Of a stretch of 64,000 nt of DNA, positions 1-64,000 are shown one piece after another. The translations under genes and the position numbers were made by a program. Below the pieces are notes generated by a model. It had not been told where the DNA came from and ran no database searches. It was given only the letters and a program-made list of their open reading frames with translations. Positions within the stretch are counted from its first letter, which is position 1. Each line of letters begins with the position of its first letter. Source of the stretch: Candidatus Latescibacterota bacterium (GTDB lineage Bacteria > Latescibacterota > UBA2968); NCBI GenBank assembly GCA_965205975.1, contig OZ242195.1, forward strand, positions 1,312,001 to 1,376,000, read 5' to 3'.

Positions 1-159
1 CGCGATGGCAAAGCGTCCCTCTGGCGCGTCTTTAGATAATTGTAAGCCACTGGACCAACCGGAGAGATTGTCGCAATAGGTCAGTGTTTGTACCGGATCG
101 CTGGCAGAGCAAGTACAGGTCCACAGAAATACAATTGTGAAGGCGATGGTTGATCGCAT
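1..159 (-). CDS. Secreted hypothetical protein, 5' part only (runs off the left edge)
   Basis: Hand translation MRSTIAFTIVFLWTCTCSASDPVQTLTYCDNLSGWSSG..., open to position 1, with AGGAGA RBS and a signal-peptide-like N-terminus. Not in the ORF track. Confidence 0.7.
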   Translation of the reverse strand, partial: MRSTIAFTIVFLWTCTCSASDPVQTLTYCDNLSGWSSGLQLSKDAPEGRFAIA

Positions 160-276
160 GGCGTTCTCCTGTGAAGTGCAAAAAAACAAGGGCTGGACAA
201 GATGACCACAACACGCTATAATATAATAAGTGTCAAATGTCAATGATGTTTTTAACTCTTGATTAGGGATACGACC

Positions 277-513
277 ATGGCAACCGTTGCAGAGACACAA
301 GCGGAATTAAAGGGCCAGTTTGAACAGTTTTCACATCGGCAACAACGGGTTGAAACAGAGGTAGATAACACACGCAGCGAGTTGACACAAGCGATTAGGG
401 ACTTGTCGAATAAGATGGACAGTAGTTTTTCATCCCTTCGGCAATTACTCGTCACATTGATTATAGCTGCCTGTGCGGTCATCGGGCTGGTGGTCACTCT
501 GTTCGGTAAATGA
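277..513 (+). CDS. Small coiled-coil protein with C-terminal transmembrane helix
   Basis: ORF 259..513 with ATG at 277; helical N-part followed by hydrophobic LLVTLIIAACAVIGLVVTLF. Confidence 0.65.
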   Translation: MATVAETQAELKGQFEQFSHRQQRVETEVDNTRSELTQAIRDLSNKMDSSFSSLRQLLVTLIIAACAVIGLVVTLFGK

Positions 514-594
514 TCGGTCGCGCCTTTTTTGTCACCTTTGTCCTTGTGCCGCTCGGTTCAAGGGCTTTTTCTTTGTTTAAATAATACTTTGGAC

Positions 595-662
595 TGACAA
601 TTCATCACTGGCAATTTGACATGGTATGCCAAAAATGGTGCTCTGTCTGTGCCATATTATCA
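595..662 (+). promoter_or_regulatory. Putative enhancer-binding-protein sites (four imperfect 13-14 bp palindromes)
   Basis: TGACAATTCATCA (595), TGGCAATTTGACA (609), TGCCAAAAATGGTG (627) and TGCCATATTATCA (650), about 100-165 bp upstream of a sigma54 promoter. Confidence 0.5.
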
Positions 663-760
663 GGTTTAGAGACGCGCAGGACGCTGAGGAAATCGAGGAT
701 ATAAATTTTAAAACATTTATTTACAATATGTTATTCAAATTTTTAAAAAAATAGAAAATT

Positions 761-777
761 TTGGCACGGGGATTGCA
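761..777 (+). promoter_or_regulatory. Sigma54 (-24/-12) promoter of hsp20
   Basis: TTGGCACGGGGATTGCA matches the TGGCACG-N4-TTGCW consensus exactly and is preceded by an AT-rich tract. Confidence 0.85.
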
Positions 778-837
778 ACTGAAATAGGGCGAGACAAGCA
801 AGTAACAACCAACAACCATATAACAGGAGGTATTGAG

Positions 838-1272
838 ATGGCACTTATTCGTTGGCAACCCCGAGAGTCTCGCGGAATTCAGCGTGAGATTGATACCCTC
901 GTGAACAAGTTCTGGGGCGACCCGCACACCTGGCACGGCACGGGATGGCATCCGAGTGTGGATGTGGCAGAATCGGAGAACGAATTTACTGTTTACGCCG
1001 AATTGCCCGGGCTGAACAAGGAAGATATCAAGGTGACGCTCGAAGACAACATGCTCACGATTGAAGGCGAGCGGAAGCGCACAGCAGAGAAGGAGAACGC
1101 ACAAGTCCACCGCAGTGAACGCTTCTACGGGACATTCAAACGAGCCTTCACACTGAGTTCCGAGATCGATGCTGAGAAGGTTTCGGCGGATTATAAGGAT
1201 GGGATTTTGACCCTCACTTTGCCCAAATCTGAAGCGGCGAAACCCCGCCAAATCGATGTTGCAGTATCGTAA
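838..1272 (+). CDS. Hsp20/alpha-crystallin small heat shock protein
   Basis: PSVDVAE, AELPG, ERFYGTFKRAF and A.YKDGILTLTLPK motifs; AGGAGG RBS. Confidence 0.97.
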   Translation: MALIRWQPRESRGIQREIDTLVNKFWGDPHTWHGTGWHPSVDVAESENEFTVYAELPGLNKEDIKVTLEDNMLTIEGERKRTAEKENAQVHRSERFYGTFKRAFTLSSEIDAEKVSADYKDGILTLTLPKSEAAKPRQIDVAVS

Positions 1273-1294
1273 TTGAATGAGCTCGTTAATCGCC

Positions 1295-1328
1295 GGGCCA
1301 TCTCGCAAGGGCGGGATGGCCCTTTTTT
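1295..1328 (+). terminator. Intrinsic terminator or attenuator between hsp20 and clpB
   Basis: GGGCCATCTCGC-AAGG-GCGGGATGGCCC followed by T6. Confidence 0.75.
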
Positions 1329-1342
1329 ATGGAAAAAACAAA

Positions 1343-3952
1343 ATGGATATGAACAAATTGACACAGAAATCGCAGGAGGCCGTGCAACAAGCCCAAGCTA
1401 TAGCACTGCGATATGGACATCAGGAGGTGGATGGCGAACACCTGCTCGCCAGCTTGCTCGCGCAGGATGGCGGCTTATTTCCCCGTATGCTTACGCGCAT
1501 GCAAGTGGATAGCGATGTTCTAAAATCGGAAGTTGAAAAAGAATTGGCGCGACAACCGAAAGTTTCTGGACCTGGCGTTGAACAGGACAAAATTTATGTG
1601 ACGCAACGTTTTCAAAAGCTGTTTCTGTCAGCTCAGGCCGAAACCGAAAAGCTGAAGGATGAGTATGTCTCAGTGGAGCATTTGTTATTGGCGCTGATTG
1701 GCGAGGGCGATGAGACTCCGGCGGGACGCATTTTGAAACAGTTTAATATTACGCGGGATAATATTCTATCTGTTTTAACGCAGATTCGCGGCAATCAGCG
1801 GGTGACGAGTGCCAACCCAGAGGTGGCGTATGAGGCACTTGAAAAATACGGTATCGACCTGGTTGCAGAGGCGCGTGCAGGCAAATTGGATCCCGTGATT
1901 GGGCGCGATGAGGAAATTCGCCGCGTGATTCGCATTTTGTCGCGCAAGACCAAGAATAATCCGGTGCTAATTGGTGAACCCGGTGTGGGCAAGACTGCGA
2001 TTATCGAAGGGCTGGCACAGCGGATTGTGCGGGGCGATGTGCCCGAATGGCTTAAAAATCGGTCGGTTTTTTCTCTGGATATGGGTGCATTGATGGCTGG
2101 CGCGAAATATCGGGGAGAATTTGAAGAGCGTTTGAAGGCTGTTTTGAATGAGATCAAGCAGAGCGACGGTCATATTTTGTTATTTATTGACGAGGTCCAC
2201 ACGATTGTGGGCGCGGGTAAGACGGAGGGATCTACAGATGCGGGCAATATGCTCAAGCCAATGCTGGCGCGGGGCGAATTGCACTGTATTGGAGCGACAA
2301 CGCTCGACGAACACCGCCAGTATCTCGAAAAAGACGCTGCTCTGGAGCGGCGCTTCCAACCCGTGATGGTCGATGCGCCATCTGTAGAGGATTCCATTTC
2401 GATTCTGCGAGGTTTGCGCGAGCGATTTGAGATTCACCACGGGGTGGGGATTCAGGATAATGCGCTGGTCAATGCCGTGGTGTTGTCAGATCGATATATT
2501 TCGGATCGATTTTTGCCCGATAAGGCGATTGATCTCGTAGATGAAGCGTGTGCAATGGTGCGGACAGAGATCGATTCCATGCCTTCGGAGCTGGATGCTG
2601 TGACCCGGCGCGTGATGCAGTTCGAGATTGAGGAAGCCGCGCTGAAGAAGGAAAAGGGCGAGTCGAGTTGGGAGCGGTTGCAGACACTCCAGAAAGAGTT
2701 AGCGAATTTGAGGAATCAGGCTGATGCGATGCGCGTGCAGTGGGAGAATGAAAAGCAGGAACTGGATGGGGTGCGAACTTTGCGAGAGAAGATTGAGCAG
2801 ACAAAACGCGAGATCGAAGAGGCAGAGCGGCGGTACGATCTCAACCGCGCCGCAGAATTGAAACACGGCACATTGCCCGATTTGGAACGGCAACTCAAAA
2901 CCGCCGAAGATTCTCAAATGATAGATAATCGGTTGTTGCGCGAAGAGGTGACTGAAGAGGAAATCGCCGAGATTGCATCGCGGTGGACGGGTATTCCGGT
3001 GACGCGATTGGTCGAGGGAGAGCGCGAGAAGTTGCTGCGATTGGACGATATTTTGCACGAGCGCGTCGTCGGGCAGGATGAGGCAGTTTCTCTGGTGGCC
3101 GATGCGGTGATTCGGGCGCGTGCGGGGATCAAGGATCCGCGTCGTCCCATCGGTTCGTTCATTTTTTTAGGCCCATCCGGCGTTGGCAAGACCGAACTCG
3201 CCCGCTCGCTATCAGAAGCACTTTTTGATAGCGAAGACAGTATGATTCGCATCGATATGAGCGAATATATGGAAAAACACGCGGTGTCGCGTTTGATTGG
3301 CGCGCCTCCAGGCTACATCGGTTACGACGAAGGCGGGCAGTTGACAGAAGCGGTGCGTCGCAAACCGTATTCGGTGATTTTGTTCGACGAAATTGAAAAG
3401 GCACACGGTGATGTTTTTAATATTTTGCTTCAGTTGCTGGACGATGGTCGCTTGACAGATGCACAGGGGCATGTCGTGGATTTTAAGAATACGGTGGTGA
3501 TTATGACATCAAATATCGGTTCTCCGTATTTGCTCGAGGGTGTGACCGATAATGGCGAAATCCGCGAATCTGCCCGCGATGCAGTGATGGCGGAATTGAG
3601 ACAGCAGTTCAGACCCGAGTTTCTCAATCGCGTAGATGATGTGGTGCTGTTTAAGCCGCTGTTGCTGTCGGAAATCACCAAAATTGTGGATTTGCTTATT
3701 GTGGATTTGCGTAACCGGTTGGCCGACAGACAGATTGATCTTACTCTTTCAGAGGACGCGAAGGGATTTATCGCCCAAAAAGGATTTGATCCAGTATTTG
3801 GTGCGCGGCCTCTCAAACGGTTTTTGCAGCACGAATTGGAGACGCGCATTGGGCGCGCGTTGATCAGTGGCGATATATCGGACGGCGCGCAGATTGAGGT
3901 GGATGTAGTGGGGGATGAGTTGATGGTTAAAGACGTGAAAGGTGGGGAGTAA
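1343..3952 (+). CDS. clpB: ATP-dependent disaggregase ClpB
   Basis: Clp N-domain, two AAA modules ([16 protein letters not shown]) and a long coiled-coil M domain; start moved to MDMNKLT. Confidence 0.97.
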
Positions 3953-3974
3953 GAAGGGAGAAGTATGCATGATT

Positions 3975-4014
3975 AAGCCCGGGTAAGCTTCTGGAGAAGT
4001 TTATCCGGGCTTTT
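3975..4014 (+). terminator. Intrinsic terminator after clpB
   Basis: AAGCCCGGGTAAGCTTCT-GG-AGAAGTTTATCCGGGCTT followed by a T-tract. Confidence 0.8.
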
Positions 4015-4126
4015 GTTTTTTCCATCGCTTTTTTCCCCTTTACTCATGTTATTCTGTGCTGTATCATTTGGAACCACTTCTGTTTTATCCTGTAATATCC
4101 TGATTCAGACATTTAAGGAGGCGTTC

Positions 4127-5167
4127 ATGGCAGAAAGAGTAAAAGTGGCCGCGCTGGGACTGGCGCACGATCATGTGTGGTCAAATTTGCGCGCGCTCAA
4201 AGCGCTGGATAACGCCGTGCTGGTGGCCGGTGCAGATGGCAATGCGGAGTTGCGAGAACAATTTGTCGAAGCGACTGGTTGTGAGTTGGTATATGATGAT
4301 TTTGAAGCGTTGCTGGACAATGAGGAGCCGGATGCGGTATTTGTGTTTACCCCGACAGCGCATCACGCCGATGTGGTGGAATTGTGTGCGCCGCGCGGGA
4401 TTCATGTGATGGTTGAAAAACCAATGGCGGCGACCTTAGAGCAAGCGGATCGCATGTTGACGGCTGCGCGAAAGGCGGGGACGGTGTTGATGGTCAATTG
4501 GCCGACGGCGTGGAATCGCGGCATCCGCACGGCTTATCGCCTGGTGCGAGAAGGTGCAATCGGTCAGGTGTGGCAACTGCTGTGGCGCGGTGGGCATTGC
4601 GGGCCGGATGAGTTGGGTTGTTCCGAGCATTTTTGCGATTTCCTATTTGATAGTCATCTCAATGGCGCGGGTGCTTTCAACGATTACGGGGGATATGGCG
4701 CGAGTTTGTGTGTGTTGTTTTTGGGGCGACCAAATCGTGTGGTGGGAATGGCGGGGCGGCTGTTGAAAACACATTTGCCCGTAGATGATAATGGGATGAT
4801 GATTTTGCGCTATCCAAATGCTCTGTGCCGGCTGGAGATGACCTGGACAGAAGCTGTGCCGAATAAGCCGCCGCACGATTTGATGTTGCACGGTACGGAG
4901 GGAACGATTATTGCGGGGAGTGATGTTGTTTTGTACACGCGCGGTAGTAAAGATGGCAAAACAATTGCGCCAGATGCATTGCCCGAAGGGGAAAATAATG
5001 CCTCCGAACATTTTATTCATTGTATTCAATCTGGCGCATCGCCCGGTTTTGTGACTTGTGCAGATTTGTCGCGCAATGCACAGGAAATTATGGAGGCAGG
5101 GCTTATTTCTGCGACCAATGGCATTGCCATGTCATTGCCCATCGAAGATCATTTGTTCAGGGAGTAG
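4127..5167 (+). CDS. Gfo/Idh/MocA family oxidoreductase
   Basis: Rossmann N-terminus and HVMVEKPMA motif; AAGGAGG RBS before ATG 4127. Confidence 0.92.
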   Translation: MAERVKVAALGLAHDHVWSNLRALKALDNAVLVAGADGNAELREQFVEATGCELVYDDFEALLDNEEPDAVFVFTPTAHHADVVELCAPRGIHVMVEKPMAATLEQADRMLTAARKAGTVLMVNWPTAWNRGIRTAYRLVREGAIGQVWQLLWRGGHCGPDELGCSEHFCDFLFDSHLNGAGAFNDYGGYGASLCVLFLGRPNRVVGMAGRLLKTHLPVDDNGMMILRYPNALCRLEMTWTEAVPNKPPHDLMLHGTEGTIIAGSDVVLYTRGSKDGKTIAPDALPEGENNASEHFIHCIQSGASPGFVTCADLSRNAQEIMEAGLISATNGIAMSLPIEDHLFRE

Positions 5168-5170
5168 GGG

Positions 5171-7441
5171 ATGCGGTGGTTTATTCTCGTCGTATTTACT
5201 ATTGCTTTTGCAGGTCAAAGTGGGGCGCAAGAAGGTGCGATTAATCGGGACAGTCTCGCAGTTTTGCTGGCTGAAGTCCCGGTTGATACACTGGTCGCAA
5301 AACTGGGGGATTCTCTGTTTTCACCCCCAGAGGGTAAGGCGCGTATTTTGCGCGATACTTATGGCGTACCTCATATTTATGGGCGCACAGATGAGGATGT
5401 CGCGTTTGGTTTTGGCTACGCACAGGCAGAAGATCATCTTCTGCAGATGTTGAAGAATTTTCGTCAAGCCAGAGGGCGTTTGGCCGAGGTCGAAGGCGCT
5501 TCGGCCCTAAAATTAGATGAAATGGCTTTGCGATGGCGCATTCACAGTATTGCGGGTGAGCGGTATGGAGATATTTCTGAGGATACGCAGCACTATATCG
5601 CGGCTTTTGTTGGGGGCATCAACCACTATATTGAAATTCATCGACAGGCATTGCCGCAGTGGGTGCAGGATGTGCGGGCGGTAGATGTAGTGGCGCTTGC
5701 GCGGTGGATTTTGTTCTTGTTTGCCGAGCAGACCGGTGAATCTGAATTGGCCCAGGTGGGATTGATGACAACGGTTCCCAAATTGCCGGGATCCAATCTG
5801 TGGGTTGTGGGGGCGTCTCGGTCTGGCAGTGGCGCGCCCGTGCTGGCGATGGATGTGCAGTTGCCGTACACAACGCCCTTTCAGCTTTGCGAGGCGCATC
5901 TGGTTAGCAATGCGGGTTTAGATGTGATGGGGGCGACGTTTTTTGGATTGCCAATTATTTTTGTCGGTCACAATAATCACGTTGCCTGGTCAATAACCAC
6001 CAATGATATCGATGTTTTTGATTTGTACGAGGAGCGTCTGGATCCGATCAATCCCAGACGCTATTTTTATGGGGACGAGAAAAGGCGCGTGGTGTCGCGA
6101 CATGTGAAAATTGGCATACATAGCGAGCAGGGGATTCGGGAGGTTGAGCGCGAGTTGCGCTATACCGATCACGGTCCTGTGTACAAGACGATTGGCAATT
6201 GGGCTTATGCGGCGCGTACGAGTGTAGAAAATCGCGTGGATGCAATAGGGCAATTGCTGGGGATGAATCGCGCGGTGACACTGAACGATTTTCAGCAGGT
6301 GCTTTCGCTTTTAGAGTTGCCGGTTTTCAATGTGATATACGGCGATGTGACAGGCGAAATTTTTTATGTGTTTAATGGCCGCTGTCCCGTGCGATCAGAA
6401 GACTTTGATTGGCGCGCGCCCGTGCCGGGGTGGACGCCTGAAACAGAATGGAGAGGTGTGATCGCATTTTTCGAATTGCCACAAGTGCATAATCCCGATT
6501 CTGGCTCTTTGCAAAATTGTAATGTCTCGCCAGATGTGGTTGCGATTGATAGTGGTCTTAAAATGGACGATTTCCCATTGTTTTTGGGGTGGGGAACGCC
6601 CAATTATCGCGCACAGCGGGTTGTGAACTGGCTGCGCACACATCAAAATATCGCGGTCGGCGATATGCAGATTTTGCTGCGGGATGATTATCTCGTTGAC
6701 GCAGAAGAATATAAGGGACTGATTTTTCGCGCGTATAACCGCGCCTGGCCCGTGCTATACGATCCCAACTGGGAGGTCGGCAAGGCTGTTCACATTCTCA
6801 GGGCATGGGATAATCGGGCGAGTTTGGAGAGCGTTGGCACACTTTTGTTTTCGATTTGGAAGGCCCGATTCGATTCGTCGTTCGCACAGGTTCCGCAAAA
6901 GCGAGATATTTTGGTGCGGGAAAAGGTCGCACTGGAGGCATTGCAACAGGCGGTCGCATATATGACTGCGACTTATGGACGACTGGATGTGCCCTGGGGA
7001 CAGGTACATTATTTGAAGCGGGGAGATCGCACTTTCCCGATGAGCGGTGCGCCTTCTGGTACGGAGGCTTTGCGTCAGACGCTGACCCGAATAGAAGCAG
7101 ATGGTACAATGGTTATCGAAGGTGGATCGGCTTTTGGGATGGTGGTTTCGCTGATGCAGCCAGTGCAGTCGTGGAGTGCGCTGGCTTATGGGAATAGCGA
7201 AGATCCCGAGTCCCCCCATTATGACGATCAGGCCGATTTGCAACATCGCAATACATTTAAGAAGACGGTTTTTACAACTGGTAATTTACAACCTGTTCTG
7301 ACTGATCTTACAACGGTTCCTTACGACCCCGAAGAAGCAGAGCGTCAATCGCTGAAGGCCCTCTGGCGCAAGCAGTTGCAAACAGGTATGGTAACACCCG
7401 ATTCTACAAATACTGAGTCAAAAACCTTACCAGACGATTAA
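5171..7441 (+). CDS. Penicillin acylase family (S45) Ntn-hydrolase, secreted
   Basis: Signal peptide; RDTYGVPHIYG and FGFGYAQAED; beta-chain start GSNLWVV; GNSEDPESPHYDDQ. Confidence 0.92.
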   Translation: MRWFILVVFTIAFAGQSGAQEGAINRDSLAVLLAEVPVDTLVAKLGDSLFSPPEGKARILRDTYGVPHIYGRTDEDVAFGFGYAQAEDHLLQMLKNFRQARGRLAEVEGASALKLDEMALRWRIHSIAGERYGDISEDTQHYIAAFVGGINHYIEIHRQALPQWVQDVRAVDVVALARWILFLFAEQTGESELAQVGLMTTVPKLPGSNLWVVGASRSGSGAPVLAMDVQLPYTTPFQLCEAHLVSNAGLDVMGATFFGLPIIFVGHNNHVAWSITTNDIDVFDLYEERLDPINPRRYFYGDEKRRVVSRHVKIGIHSEQGIREVERELRYTDHGPVYKTIGNWAYAARTSVENRVDAIGQLLGMNRAVTLNDFQQVLSLLELPVFNVIYGDVTGEIFYVFNGRCPVRSEDFDWRAPVPGWTPETEWRGVIAFFELPQVHNPDSGSLQNCNVSPDVVAIDSGLKMDDFPLFLGWGTPNYRAQRVVNWLRTHQNIAVGDMQILLRDDYLVDAEEYKGLIFRAYNRAWPVLYDPNWEVGKAVHILRAWDNRASLESVGTLLFSIWKARFDSSFAQVPQKRDILVREKVALEALQQAVAYMTATYGRLDVPWGQVHYLKRGDRTFPMSGAPSGTEALRQTLTRIEADGTMVIEGGSAFGMVVSLMQPVQSWSALAYGNSEDPESPHYDDQADLQHRNTFKKTVFTTGNLQPVLTDLTTVPYDPEEAERQSLKALWRKQLQTGMVTPDSTNTESKTLPDD

Positions 7442-7479
7442 AAATTCCCGTATTTTGGGACATTGTATCAGGAGGTTTA

Positions 7480-9897
7480 ATGCGTTCTTATATATTGGTT
7501 TTCACGCTGATAGCAGTTGTAACTCCCATATATGCACAGGGTACGGTGCAACAAGTGGTAGGCGATCTCGTCTATGTGGAAGGGCTTTCGGCTGATCTGG
7601 ATGGCAAATTGCGGATTGCAGGCGATGATGGTGCGGTTTTGCAGGTGATCAAGGTGTTGCCCAATGTGGTGGTTGCGCGCGTGGTCGAGGAAAATGGCTC
7701 GGCAGTAAAATCTGGCGATCAAATTCAGGCGGATGATGGTACGCTTGCAGGCTCGCCGCGCAGGGTAGCGCATGCGACGCGGGTTGTTGCGGCGCCGCGG
7801 ATTGACGGGCGGTTGGACGACGAGGTTTGGCAACAGGCGCAGGCTGCGGAGGGGTTTGTTCAACGCGATCCGAAATACTGGATGCCGGTTACTGAGCGGA
7901 CGGTTGTGAAAATTATTTATGATAATGAGAAAATTTATTTTGGTTTTGAATGTTACGACAAAAATCCCGGTCTCATTGTTACCAATAATATGCGCCGAGA
8001 TTCTCAGCTTTCCGGCGATGACAATATTCAGTTGTTGCTCGATCCGTTTAATGACAAACAGAATGGGGTTTTCTTTTTTGTCAATGCACTCGGCGCACGG
8101 ACAGATATGCTTTTGTCAAATGAAGGGCGAACGACGAATGAAGATTGGGATTGTATCTGGGAGGCGCGGTGTGTGCGTCACGAGAGAGGCTGGACTGCCG
8201 AAATAGCGATTCCGTTTAATCAACTCCGTTTCAATCCGTCTGATGAGATGGAATGGGGGATTAACATGGGGCGTTATATCGGGCATAAGAACGAGGAGAC
8301 CGCATTTATTGTCGGGCGACATACGCCATCGCCCCGGCGGAGGTATCAGATGACAGATATGGGTGTGTTGCGCGGATTAAAGGCTGTTGAAAGAAAGCGG
8401 CTTTTCCAGATCAAGCCATATCTGTTGCCGGGAACTTCGCGCAATTTTGCAGGCGATGAGGGTGAGAATCGCACGTTTGAAGCAGGTGCAGATGTGCGTT
8501 ATGGCTTGACGCCTAATCTCGCACTGGATGTGTCTTATAATACGGATTTTGCCCAGGTCGAAGCCGATCAAGAGCAGGTGAATTTGACGCAGTTTTCCCA
8601 GTTTTTTCCCGAAAAGCGCGAGTTTTTTCTGGAGGGGGCGCAGTTGTTTGATTTTGGCGAGGCCGCGTCAACTCGCGGTGGCGATGTGCGCCCGCCAACA
8701 CTGCTGTTTTACAGCAGAAGAATCGGTCTGGATGGGGGGCAGCCCGTGCCGATTCTCGCAGGTGGCAAACTGGCTGGTAAGGCCGGTCGCACGAGCATTG
8801 GTGCGTTAAATGTTCTGACGGATTCTGAGACGTTGGACACGCAGACCCTGCCGCGTAGAAATTTTTCCGTGCTTCGGATCAAACGCGATGTGTTCGCGCG
8901 GTCCAATGTGGGTTTTATCTGGGTAAATAAACAAAGCGAAGTGTCCGAAGGTGGGTGGGGCGACTACAATCGCGCAGGGGGGCTGGATTTCAGTTTTTCG
9001 CCTTCAACCGCGGTCAATATACAGGCTTTTTACGCGCGTACCTGGGATACAGAACGAGAAGATGCAGACGATGCACGGTATCTTCGCTTTTCGTATAACG
9101 GTACCAAATACTCGGGTTCGGCAACTGTTCTGGATGTGGAAGATGATTTTGAGCCGGAGGCGGGGTTTGTCAATCGTCGGCGTGGGATTCGGGGATTTCG
9201 GCGCTACAATGTTAATCTATCCTATTTGCCGCGTCCCCAGGTCGCCAATATCCGCAATTTGAGATTCACGCCCGATATTCAGATAATTGAAGACGACGAA
9301 GGCGAGGTACCGTTCCAGCGGTTCAGACTTGACGGTGTGCTCGCACTTCAGACGGCTGACCGCTTTTTGGTGCGTATGGAAAGGACCCGCGATGTTGTGA
9401 CGCGGACTTTTAGACCGTCGCGCAAGCGACCCGATGTCGCCATTCCACCGGACGAATACACTTTTACATCGTTCAGGCTGGGACCGGATACGGCAAATTA
9501 TCGCAAATTGCAGTTGGATTTCGATTTTCTGGTGGGAACCTATTATACGGGACACCTGTATCGGGTGACGGCAGAAAATGCCTATCGGCCCAATGGCAGA
9601 TTGGGTATTGAGCTGATTTACGATGGCAATTGGATTCGCTTGCCACAGGCCAATCTCAATATTCAGGCATTGAGTACGCGGTTGATTTACTCGTTTACAA
9701 CCGATTTCTTTTTTAAATTTTTTGCACAGTGGAATAGTGACAGCGAATCCGTGGGCGCAAATTTTTTGCTCAATTACCGATTTCGCCCGGGCAGCGATAT
9801 TTTCTTTGTGTATGATCACGGGTTTGGAACCGATGGCAATCTTCACCAGACCGGCCGCGCATTGCTGCTCAAGGTGTCGTATTTGATTGGGTTGTGA
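7480..9897 (+). CDS. CBM9-like / DUF5916-type outer-membrane protein
   Basis: Signal peptide; PRIDGRLDD.VW and WTAEIAIPF (CBM9-like); NTDFAQVEAD and FFPEKREFFLEG; beta-strand C-terminus LLKVSYLIGL. Confidence 0.85.
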   Translation: MRSYILVFTLIAVVTPIYAQGTVQQVVGDLVYVEGLSADLDGKLRIAGDDGAVLQVIKVLPNVVVARVVEENGSAVKSGDQIQADDGTLAGSPRRVAHATRVVAAPRIDGRLDDEVWQQAQAAEGFVQRDPKYWMPVTERTVVKIIYDNEKIYFGFECYDKNPGLIVTNNMRRDSQLSGDDNIQLLLDPFNDKQNGVFFFVNALGARTDMLLSNEGRTTNEDWDCIWEARCVRHERGWTAEIAIPFNQLRFNPSDEMEWGINMGRYIGHKNEETAFIVGRHTPSPRRRYQMTDMGVLRGLKAVERKRLFQIKPYLLPGTSRNFAGDEGENRTFEAGADVRYGLTPNLALDVSYNTDFAQVEADQEQVNLTQFSQFFPEKREFFLEGAQLFDFGEAASTRGGDVRPPTLLFYSRRIGLDGGQPVPILAGGKLAGKAGRTSIGALNVLTDSETLDTQTLPRRNFSVLRIKRDVFARSNVGFIWVNKQSEVSEGGWGDYNRAGGLDFSFSPSTAVNIQAFYARTWDTEREDADDARYLRFSYNGTKYSGSATVLDVEDDFEPEAGFVNRRRGIRGFRRYNVNLSYLPRPQVANIRNLRFTPDIQIIEDDEGEVPFQRFRLDGVLALQTADRFLVRMERTRDVVTRTFRPSRKRPDVAIPPDEYTFTSFRLGPDTANYRKLQLDFDFLVGTYYTGHLYRVTAENAYRPNGRLGIELIYDGNWIRLPQANLNIQALSTRLIYSFTTDFFFKFFAQWNSDSESVGANFLLNYRFRPGSDIFFVYDHGFGTDGNLHQTGRALLLKVSYLIGL

Positions 9898-9923
9898 GAT
9901 AGGCTCTATCACAGAAATGAAAC

Positions 9924-9958
9924 AAAAAAGCACCCGAATAACACTCGGGTGCTTTTTT
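9924..9958. terminator. Bidirectional terminator
   Basis: AAAAAAGCACCCGA-loop-TCGGGTGCTTTTTT between convergent genes. Confidence 0.85.
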
Positions 9959-9980
9959 GTTTTTTAACCTGGTTGCATTC

Positions 9981-11681
9981 TCACAGCGCGAGGGCAACAC
10001 CTATGCCGACGATGGGAATGAGCAGGTATTTGAGCAGTCCGCTGCGTCTGCCCTGGATATTGCCGAGGATAGATGTTTCCAATTTTTCATTTCCTGTTTT
10101 GTAATACAGGCATTCTGTACCGGGAGTCGCGGCGATGGCAGTAACCCCGGGCCAAACGGGTTTGATGCTGCCCATGGGATAGAGAATGATATTTTCTCGG
10201 TGGCGTTTGTAATCGCCCATTTTGACCAGAAGCGCGTATTCTCGACCAAAAGTAATTTGATCGGGTTGAACAATAGGACCGAGTTCGTCCCCGACTACGG
10301 TTTGCAAACGAACCGTATCCGACGCGGTTTTGGCGGTGGGCAACCACAGACTGACGCGCGGTGAGATGGGTAGAAAAGTGGGAGCATCTGAAACGCGGAA
10401 TGAAATGGGAATGGCCATGTTTTGCGTGTCTTTGAGCATATAATGGCCTTTGGGAAGGGTGATGGAAAACTCTTGCTGCCGATTGGCGATATTGTCGTTC
10501 AGGATGTGTTCGGCAAGGGCGACGAGGCTGTCGTGCATGGCCTGTTCGTGCGAGGAGGTGGCCGGGGGCACGGGTGCTTCTCGCGTGAAGCGCACCTGTT
10601 CAAAGCGCAGGGTTTTGGAAGGCAGGTTGCGAATGGCGAGATAGGCCGCATTTACGTTGACATCTAATCGCCCGAGGCGCGTGTGCCATTGTTCGGCAAA
10701 GCGCGTGAGATCGCCCAGGCGGGACTCGTTTTTCCCTGGAAGGGGATTGGGTTCCTGCTCAATGGGAAAAGGAGAACGCCCCCGGGCTTCTTCAAAGAGT
10801 GCGTGAGCTTCTGAGAAGCGGCGGTATTTGCCGAGTACAATGCCGCGGTACACGTCAATTTGCGACAGCGCGCGGAGCAGGCCGCGTTCGCTTTTTCCCA
10901 TAAGACGCATCGTGCGTTCTAATTCGCGCGTCTGGTGGCTATAGTATTTCAGGTCTTCGATAAAAGGCATCAGGCGCGGATCGCTGAGGCGGATAGACGC
11001 ATTGGTTTCAACCGCGGGGACTGTTTCGCCAATGGCCAGGGCAGCGGCGAGGAGTTGCACGCTTTCGGCGAGGTATTGGTCTGCGATATCCACGAGACCG
11101 GGGATGGACAATTCCGTGAGTGGCAGCGGATTGCGGGTAAGCCTAATTTCTATGAGTTTGCCACGCGGGGGCAGAAAGAGGTCTTGTTCGATGAGGTTAA
11201 AGCCGGGTTTGCTGATTTCGAGATGGTATTTGCCCACAAAAAGGTCCGACATATAAGCCACATTGCCGCGTCCGATGTTGATAAACCCGGTGATGGTCGT
11301 GTCTTGATCTGCAAACCGAAGGTGTATTTCCGCGCCTAAAGCCGCGAGTTGATCGGATCGGATCTCCAGACGTGCTTTCTGACGTATGAGCGCGATATGC
11401 ACCGTATCTGCCAAAACGGTTGTCGTAAATGTGCGCGTGTAGGGCTGGTAGCCGTGTGCATACGCCTGAATTTTATCGCCAATGTTCAGCAACTTTTCTG
11501 TGGCAAATGGCGTATAACCCGCTTCCTGCCCATTGATGAAGATCTGGGCACCTGTGGGTTCTGAGCGAATGTGGATTTTCGTCTTGAGAAGCATCCTCGG
11601 CGCAGGCTCTGTTTCTTGAGCCTGGATATAGAACGGTGTGGTCAGCAGGATGCAAAATAAAATGAATCGCAGTGTGTTCAT
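9981..11681 (-). CDS. PEGA-domain protein with signal peptide and C-terminal membrane anchor
   Basis: Start MNTLRFILFCILL overlaps the upstream stop (ATGA); IRSEPTGAQIFINGQEAGYTP is PEGA-like; ends LLKYLLIPIVGIGVALAL. Confidence 0.8.
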   Translation of the reverse strand: MNTLRFILFCILLTTPFYIQAQETEPAPRMLLKTKIHIRSEPTGAQIFINGQEAGYTPFATEKLLNIGDKIQAYAHGYQPYTRTFTTTVLADTVHIALIRQKARLEIRSDQLAALGAEIHLRFADQDTTITGFINIGRGNVAYMSDLFVGKYHLEISKPGFNLIEQDLFLPPRGKLIEIRLTRNPLPLTELSIPGLVDIADQYLAESVQLLAAALAIGETVPAVETNASIRLSDPRLMPFIEDLKYYSHQTRELERTMRLMGKSERGLLRALSQIDVYRGIVLGKYRRFSEAHALFEEARGRSPFPIEQEPNPLPGKNESRLGDLTRFAEQWHTRLGRLDVNVNAAYLAIRNLPSKTLRFEQVRFTREAPVPPATSSHEQAMHDSLVALAEHILNDNIANRQQEFSITLPKGHYMLKDTQNMAIPISFRVSDAPTFLPISPRVSLWLPTAKTASDTVRLQTVVGDELGPIVQPDQITFGREYALLVKMGDYKRHRENIILYPMGSIKPVWPGVTAIAATPGTECLYYKTGNEKLETSILGNIQGRRSGLLKYLLIPIVGIGVALAL

Positions 11682-13066
11682 GGGGAGGTATCCTGTTTTT
11701 TGCTGAGTAGCGCGCTGTTGTGCTTTTCTTCGAGTTGACGCGCTTGCACATAGTTGCCCTGACTTTTGGCAATCCGATGAAATTCTTCCCAGTAGCGTTC
11801 TGGCGCGATGCGATAGGCCATTTCCGCGGCCTGGTATGCTCTGTCTCCCACATTTTGCAGATTGGAGTTGAAATAGGCAATCGCCAGGGTGATCAGGGCT
11901 TCGCCGCGGTCTTGCCAGCCAAAGGAGGTTACAGGATAAATAGTTGAGATGGCCTCTCGGTACGCGCCTTCTTTGAGTTTTACGCTCGCCAAACTGAGCG
12001 AAAGCCCGCCATAGGTATCGCACACTCTCGGTTCGAATTGGTTGTGCGCGTATGCGTATTTGGCATATTCAACGGCTCTGGGCAAGTCGTCTCGGTACGC
12101 GGTGAAGGCCATGTCGAGATAGAGGGCGGCGCGAGAGGTGTCGGATCTCGCATAGACCAGAGCGCGTTGCATAGCGTGGATTGCGCGGTTGGCTTCTTCT
12201 TCCTTGCTGTGGCGCAATCCCTTGAGGCGGTAGATGGCACAGCGCATGTTATAGCCGCCGTCAAAGCGCGCGGCAGCGAGCACTTGATTGAACCAGTCGG
12301 GGTTGTCGCCCAAAACGCCGCGGGAAGATGCGGCGGCAATTTTTGGGATGTAAAAATCGGGTTCTATGCCTTCAAAATTCGCCTGCCCGGCGGTTTCGAT
12401 CAGGTTCAGACTGTTTTCGATATAGACGCTTAAATAAGCCTGGAGGGTATCGCTCATGCTGCTGCGTTGCGGCGCGGCATAGACAATTTCCTTTTGCGTT
12501 CTGCCGAGAATCGCCATCCAAATGTCGCGCAGACCACCCTCTGCGAGATGCCATATCCGGTGCAAGGAGTCAATTGTTGCGGGTTGAAAGCGCGAGGGTA
12601 TCCAGGTGCTGTCTCGCAATACTGGCGGGGGCAAATCCAGCGGCAGAGGTTGGCGGTTGTTTTCGCGCTCAAGCACGAAGTTGGCACGCGCCATCGCGTA
12701 TTTGACGGTGAGACGTCCCAATTCGTAGCGAATATCGGGGTCTTGCTCGCGGTCAAGCGCCGTGCGGTAGGCGTCGGCACTTTTTCTGAGCAGGTCCAAT
12801 CGGTTGGGCGCGTCCTGGCCCGTGTCGTAGGCACGCTCGCCTGCCGTGCCCAGCCAGATATAATAGGCACTGGTAAAGATGAGGGCCTGGTTGCACGCAC
12901 GCTCAAAATGTGCGACGGCTTCAATATATCGCCCAAGCGCGTAAGCACTGCGGCCCTGCTCAAAAGACTGATAGGCGAGGCTGTCATCCTTTCCCTGTGC
13001 AAAAGAAAGGGCTGGCAAAATCAAAAAAGCGAATATAAGGAAGATTTTTTTCATAAGCGACCTCAC
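11678..13066 (-). CDS. Exported TPR-like helical repeat protein
   Basis: Signal peptide MKKIFLIFAFLILPALSFA; TPR-like FEQGRSAYALGRYIEAVAHFERA and further helical repeats; GTGA overlap with the upstream gene. Confidence 0.75.
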   Translation of the reverse strand: MRSLMKKIFLIFAFLILPALSFAQGKDDSLAYQSFEQGRSAYALGRYIEAVAHFERACNQALIFTSAYYIWLGTAGERAYDTGQDAPNRLDLLRKSADAYRTALDREQDPDIRYELGRLTVKYAMARANFVLERENNRQPLPLDLPPPVLRDSTWIPSRFQPATIDSLHRIWHLAEGGLRDIWMAILGRTQKEIVYAAPQRSSMSDTLQAYLSVYIENSLNLIETAGQANFEGIEPDFYIPKIAAASSRGVLGDNPDWFNQVLAAARFDGGYNMRCAIYRLKGLRHSKEEEANRAIHAMQRALVYARSDTSRAALYLDMAFTAYRDDLPRAVEYAKYAYAHNQFEPRVCDTYGGLSLSLASVKLKEGAYREAISTIYPVTSFGWQDRGEALITLAIAYFNSNLQNVGDRAYQAAEMAYRIAPERYWEEFHRIAKSQGNYVQARQLEEKHNSALLSKKQDTSP

Positions 13067-14427
13067 GAATTGCTCAGGGCGCGGTTGAGAAAGCGGATGC
13101 CCCGGCGCGCTTCGGTTTCTATGTGAAGGGCTTTGTCTATGCCCGAGCGTGCAAAAATCTGAATATCGTCGAGTTGGCCCAGCCGAAATGTGAGGATAAA
13201 TGCAACACCGTCGGCAAATTGTATTCTGGCTTTGTCTGGCGCCAATGTGAGTTGGGCATTTTCATATATTCTGTTTTGAGGCATTTTCAGTCGAGAAAGT
13301 GCGCGCTGGATACGGGTTAGCTGCACGAGTTCTGCCGAGAGACCAGCCGATGTATGAAAGTTGGAAAAACCAATGCGTCCAGCAGGTCGGTAGCCTTTGA
13401 GATCGGTGGATTCTGCTTGTTGCTCAGGCTGATCTTTACCCGCGCTCGCGCCAGTTGATGGCAATGTGGTAGGGGTGGGGGCGGGCATACTCATCGTGGG
13501 ACGCGCGACATGGACTTCTGGCCGCGAACCAAAAAACGAGGAGGGATTCGCGCCTCTGTCCAGATTGGGTGCCGAGACACGGGGCGGGGGTTTTAATCCA
13601 CCGAGCGATGGTCTGTCGAGTTGGCGCGGAATATCGGGTAGTGATGCGAGTGCCAATTTCGGTTTGTCCGGCAGCGCGATTTTAGGACGAGGCGCTGGCT
13701 TTGGGGCAGCCTGCACCCGGGGTTCTGGATCTGGTTTTGTTACGTTGACGTCCTCCCGCGTGTTTTTGCTCATGTCAAAGATGCCCTGTGCACTTACGAG
13801 CATATCTTCAAAATTTGTGACAATGGCTTTGAATGCCCGCCCGCCTTGGGGAGGACTCAGTGCTAATAGCAAGACGATGCCCAGTGCAAACGCACCGGCC
13901 AATGCGGGTAAAAAGCGTTGTTGTGTGCGTTGAATAGGGGCATAGGGTAAGCGGATGGACTGTGGTGGGGGAACTATCGCCTGGTCAGGAACAAGGGCGA
14001 TGGCGATTTCTATTTCATGTCGGCGATTGGGGAAGTCCGCCCAGAGTTTGGAAAGCCCCAGATAGTTCTGCCTGGCTACAAGCGCGCATGCTTCGTGAAA
14101 GATATGGTCCTTGTAGAAGCGGTTGATGATTTCGCGTGAGGGCAATTTGAAATGGCTCGATGGCGAAATCTGCCCTATGCGCACCTCAAAGCTGTCGGTT
14201 TTCAATGGAGGGGCATACCCCAGGTCTCGCAACTGTTTGAAGAGGTGTTCGATGGCCTGGTGATAGTCGCTTGTAAAGCGTTCGGGCGAGGGATAATTAC
14301 ATGCTCGCCGCGCCTCAGACAAGTTGCGAGCGCGCAGTATGGCAGATAATACGCTAAAAAATTTGGGATGATCCTTTCGCATGCTTTCAGCAGCACTCTG
14401 GATCATTTTTTTTTCACGGGGAGACAT
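13063..14427 (-). CDS. Single-pass membrane protein with proline-rich linker (TonB/TolA-like architecture) and extra N-terminal domain
   Basis: About 170 aa soluble N-part, TM ALAGAFALGIVLLLAL, PDPEPRVQAAPKPAPRPK-rich linker and a small C-terminal domain; follows exbBD-like genes. Confidence 0.65.
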   Translation of the reverse strand: MSPREKKMIQSAAESMRKDHPKFFSVLSAILRARNLSEARRACNYPSPERFTSDYHQAIEHLFKQLRDLGYAPPLKTDSFEVRIGQISPSSHFKLPSREIINRFYKDHIFHEACALVARQNYLGLSKLWADFPNRRHEIEIAIALVPDQAIVPPPQSIRLPYAPIQRTQQRFLPALAGAFALGIVLLLALSPPQGGRAFKAIVTNFEDMLVSAQGIFDMSKNTREDVNVTKPDPEPRVQAAPKPAPRPKIALPDKPKLALASLPDIPRQLDRPSLGGLKPPPRVSAPNLDRGANPSSFFGSRPEVHVARPTMSMPAPTPTTLPSTGASAGKDQPEQQAESTDLKGYRPAGRIGFSNFHTSAGLSAELVQLTRIQRALSRLKMPQNRIYENAQLTLAPDKARIQFADGVAFILTFRLGQLDDIQIFARSGIDKALHIETEARRGIRFLNRALSNS

Positions 14428-14435
14428 ATTCTATT

Positions 14436-14966
14436 TTACAACTTTCTTTTTTGACTTTCAAGCCCCCATTGCACAGTCTTAAATCCACTGTTGTTGAGGG
14501 CGTCGTACACGCCAACGGTATAAGTCACGGTTGCATCGCGTTCAAAATAGAGGCGCACCAAAATGTCATTGGGCTCAAATCCATGTTGTGCCTGTAGTGC
14601 GAGTAAAGCTTTTTTTACGGACAAAAATACAGCGCGTTCAATGCCGACCTGGTCGTTATCTGTGCGGTCTTGAAAGACCATATGCTCTTCCGTCGCAACC
14701 CCGCCTTTGTCAAATTGTACATAGGATTTTCCGATGATGATCTGCAAAAAACGCTCATCTGTGGGGTGGGGGGCAGAGCCTTTTTCGTCGGGTGCTTTAA
14801 TAAAATTGAGTTTTTGTGCGTGAACAAAGCGGTTGTGCAAATTGGCGAGATGGGTTTGCCACACGTTCTGAATGATAAAAAATGTTAGCAGCAAAAACAA
14901 GACATCAATAAACCCTTCGCCCGTGTCTAAAAGTGCTGCCAAAGGTCGCCTGTTGCGATGTCTCAC
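14436..14966 (-). CDS. ExbD/TolR-like protein
   Basis: TM FIDVLFLLLTFFII carrying the conserved Asp; periplasmic domain with ...ERDA...VYDALNNSGF. Confidence 0.8.
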   Translation of the reverse strand: MRHRNRRPLAALLDTGEGFIDVLFLLLTFFIIQNVWQTHLANLHNRFVHAQKLNFIKAPDEKGSAPHPTDERFLQIIIGKSYVQFDKGGVATEEHMVFQDRTDNDQVGIERAVFLSVKKALLALQAQHGFEPNDILVRLYFERDATVTYTVGVYDALNNSGFKTVQWGLESQKRKL

Positions 14967-14967
14967 G

Positions 14968-16221
14968 TCAATCTCCTATTCCTTCCCTCTTACCTATATC
15001 TATCTGATAAAAGTGCTGAATCAGGTTGAGCATGCGCGCCCGATGTTGCAGACTGCGGGCTTTGGTTTTTCGTATGAGGATCATGGATAGAATGCGTCCG
15101 AGAAATCCAATGGCTGTGGTTACAAGAGCAAAGTTGATATAATGCGCCATTTTGAGCTGGGTTTGGGCTGGGCCTTCGCCGACTTTCATGGTGTCTTCTA
15201 AAATTTTGAAGGCGTCTATCATGCCAATCACTGTGCCCAAAAGGCCCATGGAGAGCGATAGAAGGCCCAACATGCCAAAGCCTTCGGACAGGCGATCCTC
15301 AATTTCATCAAAGAGAAGATAGATTTTGTCGGTGCATCGCTCGACCAATCGCGCCTGGTCAGATGCGATTTCAGATTCGACAGATGTGAGGATAGCATAG
15401 AGTTCTGTGTTTTCAGACAGGGCGTAATCGGCGTTGTATTGCCCGCCCCATAGCAGGTTAATGCCCTCCTTCTGAACAATTTGCGCGTCGGAATTGGTGA
15501 AGAAGCGGTCGGGTGATAAGTCGTGAGATAAGACCTGGGCATAGCGCACAACCATATAGAAGGGCAAGGCGATCAGAAGCAGAATTAAAACTGTAGAAAG
15601 TGGACCGCTGATGTTGGAGATATAGCGTCCAATAGATTCGGCCAAATCACCGCCGCGAACAACCGTGGGTACGGCATTGTCGGCTGCAAACGCGATTTGG
15701 ATGTCCTCAAACTTGTATTCGAGCATCTGCGTATTGGGCGCAATGGGACCATCGGGTGTCTGGTCAAAGCCCATCGCATAGCTCCGGTTGTTGTACTGAA
15801 AGCTCAAATCGTCAATCACGGCACTGTGGCTGGCATTGCGCGTGCGAATGACGAGGCTGTCGATGGGCATGTCGGGTATTGCGATCCATTCGCGTTGCGT
15901 ACCAGCGTGATAGGTCGAATCACGCCCCTGTGTGTGTACGATTACGGCGATGGGTAAAAAACGATCTACATTCTTAAAGCGGATATCCGTGACTGCAATT
16001 TTTTGATTTGGATTGTCGGGTTGTTGGAATGTGACGGTAAGTGCCTTCCAAAAAGTTCCCCCCTGAAGGACTTGCCCACCTTGCAGTCCGGTGATAGCTC
16101 CATCGAGCCAGATCGCCGCTTTTGTGCAGATATAGAGGCCAACAAAGAGGGTAGCGAGATAGAGTGCTACCTGGGCAATGGGACTTTTTTTTAGAATGGG
16201 ATGATTTAGAATCTGTGCCAT
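14968..16221 (-). CDS. MotA/TolQ/ExbB proton-channel family protein with inserted extracytoplasmic domain
   Basis: GLLGTVIGMIDAF and ALVTTAIG motifs; two further N-terminal TMs flank a roughly 150 aa soluble domain. Start uncertain (16221-16287). Confidence 0.85.
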   Translation of the reverse strand: MAQILNHPILKKSPIAQVALYLATLFVGLYICTKAAIWLDGAITGLQGGQVLQGGTFWKALTVTFQQPDNPNQKIAVTDIRFKNVDRFLPIAVIVHTQGRDSTYHAGTQREWIAIPDMPIDSLVIRTRNASHSAVIDDLSFQYNNRSYAMGFDQTPDGPIAPNTQMLEYKFEDIQIAFAADNAVPTVVRGGDLAESIGRYISNISGPLSTVLILLLIALPFYMVVRYAQVLSHDLSPDRFFTNSDAQIVQKEGINLLWGGQYNADYALSENTELYAILTSVESEIASDQARLVERCTDKIYLLFDEIEDRLSEGFGMLGLLSLSMGLLGTVIGMIDAFKILEDTMKVGEGPAQTQLKMAHYINFALVTTAIGFLGRILSMILIRKTKARSLQHRARMLNLIQHFYQIDIGKREGIGD

Positions 16222-16369
16222 GTATTCTCGGTATTTGGACATGTAATAAGGAATCTCCACATACATCATATTAGAACTGATTTGCAAAATCTAAGGCTTT
16301 ATTCCGAAATTATCCACCAAAACTTTTAACCATATGGGGTGAAATTGATTCGGTCCTGACAACTGAAAG

Positions 16370-16416
16370 AAGCCCCGTCTAAAATCGCTTGCACGATCTC
16401 GGATGGGGCTTTTTTT
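16370..16416. terminator. Terminator-like hairpin
   Basis: AAGCCCCGTCT...GGATGGGGCTT followed by a T-run. Confidence 0.55.
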
Positions 16417-16433
16417 ATACTCATCATTTCTTT

Positions 16434-17165
16434 TTATCCCGCAATGATCATATAGCTAAACCATTCGCTGTGGGGATTTTTGATGTGATAGGACAGGCCG
16501 GGGGGTATGTGGACCACGTCGCCTTCTGTGATGTGCTGTTCGCCATCAGATGTGATGAGGATGCCCCTGTTTTCCAGAATCCAGAAGCCGAGTTCTATGT
16601 CGTCATAACATCGCGCAATGCTCTGCTGGCCGGGTTGTACGGCTTCGCGGTCGATGAAGGCGATGGATTTTAAGCATCCCGTGTTTTCTTCGGCGACAGG
16701 GCCGAGTTGATGCCAGCGAATCGCGCCCGCGCCATCGCTTACGGGCAAAACATCTTCCCAGTTGCGGATCACACATTCGCCTCCGGGTGCGGTGTCGATA
16801 TTTTTGCTGAGGACGAGGTGTTCGAGCCATTCGTCGTTCATGTCGTTGAACATCTGATGGTAAATATCTGCGGGCAAATACACGGCGTCGCCGGGGCGTA
16901 CGGCAAAGCGGTCTTCTCCTACGAGGACTTCGCCGCTGCCGCTGATGATATAATACGCTTGTTCGACTTGCTGATGTTTGTGGTGGTCGGAGGTTTTGCG
17001 CCCTTGAAGTCCGTGTTTGACAATGCCCTGAATATTGTGCAACTGCGGTGAGTCGTCTTCACCGTGTTTGGGCGTCGCATTTCTCTGTCTTAACCCCGGC
17101 CAGCGAATCGCGCTCAGGTGCGCTACTTCGGGTTGTTGGTCTCGCCAGTTTTTGATGTATGCCAT
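16434..17165 (-). CDS. Double cupin-domain protein
   Basis: HHKH..VEQAYYIISGSG and GDAVYLPADIYH, plus a second GDVVHIPPG; AGGAGG RBS before MAYIKNW. Confidence 0.88.
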   Translation of the reverse strand: MAYIKNWRDQQPEVAHLSAIRWPGLRQRNATPKHGEDDSPQLHNIQGIVKHGLQGRKTSDHHKHQQVEQAYYIISGSGEVLVGEDRFAVRPGDAVYLPADIYHQMFNDMNDEWLEHLVLSKNIDTAPGGECVIRNWEDVLPVSDGAGAIRWHQLGPVAEENTGCLKSIAFIDREAVQPGQQSIARCYDDIELGFWILENRGILITSDGEQHITEGDVVHIPPGLSYHIKNPHSEWFSYMIIAG

Positions 17166-17188
17166 GTTCGCCTCCTGATGGTGAAGAA

Positions 17189-17250
17189 ATCCGCAGATGA
17201 AAATAATTATCCGCAGATGTACGCTGATGTACGCAGATAAAAATAGATGA
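17189..17250 (+). repeat. CGCAGAT 10-bp-period tandem repeat, copy 1
   Basis: ATCCGCAGATGA...ATCCGCAGATGTACGCTGATGTACGCAGATAA. Confidence 0.85.
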
Positions 17251-17332
17251 AAACAACAGTTAGTCACAATTTATCATGACTTTCCAGTTGATGCAATTTG
17301 GAAGTCATAAGGTAAACGCGAGGAGATCGACA

Positions 17333-18793
17333 ATGCAGGATCCCTATTCACTGATTGGCGTTCGTTCATTTATCAATTGCTGTGGTACGCGAACGATTCA
17401 CGGAGGGACGCTGATGTTGCCGCAGGTGCGCGAAGCGATGATGGCTGCTTCGCGCTTTTTTGTCAATATGGATGAACTCATGGCGGGGGTGGGTAAGCGT
17501 TTATCCCTGCTCACGGGAGCGGAGTGGGGGATGGTGGCCTCTGGCGCAGCGGCATGCCTGTGTCACGCGACAGCGGCCTGTGTCACGGGTGGCGATCCCG
17601 AGTTGATGTTTCGGTTGCCCGATACGAGCGGGATGAAGCGCGAGGTCGTCATGCCCAGAGAAAGCCGATTTACCTATGATCACGCCATTCGTTCGGTGGG
17701 TGTGACAATCGTGGAAGTGGATAATCTCAGGGAAATGGATGCGGTGCTCGACCGGGAACAGGTGGCCATGGTCGCCTTGCTGGGGACCTGGGAGGCGGAT
17801 ATGACGCTTGAAGCGATTGTCGAGATGGCGCGTCCGAGAGGTATCCCTGTGCTGGTCGATGCGGCGTCGGAGCATCTCCAATCTCCTGAACCATATACCA
17901 GTCGCGGGGCGAATTTGGTCGCTTATAGCGGGGGCAAATACCTGCGCGGGCCTCAGCCTACGGGATTGTTATTAGGCGATCGCGACCTCGTTGAGGCCGC
18001 CTGGGTGCATGCTGCACCGCATCACACGCTTGGCCGTGCAATGAAGATTGGCAAAGAGGAAGTTATAGGCATTTTAGCGGCTGTGGAATATCTGCTGGTG
18101 GGACGCGATCCCAGGCGCGAATTCGAGGGCTGGATTGCCGATCTCGAGACGATTGTGCGGCATGTAACGCGTTTATCGGGTGTAGAAGCTGAAATTCTCG
18201 TGTCTGATCAGTCAGATGTTCCCAGGTTGGAAATCCGTTGGAATGGAGATCGCATTGGCCTGACGGGTCTTGAATTGCGCGAACAACTTTTGTGCGGCGA
18301 CCCACGCATTATGCTGGATGATCGAGGGGCAACGGATACGTCTATTTTTATTTTGCCATTTTCGCTACAACCCGGAGAAGCAGATATTGTTGGTAGGCAC
18401 ATTCGCGATGCATTATCCCACGCGCCTTTGCCCGCGAAAGAAAAGAAGCGAGAACCCGTTGATGTGTCGGGTGCCTGGGAAATTGAAATCGCGCTGGCGA
18501 GAAAAACAGCGCGTCATCGCGTGGATATCGAGCAAATTGCCGGCGTCCTAACAGGCACTCACCAGACGCGCTGGCTAAAAAATGCGCTAAATGGCTCGGT
18601 GAATGGAGATGAAATCGCATTTACGAGCCAGCATCGTTTTGAGGGAACCCATCTGTCTTATCGGTTTGTGGGCACAGTGTCGGGTGACGAAATGCGCGGC
18701 GAAGTTGAAATGGGCAGTTCGGGACAGTCTGCACCCGGGCCGTTGAATCAGCGAGAATATGGTACAGCGAGATGGCGGGCGGTGAGGCAATAG
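17333..18793 (+). CDS. SelA-like PLP-dependent enzyme with extra C-terminal beta domain
   Basis: INCCGTRT, VLVDAAS, YSGGKYLRGPQ (PLP lysine) and GRAMKIGKEE. Confidence 0.85.
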   Translation: MQDPYSLIGVRSFINCCGTRTIHGGTLMLPQVREAMMAASRFFVNMDELMAGVGKRLSLLTGAEWGMVASGAAACLCHATAACVTGGDPELMFRLPDTSGMKREVVMPRESRFTYDHAIRSVGVTIVEVDNLREMDAVLDREQVAMVALLGTWEADMTLEAIVEMARPRGIPVLVDAASEHLQSPEPYTSRGANLVAYSGGKYLRGPQPTGLLLGDRDLVEAAWVHAAPHHTLGRAMKIGKEEVIGILAAVEYLLVGRDPRREFEGWIADLETIVRHVTRLSGVEAEILVSDQSDVPRLEIRWNGDRIGLTGLELREQLLCGDPRIMLDDRGATDTSIFILPFSLQPGEADIVGRHIRDALSHAPLPAKEKKREPVDVSGAWEIEIALARKTARHRVDIEQIAGVLTGTHQTRWLKNALNGSVNGDEIAFTSQHRFEGTHLSYRFVGTVSGDEMRGEVEMGSSGQSAPGPLNQREYGTARWRAVRQ

Positions 18794-18813
18794 GCCATTT
18801 GGAGACCAGGGCG

Positions 18814-19806
18814 CTATCTGAAAATGGATACATTTTTTCCAGTTTTACCCGATTCCATTGCGGCAAAGATGAGTGCCATTGTTTTGCGTACATCACGAGC
18901 TGATGCTTGCGCGAGGGGGCGATTGTCGCGGATGGCTGTGAGAAATTCGAGGTGAATGGTGGGTTCGCCTGCGAGGTGAACGGTTTCGGGTATGTGCTGT
19001 TCTTTGCCATTGAGCAATAGTGGTCCGCTGGTGCCATTGAGGTGAATGACGCCTTCGTCGCCCATTACGGTCCATTCCGTACCCGCCTGATGGTGAAAAG
19101 AGAGGGCGCAGTTGAGGATGGCATTGCTTTCTGTTGTGGCGATGAGAGAGACTTCGTCTTCGATGTCGATATCGGGGTGTGGATCGATATTTTGCACGAT
19201 TGCCGAGACGGAGACGGCTTTTTCATCGATCCACCACAAGAGTACATCGAGCGAGTGAACGCCAATGCCGGGTAGAATGCCGCCCGACAATTCCTGACGC
19301 GCAAACCAGCTATTTTCGTCGCCGCCGCGTCCTGATCCAAGCCTGCGGTGGATGACGTGGCGAATTTTTCCCACAGCTTTTTCTTCGAGTAGCTTTTTGA
19401 CCTGGCGAATCGCTGTTGAAAAACGCTGGCTCTGTCCAGACATGAGCAATTTGCCTCTGGCTTCGGCGGTAGCGATCATGTCATCGACATCTGCGAGGGT
19501 AAGCGCCATGGGTTTTTCGATGAGGGTATGCAACCCTTTTTCCAGACAGGCAATGGTGTAATCGCGGTGCAGGAAGTTGGGTACGGCAATGATTGCAGCA
19601 TCTGCTTCCACATTTGCAAGCGCGTCGTCGAGGCTGTCAAAGGTAGTTGACACACCATACTGGGTTTTTAGATTATTGCGTGCGTCTTCGGATGGATCAA
19701 CACCGGCGACAATAATGCCGAGTTCGGACAAGGACTTCAAACTGTCGGCATGGCCCAAAGCCATGCGACCACAACCGACGAGCAAAATGTGAATGGGGAG
19801 GGACAT
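18814..19806 (-). CDS. Gfo/Idh/MocA family oxidoreductase
   Basis: LVGCGRMA and HTLIEKPMA. Confidence 0.92.
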   Translation of the reverse strand: MSLPIHILLVGCGRMALGHADSLKSLSELGIIVAGVDPSEDARNNLKTQYGVSTTFDSLDDALANVEADAAIIAVPNFLHRDYTIACLEKGLHTLIEKPMALTLADVDDMIATAEARGKLLMSGQSQRFSTAIRQVKKLLEEKAVGKIRHVIHRRLGSGRGGDENSWFARQELSGGILPGIGVHSLDVLLWWIDEKAVSVSAIVQNIDPHPDIDIEDEVSLIATTESNAILNCALSFHHQAGTEWTVMGDEGVIHLNGTSGPLLLNGKEQHIPETVHLAGEPTIHLEFLTAIRDNRPLAQASARDVRKTMALIFAAMESGKTGKNVSIFR

Positions 19807-19834
19807 CGGGTTCTCCGTTTACTGGATGGGTTGA

Positions 19835-20338
19835 TCAGGTGTCCTCGGTTTTTGGAGTGATGCGAAAGCCCAGGCGTTTGTAGAGGCGCACGGCGGGTTC
19901 ACGCCAGAGGGCTGTGTTGAGATAGGCGTCGGCATACCCGCGGGCAACGAGTTCTTTGAGGGCGCGGAGTGAGATGGCATAGCCGAGGCCATGCCCACGG
20001 TATTTGGGATCGGTACCAACCCAGTGGATAAGGCCAACTGCTTTTCCTCCGTAATGGGCTTCCCACGCGCTGGCAGTTGCTACCATATAATCGCCTTTGA
20101 GGCCGACAAAGATGCGATTGTAGTCGCAACACGGTTCACGGGTGAATGTGGCGTGAAAATTGTCGATGGTCCAGGGGTTTCCGCCTTCTTCGCCAAAAGC
20201 CTCATTTTTCATGCGAACCCATTCTTCTTCTTCGCCGGGTTGGAGTGTGCGAATTGTGAAGCCTTCAGGTACTGTGTATTCGGGTAGCGGTTCGCTTAGA
20301 GATCGACGCATGCGAATGCCGCTTGTGCGATTATTCAT
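19835..20338 (-). CDS. GNAT family N-acetyltransferase
   Basis: VGTDPKYRGHGLG acetyl-CoA motif; AVRLYKRLGF. Confidence 0.92.
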   Translation of the reverse strand: MNNRTSGIRMRRSLSEPLPEYTVPEGFTIRTLQPGEEEEWVRMKNEAFGEEGGNPWTIDNFHATFTREPCCDYNRIFVGLKGDYMVATASAWEAHYGGKAVGLIHWVGTDPKYRGHGLGYAISLRALKELVARGYADAYLNTALWREPAVRLYKRLGFRITPKTEDT

Positions 20339-20340
20339 AG

Positions 20341-21351
20341 TTAAAAATCCAGGAATACGGTTGCTGGACGATTGTTTTCAATGGATTCTATTATGGCACA
20401 GCATACGGCGACGGACCGCGCACCATCAACTGCGTCAATTAGCGGTTTTTCACCGCGTTCAATACAGGTTAAAAAGTGGTCGAGTTCCTGGGGGCACGTA
20501 TGGTCTTCTGCGCGTATTTCAATTGGGAGTTCAGACCATTCTTCGACGTGGGGCATACCGCCGATGAAGAGTTTGTTGTTGTGAATGGAGCCTCTGGTTC
20601 CGTGAAAGCTGAAGTTGAGGTTGTAGGGAATTTCTGCGCCGCAGGAGACCAGGCATTTACCCAGGGCTCCGGAATTAAATTTTAAGTTCGCAATGACTGT
20701 GTCATACCAGGGAGCATCGGGAATATTTTTGTTTGTGCCATACGCACTGACTTCAACGATTTCTCCGACGAGCCATCGCATGAGGTCTAAAGGATGGCAG
20801 GCTCCGCCGATAATGGGCAGTTGGCCTTCTTTTTCCGTGTCCATCCACCAATCGTGACCGGGCAGAGGCAAGAAGGGTTTGAGGTCGTGGATGTAGTCGC
20901 CTTCTACAAAACAGGCTTCTCCCAGCATGCCGTTGTGAATGAGGTGGTAAATGGTTTCAAATATGTTGCTAAATCGCGCGCCGTGGCCGACCATGACTTG
21001 TCGTCCGGATCTTTTGGCTACATCGACGATTTTTTGACAGTCTTCAACTGTAACGGCGAGGGGTTTTTCCACAAAGACGTGTTTGCCCGCGTCGAGCGCA
21101 GCGATGGCTTGATCTACGTGTTGTGAGTTGGGCGTGCAAATATAAACGATGTTGATTTCGGAGTCGGACAGGACGCTCTCGTATTGTGTCGAGATTTTAT
21201 CTGCGCGATATGTCACTTGCAGGTCTTTTGCGATCTGTTCGCTGCGCGGCGTTGTACATATTGTTCGCAAATGTGCATTGGGATGCGCTGAGATGGCTTT
21301 GATGTGCTCGCCACCGATATAGCCCGTTCCTATCACAGCAATCGCGTTCAT
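20341..21351 (-). CDS. Gfo/Idh/MocA family oxidoreductase
   Basis: IAVIGTGYIG and HVFVEKPLA; AGGAGG RBS before MNAIAV. Confidence 0.92.
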   Translation of the reverse strand: MNAIAVIGTGYIGGEHIKAISAHPNAHLRTICTTPRSEQIAKDLQVTYRADKISTQYESVLSDSEINIVYICTPNSQHVDQAIAALDAGKHVFVEKPLAVTVEDCQKIVDVAKRSGRQVMVGHGARFSNIFETIYHLIHNGMLGEACFVEGDYIHDLKPFLPLPGHDWWMDTEKEGQLPIIGGACHPLDLMRWLVGEIVEVSAYGTNKNIPDAPWYDTVIANLKFNSGALGKCLVSCGAEIPYNLNFSFHGTRGSIHNNKLFIGGMPHVEEWSELPIEIRAEDHTCPQELDHFLTCIERGEKPLIDAVDGARSVAVCCAIIESIENNRPATVFLDF

Positions 21352-21460
21352 CGGAGGACCTCCTGTGATTTGTCCAACAAGACGCAAAAATGTAAGATTG
21401 AAAATGTAAAATTGAAACTTAAAAATCGGGCGGTATGTTAAACTAATGAGAGGTGAGACT

Positions 21461-22837
21461 ATGGTACAAGAAAATCGACCAAATGTGTTGTTCATTTCGT
21501 TTGACGATTTAAATCACTATGTGGGATTTTTGGATCGCGCACCAAATGCTGTGACCCCACATTTTAATCGGTTGGCCGAGCGATGCACAGTATTTGAACG
21601 CGCGTATTGTCAGGCGCCGATTTGCAATCCATCGCGGGCGAGTTTGATGAGTGGGTTGCGCCCATCCACTACGGGTGTTTATAACAATCGGCAGCCGCTC
21701 AGATTTTCAGATGCGGGAAAAAATTGCGTGACACTGCCGCAGCACTTTCGGCAAAATGGGTATTTCACAACGGGTAGTGGTAAGGTATATCACGGCAAAT
21801 TTCCCGATCCAATGTCGTGGGATTCATACCTTCCGAGTTTGTTTAACCAATCGCATTCCGGCGCGGGACCCGATCATCATCCCGTAAATGGCATGGCGGG
21901 TATGGGCAATCTGGACTGGGGACCGATGGATGTTGCCGATGAAGATATGCAGGATTACAAAGCTGTGAGTTATTGTGTTGAGCAATTGGGGACCAGGCAT
22001 GACAAACCCTTTTTTTTGACGTGTGGATTTAAGCTGCCGCATCTGATGTGGCATGTGCCGAGGAAATATGTCGAAGCTTATGACCTGAATGATCTCCATT
22101 TACCCGATACACTGGCAAATGATCTGGACGATGTTCCCGAGATCGCGCAGCGATGGGCGAATCAGAAACCGCATGCGCGTATCGTGGAAGCAGGTCAATG
22201 GAAGGAAGCGATTCGGTGTTATCTGGCGTGTATCAGTTTTGTCGATACGCAAATTGGACGATTGATAGATACACTGGATGCAAGTGCTTATGCAGAGAAT
22301 ACAGCCATTGTTTTGTGGGCAGATCACGGGTGGCATTTGGGCGAAAAGAGCCACTGGAAAAAGAGCACATTATGGGAAGAAGCCACGCGCGTGCCCTTGC
22401 TTATTTCAGCACCGGATTATTCGCCCGGCATCTGTTCAAAACCCGTGGGATTGATCGATATTTATCCCACGCTGATTGCGTTGTGCGGCTTGTCTGATCG
22501 CAGTGGATTGGAAGGCCGAAGTCTGGTGCCATTGATGGAAAATCCCAATCACAACTGGCCCTTTCCCGCAATCACCACACACGGACGTGGCAATCATGCC
22601 ATACGGTCTGAGCACTGGCGATATATCCGTTACGCAGATGGGTCAGAAGAGCTTTACGATCACAGAAATGACGAGATGGAATGGGAAAATCTGGCGCATA
22701 GTCCGGAACTGCGCGAAGTCAAAGAACTTCTATCGCAATGGTTGCCCGATAATAATGCGCCAGATGCTGAGATTGTGGAATGGTCTGAAGATGATGAGAG
22801 CTATCGGGCGAGGGTAGAGGCGATGATGGACGAATAG
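21461..22837 (+). CDS. Sulfatase (iduronate-2-sulfatase-like)
   Basis: RPNVLFISFDDL, CNPSRASLMSG (CxPxR) and ADHGWHLGEK. Confidence 0.93.
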   Translation: MVQENRPNVLFISFDDLNHYVGFLDRAPNAVTPHFNRLAERCTVFERAYCQAPICNPSRASLMSGLRPSTTGVYNNRQPLRFSDAGKNCVTLPQHFRQNGYFTTGSGKVYHGKFPDPMSWDSYLPSLFNQSHSGAGPDHHPVNGMAGMGNLDWGPMDVADEDMQDYKAVSYCVEQLGTRHDKPFFLTCGFKLPHLMWHVPRKYVEAYDLNDLHLPDTLANDLDDVPEIAQRWANQKPHARIVEAGQWKEAIRCYLACISFVDTQIGRLIDTLDASAYAENTAIVLWADHGWHLGEKSHWKKSTLWEEATRVPLLISAPDYSPGICSKPVGLIDIYPTLIALCGLSDRSGLEGRSLVPLMENPNHNWPFPAITTHGRGNHAIRSEHWRYIRYADGSEELYDHRNDEMEWENLAHSPELREVKELLSQWLPDNNAPDAEIVEWSEDDESYRARVEAMMDE

Positions 22838-22840
22838 ATA

Positions 22841-24820
22841 TTACCATCCATGCACAATATGGCCTGCGTCGGGAAACCAGATGGCATCAACGCCTGTAGA
22901 GATGCCAACGCCCAATAAGTAGCCAACCATGAGGCCATACCAGAAAGGCAGGGATTTGCGGTAGAGCGCGACGCCGCCAAAACGCATGATGAGTGCCTTG
23001 GTCGCCCACACAACGAGCAGACTAAAACCATAGCGGCGGGTGGGGAAGGCGATGGCTACGGGATTAAAAGGCCACCACGAAAAACGCGTGCGTATATAAG
23101 TTAAAAAACCGGCTATCGCAAATCCCCAGATCCACACACCCAATTTTTCGATGTCGAAGTAGAGTATTGTCGAGCCTTCTACATAAGGGACCAGTCGCAC
23201 GAGATGGTTCCAGTCGCCCAAATAGAGTGGTCCGTTCATTCCGCCGTCCATGTAGCTGCGATACAGCGAATCGGTAGCAGTTGTGATACAGCCCGTGATG
23301 TAGGCGATGGGGATAATGGCCCAGACCATGGGGTGCCGCTTGAGGTGGTTGCCCAGCATGCGAAAGTAGTGGGGGACAGACATCGTGGCGGTGAGGCGAA
23401 TGGGCATGCCGGCAAAGCCATTGCGGTTGATCATCCAGATTGTCGTGAGTGTGCCGGGCGACATGTTGGCCGTGCCACCCATCTGCATCCACACATTGCC
23501 TCCCTTATCGGCACCCAGTCCGCCGGTACTTCCGGGGGATAAAAAGGTGAATCCGGTTGCTGCGGCGTATTTGGCAACGCCGAATAGCGCGATGAACATC
23601 AAAATGAGTTGCACTATGGTTGCCCACAGTTCCATGCCTGCGGCCAGACACCAGCCCGCGAGGAATATGACCGAAGCCGCGAGGCCGAGCCAGGCAGTTC
23701 GATAGGTGACTGGTGTTCCATCGTCTGCAGCTCTGTTGCTCATCAGCGCACATTCGAGGGTGTTTTTGAGGTGTTTGCGCGATACCCATAATGACCAGGC
23801 GACGAGAAAAACGAGTGCGCCGTGGGATTCGAAGCTGAGTATTTCTGCTGGTGTCGCTTGCTGTCCCTGTAACCCCACCGTAATGCCAGTTTGGTTCATC
23901 AGCCCCTCTTTGATAATATTTAGGACATTGTAAAACCAGAAGCTGAAGAGCAAGTCGAGCGGACACAAATATGCCAGACCCATGATCAGGGGCTGCATGC
24001 GTAAAAAATATCTTGGATAGTGATAGCCGATGTTTATCGCCATTTGTCCAGCGAGATCATAGATAGGAATATGCGGCAGGGTGTGGACAAAATAACCCGC
24101 GATATTCCAGCAGATCACAAAGGTGGAAATGCCAAACCCCACCCAAAATAGGGGGGCGTGAAAGACGACGGGCAGGCGATATCCGGGTTCTTCTCGCAAC
24201 ATTTCGGTGGGGAAGGTGGCCATAGGAAAGGTGAGACGCTCTTTTTCGTGCCACTGTTTGAAGAATAAGACGCTGCAGAAAAAACCGGCCATGACCACGG
24301 ATAAACAGGCGGCAGTCCACCAGAAGAGCGGACGGATCCACGGTTGCCAGGGAATAGCTGTGTTGGGTTCTATTCCCCCGTAGAGTTGTCCGATGACCAC
24401 GGGCGATTTTTGCATAAAGAGCCAGTCTGGCAGGAAGGGGGCAATGACGTCGGTCACGCGGTTTTCCGGCGATGCGAGGTGTACCGGAGCAGAGATGTTG
24501 CCCAGGAGATAGCCCGCCCAGCCCGTGGTGGGCAGGTTGCCCACGAGCCAGACCATGAAGAAGATGGTCAACATTTCCGTGCGCGACAAAGCGCGTTTTG
24601 GCGCGACGAGTTTGAGTATGGCGTTGATGCCGATCCAGGCGACAAAGGGGATCAGAGCCGATACGGGCATGTAGTTTTTGATCATGTTCCACGCAAAATG
24701 CGTGATGTAGATCGTCATGAGGGCAATGGTCAAGATACCGAGCATGACTGCGCGTACCGTGATTCCTCGATCCTGTACATCGGGATGGGTTTCCCTGGAT
24801 ATGTCTGTTTGTATGGCCAT
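22841..24820 (-). CDS. Polytopic membrane protein (DUF6785/DUF6784-like, putative transporter)
   Basis: Many TMs; KQWHEKERLTFP, CPLDLLFSFWF, WWPFNP and MRFGG motifs. Confidence 0.75.
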   Translation of the reverse strand: MAIQTDISRETHPDVQDRGITVRAVMLGILTIALMTIYITHFAWNMIKNYMPVSALIPFVAWIGINAILKLVAPKRALSRTEMLTIFFMVWLVGNLPTTGWAGYLLGNISAPVHLASPENRVTDVIAPFLPDWLFMQKSPVVIGQLYGGIEPNTAIPWQPWIRPLFWWTAACLSVVMAGFFCSVLFFKQWHEKERLTFPMATFPTEMLREEPGYRLPVVFHAPLFWVGFGISTFVICWNIAGYFVHTLPHIPIYDLAGQMAINIGYHYPRYFLRMQPLIMGLAYLCPLDLLFSFWFYNVLNIIKEGLMNQTGITVGLQGQQATPAEILSFESHGALVFLVAWSLWVSRKHLKNTLECALMSNRAADDGTPVTYRTAWLGLAASVIFLAGWCLAAGMELWATIVQLILMFIALFGVAKYAAATGFTFLSPGSTGGLGADKGGNVWMQMGGTANMSPGTLTTIWMINRNGFAGMPIRLTATMSVPHYFRMLGNHLKRHPMVWAIIPIAYITGCITTATDSLYRSYMDGGMNGPLYLGDWNHLVRLVPYVEGSTILYFDIEKLGVWIWGFAIAGFLTYIRTRFSWWPFNPVAIAFPTRRYGFSLLVVWATKALIMRFGGVALYRKSLPFWYGLMVGYLLGVGISTGVDAIWFPDAGHIVHGW

Positions 24821-25006
24821 TTTTGAAAAGGGAAGTTGAGGCCGAGTGAAAGGCGCTTTAATGACAGGGCAAAATAGGGCGAAGGCCAGAAGTTTTCAAC
24901 TTAAAATTTATGGTTTTAATACAATAAAGAGCGTGGGCGGGGTACAACGGGTCGTTGCCAGACCCATTCAGGAAATTACATACTGATTTTGGGAGGACGG
25001 GCGGGG

Positions 25007-25045
25007 TTCGTTGATTCGTCTATTCGTCTATTCGTCTATTCGTTT
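25007..25045 (+). repeat. 8-bp tandem repeat ATTCGTCT, about 5 units
   Basis: TTCGTTG ATTCGTCT x3 ATTCGTTT, immediately before the RBS. Confidence 0.9.
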
Positions 25046-25057
25046 AAGGAGGTTGTT

Positions 25058-25918
25058 ATGGACATTTATGAGAAGTATTTTTTTGATGTGAATGGATATC
25101 TGGTAGTGGAGGACATTTTATCTCCCGATCAGGTCGCAGCCCTCAATGAGGCGATTGACCACAATCGGGATAGGGTTCGAATTCGAGAGGGGGAGGATAG
25201 GTTGTCGGGCGGCGCGGGTGGCGGCGAGGTTTCTATCGCACTGGAAGGCGCGCATGGACGAGGGGATATCGGGAGTATTCTGAGATGGCCAAAGCCGTGG
25301 TGTCAACCCTTCCGCGATTTGCTATCCCATTTGCCAACGATGAACTATATGCTCGATATGATCGGCAATGGGTTTCGCTATGGCAATGCCAATGGCATTA
25401 GCATGACCAAAGGCGCAGAAGGGCATTTGCTTCACGGCGGGGGTGGGTTTTTGGGCGGACATATGTATTTCTGCAAGGATGGGAAGATGTGGAATAATCT
25501 GATTGCCGTGTGTTATCAACTCGCCGATGTCAATCCCGGCGATGGCGGATTTGTGTGTATTCCCGGCAGTCATAAGGCAAATTTTGAATGTCCGACGGAT
25601 GTGCGCCGAATGGAGCGGGACCTGGGGTGTTTTAAGCATATTCCCATGAAGGCGGGTTCTGCGGTCATTTTTACCGAGGCACTGACACATGGCGCAATGC
25701 CGTGGACTGCGGACCACGAGCGACGGACCTTATTGTATCGCTATGCCGCAGGGGGATATGTCAACCCGCCCAGTGGCAATGATCCCGCGAAATACGCGCC
25801 GTTTATGGATGAGTTGACACCGCTTCAGCAGGCTATTATGCAACCCCCGCACAATGCGGGACGTATAGATATGGCCTCGCTAATCGAGGCGGAGGAAAAA
25901 GCGAGTACTAAAAACTGA
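25058..25918 (+). CDS. Phytanoyl-CoA dioxygenase (PhyH) family Fe(II)/2-oxoglutarate enzyme
   Basis: FDVNGYLVV, GGFVCIPGSHK, KAGSAVIFTEALTHG and RRTLLYRY. Confidence 0.9.
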   Translation: MDIYEKYFFDVNGYLVVEDILSPDQVAALNEAIDHNRDRVRIREGEDRLSGGAGGGEVSIALEGAHGRGDIGSILRWPKPWCQPFRDLLSHLPTMNYMLDMIGNGFRYGNANGISMTKGAEGHLLHGGGGFLGGHMYFCKDGKMWNNLIAVCYQLADVNPGDGGFVCIPGSHKANFECPTDVRRMERDLGCFKHIPMKAGSAVIFTEALTHGAMPWTADHERRTLLYRYAAGGYVNPPSGNDPAKYAPFMDELTPLQQAIMQPPHNAGRIDMASLIEAEEKASTKN

Positions 25919-25972
25919 GTTGACAGGCTGTTTTTTTCTATCTATATGTTTGATGTGGATTTGACAATGGTC

Positions 25973-26086
25973 TTCTGCCCTTTCAATAATCAAATCCCCA
26001 ACTGCACTAAGGACAAGGCAAAGGACCCCCTCGGAGTCTGTAGTATTTACAACAGAGAAGGCGCAGTCATCACATGTCCCATTCGA
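25973..26086 (+). pseudogene. Fragment of a NotI-family restriction endonuclease (Cys4 metal-binding region)
   Basis: FCPFNNQIPNCTKDKAKDPLGVCSI...ITCPIR, recognised from memory; similarity ends abruptly. Confidence 0.7.
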
Positions 26087-26088
26087 TG

Positions 26089-26292
26089 GTTCTCGGCGTT
26101 AGTCGCCAGGCATTATCGAGCCTGGTGAACGGTCACGCTCGCATGTCAGTTGAAATGGCTATAAGGCTTGCAAAGGGATTCGGCTCTACGCCGGAGACCT
26201 GGATACGCCTACAGGCATCCTTCGATGTTGCACAGGCGCGAGCAGGCGAGGATGAGATAGAGGTCAAACGCTATGAACCGCAATCAGTATGA
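26089..26292 (+). pseudogene. higA: 5'-truncated HigA-family antitoxin
   Basis: LGVSRQALSSLVNG...MAIRLAKGFGSTPETWIRLQ; lacks the N-terminal HPG helix. Confidence 0.8.
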
Positions 26293-26333
26293 TCATAATC
26301 CATGATACATTTATAGACCAAAGGAGACTATAC

Positions 26334-26618
26334 ATGGCAGACACGATCAAACTATCTGTGGAATTTCCCGAGTCCTTAGTCGCAGACCTTTGGATAGATG
26401 AGGCTACAGCTTCTGCGAAAATGAAAGAAGCCGTGGTGCTAGATCTTTTTCGCCAAAAGCGCATCTCGATTCGCAAAGGTGCCGAACTATTGGATCTCTC
26501 CTATCGCGAGTTTCTGGCTCTCCTCTCCCGTCGCCAGGTCCCGATCACTGACTACGAAGAGAGAGAGATTGATTGCGATTTGGAAGCGTTTAAGAAAATT
26601 GAGCAACGGACTGTATGA
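26334..26618 (+). CDS. UPF0175-family putative antitoxin
   Basis: LFRQKRISIRKGAELLDLSYREFL; AAGGAG RBS; coupled to the PIN gene. Confidence 0.85.
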   Translation: MADTIKLSVEFPESLVADLWIDEATASAKMKEAVVLDLFRQKRISIRKGAELLDLSYREFLALLSRRQVPITDYEEREIDCDLEAFKKIEQRTV

Positions 26619-27112
26619 AGGCCGTCTCTGACAGTACCCCGCTCATCTACCTCGCTGCTATTGGCAAATTTGAGTTGCTACGACATTATTTTTCTTCCAT
26701 ACTCATTCCCAACACGGTCCGCGATGAGGTCGTTCAAGATGGCTACGAGCAGCACGGTGCATTGGAAACACAAAAAGGTGTTGAGGATGGCTGGATTAAG
26801 GTCGTATATCTCACCAATGATCAACACATTGCCGACCTTCTGAATCTGGGGATGACGCAGACCGATGCCCATGTCGTTGCTTTAGCACAGGAACAACAGA
26901 CAGACTTGCTCATCGCAGATGATGCGATGGTACGCAAGCAAGCCCAATCATTGGGACTTCCGCTGTCAGGCACTATTGGCATCTTACTAAACGCCCAACG
27001 AGATGGTCATATACCCGATCTAAAGGCAATGCTGGATCAACTTATTGCTGTTGGCTTCTACCTTCAACCCAATGGTCAATTCTACAAAGACCTACTTCAA
27101 CGCGCTATATGA
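26615..27112 (+). CDS. PIN-domain / DUF3368 putative toxin
   Basis: AVSDSTPLIYL, LLIADD and GTIGILL; ATGA overlap. Confidence 0.88.
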   Translation: MKAVSDSTPLIYLAAIGKFELLRHYFSSILIPNTVRDEVVQDGYEQHGALETQKGVEDGWIKVVYLTNDQHIADLLNLGMTQTDAHVVALAQEQQTDLLIADDAMVRKQAQSLGLPLSGTIGILLNAQRDGHIPDLKAMLDQLIAVGFYLQPNGQFYKDLLQRAI

Positions 27113-27213
27113 ACTTGTAAATTTGCTGTGTAGCGGATGGGTGGAATTGATAGGGTGTTGGAAGCTCGAGCAGAATACAAAACCAGTAATTAAAGAGATT
27201 ACGAGGAGGTTCT

Positions 27214-27858
27214 ATGGATACAAGTTTATCTCGAGAGGTCGTTTTTTCAGATGATGTGGCAATGGGGCGGGCGGGGATGTCCAGGCGCGATTTTATTAAA
27301 GGAATTATTGCTACAGGTGCGTCTATTTCTGCGATGGGATATGTGTTTGGAGGCTGCGCGGGCGATATGGGTAGCGCGCCGGGCGCGGTTGAGCGGCTTA
27401 TTTCTCTCAATGTAAATGGGCGCGTGCGTCGCGTTGATGTTTTGCCGCAGGAAACGCTGGCGATGACGTTGCGGTACAAGCTGGGGCTTACGGGCACAAA
27501 GCTGGGGTGCGACCGGGGGGAATGCGGTGCGTGTACGGTGCTGGTCGATGATGTGGCGATGTATTCGTGTTCGACTTTAACCCACCGCGTTCGAGGCCGT
27601 TCGGTTGTGACTGTTGAGGGCCTCGAAGGCGAAGATGGCGCGTTGCATCCGGTTCAGCGGGCATTTATTGAAGAACTGGGACCCCAGTGTGGTTTTTGCA
27701 CGCCGGGCCAGGTAATGTCTGCGGTGGCACTGCTGAAGATCAATCCGGATCCAACCCGCGAAGAAGCGCGGGTTGCCATGTCTGGAAATCTTTGTCGCTG
27801 TGGTGCTTACGATAATTATCTGAACTCAGTAATGCGCGCGGCAAAGGAGGCTTCTTAA
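27214..27858 (+). CDS. [2Fe-2S] subunit of a xanthine-dehydrogenase-family enzyme with Tat signal (PaoA-like)
   Basis: SRRDFIK twin-arginine motif; GCDRGECGAC, QCGFCTPG and NLCRC. Confidence 0.93.
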   Translation: MDTSLSREVVFSDDVAMGRAGMSRRDFIKGIIATGASISAMGYVFGGCAGDMGSAPGAVERLISLNVNGRVRRVDVLPQETLAMTLRYKLGLTGTKLGCDRGECGACTVLVDDVAMYSCSTLTHRVRGRSVVTVEGLEGEDGALHPVQRAFIEELGPQCGFCTPGQVMSAVALLKINPDPTREEARVAMSGNLCRCGAYDNYLNSVMRAAKEAS

Positions 27859-30255
27859 ATGGCATATCAATTGATTGGCAAGGATTTTACGCCGCCAGAT
27901 GTGGCGGCAAAGGTTACGGGTAAGGCAAAATACGCCGAGGATTTTCGCGCCGAAGGCATGGTGTTTTGTCGCTTGCTTTTAAGCACAATGCCCCATGCGC
28001 GCGTTCGCAACATCGATGTGTCTGAAGCGATGAAGATGAAGGGCGTTTTGGGTATTTTAACGGCTGATGACGTGCCCGAGCAAAACGCGCCGAACAATCC
28101 CATTTTGACAAATAATCCCCATTATGTGGGGGATCCGATTCTGGCGGTTGCCGCGCTCGACGAGCAGACGGCACAGGATGCAATTGACAAAATTGCGATT
28201 GATTATGAACCCCTGCCTTTTACGCTCGATCCCCTGGAGAGTCTCTATCCCGGCGGCACAAATGCCCGCGAAGACGGCAATGTTCGCAACCGGCGTTCGG
28301 GAAGCGAGACAATCAAATGGACTGCTGGGGATTTTGTCGATAAGGATGTGTGTCCGACGGGCAAACCAGCAACTGAATGGTCTTATGGCGAAGTTGATCA
28401 GGGGTTTGAAAATGCGAAATTGATCGTAGATGAGAGCTTTGTCACGGCAAATAATCCGCATCATTCGATGGAACCGAGATCGTGCATGGCTTTATGGGAA
28501 AACGGTAAGTGTTTCGTGTATGGCGCAACGCAAAGCCAGAGCCGTCCCACGCGCGATCTGGCCCGTCTCCTGGGGATGGAGTCTGAAGACCTGGTTTATA
28601 TCGCAGAATACTGCGGCGGCGGTTTTGGCTCCAAAGGCACGGCGTATCCCGTGATGGCGATTCCGCCGCTTATGTCCAAAAAAGTTGGGCGCCCCGTGAT
28701 GATGCGTATTAGTCGCGTGGAAGAGTATTTCATCGGGTCTGCGCGCCACGGTTTTCAGGGGCGAATTAAAATTGGTTTTCGCAGCGATGGGCGGATCAGT
28801 GCGCTGGATATGTACGTGATTCAGGAAAATGGTGCCTATCGCGGGGGTGGTGATTGGACTGCTGCTGGCGATGCAGTTTCGCTGGTTTATACGCCCGAAG
28901 CCATGCGCTTTCGGGGGATTCCCGTATATACCAATACGCCGATCAGAGGGGCACAGCGAGGTCCCGGACAAAATCAGATTGCCTGTGTGGTCGAGCCCTT
29001 GCTCGACAAAGCTGCCGAGGAATTGGGCATTGATCAACTGGCGATTCGGCGCATTAATGCACCCGATAACGATTCGAAATACGGGCGCAGGCAGGGACCT
29101 GTTACTAGCGTTTATATGCGCGAGGCACTGGACAAAGGCGGCAAGGCTTTTGATTGGGCAGGAAAAAAGCAAAAAAGCCGTCAGAAGAGTGGCTCAAAGG
29201 TTATTGGTGTGGGGATTGGACAGGCTTATCACTCGGCGGGTTCAAGTAAGTTTGATGGCCTGGTGCGCCTGACGCCAGAGGGCAAGTTGCACATTCATTC
29301 TGGCGTTGGCAATCTCGGCACGTTTTCGCACACTGCAACCTCTCTCGCAGCCGCCGAAGTACTGACGTGTAAATGGGAAAATTGCGTGATTGAGCGGGGT
29401 GACAGCCGCCGTCATTTGCCGTGGAACCACGCACAGTGGGGGAGCAATACCTCGTTTACGATGACGCGCACGAATTATGTTGCGGCTATGGATGCGAAAA
29501 ACAAATTGCTGGAGATTGCAGCAAAGGACCTGGGTGGCTCTCCCGGCGATTACGATCTGGCCGATGAACGGGTTGTGCATAAGACGGACAAATCCAAAAG
29601 CATGGGATTTGCAGATGCGGCAAAACGCGCAATAGAACTGGGGGGCAAGTACGACGGTCATGAAGCTCCTGAAGATATTCACGACATGACAAAAGCCTCG
29701 GTGGTTGCGCTTGCGGGCACGGGTTTGATCGGTGTTGCCAAAGACAATCTGAAGCACGAGGGCGTTGTGCCAGCCATGGCTGTTGGATTTATCGAGATAG
29801 AATTGGATCTGGAGACCGGCAAGTACGAGATTTTGGATTATGTGGGGGTTGCAGAATGCGGTACGGTATTGCATCCACAAGGTCTGGAGACGCAGATCAA
29901 AGGCGGCGCAGTTATGGGTTTTGGTCTGGCTGCTCTGGAGCGGTACGTATATGATCCGCAAAACGGCCTTCCCGCAAATATGGGACTTTATCAGTGCAAG
30001 CCGCCGTCTTATCTCGATGTGCCATCTGAGATGAAAACCGAGGTGGTCGATATCGCCGATCCCCAAAATCCAGTTGGTGCTAAGGGGATAGGTGAGCCTG
30101 TGCAAGGCTGTGCCGCTGCCGCGCTTTTGTGCGCGATTTCAGATGCGCTGGGCGGGCATTATTTTAATCGCATGCCAGTGACGACCGATCATATTGTCAA
30201 TGCAGCCGCAGGACGCGAACAGTCGTATAAGGCGCTGCAGGTGAATACGGTATGA
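27859..30255 (+). CDS. Molybdopterin subunit, xanthine dehydrogenase / aldehyde oxidoreductase family
   Basis: KVTGKAKY, MEPR, GGGFGSK, AQRGPG and GAKGIGE. Confidence 0.95.
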   Translation: MAYQLIGKDFTPPDVAAKVTGKAKYAEDFRAEGMVFCRLLLSTMPHARVRNIDVSEAMKMKGVLGILTADDVPEQNAPNNPILTNNPHYVGDPILAVAALDEQTAQDAIDKIAIDYEPLPFTLDPLESLYPGGTNAREDGNVRNRRSGSETIKWTAGDFVDKDVCPTGKPATEWSYGEVDQGFENAKLIVDESFVTANNPHHSMEPRSCMALWENGKCFVYGATQSQSRPTRDLARLLGMESEDLVYIAEYCGGGFGSKGTAYPVMAIPPLMSKKVGRPVMMRISRVEEYFIGSARHGFQGRIKIGFRSDGRISALDMYVIQENGAYRGGGDWTAAGDAVSLVYTPEAMRFRGIPVYTNTPIRGAQRGPGQNQIACVVEPLLDKAAEELGIDQLAIRRINAPDNDSKYGRRQGPVTSVYMREALDKGGKAFDWAGKKQKSRQKSGSKVIGVGIGQAYHSAGSSKFDGLVRLTPEGKLHIHSGVGNLGTFSHTATSLAAAEVLTCKWENCVIERGDSRRHLPWNHAQWGSNTSFTMTRTNYVAAMDAKNKLLEIAAKDLGGSPGDYDLADERVVHKTDKSKSMGFADAAKRAIELGGKYDGHEAPEDIHDMTKASVVALAGTGLIGVAKDNLKHEGVVPAMAVGFIEIELDLETGKYEILDYVGVAECGTVLHPQGLETQIKGGAVMGFGLAALERYVYDPQNGLPANMGLYQCKPPSYLDVPSEMKTEVVDIADPQNPVGAKGIGEPVQGCAAAALLCAISDALGGHYFNRMPVTTDHIVNAAAGREQSYKALQVNTV

Positions 30256-30293
30256 GAAGTGTGATCCGCAGATGGACGCAGATGGACGCAGAT
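30256..30293 (+). repeat. CGCAGAT tandem repeat, copy 2
   Basis: GAAGTGTGATCCGCAGATGGACGCAGATGGACGCAGAT directly after the stop codon. Confidence 0.9.
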
Positions 30294-30295
30294 AT

Positions 30296-30320
30296 GTAGG
30301 GGCGCCCCTCGTGGTCGCCC
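30296..30320 (+). repeat. REP-like palindrome with GTAG foot
   Basis: GTAG-GGGCG-CCCCTCGTGGT-CGCCC; single copy in the window. Confidence 0.6.
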
Positions 30321-30361
30321 GTGTATGAGTGTGAAATGCGAAGGAGAAAGGAGGAAATGAT

Positions 30362-31351
30362 ATGCTCAAAGATATGATGGCTAATTTTGAATTGTATCAG
30401 CCCACTGCAATAGATCACGCGCTGAATTTAATGGATCGCTATGGCGATGACGGTTGGGTTCTGGCAGGGGGGCAGGATAGTTTTGACTGGTTTAAGGACC
30501 GCGCCAAGAAGCCCCAAGCAGTTATCGATATTAACGGTATTGATGATTTGCATGGGATACGAGAAACAGCCGATGGGGTTGAGATTGGCGCGTTGACCAC
30601 GCTGACGGAGATCGAGACAAGTGCGCTGATTAAAGAGAAATACGGCGTGTTGGCAGATGCTGCGCGTCATGTCGCCAGTCCGCAAATTCGCAATGCGGGA
30701 ACGATTGGGGGCAATGTCTGTCAGGATACGCGTTGCTGGTATTACCGGTATGGTCTGGATTGTTATCGGGCGGGCGGGAATACATGTTATGCCGATACGC
30801 CCGAGGGAATTGACCGCGAACATTGTCTTTTTGGAGCTGATCGGTGTATTGCCGTGTCTCCTTCAGATACCGCACCCGCACTTGTTGCCCTCGATGCGCG
30901 TATGGTGGTTGTAAATGGCGATGGAGAAAAAGAGGTGCTGGCAGAGAACTTTTTTATTGGTCCAGATGTGGATATTATGCGGATGACGATTTTGCAACCG
31001 GGTGATTTGCTCAAGTCGATTGTGATTCCCAATACATGGGCAGGTGCGCGTTTTTATTTTGAAAAGGTGGCCGAAAGGAACACCTGGGATTTCGCGCTGG
31101 TCAATATTGCCTCTGCGATGAAGGTGGAGAACGATGAGATTGTCGATATCCGCATGGCATGCGGTGGTGTTGCGTGTGTGCCACTGCGCTTGACGGTTGT
31201 GGAAGAGGTAGTCAAGGGCAGTCCCCAAAATGGCGCGTCTGCCGACCTCGCTGCGAGTGCGGCAAGCCGAGGGGCTACGCCGCTGAATTACAATGGGTTT
31301 AAGATTCCCCTTATGGAAAGTCTGGTCAAACGGGCGATACGAGAGAGTTAA
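30362..31351 (+). CDS. FAD subunit (PaoB/YagS-like, with [4Fe-4S] insertion)
   Basis: LAGGQD, QIRNAGTIGGN and CQDTRCWYYR...C...C. Confidence 0.93.
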   Translation: MLKDMMANFELYQPTAIDHALNLMDRYGDDGWVLAGGQDSFDWFKDRAKKPQAVIDINGIDDLHGIRETADGVEIGALTTLTEIETSALIKEKYGVLADAARHVASPQIRNAGTIGGNVCQDTRCWYYRYGLDCYRAGGNTCYADTPEGIDREHCLFGADRCIAVSPSDTAPALVALDARMVVVNGDGEKEVLAENFFIGPDVDIMRMTILQPGDLLKSIVIPNTWAGARFYFEKVAERNTWDFALVNIASAMKVENDEIVDIRMACGGVACVPLRLTVVEEVVKGSPQNGASADLAASAASRGATPLNYNGFKIPLMESLVKRAIRES

Positions 31352-31506
31352 TGGATATTTTTCGATATACCAGCGATGCCTGGGGACAGCGGGTTTTAGA
31401 AGGTCTTTCGTGGGATTTAATTGGGTATTTTGCAGGTGCTGGCGTTGTGTTTATTGTTTTGCATGCGGGTTATATGCACTTTTTTGTGAAAAAAAACGGT
31501 CAATGA
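31351..31506 (+). CDS. 51-aa single-TM protein, possibly the detached N-terminus of the cytochrome b
   Basis: Hand translation MDIFRYTSDAWGQRVLEGLSWDLIGYFAGAGVVFIVLHAGYMHFFVKKNGQ; TAATG and ATGA overlaps with neighbours. Confidence 0.75.
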   Translation: MDIFRYTSDAWGQRVLEGLSWDLIGYFAGAGVVFIVLHAGYMHFFVKKNGQ

Positions 31507-32129
31507 ATACTCTGTTGAGACATACGCTCGCTACCCGAATCAATCACTGGTTGATGGCAGCGTGTATGATTGCCCTGTTGTTGACTGGTTTTTTGCCGAT
31601 TTTGGGAATCAAGTTTGCGTGGGTGACGTTGCACTGGGTTTCTGGTGTGATTTTTACCGCTTCTGTTCTGTTTCACATTATTTACGCTCTGACCCGGCAA
31701 GACTGGCGGTCTATGTGGATCGCACGAGGAGAATTTGCAGATGTTCTTTCCTCGCTGTCGGGTTCGATCAAGGCTTTGAAAGTTTCTCCCGGCAAATACT
31801 GGCTGATGCAAAAGATTTATCACCATATCGTGGCGATTATGAGCCTGATTGCCTGTGTGACGGGTATTTTGATGTTGCTTAAAATTGATTCGCCTTTCTG
31901 GACGCGTGATCCTTATGTTTTTTCAGGTGAAAGCTGGGGTATTATTTATGTTTTGCACGATTTTTCAGGTCTGTGTTTTATCCCGTTGATTATGATGCAT
32001 GTTTATTTTGCAATACGACCGGAGAAACTTTTTTATACGCGATCGATGATTAAAGGATGGATTACAGACGAGGAATATCGCGCACATCACGATCCCAAAA
32101 AGTGGGATGCTAAAAGAAAAGGCATATGA
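31503..32129 (+). CDS. Di-haem cytochrome b (FdnI/HyaC-like)
   Basis: RINHW, LHWVSG, GKY..MQK.YH and LHD...MHVYF; four TMs. Confidence 0.88.
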   Translation: MNTLLRHTLATRINHWLMAACMIALLLTGFLPILGIKFAWVTLHWVSGVIFTASVLFHIIYALTRQDWRSMWIARGEFADVLSSLSGSIKALKVSPGKYWLMQKIYHHIVAIMSLIACVTGILMLLKIDSPFWTRDPYVFSGESWGIIYVLHDFSGLCFIPLIMMHVYFAIRPEKLFYTRSMIKGWITDEEYRAHHDPKKWDAKRKGI

Positions 32130-32132
32130 CGA

Positions 32133-32513
32133 ATGGCAGATGTTTTCTCAAAGTGGGCGCAACATATTGAAGCGATTGAGTCGGGCTATGAATTGATGCT
32201 GGCTTATGCCGCACAGGGTATAGAAGGAGATGACGCGCCAGACTCTCAGATACGACACGCGCTAAAAGAGATGAATAACGCGCTCGATAATCTGGGAAAA
32301 TCCGCAGTGCGTATTGCAGAAGAAAGAGAGCTTGTGGATTATCGGAATTTTTTGGACGCGATGAATGCCGATGCGAAAAGAGCACAGGCGGGCATTAAAC
32401 TCGTGCTGGGCAAGCCCACCATCAGTTCCCAGTTGATCGACAACTTAAATGCCTCTATCCATTTGCGCGCGCTACTGACCGATCTGTTTTTGATTGATGA
32501 GGCTTTGAAATGA
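32133..32513 (+). CDS. Helical hypothetical protein, last gene of the molybdoenzyme operon
   Basis: Starts 3 bp after the cytochrome b gene and is followed by a terminator. Confidence 0.8.
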   Translation: MADVFSKWAQHIEAIESGYELMLAYAAQGIEGDDAPDSQIRHALKEMNNALDNLGKSAVRIAEERELVDYRNFLDAMNADAKRAQAGIKLVLGKPTISSQLIDNLNASIHLRALLTDLFLIDEALK

Positions 32514-32538
32514 GATTGTAGATTTTATGTTTTGTATC

Positions 32539-32571
32539 AAAAGGTCGTGAGTCATATTCACGACCTTTTTT
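32539..32571. terminator. Bidirectional terminator
   Basis: AAAAGGTCGTGA-GTCATAT-TCACGACCTTTTTT. Confidence 0.85.
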
Positions 32572-32597
32572 ATAGGTCTGGCAATGCGTATTGCGCC

Positions 32598-33428
32598 TCA
32601 GGGGCACTCGCCGCGTGTGAGTCTGCTCTGGATATCGTCTAATACAAACGGCACGTCCCAGATGCCATCGACGACATAGTGTGCGCCGGACTGATGCATG
32701 CGCTGATATACGGTCTCGAGTTGTGTTTGCAGTACTTCGGGATCAAGTTGGTTGATTTCTTCTTCGTTTAGACCGATTTCATTTCCTGTTTTTGCAAGTC
32801 CAATAGTCCACATGCCGGCATTGAGACCTTCTTCGATGCCGGGGATCGTGTCATCGACTTTGACACAGGCTGCAAAGGGATACACGCCCAGTTGCATGGC
32901 ATTTTGCACACACATCCACGGTGCTGGGCGGCCTTCGGGAACGTCGGTTGCGCATACGGTTGCATCGGGTTCGTAACCGCGCTTTTTGGCTTCTTCCTGT
33001 AATAGTGCCATCATTTCGCCTGTATATCCGGTGGTTGATCCTATTTTTAATCCGCGCTTGCGAAACTCGGCAACGGCTTCCAGTGTACCGGGAATTAGAT
33101 CGGCGTATTCAGCCAGGCAACTCAGTTGCAAGGGCACAAATGCTTCAAACATCTCGTCGATATCCGATTCCTCCGGTGGTCGATTGTAGGTATCTTCCCA
33201 GCGCTGGTGTACAGATTCGATTTGAGATATTTTGTGGATGTGAACTTTTTTATGCGCCCCCATTGGCGCACGCGCCTCGGCCATGCTGATGGGTACTCGC
33301 ATGCGTTCGTACACCTGGCGAAAGACCACAGCTGGCGCATAACATCCGTAATCCATCGAGGTTCCCGCCCAATCTAACAAAATGGCTTTTAGCGCACCGC
33401 GATATGTACGTCGAAAATAAAAATCCAT
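32598..33428 (-). CDS. phnX: Phosphonoacetaldehyde hydrolase (phosphonatase)
   Basis: HAD motif DWAGT..DYG..AP, cap ARAPMGAHKKVH (Schiff-base Lys) and KVDDT.PGIEEG; AAAGGA RBS. Confidence 0.95.
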   Translation of the reverse strand: MDFYFRRTYRGALKAILLDWAGTSMDYGCYAPAVVFRQVYERMRVPISMAEARAPMGAHKKVHIHKISQIESVHQRWEDTYNRPPEESDIDEMFEAFVPLQLSCLAEYADLIPGTLEAVAEFRKRGLKIGSTTGYTGEMMALLQEEAKKRGYEPDATVCATDVPEGRPAPWMCVQNAMQLGVYPFAACVKVDDTIPGIEEGLNAGMWTIGLAKTGNEIGLNEEEINQLDPEVLQTQLETVYQRMHQSGAHYVVDGIWDVPFVLDDIQSRLTRGECP

Positions 33429-33456
33429 TTTCTGTCCTTTCTGATTTATTAAAAAA

Positions 33457-34605
33457 ATGAAGCGTCTTGTGAAACAGATTATCCACATGGCACCCGGAGC
33501 TATTGAGACTGTGCAGTCTTTGTTAGATGACAGAGCCGTGCGGTCTGTTTTTGTTGTGGCTGATCGCACAGCTTACGATAAATCCGGTGCAAAAATGTAT
33601 ATAGAATCCGCATTACAGGGGCGCGTCCAGGCCATATTTGATGATTTCGCGCCCAATCCCAAATACGCCGATGTGATACGCGGTGTCAAATTCTGGCACG
33701 CACATCCATGTGATATAATGATTGCCATAGGTGGCGGATCTGCAATTGATATGGCCAAGCTCATTGGCATTTGCGGTACACATCGCGGACAATACCGCGA
33801 ACTTCTCACAGGGAATATACCGATTCGGGATAAGGTTGCGCCGTTAATCGCCATTCCCACCACAGCGGGTACGGGGAGTGAAGCTACGCATTTTGCTGTG
33901 GTTTATGTCGGGGAACAAAAATATTCCGTTGCACACGCCAATGTGTTGCCCGACTACGCAATTATCGATCCCAATCTGACAGATAATTTGCCGCCTTCTA
34001 TTACCGCACATACGGGACTGGACGCACTGTCACAGGCCGTTGAATCTTTGTGGAGTGTGAATGCAACCGCGCAATCGCGTGTTTTTGCAAGTGAAGCTCT
34101 GACGCTGGTGCTCGATAATCTCGAGGCTGCTGTTCACCGTCCCACATCCGATGTGCGCGCCAATATGTGTCGCGCAGCCCATCTATCGGGCAAAGCGATC
34201 AATATCAGCAAGACCACAGCACCTCACGCGATTTCCTATACGCTCACATCTCAATTTGGCGTGCCTCACGGTTTGGCTGTGGCTCTGACGTTGGGGGCAG
34301 TTTTAATATACAACAATGGGGTAACCCGTGGTGATTGTTGGCATCCCAAAGGTGTTGCTCAAGTCCAGAAAGATATTAGAGGTATCAACAGGCTGATAGG
34401 GGTCGCGAGTTCTGAAGAAGCGCGAAAGCACATTGACGGTCTCATCAGCGCCATTGGTTGTCCAACCCACCTGCGACAGGTCGGTGTGGATACCGATGCA
34501 GACCTGGAAATACTTGTGCAGAATGTCAACACGGAACGTCTAAAAAACAATCCCCGCGCCCTGTCGGAGTTTGAGTTAAGACGAATACTCAAAGAAACCC
34601 ATTAG
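33457..34605 (+). CDS. Iron-containing alcohol dehydrogenase, phosphonoacetaldehyde reductase / HEP dehydrogenase-like
   Basis: GGGSAIDMAK, PTTAGTGSEATHFAV, AINISKTTAPHAISY, VPHG and ERLKNNPR. Confidence 0.85.
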   Translation: MKRLVKQIIHMAPGAIETVQSLLDDRAVRSVFVVADRTAYDKSGAKMYIESALQGRVQAIFDDFAPNPKYADVIRGVKFWHAHPCDIMIAIGGGSAIDMAKLIGICGTHRGQYRELLTGNIPIRDKVAPLIAIPTTAGTGSEATHFAVVYVGEQKYSVAHANVLPDYAIIDPNLTDNLPPSITAHTGLDALSQAVESLWSVNATAQSRVFASEALTLVLDNLEAAVHRPTSDVRANMCRAAHLSGKAINISKTTAPHAISYTLTSQFGVPHGLAVALTLGAVLIYNNGVTRGDCWHPKGVAQVQKDIRGINRLIGVASSEEARKHIDGLISAIGCPTHLRQVGVDTDADLEILVQNVNTERLKNNPRALSEFELRRILKETH

Positions 34606-34612
34606 AGGTATT

Positions 34613-34684
34613 ATGGCAGAGGCTTTAAAAGAGGTCGAGACAACACGCGATCGCCCAGATACGGTCACTCCGAGCAGTGAGTAA
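34613..34684 (+). other. 23-codon mini-ORF or gene remnant
   Basis: AGAGGT RBS then MAEALKEVETTRDRPDTVTPSSE*. Confidence 0.35.
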
Positions 34685-34820
34685 GATACGCCTTTAGGGT
34701 GGAAATTTTATAGACGAGTTGGATTTGGGATGGCAAACTCCGCGTTTTGTGTTATAATTTGTAGTAAATTGGTAGTTCCTAACACTAATAAAACAGAACC
34801 GGAAAAAAGGAAAGATACCT

Positions 34821-35096
34821 ATGCTCCAGATTGAAATTCACTCCCGCGACCTCGAAAAAGAGGTGAACGCCCTGATTGACGCGGGGCTTTATGCCGACTC
34901 GCAGGCGTTGATGACCGATGCTCTTGAAAAATTGGTCACTACGAAAAAAGAAGCTCGCCTTGATGCCGCAATTTTGCTCTATCAACAGCATGAAGTGACG
35001 CTCGCCAGAGCTGCGGAATTGGCCGGAATCCACCGTTTTGAGTTTGAAACTGCGTTGGAAACGAAAGGTATCTCGAAAATCGTAGAAGTCGATTAA
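34821..35096 (+). CDS. UPF0175-family putative antitoxin, possibly C-terminally truncated
   Basis: AILLYQQHEVTLARAAELAGIHRFEF. Confidence 0.8.
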   Translation: MLQIEIHSRDLEKEVNALIDAGLYADSQALMTDALEKLVTTKKEARLDAAILLYQQHEVTLARAAELAGIHRFEFETALETKGISKIVEVD

Positions 35097-35173
35097 ACCG
35101 AAGCCTTACAAGCAGGCGTTTTACTCATCAAATGACAGTAGAAATTAAACGACAGCGCCAAAGGGGCTTAGTC

Positions 35174-35665
35174 GTGGTTTTTGTTGATACAGATGTGCTT
35201 TCCATATTCGCTAAAATTCAACGGCTTCCCTTGTTGTTTACCGTCTTTAATGAGGATCATCTCAATATTTCCACCGCTGTAGAGAACGAACTCCAAACGG
35301 GCATCGCTAAGGGATTTGACTTTGCGCAAGACGTTATAGCATTGCATTCTCAAGGGCAAATCGTAACATATCATCCGACAACTATTGATCAACGTTTCAC
35401 TGCGACTTTGCCCATGACGCTTGGTTCAGGAGAGCGCGAGTCAATGGCGATTTGTAAACGGTTAAATGCCATCTTTGTTAGCAACGAGCGACGGGTTAAA
35501 CATCACTGTCGAGAAAATGGGATAGATTGCGTAAACCTATCTGAAATTTTGCGTGCGCTATGGGAACGTGAAATTTTAATGCAAGCCGATGTGAGGAAGA
35601 TCATCACTGAGATCGAAACGAAAGACAATCTTAAATTTCGAACAACAGATCCAATTTTCAAATGA
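35174..35665 (+). CDS. PIN-domain putative toxin
   Basis: VFVDTDVLS, LGSGERESMA and FVSNE. Confidence 0.82.
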   Translation: MVFVDTDVLSIFAKIQRLPLLFTVFNEDHLNISTAVENELQTGIAKGFDFAQDVIALHSQGQIVTYHPTTIDQRFTATLPMTLGSGERESMAICKRLNAIFVSNERRVKHHCRENGIDCVNLSEILRALWEREILMQADVRKIITEIETKDNLKFRTTDPIFK

Positions 35666-35732
35666 ACTCCATATAACGAGCCTTATCAAACACCCCGCTT
35701 TCGCAATCGTTTTTTTCTGTGTGATATACCTT

Positions 35733-37136
35733 TTATACAGTAAACTCTGGCCGGCCGAGGGCATCGGTGGAGTTTTGGCGCTGGTAGATGGGAATTTCGC
35801 CACCTGCATCTTCGAGTATGCGGTGTTTTGCCCGCGCGATTCTATCTGCGGCTCTTTCGGCGATGTTCTGAGTGCAGTCCGGGTCTGATGCCAGGTCGAA
35901 GACGCGTGGACGGGAAAAGTCCGCTTGAGAAAAGAACCAGGTGGTATTGTCTTTGTACCAGACGGAATTGCCGTAGCGGCAGGTCAGATAGTCTCGCTCG
36001 CTGAATGTGCCCGAGGATTCAACGATGGGTAGCAGGCTCTGTCCGTCAATTTGTCCAATCGGTGAGACGCCGGAAATGTCGAGCACTGTTGCGGGTATAT
36101 CGAGGGTATAGACAAAGGCGTCGGAGATGGTTCCGGCGCCTTTGTTTTGTGGGTGTCGCAAGATCATCGGGATGCACATGGTACCCGGATACATGTAGTC
36201 TGCGGGTTTGCCGATTATGCCTTCGGTATTGTCGGCGAAATTTGTACCGTGGTCGCTCAGGAAAATGACCATAGTATTGTCCCGCAAGCCCGCTCTGTCG
36301 ATTGTATCGACCAGTCGTCCAAACCAGGTATCTACCATTGTGACCAGTCCGGCGTAGTTAGCGCGAATAGAAGCGAGCCGATTTTCGTAGTCGGGATTGG
36401 CGCTCAAGGGGCCATAAGGCACGTTGAGACAGATGGGTACTCTGTCTTCGCGGCTACCATACAGGTCGTAGTAGTGGAGTGGTGCTTCCCATGTCTCGTG
36501 GGGAGTAAAGCTATCGACGTAGAGGTAAAAGGGCGTGTTTGAAGCGTTTTGCTCCAGAAACTCAATGGCAGCGCGAAACGTCCTCGCTGCGGGCCATGTC
36601 TCTTCGGGACGCTGGGGTTGCACATTGACCAGATGGGCGCGGATCAGGTTCTCGGCCTGTCCCTTTCGGAGTTTATAGCATCCGATCAATGCCGGGTCTG
36701 CTGCGGCTATGGCGCGATAGCGGTCCTCTGCCTGACCGCGAATGAATTGCCATTGGCGGAAGCCTCGCGTAAAATTCATTCCAGGGACAAAGTAATGGGG
36801 AACATCGGCAAAGAATCCGGTGTGATAACCAGCCTGGACCAGCGCTTCGGCGATTGTACCCTCATCACCCGACATGGGTTGCCATCCGGCGAGATAGACA
36901 TTGTCCCAGGGAACGGGACAATAGTCTTTGAAGGGAAAGGCCCGGCGCCCGGTGTGAAGGGTTCGCCGCGTCGGAATGGTGGGCAGACACTCGGGATGGG
37001 CATTGGTGAAACGCACGCCCTCTTCGGCAAACTGGTCGAGATTTGGCGTGTGGATCCAGTCGTTTCCATAAGCACCCAGGAATGATGTGCGAAATGTATC
37101 GGCTACGATGACGACGATGTTCATAGGGTCTGTCAT
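35733..37136 (-). CDS. Sulfatase-fold hydrolase (TxPxR variant)
   Basis: NIVVIVADTFR, TPNLD, PTIPTRRTLHTG, DSFTPHETW and FLSDHG. Confidence 0.88.
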   Translation of the reverse strand: MTDPMNIVVIVADTFRTSFLGAYGNDWIHTPNLDQFAEEGVRFTNAHPECLPTIPTRRTLHTGRRAFPFKDYCPVPWDNVYLAGWQPMSGDEGTIAEALVQAGYHTGFFADVPHYFVPGMNFTRGFRQWQFIRGQAEDRYRAIAAADPALIGCYKLRKGQAENLIRAHLVNVQPQRPEETWPAARTFRAAIEFLEQNASNTPFYLYVDSFTPHETWEAPLHYYDLYGSREDRVPICLNVPYGPLSANPDYENRLASIRANYAGLVTMVDTWFGRLVDTIDRAGLRDNTMVIFLSDHGTNFADNTEGIIGKPADYMYPGTMCIPMILRHPQNKGAGTISDAFVYTLDIPATVLDISGVSPIGQIDGQSLLPIVESSGTFSERDYLTCRYGNSVWYKDNTTWFFSQADFSRPRVFDLASDPDCTQNIAERAADRIARAKHRILEDAGGEIPIYQRQNSTDALGRPEFTV

Positions 37137-37324
37137 TGGGATCTCCTTTTCTATAAACGTATTTTACGTATCGGAATCCAAAGTAATATATCCAGCGACA
37201 AGAGTAAAGAACTGAAACACCAAGCAGGTCCAAACGAGATTCAAGACTTGCCCCACCCATGATTTTGCTTATTTTTCTAAGCAATTGATCTCAGAAGTAA
37301 TCACCTCAATATTGGAGTGTTAAT

Positions 37325-37765
37325 ATGGCAGTTAAACAGTTTGAACCCGGAGAAGCAAAAGCCGCGATGGATGAAGCGGAAAACTCTGTTTATCTCGATG
37401 TGCGCACGGAAATGGAGTTTGCCCAGGGGCATCCCGAAGGCGCTATCAATATCCCCATTGCGATTCCCGGCCCGGCGGGCATGGTACCAAATCCCGATTT
37501 TTTGACTGTTGTGCAAAAAACACTGCCCGATAAAGAACAGCCCATTTTTTGTGGCTGTCAGAGCGGGATGCGTTCCCAGATGGCCGCGGACTTGATGGCG
37601 CGGTTGGGGTATTCGAATCTCGCCAATGTTCAGGGTGGCTTTGGCGGAAAAGTCGAAAATGGCGTTCTCGTAGTGGTGGGATGGCGAGATTCCAATTTGC
37701 CTGTCGAAACCGATGTCAATGACTCCAATTCTTATGCGGGTATTAAGGCGCGGGCGGAATCGTAG
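37325..37765 (+). CDS. Rhodanese-like sulfurtransferase
   Basis: LDVRT..EF.QGHPEGAINIP and CQSGMRS. Confidence 0.92.
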   Translation: MAVKQFEPGEAKAAMDEAENSVYLDVRTEMEFAQGHPEGAINIPIAIPGPAGMVPNPDFLTVVQKTLPDKEQPIFCGCQSGMRSQMAADLMARLGYSNLANVQGGFGGKVENGVLVVVGWRDSNLPVETDVNDSNSYAGIKARAES

Positions 37766-37789
37766 CCCGATTATTTCCTTTGAAGGAGA

Positions 37790-38875
37790 ATGGAATATAG
37801 TTCTCCTTTTATTTTGTGGCAGAGTGAGTTACGAGTGATTAAAACAAAAGAATCACAAGCCAGAAAAGCATTTATTGACATGGCAGATTTGCATGTTGGC
37901 AGCCGGGTGCTGGATCTCGGCTGGGAGGGAGACTGTCTCGAATGCTTGCGGGAAACAGGTGCTCGAGTGACTTTTGTGGGGGAGGATATTCGCGCTGTGC
38001 AAAAGGCAGAAACACTTGGGATAAACGGGGTGCTCAGTGCAATGCCTGCGCAGGTGATTTCCGGCGCGCGTGTCGTATTTTACAAACCCGCACAAAGATC
38101 TGCCAAAGGTCAGGTATTTGAATGGATTGATCAGGGCTTTCAGGCGCTTGAAATGGGTGGCGCGCTTTATCTGACGGGTCAGCGAAATCGAGGCATTAGA
38201 AGTTATGCCGCGTATTTACATGCGGTTTTTGGCAATAGCAAGCGCGCAGGGCGCGTGGGCAGAGTGGAAATTTATAGCGCAAAAAAGGAGCAGGACGATC
38301 CTTGCCAAGCACCGATTGACAATCGAATGACATTTGAATTGTGCGATTTGCCGGGCAGTCCATATCGCGTTGAAACCCGTGCGGGCGTTTTTTCACGGGA
38401 TGGACTCGATAATGGGACGAGGTTGCTGATCAATTGCCTGAAAGTCCTTCCTGCAGACCATGTGCTGGACTGGGGGTGTGGCTGGGGCGCACTCGGCATG
38501 GTTGCTGCGCGTCTATCTGTAAAAGGCAGCGCAACGCTCGTCGATTCAAATATTCGCGCTGTTTCCTGCACAGAGGAAAATTTGAAACGCAACCAGATTT
38601 GCAATGTGGTAGTGCGAGTGGGAGATGCTCGCATTTGGGATCGGCGTGAGAAATTCGATCTTATTGTTTCCAACCCGCCCTTTCACGATGGCAATGCTGC
38701 GGCACACCCCCTTATTGAAGGTGCTTTTCGGGCATTGAGACCGGGAGGGCGTTTGATGCTTGTTGTGATGCGTCCAGAAGCGTATTTGAGACACATTCGC
38801 AGGATTTTTGGACAGGGGAAGATCATGGCGCAAAAAGATGGATATGTCGTTCTTGAGGCCCATATTGGGAACTAA
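37790..38875 (+). CDS. RsmC/MTS-like class I SAM methyltransferase
   Basis: GVFSRDGLDNGTRLL, LDWGCGWG and SNPPFH; tandem two-domain layout. Confidence 0.88.
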   Translation: MEYSSPFILWQSELRVIKTKESQARKAFIDMADLHVGSRVLDLGWEGDCLECLRETGARVTFVGEDIRAVQKAETLGINGVLSAMPAQVISGARVVFYKPAQRSAKGQVFEWIDQGFQALEMGGALYLTGQRNRGIRSYAAYLHAVFGNSKRAGRVGRVEIYSAKKEQDDPCQAPIDNRMTFELCDLPGSPYRVETRAGVFSRDGLDNGTRLLINCLKVLPADHVLDWGCGWGALGMVAARLSVKGSATLVDSNIRAVSCTEENLKRNQICNVVVRVGDARIWDRREKFDLIVSNPPFHDGNAAAHPLIEGAFRALRPGGRLMLVVMRPEAYLRHIRRIFGQGKIMAQKDGYVVLEAHIGN

Positions 38876-38925
38876 TGTATCACACAGGCGTTTATCGCAA
38901 TGAAGTATAAGGTCTGATAGTTTCA

Positions 38926-38995
38926 CGGGTTTCCGCAAGTGTTTGATCTGGTCCCCTCCCACCAGATTGGGCGTCTCGCGGAAGCCCGCTTTTTT
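38926..38995 (+). terminator. Long hairpin with U-tract
   Basis: CGGGTTTCCGC...ATCTGGT-loop-ACCAGAT...GCGGAAGCCCG followed by CTTTTTT. Confidence 0.65.
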
Positions 38996-39045
38996 GTGGT
39001 TGACACATCCATTTTCAGAGCGTTAATTCTCTCCCGCCAAAAGGC

Positions 39046-39074
39046 TTGACAGCCCGGAACTCCGGTTGTATTCT
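39046..39074 (+). promoter_or_regulatory. Sigma70-type promoter of the second molybdoenzyme operon
   Basis: TTGACA-17 bp-TATTCT. Confidence 0.65.
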
Positions 39075-39100
39075 TAGACTTCTCAGAAAAATTCAAAAGC

Positions 39101-39142
39101 ATCCGCAGATGAATGGGTAATGGACGCAGATAAAATCTGTGG
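39101..39142 (+). repeat. CGCAGAT repeat, copy 3, with inverted arm
   Basis: ATCCGCAGATGAATGGGTAATGGACGCAGATAAAATCTGTGG. Confidence 0.75.
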
Positions 39143-39165
39143 TTTTAATAAAGAGGAGGAAAATT

Positions 39166-40041
39166 TTGAACGCATTTGATTATGAATCACCCCAGTCTGT
39201 AGATGAGGCTATTTCTCTGCTCAGTGCGGGAAATGGCAATATCGGCATTCTGGCGGGTGGCACGGACTTGATCGCGCAGTTGAAGGAGGGGCGCAAGATC
39301 GATTTGATGATCGATCTCAAGCAGATTCCCGAAGCAACTGTGTTGAGTTTTGATGAGGAAAGCGGTTTGAGTATTGGCGCGGCAACATCGTGTTCCAAAA
39401 TTTACAGTTACGATGTTGTCCAAAGCCGTTATCCCGCTCTTGTAGATTGTACTTCACTCATCGGTTCTATTCAGATTCAAAACCGCGGATCTGTTGGGGG
39501 CAATTTCTGCAATGCCTCACCCGCAGCGGACACCCCACCTGCTGTCATTGTCCTGGGCGGCACATGTCGTATTGCGGGGCCAAATGGCACGCGAGAAGTT
39601 GCTGCAGAGGATTTCTTTACTGGTCCAGGGCAAAGTGTTCTTCAATCCGGCGAGTTTCTCATTTCTATTCAGGTGCCAACTCCGGCTGCCAATTCGGGAG
39701 CGTTTTTCCTGCGATTTATTCCACGCAATGAAATGGATATTGCTGTGGCCAATGCTGCGGCATCTGTGGTTTTGGACAGCGGTAAAACGACTATTCAAGA
39801 AGCGCGGGTGGCAATTGGAGCTGTCGCTCCCACACCCTTACTCGTTGCCGATGCAGGCGCAGCACTTGAGGGAAAAGCGGTAGATGATGAAGACGCAATA
39901 GAAGCGGCGTGTGCGGCATCGCGCGCTGCAGCCAGACCAATTAGCGATATGCGGGGAACTATCGAACAGCGGATTCACCTGTCCGGCGTTTTGACGCGCC
40001 GCGCCATTCAGGGAGCCATTCAGAGAGCAAAGGAGTCTTGA
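39166..40041 (+). CDS. FAD subunit (CoxM-like) of a xanthine-dehydrogenase-family enzyme
   Basis: LAGGTDL and QIQNRGSVGGNFCNASPAAD; GAGGAGG RBS with TTG start. Confidence 0.93.
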   Translation: MNAFDYESPQSVDEAISLLSAGNGNIGILAGGTDLIAQLKEGRKIDLMIDLKQIPEATVLSFDEESGLSIGAATSCSKIYSYDVVQSRYPALVDCTSLIGSIQIQNRGSVGGNFCNASPAADTPPAVIVLGGTCRIAGPNGTREVAAEDFFTGPGQSVLQSGEFLISIQVPTPAANSGAFFLRFIPRNEMDIAVANAAASVVLDSGKTTIQEARVAIGAVAPTPLLVADAGAALEGKAVDDEDAIEAACAASRAAARPISDMRGTIEQRIHLSGVLTRRAIQGAIQRAKES

Positions 40042-40045
40042 TCGC

Positions 40046-40522
40046 ATGCCAGGAAAAGTTCACGTTACAACGACAATTAATGGAGAATCAGTCGAGTTTT
40101 TGTGCGAACCTCGGCAGACAATTCTCGAAGTTTTGCGGGATCAACTCGATCTTACGGGCACGAAAGAGGGTTGCAGCAATGGCAACTGCGGTGCGTGCAG
40201 CATACTGGTCAATGGAGAGGTTATCGATTCTTGCCTGATGATGGGAGTTGAAGCCGAGGGGCAGGAACTCACGACTATCGAAGGTGTTGCAAGTGCCGAT
40301 GGTTTGCATCCTCTGCAGCAGAAATTTCTCGAACACGCAGCTCTTCAGTGCGGCATTTGCACGCCGGGCTTTATTGTAGCCGCCAAGGCATTGCTCGATC
40401 AAGAGTCTGATCCTTCGGAAGAACGCATTCGGTTATACTTAGCGGGGAATTTGTGCCGTTGCACGGGGTATGACAAAATCGTTCGCGCGGTGCAAGACGC
40501 CGCGTCTGAAATGGCCGAATAG
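40046..40522 (+). CDS. [2Fe-2S] subunit (CoxS-like)
   Basis: GCSNGNCGAC, QCGICTPG and NLCRCTGY. Confidence 0.95.
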   Translation: MPGKVHVTTTINGESVEFLCEPRQTILEVLRDQLDLTGTKEGCSNGNCGACSILVNGEVIDSCLMMGVEAEGQELTTIEGVASADGLHPLQQKFLEHAALQCGICTPGFIVAAKALLDQESDPSEERIRLYLAGNLCRCTGYDKIVRAVQDAASEMAE

Positions 40523-40537
40523 GGAGGTGATCCCATA

Positions 40538-42832
40538 ATGGCGACAAAAACAGAAGATTATCTGGGAATTACGGATTACAAAGTTATTGGCACTCGCCCG
40601 ATCCGACACGATGGCGTCGATAAAGTCATCGGACGAGCCAAATACGGCGCAGATATCGATATGGCGGGTATGTTGCACGGGGCAGTTGTGCGCAGTCCGC
40701 ACGCACATGCGCGGGTCAAATCGATAAATACCAGTAAGGCGGAAGCACTTGCAGGTGTAAAAGCCGTGATCACGGTTGACGACCTGCCTTTGCAAGAAGA
40801 CAAAATTGAAGACCTGGGTGAAGGAGCCGCAAATCTCCGGCATCTGCGCGCAAATGTACTGGCCGATGGTAAGGTATTGTACCACGGGCATGCAGTGGCT
40901 GCGGTTGCGGCAACAGATATTCACACGGCGCAAGAAGCCGTCGATTTAATCGATGTCGAATACGAGGTGTTGCAACCCGTTCTAACTGTCCAGGAGGCCA
41001 TGAAAGAAGACGCGCCTTTGCTTCTGGAAGACCAGACTACGCAGTCGCTGGGCGAAGATACGGGACACAAGAGCAATGTGTGTACCCATTTTCGCCACGA
41101 ATTGGGCGACGTGGAGAGGGGATTTGCAGAGGCGGAACTCGTCATTGAGCGAGAATTTGATACGGCGACGGTTCACCAGGGGTATATTGAACCGCAAAAT
41201 GCCACAGCCTTGTGGAGTGCCGATGATCAGATCACGGTGTGGTGCAGCACGCAGGGTGCTTTTACCGTGCGCGAACAGACCGCGCAGATATTAGACGTAC
41301 CGGTTTCTCAGGTCAAGGTTGTTCCCCTGGAAATTGGCGGTGGATTTGGAGGCAAAATCCGGATTTATCTCGAACCCCTCGCTGCAATCTTGTCGAGAAA
41401 GACGGGGCGCCCCGTCAAGATGGTCATGAGCCGCACAGAAGTTTTACAGGCTACTGGACCGACTGCTGGATCTTTTATCAAGTGCAAAATGGGGGTTGAC
41501 AAAGCGGGTAAGCTCGTCGCTGCATATGCGTATATGGCGTATGAGTCGGGTGGTTTTCCCGGTAGTTGGGCAGCTCCAGGCGCCATGTGCATTTTCGCAC
41601 CCTACAATATTCCCAATGTGTTGATTGACGGGTACGAAGTGCTGGTCAATAAACCGCAGACTATGGCTTATCGGGCACCCGGCGCGACCAATGCCGCTTT
41701 TGCTTCAGAAACGATTATCGATGAGCTTTGCGAACAATTGGATGTCGATCCACTCGAGTTTCGGCTCAAAAACTCTGCCAGAGAAGGCACGCGTCGCGCA
41801 GATGGTCCGGTTTATCCGCGAATTGGTAACGAGGAATGTGTCAAAACAGCTCTGTCTTCAGAGCACTACGCGGCGCAACTCAGTGGTAAAAACCGGGGGC
41901 GCGGGATTGCTTCGGGCTTCTGGTTCAACGTAGGTTTGAAGTCGAGTGCTGCTGCCAGTGTAAATTCCGATGGCACGGTCAGTCTGGTTGAGGGTTCTAC
42001 GGATATTGGCGGAACCCGAACGTCTATTGCGATGCAATTGGCCGAAGTACTCGGTATCCGGGCCGAAGATGTCAAGCCACAGGTGGCTGATACGGATTCT
42101 ATCGGCGATACGGATGTGACTGGGGGAAGTCGCACGACATTTGCTACGGGGTGGGCGGCCTATCAGTGCGCCCTGGATATCAAAGAGCAGTTGATTGAAC
42201 GCGCGGCAAAATTGTGGGAGATTTCGACTGATGATGTGGTTTTTGACGATGGTACATTTTCTTCATCTGATTCTTCTAAAACAGTCTCGTTCAAAGAATT
42301 GGCCGGAATGCTTGACGAAACCGGTGGTCCCGTTATGGGTAGGGCAACCGTAAATCCGTCCGGCGTGGGCGGTGCTTTTGCGGTAATGATTGTCGATATT
42401 GAGGTCGATACGGAAACGGGTAAAGTGGAAATTTTGCGCGTCTCTATGATTCAAGATGCTGGCAAGGCTGTTTATCCCAGTTACGTCGAAGGACAAATGC
42501 AGGGAGGCACAGCACAGGGCATTGGCTGGGCACTCAACGAAGAATACGCCTATAATCGGGATGGACTTTTGACAAATGCGAGTTTACTCGATTATCGGAT
42601 GCCCACGTGTCTCGATTTGCCCATGATTGAAACCCATATCGTCGAAGTGCCAAATCCCGGTCATCCCTATGGTGTGCGAGGGGTGGGGGAAGTGCCGATT
42701 GTTCCACCTGCTGCTGCAGTTGCAAATGCGATTTACGATGCTGTGGGTGTGAGAATGACGAATTTGCCCATGTCGCCAGGCGAAGTTCTCAAAGCGTTAT
42801 GGTCCAAAAATGGAGAGAATGGGACAGCCTGA
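40538..42832 (+). CDS. Molybdopterin subunit, xanthine dehydrogenase family
   Basis: HQGYIEP, GGGFGGK, AYRAPG and GVRGVGE. Confidence 0.95.
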   Translation: MATKTEDYLGITDYKVIGTRPIRHDGVDKVIGRAKYGADIDMAGMLHGAVVRSPHAHARVKSINTSKAEALAGVKAVITVDDLPLQEDKIEDLGEGAANLRHLRANVLADGKVLYHGHAVAAVAATDIHTAQEAVDLIDVEYEVLQPVLTVQEAMKEDAPLLLEDQTTQSLGEDTGHKSNVCTHFRHELGDVERGFAEAELVIEREFDTATVHQGYIEPQNATALWSADDQITVWCSTQGAFTVREQTAQILDVPVSQVKVVPLEIGGGFGGKIRIYLEPLAAILSRKTGRPVKMVMSRTEVLQATGPTAGSFIKCKMGVDKAGKLVAAYAYMAYESGGFPGSWAAPGAMCIFAPYNIPNVLIDGYEVLVNKPQTMAYRAPGATNAAFASETIIDELCEQLDVDPLEFRLKNSAREGTRRADGPVYPRIGNEECVKTALSSEHYAAQLSGKNRGRGIASGFWFNVGLKSSAAASVNSDGTVSLVEGSTDIGGTRTSIAMQLAEVLGIRAEDVKPQVADTDSIGDTDVTGGSRTTFATGWAAYQCALDIKEQLIERAAKLWEISTDDVVFDDGTFSSSDSSKTVSFKELAGMLDETGGPVMGRATVNPSGVGGAFAVMIVDIEVDTETGKVEILRVSMIQDAGKAVYPSYVEGQMQGGTAQGIGWALNEEYAYNRDGLLTNASLLDYRMPTCLDLPMIETHIVEVPNPGHPYGVRGVGEVPIVPPAAAVANAIYDAVGVRMTNLPMSPGEVLKALWSKNGENGTA

Positions 42833-42874
42833 TTTGTGTGTTTCTGAATAGACATCCAATCCAAAGGGGGTAAC

Positions 42875-43468
42875 ATGAATCGAGTGATTTCAATATTAGC
42901 TGCCTGGGGACTGGCAGCCCTGATGGTGCTGTGTGTTCCTCAGATGGCCAATGCCCTGGGGTTGGGGGTCAAAGCGGGTGTGAGTCTGACGCGCGAACAG
43001 CAGTTTGATACCTTTTATGGCATGGGGGGGCAATTTGACTCTCACCGATGGATGCTTGGAGGCAATCTCGATCTGGGATCCGTTATATTGCCCAAATTGC
43101 ATCTGCTGCCTGGCATGGATATCGCGGTACAAGAAAATTTGCGCGTTTATGTCGTCAATCTGGATGTCGTTTACTTTTTTCATCAGACTCCGGTCAGTCG
43201 GGCCTATGTTGGCGGTGGTTTTGGAACCCACTTCTTTCGCCCCACAACAGCGTCCATAGAGCCAGATCCAGTAGTAGAGGCGTCGGAAGATATCGTCCTT
43301 GAGGGCCCGCAAAACGACACCAAAATCAGCGTAAATTTGCCCTTGGGGTATCGGCGCAAATTGGGGCCGGGGTTGTCCTGGTTTGGCGAAATAAAACTCA
43401 TCATTGCCGACGATGAGAAAGATAGCGCATTGCAATTCACAATTGGTTTTCACTTTGGTAACGAATAG
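42875..43468 (+). CDS. Small outer-membrane beta-barrel-like protein
   Basis: Signal peptide, amphipathic strands, YVGGGFG and a C-terminal FTIGFHF strand. Confidence 0.7.
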   Translation: MNRVISILAAWGLAALMVLCVPQMANALGLGVKAGVSLTREQQFDTFYGMGGQFDSHRWMLGGNLDLGSVILPKLHLLPGMDIAVQENLRVYVVNLDVVYFFHQTPVSRAYVGGGFGTHFFRPTTASIEPDPVVEASEDIVLEGPQNDTKISVNLPLGYRRKLGPGLSWFGEIKLIIADDEKDSALQFTIGFHFGNE

Positions 43469-43477
43469 GAAGGATTT

Positions 43478-43576
43478 ATGGCGAGTAGTGAACGCAGAAA
43501 AGAGCTTCGTCGAAGGCGACAGAGGCGAAAAAAACGCCTTAAAGCACGTCGTCGAGAAGGAAGAAGTGGGAAGTAA
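43478..43576 (+). CDS. 32-aa arginine-rich microprotein
   Basis: Hand translation MASSERRKELRRRRQRRKKRLKARRREGRSGK with AGGAAGGA RBS; below the ORF-track cutoff. Confidence 0.7.
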   Translation: MASSERRKELRRRRQRRKKRLKARRREGRSGK

Positions 43577-43701
43577 GAACTAATAATGGGCATGGCGGTT
43601 AAAACGAATAGATAATAAGAACCCTTGCCATATATGCGATTTTTTGTACATTAGTATGGAATAAATCAGACCCGTAGTGTCATTTTTCAGGAGGTTTTTC
43701 A

Positions 43702-44067
43702 ATGGCTAATCCCAAAGTCATCGCCTATTTGAAGCCAGTCTGTGGTTGGAGCGGTGGTGTGCGCGCTGTTCTGGCAAAATATGGACTGGAATACGAAGAC
43801 CGCGATATTATTAACAATCCCAATAACTATCGCGAGATGGTTATGAAGAGTGGACAACCCTTACAGCCCTGCGTGCAGGTTGGGGATACGATGCTGGCTG
43901 ATATCAGCGGTGATGAGTTGGAAGGTTGGTTAATCGAAAATGGGTACCAACCCGCAGGTCCAGACGCAACGGTTCCGACAGATCGTTCCTGTACAGATGA
44001 AGAACATGAAGCAATGGCGCGCGCAGCACAGCAACCGACTATTGCCAACCCTCACTTTGGTAGATAA
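43702..44067 (+). CDS. Glutaredoxin-like protein (monothiol CGWS)
   Basis: YLKPVCGWS and SGQPLQPCV; AGGAGG RBS. Confidence 0.85.
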   Translation: MANPKVIAYLKPVCGWSGGVRAVLAKYGLEYEDRDIINNPNNYREMVMKSGQPLQPCVQVGDTMLADISGDELEGWLIENGYQPAGPDATVPTDRSCTDEEHEAMARAAQQPTIANPHFGR

Positions 44068-44093
44068 AAACAAGGTGATGGTTTTTTACAGCG

Positions 44094-44123
44094 AGGCGAT
44101 CCTCAGGGGTCGCCTTTTTTTTT
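44094..44123 (+). terminator. Intrinsic terminator
   Basis: AGGCGATCC-TCAG-GGGTCGCCT followed by T8. Confidence 0.85.
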
Positions 44124-44159
44124 GAATAAGAGCCATTTGCAAACACTTTTATATTTACT

Positions 44160-44840
44160 ATGCAAACGCGCGTCCTCGAAAAAGAGATTGCAGGATGTAC
44201 CCTGTGCAAACGTCTGGTCGAATACTGCCGCACCTTTGATCTGGCGGAAAATCGCAAAATTGGCGATTGCGATTACTGGGCAAAACCCGTTCCGGGGTTT
44301 GGAGATGTCAATGCAGAATTGCTCATTATTGGTCTGGCTCCCGGCGCACACGGAGCCAATCGCACGGGCAGGCCATTTACAGGCGATGGCGCGGGCGATG
44401 TGCTTTACCGCGCACTCTTCCAGCACGGTTTTGCCAACCGGGAAACAGCGATTGATCTCCATGACGGAATGCGTCTGGACAATGTGTATATCACCAATGC
44501 CGTAAAGTGTGTTCCGCCTCAAAATCGCCCCAATGCTGAAGAGAAGCGTACCTGTCTCGACTGGCTGGCGCAGGAGATGACCGTCTTGTCTCGGGTGAAA
44601 ATCGTTCTGGCGATGGGCAGAGATGCGTTTGAAAGTTATATTCGGCTGGAGAGGGCAGCAGGGCGTGTGACGAGGCTGAACGCCTATCGTTTCCAACACG
44701 GTGGCGTGTATCAGTTGGACGATAAGATTCTCGTGGCGACTTACCATTTTAGTCGCTACAATATGAATACGGGCGTGCTGACAGAAGACATGATCGATGG
44801 GTTGTTTCAGCGCGTGTGCGCGTTGCTGTGTGAAGTGTGA
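44160..44840 (+). CDS. Uracil-DNA glycosylase family 5 (UdgB-like, Fe-S)
   Basis: CTLCKRL, YWAKPVPGFGD and GLAPGAHGANRTGRPFTGD. Confidence 0.92.
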   Translation: MQTRVLEKEIAGCTLCKRLVEYCRTFDLAENRKIGDCDYWAKPVPGFGDVNAELLIIGLAPGAHGANRTGRPFTGDGAGDVLYRALFQHGFANRETAIDLHDGMRLDNVYITNAVKCVPPQNRPNAEEKRTCLDWLAQEMTVLSRVKIVLAMGRDAFESYIRLERAAGRVTRLNAYRFQHGGVYQLDDKILVATYHFSRYNMNTGVLTEDMIDGLFQRVCALLCEV

Positions 44841-44870
44841 TCCGCAGATGACGCAGATGGACGCAGATAA
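44832..44870 (+). repeat. CGCAGAT repeat, copy 4
   Basis: GAAGTGTGATCCGCAGATGACGCAGATGGACGCAGATAA; supplies the glycosylase stop codon. Confidence 0.9.
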
Positions 44871-44912
44871 AAAGAGGCACTGGAGACTGGAGGGTTGAGT
44901 GGTTGGGACTGA

Positions 44913-45464
44913 CTATTGATCATTGACTACTGACTTGGGTGGCTCCAGCACAGCGATGTAGGGAAGATTGCGATAGGCCTGGTTGTAGTCGAGACCGTAG
45001 CCCACTACAAACTGATCCGGAATGGTGAAACCACAGTGATGAATGGGGACGGGGACGATTCTGCGGTCTGGTTTATCCAGGAGGGTGCAAATACTGAGAC
45101 TGCGTGGATTTCTGCCCTTTAATAATGTGAGAAGTGCAGAGATCGTGCGCCCGGTATCGACGATGTCTTCGACGATGATTACATGGCGATCGGCAATTTC
45201 ACGACTGAGGTCTTTTTTGAATGTCACTGTGCCCGAGCTGCTTGTACCGACATAACTCGAAATCGCAATGAAATCAATTTCAATGGGGCAGCTTATCGCG
45301 TGCGAAAGATCGACCAAAAAGTAGAGAGCGCCTGTTAAAATACCCACGAGAATAACACCGTCTGGATACTGTGCGGAAATTTCGGCACCGAGTTCACAAA
45401 CGCGGTTTTGGATTGCTTTTTCGTCAAGTAATATAGAACTGTGATGAGAATCAAAAACCTGCAC
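44913..45464 (-). CDS. hpt: Hypoxanthine phosphoribosyltransferase
   Basis: VIIVEDIVDTGRT, LLDKP and FVVGYGLDY..YRNLPYI; AAGGAGG RBS. Confidence 0.96.
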   Translation of the reverse strand: MQVFDSHHSSILLDEKAIQNRVCELGAEISAQYPDGVILVGILTGALYFLVDLSHAISCPIEIDFIAISSYVGTSSSGTVTFKKDLSREIADRHVIIVEDIVDTGRTISALLTLLKGRNPRSLSICTLLDKPDRRIVPVPIHHCGFTIPDQFVVGYGLDYNQAYRNLPYIAVLEPPKSVVNDQ

Positions 45465-45575
45465 TTGATAAACCTCCTTGTGGTGGAAAGATGGTATAAA
45501 TTAAACGATTTATTTTTTTAGTCAAACCCCATTGGGGCTAACTCATACCCATCAAGCAGTATTTGAAGGAATCCC

Positions 45576-45604
45576 TTGATTCAGATTTGTAAAAATGCTA
45601 TATT
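45576..45604 (+). promoter_or_regulatory. Sigma70-type promoter upstream of the mutL leader
   Basis: TTGATT-17 bp-TATATT. Confidence 0.5.
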
Positions 45605-45625
45605 TGCGTCGAAGCTTGTGCTTCA

Positions 45626-45736
45626 CAAAAAAACGCCTTGAATCTGCATGAGGGTAGCCCCGCAGGAAGTTTTCCGCTGTTTTAACACCGGGACTTCGAC
45701 AACCATTTCGGCGCCCGGCGGGTTAGGCGTTTTTTG
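45626..45736. ncRNA. Candidate structured RNA of unknown family between hpt and mutL
   Basis: Closing stem CAAAAAAACGCCT/AGGCGTTTTTTG enclosing CTGC..GCAG and CCGGG..CCCGG helices. Confidence 0.4.
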
Positions 45737-45761
45737 TTTTCTTTTTTTATCTATCCTCAAT

Positions 45762-47555
45762 ATGTCCAATAAAATTCGCATACTTCCGGATGATATCGCC
45801 AACCGCATCGCTGCAGGGGAAGTGGTTGAGCGGCCTGCGTCTGTTGCAAAAGAACTGATGGAAAATTCAGTGGATGCGGGATCAGACCGCATTGTCGTTG
45901 AAGTTGCTGCTGGCGGCAAGGAAAGCCTGCGGGTCAGTGATAACGGATACGGAATGTCGCGCGATGACGCGCTTTTAGCACTTGAACGGCACGCGACGAG
46001 CAAAATTCAAAGTCTGGACGATCTAAAAGGGTTGCTCACACATGGATTCAGGGGCGAGGCATTGCCCAGTATTGCCGCTGTTTCGCGCATGACCCTTGAA
46101 ACTCGCCTGGTAGGTGCGGTTGAAGGAACGCGAGTGTCCGTGATAGGTGGGCGCGTGCAGGATGTATCAGCGATTGGTCGCGGGCAGGGTACGGCTGTTA
46201 CATTGCACGGCCTATTTTTTAACGTGCCCGCCAGACGTAAATTTCTTAAAAGTGTCGATACAGAATTTCGGCATATTGTGAACGCGGTGACGGCTATGGC
46301 CATGGCCTATCCCGAGATCGGGTTTGATCTCAAGCACAATGGTCGCCAGGTGCTGCAACTGGGCAGGTCGCGCTTTGATCGGCGGGCAGAACAGATATTT
46401 GGCGTGCGATATGGCGCAGATGCCATCGGTGTTGAGAGCAAGACAAGTGGGATTGAGGTTCGGGGCTTTGTGGGCAAGCCAGAGTCCGCACGGAAATCCG
46501 GCGCCCAACAGGTTTTGATTGTCAATAACCGATGGGTGCAGCACAAAGCCATCGCTTTTGCAGTTTACGAAGGATATGGCGGGCTTTTGCCCAAGGGGCT
46601 TGCGCCATCGTATTGCCTTTGTCTGAACATTGACCCGGCGCGTGTGGATGTCAATGTTCATCCATCAAAGCGCGAGGTTCGCTTTGCCGACGAGCGGTCA
46701 ATTTACGGTCTGATCACCGGAGCGGTTCAACAATCGCTGCGCGGCGCAGATTTGATCCCAGAAATGGGCGATGCTGTTATGCCTGTGGCAGATACACCTG
46801 TGAGCATTGCAGAATCTCCCGAGATTACCTATCAGTTCGGACAGCCCAAAGTTGGCGGACAGCCTCAGATGGCATTGCCGCTAACGATGAGAATGTCGTC
46901 GGGCAAGACAAAGCGGGGAACCGGGGTTAATACCGATGATCTCGATGAAGAGGATTTTACACGGATTTCCGTATGGCAACTGCACAGCAAGTACATTTTG
47001 GCGCACATTAAAAATGGTTTGATTGCGATTGACCAGCAGGTTGCCCATCAGAGGATTTTGTACGAACGCGCCATTGACAATATGCATACCCGTCCCGCAA
47101 CGAGCCAGCGGCTGTTGTTTCCACTTACACTCGATTTTGGCGTCAAAGAAATTCTTATTGTGCGCGAGGCCATGCCCTTGTTGGAAAAAATGGGGTTTGG
47201 CATCCGTGATTTTGGGGGGCATACTGTTGTAGTCGATGCCATTCCTCTGGGATTGAGAACGTGGCAAGACGGGCAGCTTTTGAGAGATATGATTCGCGAT
47301 ATGGCCGAAGCCGAGCAAGCGACTTCTGTTCCGCCTTCTGTGCAAGCGCGACAGGTCGCGCCCGAGGAACATCGGCTCGCATCGGTTTATGCCTGGCATA
47401 CGTCGATTCGCACAGGTGAGGATTTATCGACAGAAGAAATGCGCGCGCTTATCGATCAATTGTTCGCAACGCGAGAGCCTTTCGTCAGTCCTTATGGCAA
47501 GCCGACTCTTGTGAAGATTGGGCTGGATGAAATCGACAATCGGTTTAAGCGGTAG
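45762..47555 (+). CDS. mutL: DNA mismatch repair protein MutL
   Basis: IAAGEVVERPASVAKELMENS, GFRGEAL and DVNVHPSK. Confidence 0.97.
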   Translation: MSNKIRILPDDIANRIAAGEVVERPASVAKELMENSVDAGSDRIVVEVAAGGKESLRVSDNGYGMSRDDALLALERHATSKIQSLDDLKGLLTHGFRGEALPSIAAVSRMTLETRLVGAVEGTRVSVIGGRVQDVSAIGRGQGTAVTLHGLFFNVPARRKFLKSVDTEFRHIVNAVTAMAMAYPEIGFDLKHNGRQVLQLGRSRFDRRAEQIFGVRYGADAIGVESKTSGIEVRGFVGKPESARKSGAQQVLIVNNRWVQHKAIAFAVYEGYGGLLPKGLAPSYCLCLNIDPARVDVNVHPSKREVRFADERSIYGLITGAVQQSLRGADLIPEMGDAVMPVADTPVSIAESPEITYQFGQPKVGGQPQMALPLTMRMSSGKTKRGTGVNTDDLDEEDFTRISVWQLHSKYILAHIKNGLIAIDQQVAHQRILYERAIDNMHTRPATSQRLLFPLTLDFGVKEILIVREAMPLLEKMGFGIRDFGGHTVVVDAIPLGLRTWQDGQLLRDMIRDMAEAEQATSVPPSVQARQVAPEEHRLASVYAWHTSIRTGEDLSTEEMRALIDQLFATREPFVSPYGKPTLVKIGLDEIDNRFKR

Positions 47556-47557
47556 TC

Positions 47558-48478
47558 ATGGCCTCGCTTCGAGATATTCTGGTAATTGCCGGACCGACGG
47601 CATCGGGCAAAACGGCTGTGGGCATTGAACTCGCGCAGAGATTAAATGGCGAGATTATATCGGCAGATGCGCGCCAGATTTATCGTTTTATGGATATTGG
47701 GACGGCAAAACCGACCACTGAAGAACGGGCTGCTGCGCGCCATCACCTCATCGATTTTGTCAATCCCGACGAAGACTATAGCGCGGGGCAATTTGCCGAA
47801 GATGCATCTGCGGTAATTGGAGATATTCAACGTCGCGGCAAGATGCCCATTGTCGTCGGTGGAGCGGGATTGTATATCCGCGCGTTGTTCGATGGCTTTT
47901 CACCTATGCCGAAAATTTCACCAGAGATTCGCGCGCGGTTGCAGGAAGAGGGAAGAGATTGTCTTCCCTCCTTGTACAAAAGGCTGTGTGAGGTCGATCC
48001 GGAATGGGCTGAAAAAATTCAGGCAACCGATACACAACGCATTCTGCGCGGCCTGGAGGTCTATGAAGCGTCGGGTAAGCCGCTTTCTGAATATCAGAAG
48101 GTGCCGCCAACGCCGCCGATCCGTCATACTGCATCTTATTTTGGTTTATACTGGGAGCGCGAAGTACTCTATGACCGGATCAATGCGCGTGCGTGTCTTA
48201 TGTTCGAGAATGGCCTGATTGAAGAAGCCGCAAGCCTTCGCGATAGAGGTTACTCCCCCGATCTAAACGCGCTCAATGCATTTGGATACCGAGAAATATT
48301 TCAATATCTCAATGGTAAGACGACGCTTGATCGCGCACTTGCCGATTTGCAACAGGGTACGCGACGCTATGCCAAACGACAGATGACTTTTTTTCGTAGG
48401 GATAAGCGCTTCAGATGGGTAGATGGTAGTGATGGTGATGTGGCAGATGTCATCTTGCAAAACCTTGAAACATGTTGA
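47558..48478 (+). CDS. miaA: tRNA dimethylallyltransferase
   Basis: GPTASGKT, DARQIY.FMDIGTAKP and TRRYAKRQ.TF; canonical mutL-miaA synteny. Confidence 0.97.
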   Translation: MASLRDILVIAGPTASGKTAVGIELAQRLNGEIISADARQIYRFMDIGTAKPTTEERAAARHHLIDFVNPDEDYSAGQFAEDASAVIGDIQRRGKMPIVVGGAGLYIRALFDGFSPMPKISPEIRARLQEEGRDCLPSLYKRLCEVDPEWAEKIQATDTQRILRGLEVYEASGKPLSEYQKVPPTPPIRHTASYFGLYWEREVLYDRINARACLMFENGLIEEAASLRDRGYSPDLNALNAFGYREIFQYLNGKTTLDRALADLQQGTRRYAKRQMTFFRRDKRFRWVDGSDGDVADVILQNLETC

Positions 48479-48503
48479 CACCAAAGATGAACCCCTATAA
48501 ATT
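48475..48503 (+). promoter_or_regulatory. Sigma70-type promoter for the tRNA
   Basis: TTGACA-17 bp-TAAATT, overlapping the miaA stop. Confidence 0.55.
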
Positions 48504-48519
48504 GGCTATTCCTTGCGGA

Positions 48520-48595
48520 GCGGGAATAACTCAGTTGGTAGAGTGCAAGCTTCCCAAGCTTGATGTCGCGGGTTCGAGTCCCGTTTCCCGCTCCA
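48520..48595 (+). tRNA. tRNA-Gly (anticodon CCC)
   Basis: GCGGGAA/TTCCCGC acceptor stem, CAAGC-TTCCCAA-GCTTG anticodon arm, GGTTCGAGTCC T-arm and encoded CCA; 76 nt. Confidence 0.98.
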
Positions 48596-48610
48596 TTTTT
48601 TTGATAAATT

Positions 48611-49078
48611 ATGAAAAATCTCGAACGCTTCGCACCATATATTCTCATCATAATCTCCTTGGTAGTATCAGGTCATTTCATTCACGTAGCAGCCACGCGA
48701 TCTTTGACCTACCTGGAGGGTGTCATTTTGCAACTCTTTACCTTACTCGCTGGACTGGGGGGATCATTCATCTTTGGTCGCCAGTCGGCGCGTGAGGCCG
48801 CGAGAGAGTTCATCAAGCCACATGCACGGTCTGCATTCCGACGTCTTCTCTCTCTTTATCAGAGTCTTTCTCGAGTAGCGGATGTTATAGAATCATCACG
48901 AAACTCCGAGTCTCCAGAGGAAAATCAAGTGACACTTGCCAAACTCGAAGCAATTGTCGTTGAGCAAATATCTTCGGCAGATGATGCAATAGAGGATTGG
49001 AGAGATATCGTTCCAGAAGATGTGCAAGAGTTAGACCAAAGATTCTCTCCTGATAACACCACGAGGGATAGACAATGA
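48611..49078 (+). CDS. Hypothetical protein with two N-terminal TMs and a helical C-domain
   Basis: ORF track; ATGA coupling to the next gene. Confidence 0.75.
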   Translation: MKNLERFAPYILIIISLVVSGHFIHVAATRSLTYLEGVILQLFTLLAGLGGSFIFGRQSAREAAREFIKPHARSAFRRLLSLYQSLSRVADVIESSRNSESPEENQVTLAKLEAIVVEQISSADDAIEDWRDIVPEDVQELDQRFSPDNTTRDRQ

Positions 49079-49533
49079 CCGAACCAATTCGCGGAAAAGT
49101 TGCATGGGTGCTCAACTCTCGAGAAATTGCCATAAATATAGGCGTTGCCGATGGCGTCACTATGGGCATGTTCTTTGACGTAGAGTACCCCTATGGGGCA
49201 ATTAAAGACCCTGACACGAACGAAGTGTTAGGCTCTATTAAACGCACGAAAGTCAGGGTGCAGATTACTGAAGTTCAAGAGAAATTGGCTGTGGCATCTA
49301 CATACCGATCCACACGAGTGAACCTTGGTGGAGCCGGATTCGACTTTGGTCCATTTTCTCGAGCACTAATGCCATCCGAGTGGATAACAAAGTATGAGAC
49401 ATTAAAAAAATCAGACAGAAAAATTTTGATAGAAGATATTGATGAAGAAGACAGCTTCGTGAAGGTCGGAGATCCAGTCGTTCAAGTCATTGAAGAGATT
49501 GACGCAGAAACAGAAAAAAAAGCGAACACCTGA
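49075..49533 (+). CDS. Hypothetical small beta-rich protein
   Basis: GKVAWVLNSREIAINIG..DGV..G, IKDPDT.EVLG and VKVGDPV pattern (FlgT C-terminal-like). Confidence 0.75.
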   Translation: MTEPIRGKVAWVLNSREIAINIGVADGVTMGMFFDVEYPYGAIKDPDTNEVLGSIKRTKVRVQITEVQEKLAVASTYRSTRVNLGGAGFDFGPFSRALMPSEWITKYETLKKSDRKILIEDIDEEDSFVKVGDPVVQVIEEIDAETEKKANT

Positions 49534-49566
49534 CAACCGCTTTCTGACTTGGGTAAGCAGACCGCG

Positions 49567-49600
49567 GCGGCGAAGAACGATCCATCTTCGCCGCTTTTTT
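49567..49600 (+). terminator. Intrinsic terminator
   Basis: GCGGCGAAGA-loop-TCTTCGCCGC followed by T6. Confidence 0.85.
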
Positions 49601-49656
49601 GATATAGAGTAGAGATTCATTTGATTGGAAAAGACTAATAAATTTAAGGATTTTTC

Positions 49657-50403
49657 ATGGATAATGAAATTCGCATTCACTATGTCAGCCATTTTCTCAA
49701 GCTGAGTTTGTGGTATGCGCGTTTTTTGATGGAACGGGAGGGGATTGCGTTTGAAGATGCGGTTACTTCTCGGGTCAATGTGTATCGCAATACGGATTTT
49801 TTCGATGGTGAGTGCCACCCGGCACGGGGATATAAAGACCCTGATTGGGACGACTGTTTGAAGGGGTTGAAGGCTATTTTCGATCGCTGTGAGGGCGAGG
49901 CCTGGGAAGAAAAAGGGCTGGCCTATTTGTGGCCCCGCGTGAAAAAGGATTATAGCAGACCTTCGACAAAGGGACGTCCTTACGAATGTTGGACATATGA
50001 CGATGGCGATGATTATATCGCGATCCACATTGGCAATGTGTATCAACCCAAATCGCCTTTGAGTGAAATGCGAGATGCATTTATGGGCACATTGCTGCAA
50101 TTGTTAAAGGATACACAGCAACGACGCTCCGATGTGAAGACTGTGAGGTGTGGCAGTTGGCTCAATTCTGCGCCGCCATTTCAAGATCTGTTTCCCAAAA
50201 TCTGGCGCGAGAGCGCAATAGTGAGTCCAAAAGCGGGATATACGATGGGACATTGGGGACAATTTATGGACCGCACGGGGCGGTTTCATATAAAAAATGG
50301 AGCGCATTTGCGGGCAACAGGGGAGTTTCTATATCCCTGTTCGACCTGTTATGCACCGATTGATGAGATTGTAGCGCATCTGGAGGCTATGGTGGAGGGC
50401 TGA
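49657..50403 (+). CDS. Hypothetical protein
   Basis: 248-aa ORF with AAGGA RBS; CGSWLN..PPF..LFP and WGQFMD motifs. Confidence 0.8.
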   Translation: MDNEIRIHYVSHFLKLSLWYARFLMEREGIAFEDAVTSRVNVYRNTDFFDGECHPARGYKDPDWDDCLKGLKAIFDRCEGEAWEEKGLAYLWPRVKKDYSRPSTKGRPYECWTYDDGDDYIAIHIGNVYQPKSPLSEMRDAFMGTLLQLLKDTQQRRSDVKTVRCGSWLNSAPPFQDLFPKIWRESAIVSPKAGYTMGHWGQFMDRTGRFHIKNGAHLRATGEFLYPCSTCYAPIDEIVAHLEAMVEG

Positions 50404-50491
50404 ACGAATCAACGAATCAACGAATCGAAGCCCGTAACGACTTTGGGTGGCGGGGTGGGATTCGTCTATTCGTCTATTCGTCTATTCGTCT
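50403..50491. repeat. Facing 8-bp tandem arrays (AACGAATC)x3 and (ATTCGTCT)x4
   Basis: Read directly at 50403-50426 and 50460-50491. Confidence 0.9.
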
Positions 50492-51718
50492 TTCCAGAGT
50501 CTCGGGGACGAGGAAGAGGAAGATCCCCGCGGCGGAAAGGCCAATGCCTGCAATAGCCAGAGCAGCGGGCGATAGGCCGAGGAAGTCGGCGACATAACCG
50601 ACACATACGGGGCCAGACATGCGCCCGCCGTCGCCGATGAGGCGCCAGAGGCCCAAAAATTCGCTCAGGGCATCGCGGGGTGCGAGGTCGGCTCCCAGGG
50701 TCATCATGGCTCCTGAACTGAGGCCATTGCCAAATCCGAGCAGACTGGCGGCAAGGAGGAGGGCGATAAATTCTCCTGTGATGAGGTCGAGAAAGAAAAA
50801 GGACAGATTGAGGTGGGGAGCAAAGGATTCTGTGAGTGGGATAAGTGCCATGCCAATGGCTTGTAGCGCGAAGCTGGGTACATTGGCGAATTTGCGTCCA
50901 AAGCGATCCATGATGACCCCGGCGGGATAGAACATCATCATGTCGATAAAGCCCGAGATTGACATGATGAGACCGATTTGTTCATATCCCAGATCGAGGA
51001 CTTCAGCGCCGTAAAGCGGTATGATGATATAGCGACCACTGCGAATCGTTTGGGCAAAGAGCTGACCAGTACCTGCGGTGATCAGATTTTTTCTGTGAGC
51101 GTGAAAGATGTTGGCAAAGTGTCTCACAAGGCCGTGTTGCGGTGGCGATACGCGCTTGCGAGAGGCTTCAACGGCGATTGCCGCGACCACTGCGGCTAAG
51201 AGTGAAATACAGCCATAAACGAGAAATGGATATTCTACGGAGGTGGCCGAGGCAATATAGCCACCGATGACAGGTCCCAAAAAGGTGCCGATACGGCTGA
51301 TGCCACCAAAGACAGAGAGGGCACGGCCCCTCTGGTGGACGGCTGTGGCATCGGCCAAATAGGCATATCGCGAGATGTCCCAAAGTGCGCCGCCAATGCC
51401 TCCCACAAAGCGCAGCAAGAAGACCACAAAGATGGTGGGTGCGAAAAAGAGGCCCGCGCCGCACAGTGCAACTGTTATTACCCCCAATAGCATCGCGGAT
51501 TTGCGACCAATGCGGTTGAGCACCATGGCCGCGGGCAGGTCGCCAACGAGATGGCCGATACCCTCAGCAGCGAGTACGAGACCGACGAGGCCGTAGGAAA
51601 TGTCAAACGACTTGGCGTAGAGTGGCAATATGGGGACGATCAGGCCACTGCCCAGTCTGAGTAGAAATGTGGGGATAAAGACGGGGAGGATAAGGGGGTT
51701 GCGGATAATGGCATTCAT
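50474..51718 (-). CDS. MFS transporter
   Basis: About 12 TMs; NRIGRK and GVIMDRFGRK (motif A). Confidence 0.93.
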   Translation of the reverse strand: MNAIIRNPLILPVFIPTFLLRLGSGLIVPILPLYAKSFDISYGLVGLVLAAEGIGHLVGDLPAAMVLNRIGRKSAMLLGVITVALCGAGLFFAPTIFVVFLLRFVGGIGGALWDISRYAYLADATAVHQRGRALSVFGGISRIGTFLGPVIGGYIASATSVEYPFLVYGCISLLAAVVAAIAVEASRKRVSPPQHGLVRHFANIFHAHRKNLITAGTGQLFAQTIRSGRYIIIPLYGAEVLDLGYEQIGLIMSISGFIDMMMFYPAGVIMDRFGRKFANVPSFALQAIGMALIPLTESFAPHLNLSFFFLDLITGEFIALLLAASLLGFGNGLSSGAMMTLGADLAPRDALSEFLGLWRLIGDGGRMSGPVCVGYVADFLGLSPAALAIAGIGLSAAGIFLFLVPETLERRIDE

Positions 51719-51763
51719 TGAACTAAAAAACGAAAATAGGAAGCAAAAAGCAACCACAACACA

Positions 51764-52495
51764 ATGGATTTTCCAATACGCGAAATATGCTATGCGAGCA
51801 GTATTTTTTGGATTGCGGGTAGCTTACAGGGGTTGACAGGGTTTGGGTTTAACCTGCTTTCTGTGCCAGCGATGGTTTTGTGGTTTCCCGCACAGGTGGT
51901 TGTGCCCGGGGTTTTGTTGTCTTATTTGCCTTTGGGCACAGGACAGTTTATTCAACTGTGGCGAGATGTAGATTGGAAGGTGCTGGGGATGATTGTGGGT
52001 ACTGCGATTCTGGGCATGCCTATCGGTGCGTTTATTTTACGCGATACAGATGCAGAGGTGATGAAGCGCGCCATTGGTCTGGCGATGGTGGTATTGGCAA
52101 TTGTTTTGCAATTGCGACCGGGTAATCCATTTCGACATGATGCACTGACCTGTGGGGGGGTGGGGATGTTCAGTGGTTTTTTATCCTCCAGTATCGGCGT
52201 ATCTGGACCGCCTATCGTTCTGTTTGGGCTGAAACAGCGCTGGCCGCAGGCGATGATGCGCGCAACGCTTTTGACCTGTTTTTTGTGTACTTCCACGTTG
52301 AGTCTCTGCGTGTTGTGGGCAGTGGGGGTGTTGACGCTTGAGAGTTTGCAATTCGTCCTCTGGGGGGCACCGGGTTTAATTTTGGGATTTTTGACCGCGA
52401 CTTATCTCCGCGCGCGGGTTCACCAGGTGGCGGTGTTTCGCTGGATATCGATTGGGATGGTGATGGCTGGCGGATTGGCCGCGGCGATTTTTTGA
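51764..52495 (+). CDS. TauE/SafE family exporter
   Basis: AGSLQGLTGFGFNL and GVSGPP; multiple TMs. Confidence 0.9.
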   Translation: MDFPIREICYASSIFWIAGSLQGLTGFGFNLLSVPAMVLWFPAQVVVPGVLLSYLPLGTGQFIQLWRDVDWKVLGMIVGTAILGMPIGAFILRDTDAEVMKRAIGLAMVVLAIVLQLRPGNPFRHDALTCGGVGMFSGFLSSSIGVSGPPIVLFGLKQRWPQAMMRATLLTCFLCTSTLSLCVLWAVGVLTLESLQFVLWGAPGLILGFLTATYLRARVHQVAVFRWISIGMVMAGGLAAAIF

Positions 52496-52617
52496 TGATG
52501 AGCAAGTGCGTGCCTGTCAGTTGATAAAACTCAACGGCCTGTTGATTGGTCAGGCACGCTATTTATTTTATCTTTGTCCTCGACTTTTTCCTCTTCAACC
52601 GAATAAGAGAAAGATGT

Positions 52618-55600
52618 ATGCGTGATATAGATACAACCATTCGCAACTTGATGTCAGAGCGCATTTTACTGCTCGATGGGGCGATGGCTACGATGATTCA
52701 GGCTTATGATCTGGACGAGCAGGCGTTTCGAGGCGATGGCTTTGTCGATCATTCCGTTGATGTGAAGGGGTGTAGCGATCTCTTGTGTCTGACGCAGCCG
52801 CATTTGATCGCGGATGTTCATCGGCGTTTTTTGGATGCTGGAGCGGATATTATCGAGACAAATACGTTTAATGCCACGCCGATTTCAATGGCGGAGTACC
52901 AGCTTCAGGACCGAGTTTACGATCTGAATGTGGCAGCCGCTCGCGTTGCGCGACAAGCAGCGGATGAGGTAACAAGACAAAATCCGAACAAGCCGCGATT
53001 TGTTGCGGGTGCTCTGGGACCAACGAGTTGTACGCTTTCGCTGTCGCCCAATGTGAATGACCCGGCTTTTCGCACGCACACCTTTGAAGATGTTGTCAAG
53101 GGGTATTACGCGCAGATTGAGGGTTTGATGGCAGGGGGAGTGGATATAATCCTGGTGGAGACGGTGTTTGATACACTCACGGCAAAAGCCGCGCTATTTG
53201 CTGTGTCGCGTTATTTCTCGGATTACGGTATAAAAGTGCCCGTGATGATTTCTGGCACAGTGGCCGATCAAAGTGGACGCACGTTATCCGGACAGACGAT
53301 AGAGGCATTCTGGTTGTCGATGGCGCACGCACAACCCTTGAGTGTGGGGATTAACTGCGCTCTCGGTGCGCGGGAAATGCGACCTTATGTGGAGGCTTTG
53401 TCGCATTTTGCACCGGCGTTTATGAGTTGTTATCCCAATGCGGGGTTGCCCAATGAGTTTGGGGAATACGATGATTCTCCGGAGCATATGGCGGGTGTTT
53501 TGGGCGATTTTGCCGCGCAGGGTTGGCTCAATATCGTGGGCGGATGCTGTGGCACTACGCCCGAATATATCGCTGCGATTGCCGAGGCTGTATCCGATAA
53601 GGCACCGAGAAAAATTCCCGAGCGGCCTTCTGTGTCGCGCTTTAGCGGTTTGGAGCCGATGATTATTTATCCGGATTCCAATTTTATTATGATTGGCGAG
53701 CGCACCAATGTAACGGGGTCGCGACGTTTTGCGCGGTTGATCAAAACGGGTGATTATGCGGCGGCACTGGCAGTTGCGCGAGAGCAGGTGGTCGGTGGCG
53801 CGAATATGATTGATGTCAATATGGACGAGGGATTGCTCAATTCAAAAGATGCTATGGCGACGTTTTTAAAGCTGATTGCGGGCGAACCCGATATTGCGCG
53901 CGTGCCAATCGTGATTGACAGTTCCGATTTTGAAGTGATCGAGGCAGGGTTAAAATGTGTGCAAGGCAAGGCGATTGTCAATTCCATCAGTTTGAAAGAG
54001 GGCGAGGCGGTTTTTAAGTCGCAGGCAGAAACCGTGTTGCGCTATGGTGCTGCGGTTGTGGTAATGGCGTTTGATGAGAAGGGGCAGGCGACGTCGATTG
54101 AAGATAAGGTGCGGATTTGCCAGCGTGCATATCGCATTTTGACAGAAGATGTGGGGATGGATGCATCGGATATTATTTTTGATCCGAATATTCTGACCGT
54201 TGCAACGGGTATTGAAGAGCATAACGGTTATGCAGTCAATTTTATCGAGGCAGTGAAGCAGATCAAAGATTTGTGCCCGGGCGCGAAAACGAGTGGTGGC
54301 GTGAGCAATATTTCATTCTCTTTTCGGGGCAATGATTATGTGCGGGAGGCGATTCACGCGGCTTTTTTGTATCACGCCATTCAAGCGGGGCTGGATATGG
54401 GCATTGTCAATGCCGGACAGTTAATGGTGTATGAGGAAATCCCCGAAAATTTGCGCGTGCTGATCGAAGATGTGTTGTTCAACAGGCGGGAAGATGCAAC
54501 GGAACGGCTGGTGGATTTTGCCGAGTCAGTGCGGTCAGAGGGCAAGAGCCGTGAAAAAGACGATGCATGGCGACAGGGGGCGGTTGAAGATCGCTTGAAG
54601 CACGCGCTGTTGCACGGGCAGTCAGAGCATCTGGAAGAGGATCTGGAGGAGGCACTTGGGAAGTACAAACCACTGGAGATGATTGAAGGTCCGTTGATGG
54701 ATGGGATGAATGTGGTGGGCGATTTGTTTGGCGCAGGCAAAATGTTTTTGCCCCAGGTGGTCAAAACAGCGCGCGTGATGAAGCAGGCGGTGGCGTATCT
54801 CGAGCCTTTGATGGAGGATGATAAAGCAGGCGGCGGGGCGCGGGGTAAGGTTCTGATGGCGACGGTGAAGGGGGATGTACACGATATTGGCAAGAATATT
54901 GTGGGCGTGGTTTTGGGGTGCAATAATTACGAGGTGATCGATCTGGGGGTGATGGTGCCCGCGGATCGCATTTTGAAAGTTGCGCGCGAAAAGGCGGTCG
55001 ATATCATCGGGTTGAGCGGTTTGATTACGCCGTCGCTCAATGAGATGGTCCACGTTGCAGGGGAGATGCAGCGCGAAGCGTTTGACGTACCCCTTTTAAT
55101 TGGGGGAGCGACCACGAGCCGCAAGCATACGGCGGTAAAAATTGCGCCGGTTTACGATTATGCAACCGTGCATGTGAAGGATGCTTCACGCGCAACAGGC
55201 GTGGTGGGTACGCTGTTGAACACAGAGCAGCGCGACGAGTATGTGCAGGCAAATCGCGAGTCGCAGCAGCGGGCACTGGCGGAGTTTAATATTTCTCAAA
55301 GGCCGCTTATTTCGTACTCGGATGCACTGGCGCGTCGCCAGACGTTTGATTGGACACAGATTGATCTTCCCAGGCCGAGTTTTACAGATGTTCAGGCTTT
55401 GCGCGATTTCCCAATTTCTCAACTGGTCGAGTTTATCGACTGGGGACCGTTTTTTCATGCCTGGGAGTTGCGGGGCAGTTATCCGAAGATATTAAATGAT
55501 CCTCACAAGGGCGCAGAGGCGCGCAAATTATTCGACGATGCGCAGACGATGCTTCAGGCGATTGCCGATGAGGGATGGCTCAAGGCACAGGCTGTGTACG

Positions 55601-56274
55601 GATTTTTCCCTGCAAATACCGATGGGGACGATATTGTGGTGTTTGAGAACGAGCACAGAGATGCCGAGCGGGCGCGGTTGCCGATGTTGCGCCAGCAGCA
55701 AGAAAAACGCGGGGGGGGACCATATTTTTCACTGGCCGATTTTGTCGCGCCAGCCGGATATACGGATTATATCGGGGCATTTGCCGTGACTGCGGGTTTG
55801 GGTGTTGACGCAAAAGCTGCGGCGTTTAAGGACGCGCTGGACGATTACAATGCCATTTTGCTTCAGGCTATAGCGGATCGTCTGGCTGAGGCATTTGCCG
55901 AGTGTTTGCACGCAAAGGCGCGGAGAGATTGGGGCTATGGTCTGGATGAGGCGTTGAGCAATGAGGATTTGATCAGGGAGAGATATCGCGGTATTCGCCC
56001 TGCGCCCGGTTATCCCGCTTGCCCGGATCACACGGAGAAGGAGACTTTGTTTGATTTGCTCGGGGTTGAGAAAGAGACGGATATTCGGTTGACGGAGAAT
56101 TTTGCGATGTCTCCAGCGGCTTCGGTCAGCGGCTGGTATTTCGCACATCCCGATGCGCGCTATTTCGCCGTGGGCAAGATCAACGCGGATCAGGTGGCCG
56201 ATTACGCACGGCGGAAGGGAATGCATAAGGCGGAGATGGAGCGCTGGCTGGTGCCGAATTTGGGGTATAAGTAG
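52618..56274 (+). CDS. metH: Cobalamin-dependent methionine synthase
   Basis: [32 protein letters not shown] and [13 protein letters not shown]. Confidence 0.98.
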
Positions 56275-56275
56275 T

Positions 56276-56306
56276 ATCCGCAGATGTACGCAGATAAACG
56301 CAGATG
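56276..56306 (+). repeat. CGCAGAT repeat, copy 5
   Basis: ATCCGCAGATGTACGCAGATAAACGCAGATG, 1 bp after the metH stop. Confidence 0.9.
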
Positions 56307-56318
56307 AAAGACGAGAAT

Positions 56319-56798
56319 ATGAACAAGGCTTATGTTGAGTGGCGAGATGAAGGCTATTGGATTGCGAATAGCCGGGTCTCGCTGGATACCATCGTTTATT
56401 CATTTTTAGATGGACAATCTCCTGAGAGTATTGCCCAATCGCTTCCCGCACTGACACTTGAACAGGTCTATGGAGCTATTGCGTTCTATCTTGCTCATCA
56501 AGCAGAAATTGAGATATATCTTGAGAGAGCGAAAGCAGATTTTGATACAAGGCGAAAAGCGTCCAGGGATTCAGACCCTGTATTTTATCAGAAATTAGCG
56601 GATGCACGACATCGCGGTGAGACAATTCAGATACTTTGGAGCCATATTGAGTCTCGTCTCAATTCATCATTCCCAGAATGGCAAGAGCATATTGATAGCT
56701 TCGGTCAAGTAGCAGCCATTGAGAAGAGAATAGATGGCAAGACTTGGTGTTATGCTTCAGATAGAAATGGACTTTTGTGGTGCATTGATAAGCTATAA
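56319..56798 (+). pseudogene. DUF433-family protein fused to an unrelated fragment and cut by an IS
   Basis: SRVSLDTIV..F..GQSPESIAQSLPALTLEQVYGAIAFY; the last 16 codons lie inside the IS left end. Confidence 0.75.
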
Positions 56799-56824
56799 AT
56801 TGGGCTGTCCCCAAGGAGGAGTCC

Positions 56825-57133
56825 ATGTCGAAGAAGCGTAAGCAATATTCTCCCGAAGAGAAGGTGTCGATTTTGCGTCGTCATCTGTTAGATGGCGTGC
56901 CCGTGTCAGATTTGTGTGATGCACACGGGATTCACCCGACGATGTTCTACCAGTGGCAGAAGGTGTTTTTCGAGCAAGGTACCTCAGCCTTTGCGCCAAA
57001 GCAGAGTGTGCATGAGAAACAGCAGGCGAGAAAGATTGCTGTCTTAGAGGCCAAATTGGCAACAAAGAACGAAGTGTTGTCAGAACTGATGGAAGAGCAC
57101 ATTTTTCTAAAAAAAAGTCTTGGGGAGACCTGA
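56825..57133 (+). CDS. IS3 transposase OrfA (HTH)
   Basis: RKQYSPEEKV and HGIHPTMFYQW; A8G slippery site at 57109-57117. Confidence 0.93.
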   Translation: MSKKRKQYSPEEKVSILRRHLLDGVPVSDLCDAHGIHPTMFYQWQKVFFEQGTSAFAPKQSVHEKQQARKIAVLEAKLATKNEVLSELMEEHIFLKKSLGET

Positions 57134-57168
57134 GTCAACGTCCGATTTCGAGGGTCATTCGCGATGCG

Positions 57169-58101
57169 GTGATTGATTTTGTGGTCCATTGGCACAAGCA
57201 AACCGGTATCTTTATCGGTCAGTTTTTATCCTTATTAGGGTTATCTACAAGCACATATTATGACTGGAAAGCCCGGTATGGTGCGCCCAATGGCACTTAT
57301 GGGTCACTGCCCAAGAGTTCCTGGCTCTTGGACTGGGAGAAGCAAGCCATTATCACTTATGCCATAGCGCACCCCGACCAGGGGTATCGTCGTTTGGCGT
57401 ATCAGATGATAGATGAAGATGTTGTAGCTGTTTCACCCAGTAGCGTGTATCGCGTGCTCAAAGGCGCCGATCTGCTTAGTCGAACTTTAAAAAAGGTCTC
57501 AAAGAAGGGGACAGGATTTGACCAGCCAACACGGGCACACCAGCACTGGCATGTGGATGTATCCTATTTGAATATCTGCGGGACCTTCTACTACTTATGT
57601 GCCCTTTTAGATGGCTATAGTCGCTTTCTCGTCCATTTTGAGATTCGAGAAGCGATGCGAGAAGCAGATGTCGAGATCATTATTCAAAGAGGCAGAGAAA
57701 AGTTCCCCAACGTCAGGCCGCGTATCATCTCGGACAATGGTCCACAGTTTATTGCCCTTGCCTTCAAGTCCTTTATCAGACACTGCGGGATGACCCATGT
57801 GCGCACTTCGCCGTTTTATCCGCAATCCAATGGCAAGATCGAGCGGTGGCACCAGTCGCTCAAGCGCGAGTGTATTCGTCCCAAAACACCGACGAATTTG
57901 GAGGAGGCGCGAGAAGTGGTTGCCAGATTTGTCGCGCATTACAACCACAAGAGATACCACGCCAGCATCGGGTATATCGCGCCTGTTGATAAACTGTGTG
58001 GTCGAGCACCACTTATTTTTCGAGAACGAAAACGCAAGTTGGCGCAAGCAAAATGCTTGCGTGCCCAACTCAGAGCCGTCAAACCCGTTGCCCATTTGTA
58101 G
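57169..58101 (+). CDS. IS3 transposase OrfB (DDE), in the -1 frame to OrfA
   Basis: WHVDVSY, ISDNGPQF and PQSNGKIERW. Confidence 0.95.
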   Translation: MIDFVVHWHKQTGIFIGQFLSLLGLSTSTYYDWKARYGAPNGTYGSLPKSSWLLDWEKQAIITYAIAHPDQGYRRLAYQMIDEDVVAVSPSSVYRVLKGADLLSRTLKKVSKKGTGFDQPTRAHQHWHVDVSYLNICGTFYYLCALLDGYSRFLVHFEIREAMREADVEIIIQRGREKFPNVRPRIISDNGPQFIALAFKSFIRHCGMTHVRTSPFYPQSNGKIERWHQSLKRECIRPKTPTNLEEAREVVARFVAHYNHKRYHASIGYIAPVDKLCGRAPLIFRERKRKLAQAKCLRAQLRAVKPVAHL

Positions 58102-58146
58102 CTTAACTACAACACCCAAAATTCCAATTTACTTTGAACCATTACA

Positions 58147-58356
58147 CAAGAGGATGCAGAAATCGCTCGCGCTTACGGTGTGCATCCCGTAAGTCTGTCA
58201 AACTGGAAACGTCAGTTTATAGACAGTGGTGCAGAGATTTTCTCTACCAATGATACCGTCAAGACGTATGAAGCGCGTGTGTCTGATCTGGAGCGCCTGT
58301 TAGGTCAGAAAGAAGTCGAACTGGCCTTGCTCAAAAATTTTTTAGGCAACCGTTGA
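58147..58356 (+). pseudogene. 5'-truncated IS3 OrfA
   Basis: Hand translation QEDAEIARAYGVHPVSLSNWKRQF...LERLLGQKEVELALLKNFLGNR*. Confidence 0.85.
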
Positions 58357-59261
58357 GCGTGTCAGACAAAGTAGAACTGGTCGAAAAGCATAAAGGCAGG
58401 TATGGTCTAAATATGTGTTGCCGTGCCTTAGGCTTGTCGAAAGGGACGCTTGCCTATCGTCGTGGTCGGGCCTCTTGTTCTCAGGCAGATGAACAGATAA
58501 AGGCTGAGATCGTCACCACAATCCGGCATCACCCCGATTATGGGTATCGTCGCATCAAGGAAGACCTGATAGCGCGTGCTGGCATCGTGGTCAATCATAA
58601 GCGGTTGCGTAAGATATTGTCAACGTATGAGTTAGACTTACCTCGTCATCTGCCAAAACGCGGCAAGAATCCGGTATTGAAGCTGATAAGCCAAGTGGGA
58701 CAAGACGCCAATTTAGTTCAGAACCGCACCGTTGATCCCTTGCGAGTCTTTTGCACCGACTTTACAGAATTGCTCTATTGCCAAGGACAGAAAAAAGCGT
58801 GGTTAATGGCGTTTTTGGACATCCACACCAGGTGGATCGCAGGCTTTGGCGTGGGCGCACATCGCAACCGTGACCTGGCGATTTATTGTTTGGATCAGTT
58901 ACAAAACAACCTGAGTTGTTTGGACAGGAGACTGTCTGACATCCTCATCCATCACGACCGCGATTCGGTTTATACCTCATACGACTGGTTACATCGTGTG
59001 TTGATTGAAGAACGTGCAGGGATTTCTTTTGCGATGAATGGGGCAAAAGATAATCCGTGGATAGAGTCCTTTTGGGGACGTTTTAAGACGGAAAACAAGA
59101 CTTTGATTATGCACGCAGAATCTTTGACAGAACTTATCTGTGTGATTGGGCAACAAATGACGTATTACAATCAAGATCGAAGGCATTCTGCCTTGAGCTA
59201 CCAGACGCCACAAGAAGTGGTGCAGGCCATTCTTATGAGAAATATCACGGCTGACCCTTAG
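58353..59261 (+). CDS. IS3 transposase OrfB
   Basis: YGYRRI, FCTDFTE, HHDRDSVY and DNPWIESFWGRFKTE. Confidence 0.93.
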   Translation: MSVSDKVELVEKHKGRYGLNMCCRALGLSKGTLAYRRGRASCSQADEQIKAEIVTTIRHHPDYGYRRIKEDLIARAGIVVNHKRLRKILSTYELDLPRHLPKRGKNPVLKLISQVGQDANLVQNRTVDPLRVFCTDFTELLYCQGQKKAWLMAFLDIHTRWIAGFGVGAHRNRDLAIYCLDQLQNNLSCLDRRLSDILIHHDRDSVYTSYDWLHRVLIEERAGISFAMNGAKDNPWIESFWGRFKTENKTLIMHAESLTELICVIGQQMTYYNQDRRHSALSYQTPQEVVQAILMRNITADP

Positions 59262-59403
59262 TGTAAATTAGCCTGATAACTGGTTCAAATTTTGGGTCAC
59301 AGATCCAGCCGAAAGCGGGACACCTTGTGTATTTGGCTTGCGGAATGCTCTATTTAACCAGATCAGAGATGCAAGAAATAGTATATATTTAAGCATACTA
59401 TAG

Positions 59404-59448
59404 TTGACAAATATGACATCACATCGTATGTTTATTTGTACATACAAA
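59404..59448 (+). promoter_or_regulatory. Sigma70 promoter with downstream palindromic operator
   Basis: TTGACA-17 bp-TATGTT; TTTGTA-CA-TACAAA at 59435-59448. Confidence 0.6.
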
Positions 59449-59460
59449 AGGAGGACCGTC

Positions 59461-59697
59461 ATGGCAAAAAGCAAGCGTGTTGGTTTTACATTTGATGAGC
59501 GGAGTTTAAAAGCCCTGGAAGTTATGACCGCAGAGGGTAACTATAACTCGATGGCTGATACTGTTCGTGAATCTTTGCGAATCAGTCGTGCTCTTCAAAC
59601 CCAGGCGAAGCAAGGCTTTTCTGAAATCACGTTACGCAATCCCGACACAGGTGAAGAACGCGTCGTTGTCATTCCTCATTTGCAATCATTAGCTTAA
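59461..59697 (+). CDS. Ribbon-helix-helix-like small DNA-binding protein
   Basis: KRVGFTFDERSLKALE...SMADTVRESL; AAGGAGG RBS. Confidence 0.7.
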   Translation: MAKSKRVGFTFDERSLKALEVMTAEGNYNSMADTVRESLRISRALQTQAKQGFSEITLRNPDTGEERVVVIPHLQSLA

Positions 59698-59735
59698 GAA
59701 ATCGTTATCTCACGTTTAGCCGAGCATTTTGATTT

Positions 59736-59969
59736 ATGGCAGATAAACCAGATAAAGAAATTCAATTGGACGACGATAGTGTTATTGGAGAAATAACAGA
59801 TTTTGACCAAAAAGCCGAATATGAACAAGCCATTCAAAAACAGGAAGCGGACACTACTCGAAGGCTGGCTTTTTTATCTGTTCTGATGCTTGGTGGCTAT
59901 CTTCTTCTTCACTATATCGCGACGATTGTCATTGGTATTTGGGGACCTGACAACCTGTTGACACCGTAA
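59736..59969 (+). pseudogene. Membrane protein gene, probably 3'-truncated
   Basis: Acidic N-part and one TM; ends where the TIR gene remnant begins. Confidence 0.5.
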
Positions 59970-60657
59970 CACCGAAATTGCCATTGCCAACACGTTTGAA
60001 GAGAACTCCCGTCATGTGAGAGACTTCACCTCAATCGACTACGTATCACCAATAGCAACCTCAGAATCAGACTATCAGTGGTGGTATATCAGCGGGCTAG
60101 AGCAGGCTACTTCCGTTTTGCAATCAATGATTGAAGAGGTCGAGGAGTATTGGGAGGATGACTCATTAGCCGCCGGAGTTTCAACATCAGATAATAAAAC
60201 AAGTCCAGAACACCTGCGTGATGTTTTCATAATTCATGGACGCGACGACGGCACGAAAGAAATCGTCGCTCGATTTATCGAGCGACTCGGGCTAAAGCCT
60301 ATTATCCTTCATGAAGAACCCGACCAAGGGCAAACGATTATTGAGAAGTTTGAACAACATGCTGAGGTTGCATTCGCAATTGCTCTCCTCACCCCGGACG
60401 ATACTGGTGGCCTGGCAGACGAAGAACAGTCTCATAAGCCACGCGCACGCCAAAATGTCATTTTTGAATTTGGATATTTTATGGGCAAGTTAGGCCGCCA
60501 GCGAGTTTGTGCGTTAAAAAAGGAGAATGTCGAGACACCTTCCGACTATGACGGTGTGTTATATATTCCCTTTGATGAATCGGGCGCATGGAGGATGAAA
60601 CTCGTGGGAGAGTTGAAGACCGCGGGACTCGACGTTGATGCAAATCGGGCATTCTGA
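59962..60657 (+). pseudogene. TIR-like nucleotide-binding protein (Cap12/Pycsar-effector-type TIR), 5'-truncated
   Basis: VFIIHGRD, QTIIEKFE, LLTPDD, RARQNVIFEFGYF and PSDYDG; the frame stays open upstream of GTG 60016 to 59962 with no start or RBS. Confidence 0.8.
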
Positions 60658-60791
60658 TCGTCGTGGAACAAGTCTTTGGACTTTACCAGATTTTTGCCCA
60701 CCAATCTTTAGTCCCACAAAATCAATTGATTGTGCTAACTATCTGGGCGAGAATAAGTTGTGCATTCGATTGCCTTTCCCGCTGTCCTGTG

Positions 60792-61118
60792 CTACAACTT
60801 GATACAATCTAATCTCAACCGAAATCCCAGCGCGGAGATAATGGCCATCAGGTTATCGAGTTTCGGTTTGCTGCGACTTGAAAGCACGCGGTAGAGATGT
60901 TCGCGGTTCAGTCCGGCGCGTTCTGCCAATGCACCAACACCACCTTGTGCCTGGGTGACATCGCGCAAGGCTAATAACAGCCCATCAGTCTCACCACTTG
61001 CCTCACACTCATCCAGTGCGACCTCCAGATAAGCCCGAGCTTCTTCGGGGTCTTTGAGAGATTTTATCAGTCCCTCTTCGTAACTGACCGTGTGTTTCAA
61101 AACCTGTTTTTTAGTCAT
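60792..61118 (-). CDS. Addiction-module antidote (HTH, HI1420-like)
   Basis: LALRDVTQAQGGV..LAERAGLNREHLYRVLS. Confidence 0.9.
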   Translation of the reverse strand: MTKKQVLKHTVSYEEGLIKSLKDPEEARAYLEVALDECEASGETDGLLLALRDVTQAQGGVGALAERAGLNREHLYRVLSSRSKPKLDNLMAIISALGFRLRLDCIKL

Positions 61119-61449
61119 GGCTACGGCTCCTCAAATCCTGCCAATACATTTTGGCGCGTTCAATGTCGCGGCGTTGTGAGCGTTTAGTACCACCGCAGAG
61201 CAATATTACAACCACTCTTTCAAATTCTCCATAATACACGCGGTACCCTGGACCATAGTGGATTCTCAGTTCAAATACGCCCTCACCTACAGGCTCGGCA
61301 TCGCCCATATTGCCCAATCGCACGCGATTAATTCGGTTGCGAATGATCGCTCGTGCTTTTCTATCTCGAAGAGATAGCAACCAATCCTCAAAGGGCACGC
61401 GCCCTTGAAGTGAAACATAATTTCGTACCGTTCTGGGAAATACGTTCAT
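61111..61449 (-). CDS. RelE/ParE-fold addiction-module toxin (HI1419-like)
   Basis: GNMGDAEPVGEGVFELRIHYGPGYRVYY and LLCGG.K..Q.RDI. Confidence 0.92.
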   Translation of the reverse strand: MNVFPRTVRNYVSLQGRVPFEDWLLSLRDRKARAIIRNRINRVRLGNMGDAEPVGEGVFELRIHYGPGYRVYYGEFERVVVILLCGGTKRSQRRDIERAKMYWQDLRSRSHD

Positions 61450-61506
61450 ATTTAGAATGTAGCGTACACGCTACAAAAAGTAAACGAAAAACAGCAGGAA
61501 AACAGC

Positions 61507-62115
61507 ATGCATGTTTACGTCGTCTTCGCTCATCCGAGTAGGCGATCTTTTACGGGTGATGTGCTGGCAGAGTTCTGTCGTGGGTTGGGGGATGGAGGCC
61601 ACTCGTATGAGATAGGCGATTTATACAAAATGGATTTCAGGACTGATATGAGTCTGGATGAATACAACCGGGAGATGAATGTGTATGGCAATCGTCCAGA
61701 ATTGCCCGTTCCACCGGATGTGCAGGATGAACATGCAAAGATCGAGAAGGCTGATAGTCTGGTATTTATTTTTTCAAATTGGTGGAGTGATGGTCCGGCA
61801 AAATTGAAGGGATGGTTTGATCGGGTCTGTGTCTGTGGATATACGTATGTGTATGAGGATGAGGAATATGCGATATCTGGACTCGAGATTGATAGTGCGT
61901 TGGTCTTGTGTACTGTGGGTCACACACTTGAGCATCTTGAAGAAACCGGTATTTTGGAGAGTATGCGATGTATCTATCTCAATGATCGCCTTCGTCCTGA
62001 AATAGGCGTGGCACAGACGGATATGGTTGTGTTGGGAGGTACGGTAGAAGGAGGAGAGAGCATGAGGCTTAAGAATCTCACACGAGCCTATCAGTTAGGG
62101 AAGGAGTTTTGCTGA
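61507..62115 (+). CDS. Flavodoxin-fold NAD(P)H-dependent oxidoreductase
   Basis: VVFAHPSRRSF, DLYKMDF and WW...PAKLKGWFDRV. Confidence 0.9.
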   Translation: MHVYVVFAHPSRRSFTGDVLAEFCRGLGDGGHSYEIGDLYKMDFRTDMSLDEYNREMNVYGNRPELPVPPDVQDEHAKIEKADSLVFIFSNWWSDGPAKLKGWFDRVCVCGYTYVYEDEEYAISGLEIDSALVLCTVGHTLEHLEETGILESMRCIYLNDRLRPEIGVAQTDMVVLGGTVEGGESMRLKNLTRAYQLGKEFC

Positions 62116-62272
62116 AAGTATTCTATCTATATATCCGTCCACCAGCTATTTAGCCCCACAACTTCTATTGATTTTGTGGGGATTTTTTATTTTTTCTAAA
62201 CTATTTTTTTTGAAAAACATTTGATGTGTTTGACTGAGCGTCGTATTATTGAGAAAATAAAGGAGGTGACCT

Positions 62273-62454
62273 GTGTCAAATATAGAGGCAATCAAGTCGG
62301 CAAATAAAAAAGATTGGGACAAATGGGATAAACAGATTGAGGCAGATTCGAAATCGGGAAAATTGGATTTTCTAATCGCTGAATCTAAAAAAGAAAAAGA
62401 GAAGGGAACACTCAAAGAGCTTTAATGCATCGGACGGAAAACGAAAAGGCATAA
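62273..62454 (+). pseudogene. Decayed toxin-antitoxin pair (shortened antitoxin plus 9-codon toxin stub)
   Basis: AAGGAGGTG RBS; MSNIEAIKSANKKDWDKWDKQIEADSKSGKLDFLI...GTLKEL* coupled by TAATG to MHRTENEKA*. Confidence 0.65.
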
Positions 62455-62457
62455 ACA

Positions 62458-63870
62458 ATGCGCAGAGCGAAAATTGTGAGTACACTGGGTCCTGCGAGTT
62501 CATCTGAGCGCGTGATAGAGCAACTGATTGGGGCAGGGGTGGATGTTTTTCGGCTCAACTTTTCACACGGGACACGGGAGGAACACGCCGAAAATGTTGG
62601 GCGCATTCGGCAGATTGCGGATAACATGCAGCGCAGTATCGCCATTTTACAGGATTTGCAGGGTCCCAAAATGCGGGTGGGGAAACTCGCAGAGGATCCG
62701 ATTGAGTTGGAAGAAGGCAACAGGCTGACGGTGACGACCCGCGAAGTGCCGGGCGATGCCGAGTGCGTATCGACAACTTATGCGAGATTACCCCGAGATG
62801 TGAAACCCGCGGACCGCATATTGCTCGATGACGGGCATATTGAGTTGATGGTGCGAGAAGTCTATCGTTCGGATGTTGTGTGTGAAGTTGTGGTGGGTGG
62901 GCTATTAAAATCCAATAAGGGCATCAATTTGCCCGGTGTACAGGTCAGCGCGCCTTCTCTGACGACCAAAGACCGAGAGGATCTGGATCTGGGCATTGAA
63001 TTGGGCGTGGATTATATTGCGCTGTCTTTTGTGCGGGAACCCGACGATGTGCGAGAGGTTCAACATATTATTGAACGGGCAGAAAAGGAGATCCCCGTTA
63101 TCGCAAAGCTGGAACGCGCCGAAGCCGTCGATCACCTCGAAGATATCCTCGATGTTGCCGACGGCGTAATGGTTGCACGGGGCGATCTGGGCGTGGAATT
63201 ATCACCTGAAGACGTGCCAGTGATCCAGAAGCGCGTGATTTCGGCGGCCAACCGCGCAGGGGTATTCGTGATTACGGCTACGCAGATGCTGGAGTCGATG
63301 ACCGATCACCCACGACCCACGCGCGCCGAGGCGTCAGATGTGGCCAATGCGATTTTTGACGGCACCGATGCGGTCATGCTGTCTGGCGAGACTGCGATTG
63401 GCAAATATCCCGTTCAAACCGTGCAAATGATGGCGCGGATTATTGAAAAGGCCGAAGCGAGTGTAGAATTGGCTCCGCCAATTTTGAATCTGGATTCGCT
63501 CTCTTTTCCGGATGCGATAGGGCAAGCCGCCGCTGCGGTATCAACTGCGGTATCTCCCAAAACCATTGTCGCATTTACCCAGTCGGGATCTACTGCGCGT
63601 CTAATTTCAAAACGCAGACCGCGCACGCCGATTATTGCGTTTACGCCCAACGCGCGAATATGTCGTCGGTTGTGCTTGTGCTGGGGCGTTGAACCTCGTC
63701 AAATTACGCTGATCGACGATACGGATCGCATGGTAGCGGAAGTTGAAGCGCGTTTGCTCTCTGAGGGCAATGTGCGTTTCGGAGATACGCTGGTGATTCT
63801 GGCCGGTGCGCCCATCACGGCGCGGGCCGAGACCAATTTGCTGAAATTGCATCGGGTTGGAGAAATATAG
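62458..63870 (+). CDS. pyk: Pyruvate kinase
   Basis: KIVSTLGPAS, RLNFSHG, IAKLE, MVARGDLGVE and DAVMLSGETA. Confidence 0.98.
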   Translation: MRRAKIVSTLGPASSSERVIEQLIGAGVDVFRLNFSHGTREEHAENVGRIRQIADNMQRSIAILQDLQGPKMRVGKLAEDPIELEEGNRLTVTTREVPGDAECVSTTYARLPRDVKPADRILLDDGHIELMVREVYRSDVVCEVVVGGLLKSNKGINLPGVQVSAPSLTTKDREDLDLGIELGVDYIALSFVREPDDVREVQHIIERAEKEIPVIAKLERAEAVDHLEDILDVADGVMVARGDLGVELSPEDVPVIQKRVISAANRAGVFVITATQMLESMTDHPRPTRAEASDVANAIFDGTDAVMLSGETAIGKYPVQTVQMMARIIEKAEASVELAPPILNLDSLSFPDAIGQAAAAVSTAVSPKTIVAFTQSGSTARLISKRRPRTPIIAFTPNARICRRLCLCWGVEPRQITLIDDTDRMVAEVEARLLSEGNVRFGDTLVILAGAPITARAETNLLKLHRVGEI

Positions 63871-64000
63871 ATCTCATGGATGAAAAGATACATAATTCTC
63901 ATGACTTATTGTGACAGAATGAATTACATTTATTACCTAAAGGTCCTCTTTGTCAGATTGAGGACCTGTTTTATACTGATTGTTCTGATGGCTGTTGTGC

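Follow-up and report, generated by a model that had tools for sequence, protein, structure and literature searches.

A divergent ExbB/ExbD-type operon of Latescibacterota encoding a candidate force transducer with a predicted sigma-4-like head

INTRODUCTION

What does an ion motor of the ExbB/ExbD type work upon when its operon encodes neither a receptor nor a Tol-Pal component? Known 5:2 ion motors drive TonB, TolA and GltG, and vWA transducers are predicted to be driven likewise. The question is raised by a 64,000-nucleotide stretch of contig OZ242195.1 (hereafter the window, to which all positions refer) from an uncultured Latescibacterota genus, in which an earlier note, made from the sequence alone, described five minus-strand genes as an orphan and self-contained energised envelope machine. 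As that note had stated, the operon contains no receptor, no tolB or pal, no OmpA-domain partner and no nuclease. No paper on this operon was found in the literature covered, which left out subscription journals.

RESULTS

Organization, conservation and distribution of the operon

An ORF check of the window confirmed five minus-strand genes, here g1 to g5, at positions 9981..16221. g1 (14968..16221) codes for a 417-residue MotA/TolQ/ExbB-family pentamer subunit, g2 (14436..14966) for an ExbD/TolR-like subunit, g3 (13063..14427) for a candidate force transducer, g4 (11678..13054) for an exported helical-repeat (TPR-like) protein and g5 (9981..11681) for an exported protein with one or two PEGA/transthyretin-like domains and a C-terminal transmembrane (TM) segment. 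For g1, translation could equally well start at an in-frame ATG at 16242, which a GGAG precedes, as at 16221. The 1-bp gap, the 8-bp gap and the ATGA overlap previously described hold, but the GTGA overlap of g4 with g3 requires a GTG start at 13066; the orthologues favour the ATG at 13054, which would leave an 8-bp gap and at whose position an MK opens 14 of the 14 aligned. The operon ends, as claimed before, at an intrinsic terminator-like hairpin of 20 pairs with a T-run (9920..9962, without strand assignment), which sits between g5 and a convergent DUF5916 gene, though the region as a whole holds 8 such sites versus 8.4 in shuffled sequence, a count that is not above expectation.

A survey of gene neighbourhoods bore out the co-occurrence of g3 to g5 with the stator: the order g1-g5 is kept in all 18 full-length loci, including a locus from a different family with different flanks, and the order g1-g2-g3 is present in both metagenome loci. 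Across the genus the locus is strongly conserved, with a fixed position and a normal G+C content, and dN/dS values of 0.05-0.22 for all five genes, in four of four pairs, indicate purifying selection. Of the 168 genomes of the phylum, only 21 yielded the stator gene, the more distant stators P0004-P0006 being at 47-50% identity, and one complete genome of the same genus lacks the operon, which is therefore dispensable. No conserved outer-membrane target was seen beside the operon. In four RNA libraries, contigs from relatives, most of them 90-99% alike, span operon and flanks equally, and so do not demonstrate transcription of the operon. The operon family is tiny, comprising one genus and a few relatives, with uncultured hosts.

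A stator-family pair on a long branch

g1 matches PF01618 at residues 314-396 (E 4e-11, above the cut-off) and carries both GLLGTVIGMIDAF and ALVTTA, the ExbB-like motifs reported earlier. Four TM segments are predicted (15-33, 207-225, 317-335 and 365-383); the two N-terminal ones flank an extracytoplasmic domain, as had been proposed, but its size is about 170 rather than 150 residues. TtpC has the architecture of an ExbB-type protein with a periplasmic extension. T330, T368 and T369 are invariant in six of six diverse rows, and T330 and T369 line up with the threonines of ExbB/TolQ that form the Thr ring. In g2, PF02472 is matched weakly over residues 19-165 (E 3e-4, below the cut-off); its channel Asp, already noticed, is D21 and is invariant in 11 of 11 sequences, and no OmpA-type peptidoglycan-binding domain was found by Pfam, PADLOC or a genome search for OmpA. 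Both genes are tightly constrained (dN/dS 0.05-0.10 for g1, 0.02-0.03 in its core, and 0.05-0.06 for g2). With a PF01618 domain that carries the Thr ring, and a partner that has the TM Asp and a weak match to the ExbD/TolR domain, g1 and g2 are a stator-family pair as judged from sequence.

In seven of seven rows, g1 has lost the proline of TM2 as well as that of TM3 and has acquired an Arg; with these Pro-to-Leu and Ala-to-Arg substitutions in its pore helices, rotation is not guaranteed. Against the ExbB equivalog TIGR02797, g1 scores 17.7 bits, versus the 206.2 required. In a tree built by a quick method (121 columns; 74/106 rows after removal of near-copies; no AglR or TtpC rows), g1 branches apart from MotA and from a ZorA-like row, all on long branches; a placement outside canonical ExbB/TolQ did not hold, since the long branch of g1 arises inside the ExbB/TolQ group, the backbone of which is unresolved.

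g3 has the build of a transducer with a predicted non-TonB tip

According to a structural model and TM prediction, g3 consists of a cytoplasmic head, a single TM segment (172-190), a Pro-rich linker (19% Pro over 124 residues) and a globular periplasmic tip. The TM segment and the linker agree with the earlier note; the 170 residues that precede the TM segment, with a cytoplasmic head of about 150 residues, had been overlooked. The protein has no Pfam or NCBIfam match. A whole-chain search of the ESM Atlas returned unnamed clusters with a best score of 0.82, which is a lead only.

The tip (residues 346-454; 13066..13392, minus strand) is predicted to form a beta-alpha-beta-meander-alpha domain (pLDDT 75-91), in which a meander of four to five strands plus a helix differs from the TonB_C arrangement, and across 54 rows 71 of its 108 columns reach 90% conservation or more. 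The best rows of a fold search, a polo-box (Z 7.1) and the receptor-binding domain of colicin N (Z 5.5), gave middling scores. That g3 has no recognisable TonB C-domain stood up: TonB_C and TolA were not matched by Pfam/NCBIfam, by hhalign against the host's own TonB_C or by a PDB profile search (0 hits), and TonB_C was absent among the 50 rows listed from two fold searches, made with the tip modelled as part of a longer chain; absence from such a list does not amount to exclusion. By eye, the last two strands and the helix look TonB_C-like, a likeness that none of these searches supported. Nor is there a vWA Pfam match in the tip, which spans 110 residues.

A mid-TM His is missing from 53 of 54 g3 rows, and four more have a His only at the TM boundary; the TM segment of the sister-family copy carries S-x3-H, without the L and S of the SHLS motif. 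The segment after the TM is conserved and by eye does not fit the published D-box pattern (PMC10907165). Selection is uneven along the protein, with dN/dS values of 0.12-0.18 in tip and linker versus 0.27-0.51 in the sigma-4-like head (see below), its least constrained part.

g4 and g5 were described as exported TPR-like and PEGA proteins. g4 has an N-terminal hydrophobic leader and dN/dS values of 0.12-0.19, but its TPR matches all lie below the cut-off. g5 bears PEGA (PF08308) at residues 35-90 (E 6e-9), which occurs in two stretches in the copy of the sister family, and a C-terminal TM segment at 548-566. Its one or two PEGA/transthyretin-like domains are accompanied by a helical hairpin region and further beta domains. 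The model of g5 is poor (mean pLDDT 44) and its fold matches are generic; residues 103-185 resemble transthyretin (Z 6.8) in a search with this poor model.

The head of g3 and an ECF sigma gene in a sister family

Residues 1-71 of g3 (14215..14427, minus strand) are predicted to form a helix-turn-helix like that of ECF sigma region 4 (pLDDT ~90). In a fold search this segment matched region 4 of SigL (Z 9.4, rmsd 1.7, 67 aligned residues) and the top 15 rows were all sigma factors, which points to a sigma-70 region 4 fold, albeit in a small helical domain; at the sequence level, hhalign and profile searches found no match to sigma factors. The recognition helix, with a register set by eye, carries a net negative charge in 56 of the 61 homologues, whereas the 11 ECFs scored all range from +1 to +4, and the head thus lacks the basic helix that would recognize a -35 element.

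Residues 94-146 (13990..14148, minus strand) form a conserved four-helix cytoplasmic domain (dN/dS 0.09-0.17), placed as an anti-sigma domain would be. Its identification as a FecR-type anti-sigma domain of Bacteroidetes was not supported, as the profile comparison gave no match and 10 of 60 shuffled sequences reached its score; nine anti-sigma N-termini gave no profile support either, and the domain has no outside matches.

In one sister-family locus, L038, a full-length ECF sigma gene lies immediately upstream of g3 (TIGR02937, E 1.5e-10; hhalign probability 85). The gene is absent from the other 17 of the 18 full-length loci, including that of the window, and from L045 and L046; with this query it was not found in 167 of 168 genomes, and no remnant was seen in the g2-g3 gaps of L034, L036 and L037. 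Both the sigma-4-like head and this sister-lineage gene had escaped the earlier note.

DISCUSSION

Alternative readings of the locus

Motor-gated signalling across the envelope is possible, if doubtful: the motor would pull on an anti-sigma-like g3 and release an ECF sigma, or g3 would act as a sigma-4 decoy on RNA polymerase or on another anti-sigma, and the machine would inform transcription of the energy of the membrane or of tension in the envelope. The ECF sigma gene directly before g3 in L038, the sigma-4 fold at the g3 N-terminus and the conserved four-helix domain ahead of the TM segment are what such a system would be built from, purifying selection still acts on the head, and ECF255 is described with a +1 anti-sigma that has a TM segment and TonB_C (PMC7826278). 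Against it stand the rarity of the sigma gene, the acidic recognition helix, a four-helix domain without a FecR-type match and a head under weaker constraint than any other part of g3. It is only tentatively, then, that one may think of a proton-motor-gated transcription switch, in which a 5:2 stator pulls a transducer that doubles as anti-sigma or sigma-4 decoy, and just as tentatively that an operon without outer-membrane receptor or protease cascade would couple membrane energy or envelope tension to ECF-dependent transcription.

The host genome (G000) has 17 matches to TonB-dependent receptors and nine PorV-like barrels, all outside the operon, and the description of the machine as self-contained is not borne out. 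g3 could be a TonB paralogue that energises some of these transporters with TPR and PEGA helpers, in an ordinary if very divergent Ton system; a canonical locus (G000:5283639-5288406) has the same exbB-exbD-tonB-TPR order, long ExbB forms bind TonB paralogues (PMC9008036), and the end of the tip has the TonB_C-like look described above. We consider this unlikely, as two canonical ExbBD-TonB loci already exist, g3 is not among the 10 TonB_C matches of the genome even at E 1, the predicted meander is not a TonB_C arrangement and the SHLS His is missing in the host genus. That the motor energises a PorV-type (type IX-like) route for export or surface display is very improbable. Behind the operon of G077, and on its strand, lie genes for an Ig/FN3 protein, whose C-terminal motif looks FlgD-like by eye, and for a PorV-like barrel (E 0.011), and G000 has 12 FlgD_ig matches beside its PorV-like barrels, but the linkage occurs in one genome only, neither G077 gene has a tblastn match in G000, and PorV-like genes are present in 31 of 31 relatives, 13 of them without the operon. 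A Zorya-like anti-phage sensor, which a patchy distribution and a stator with an extra domain might suggest, seems least credible of all, given a fixed locus of normal G+C with strong genus-wide conservation, no PADLOC match for g1-g3 or g5, a g2 without OmpA domain and no nuclease or helicase; the host's own ZorA/ZorB/HNH-like locus, which includes the sole OmpA match of the genome, sits away from the operon, and its ZorA branches apart from g1. The genome (98% complete) gave no match to TolB_N or to Pal. The operon as a substitute for Tol-Pal was also considered and set aside: Pal-like matches, most of which in other genomes fall below the cut-off, are missing in 20 of 21 same-genus genomes but also in 15 of 15 genomes of an operon-less genus.

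A proposed dedicated force machine

The reading we prefer, at about an even chance, is that motor, transducer and TPR/PEGA proteins form a dedicated force machine, which carries a degenerate sigma/anti-sigma module. A divergent ExbB/ExbD-type stator with intact channel residues would likely run as a 5:2 proton motor and drive its own TonB-shaped transducer, g3, which would bind the stator, contact a periplasmic TPR/PEGA scaffold (g4-g5) through its tip and do mechanical work on a target in the envelope. The head would most likely be what degeneration has left of an ECF sigma/anti-sigma unit, one sister-family genome still having the complete unit; in the host genus it would be a protein-docking module, not a DNA-binding or promoter-recognising domain, comparable to the FHA and GYF heads of GltG/GltJ (PMC11761067). 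The conserved gene order, the purifying selection on all five genes, the kept Thr ring and Asp, the stronger constraint on tip and linker than on the head, the three-part build shared with TonB, TolA and vWA transducers, the S-x3-H of the sister-family TM segment, as in the SHLS motor-binding motif, the linked sigma in only one of 168 genomes and the known TPR partners of transducers (Vibrio TonB2, Agl-Glt, vWA loci) count in favour of the force machine. The missing mid-TM His, which means that motor binding would need another surface, the pore-helix changes, the lack of a conserved outer-membrane target and the dispensability of the operon count against it.

The claim of an orphan machine is right in that the operon is a conserved, selected unit with an intact-looking ion channel and a transducer tip that gave no TonB_C/TolA match, and overstated in that receptor-less operons of stator, non-TonB transducer and TPR gene are in print (PMC12204202), as are ExbB proteins with a periplasmic extension and TPR partners (PMC9008036; PMC6957404). 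vWA force transducers lie beside tolQ/tolR-like genes in receptor-less operons with a stator, a non-TonB transducer and a TPR gene (Williams-Jones et al., PMC12204202), and share with our operon the motor genes, the succession of TM segment, Pro-rich linker and non-TonB globular tip, the TPR gene and the lack of a receptor. Our operon differs in its predicted beta-meander/helix tip, in one ExbD-like gene instead of two, in the SHLS His missing from the genus, in the sigma-4-like head, in the PEGA partner and in the extracytoplasmic domain of the pentamer subunit; the main text of that paper contains no occurrence of Latescibacter, sigma or PEGA. With Ton (ExbB-ExbD-TonB) and Tol-Pal (TolQ-TolR-TolA) the operon shares the stator family, Thr ring and Asp, gene order and transducer build, but not a TonB_C/TolA-III match, a linked receptor, TolB or Pal, and its g1 has four TM segments, a long branch and the pore-helix substitutions. 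Vibrio TonB2/TonB3 (TtpB-TtpC-ExbB-ExbD-TonB-TtpD), in which a TPR partner is known (PMC6957404), and the long ExbB of Serratia, with its periplasmic extension (PMC9008036), resemble it in the extended ExbB type and in the TPR gene straight after the transducer; as described there, these systems have a true TonB_C and serve iron receptors, with no PEGA gene or cytoplasmic head. In Myxococcus AglRQS-GltG/GltJ-GltD/E (PMC11761067), the transducer has folded cytoplasmic domains and a disordered linker and its tip binds a periplasmic TPR protein, but the heads of GltG/J are FHA, ZnR and GYF, the tips TonB-like and the ExbD-like subunits two; our operon has one ExbD-like gene, no FHA/GYF Pfam match and no counterpart of the outer-membrane Glt genes. 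The ECF255/TonB_C anti-sigma pairs of Bacteroidetes recall the L038 locus in that a protein with a single TM segment and a transducer-like periplasmic part comes after the ECF gene, and a carboxypeptidase-regulatory (PEGA-like) domain occurs with them, but their tip is TonB_C, no sigma-4 is fused to the anti-sigma and the passages on them name no motor genes (PMC7826278). Unlike flagellar MotAB and Zorya ZorAB, the operon has no OmpA-type domain on g2 and no linked flagellar or nuclease genes.

The operon thus probably encodes a novel variety of envelope force machine, in a very narrow range of uncultured hosts. Its transducer would be a further design, set apart by its periplasmic tip and by a predicted sigma-4-like cytoplasmic head, and one lineage retains an ECF sigma gene within the motor operon. 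If the head still contacts the transcription machinery, a rotary ion motor would be coupled directly to gene expression.

Structure, distribution and selection

The operon (g1 to g5, minus strand, window 16221-9981) encodes an ExbB-like protein (g1), an ExbD-like protein (g2), a candidate transducer (g3), a TPR-like protein (g4) and a PEGA protein (g5). All five open reading frames described in the earlier note are present in the window sequence, with its spacers of 1 bp and 8 bp, its ATGA overlap and a hairpin resembling a terminator; the GTGA overlap of g3 and g4 exists if g4 starts at GTG, but orthologues favour an ATG 12 bases downstream. The G+C content of the operon is similar to that of its flanks. 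In Pfam, g1 matched MotA_ExbB (E 4e-11), g2 matched ExbD and g4 TPR, both weakly, and g5 matched PEGA, while g3 had no match; none of the five proteins approached an NCBIfam equivalog cut-off.

Upstream of g1 (window 16290-16330), the motif AAAAGTTTTGGTGGxTAATTT...TAAAxCCTTAxATT is kept in most same-genus loci and absent from L038, the locus of a sister-family genome, G077; judged by its conservation, it is a candidate promoter or operator. Convergent to the operon (window 7480-9897) is a gene for an exported CBM9-like/DUF5916 protein of 805 aa, which has several paralogues per genome, adjoins the operon in most same-genus loci and has no match in G077.

The stator gene was found in 21 of 168 genomes of the phylum: G000, which holds the window, 19 of the 20 other same-genus genomes and one genome of another family. 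Among 1.84 billion representative proteins there were eight matches, four with E < 1e-30; three of these four are distant, at 47-50%, and come from contigs 1.6-3.2 kb long. A metagenome scan yielded two proteins of this stator family among 80 kept of 127 confirmed matches, the remainder being generic stators; the RNA libraries with the best operon matches are labelled sponge and coral metagenomes. In a gene-neighbourhood survey, the five-gene order proposed earlier is kept in 18/18 full-length loci, a count that leaves out six further loci judged to be generic stators. In one relative (L033), an inserted IS605/TnpB-like remnant (L033:9230-10060) parts g1 from g2, and g3 is broken by a frameshift. 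One complete same-genus genome is without the operon, whose flanking genes are there 1.36 Mb apart. Purifying selection acts on each of the five genes in 4/4 pairs (dN/dS 0.05-0.22; 0.02-0.03 in the stator core).

The stator

The extracytoplasmic domain between the first two TMs of g1 is present as described, with a length of about 170 residues, not 150, and four TMs are predicted overall; TM1 may be cleaved, as it is in the long Serratia ExbB (PMC9008036). No variation occurs in the g1 threonines that align to the pore ring of ExbB/TolQ, nor in the channel Asp recognized earlier in g2 (Asp21, 11/11). Relative to ExbB/TolQ, all seven family rows differ in three places: Leu takes the position of the TM2 proline, Phe that of the TM3 glutamate, and an Arg-Ile-Leu/Val-type turn that of Ala-Ile-Pro. 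In a quick tree (74 rows, 121 columns), these rows cluster together (support 100, stem of 2.2 changes per column) within an unresolved ExbB/TolQ assemblage (support 81), and apart from E. coli MotA, the G000 ZorA-like protein and two other odd G000 stators, all long branches. This position marks the stator, on sequence, as ExbB/TolQ-type, but it nests in no canonical clade that the quick tree resolves.

Gene 3 and its partners

An AlphaFold2 model of g3 (17-row alignment) comprises a confident domain (residues 1-71), four helices (98-145), a TM helix (173-190), a Pro-rich region modelled as disordered and a second confident domain (346-454); Foldseek returned no match to it at E 0.001. In a search of 48,161 chains, residues 1-71, in the cytoplasmic head, resembled ECF sigma region 4 (SigL, Z 9.4, rmsd 1.7, 67 aligned), although for helical domains a Z below about 13 may reflect a common arrangement. 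Sequence profiles missed this likeness and all 15 of the top 15 rows were sigma factors, so that the predicted sigma-4-like fold depends on the model and on how uniform its matches are. With registers set by eye, the helix in the place of the recognition helix has a net negative charge in 56/61 homologues, whereas the charge is +1 to +4 in the 11 scorable of 12 G000 ECFs and +3 in the sigma linked to the operon in L038; an acidic helix here makes it unlikely that the sigma-4-like domain reads a -35 element. Within g3, this domain is under the weakest constraint (dN/dS 0.27-0.51, versus 0.09-0.18 elsewhere). A likeness of residues 94-146 to the Bacteroidetes FecR anti-sigma domain was not supported, 10 of 60 shuffles scoring as high.

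The periplasmic tip (346-454) is modelled as a beta-meander closed by a helix. Its highest-ranking fold rows, with middling scores, are a polo-box (Z 7.1) and, at Z 5.5, the colicin N receptor-binding domain; the rows listed include neither a TonB nor a TolA chain. Model and fold rows agree with the earlier description of a TM and Pro-rich linker without a recognisable TonB C-domain; the tip, modelled only within whole g3, may still have a remote TonB_C origin. In the genus, the histidine of the SHLS motif is missing from the TM; the TM of the sister-family copy carries S-x3-H.

The product of g4 is an exported helical-repeat protein, its description as TPR-like resting on weak scores. That of g5 fits the earlier description as exported and membrane-anchored: after its leader come one or two PEGA/transthyretin-like domains, a helical region and further beta domains, then a basic patch and a C-terminal hydrophobic helix. 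Its structure model was too poor for use.

Other motors in the genome

G000 has six stator matches: the operon's own, two canonical ExbBD-TonB loci and three others. At G000:C1:4387123-4390031, a ZorA-like protein (436 aa, 3 TM, long tail), a ZorB-like protein with an OmpA domain and an HNH-type gene follow in a row, and by sequence this locus looks like Zorya type II. A stator pair at G000:C1:1182796-1190773 lies amid FHA-domain proteins, FHA-bearing trypsin-like proteases and a kinase-FGE-sulfatase protein. An odd pair (253 and 151 aa; G000:C1:482573-485123), the smaller partner having Glu instead of Asp at its TM start, follows an exported 457-aa protein with a relative, identified by eye, near the operon in G077 (L219:4591-5874). 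One canonical tonB-exbB-exbD set (G000:C1:3685847-3689246) is directly followed by an ECF sigma, an anti-sigma and a heavy-metal-resistance-like gene; this is the second linkage of a motor with a sigma in G000.

Discussion

The general plan of a stator with a non-TonB transducer and TPR protein is already known: in the available text of PMC12204202, vWA transducers are accompanied by TPR genes. The sigma-4-like head, the fold of the tip and the PEGA partner were not met in the published descriptions compared, in so far as their text was available (PMC12204202, PMC6957404, PMC9008036, PMC11761067, PMC9389320, PMC10907165, and PMC7826278 with its supplement); the supplements of PMC12204202 may list more transducer types. 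A literature search found no paper on the operon itself.

We give an even chance to a reading in which g1 and g2 would form a proton motor driving g3 as a dedicated transducer, which would pull on a scaffold of the TPR and PEGA proteins; the head would be a degenerate sigma/anti-sigma module, reused for docking. The assembly, the ion flux and all interactions are those we infer. The next most probable reading, though rather unlikely, is that the motor gates signals to an ECF sigma or RNA polymerase. In L038 (g1 59% identical), g2 and g3 are separated by a 221-aa ORF that stops 30-40 bases short of g3 and encodes an ECF sigma of full length (TIGR02937, E 1.5e-10 over 32-186; hhalign probability 85 against G000 ECFs). 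Used as query, this sigma was found in one of 168 genomes; it has one further database cluster, and in the metagenome loci L045 (86%) and L046 (75%) g3 directly follows g2; known in the operon from one genome, it may be ancestral or a local addition.

A divergent Ton paralogue is improbable. Matches to TonB-dependent receptors number 17 in G000, and those to TonB_C 10. This diderm genome (98% complete) has no TolB_N or Pal match, and Pal-like matches are absent from 20/21 genomes of the genus and 15/15 of another. That the operon energises a PorV pathway is very doubtful: in G077 only, it is followed by genes for a secreted Ig/FN3 protein and a PorV-like barrel, and PorV-like genes occur in 31/31 relatives, with or without the operon. 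Such barrels (4-14 per genome in G000 and 30 relatives), with 12 FlgD_ig-domain proteins in G000, suggest a type IX-like export route. A defence system is hardly credible, PADLOC giving two weak Cas8 rows on g4 and nothing else in the operon. The dedicated motor and transducer stays our preferred reading, and the operon is a real, selected, lineage-restricted variant of the 5:2 motor-transducer systems.
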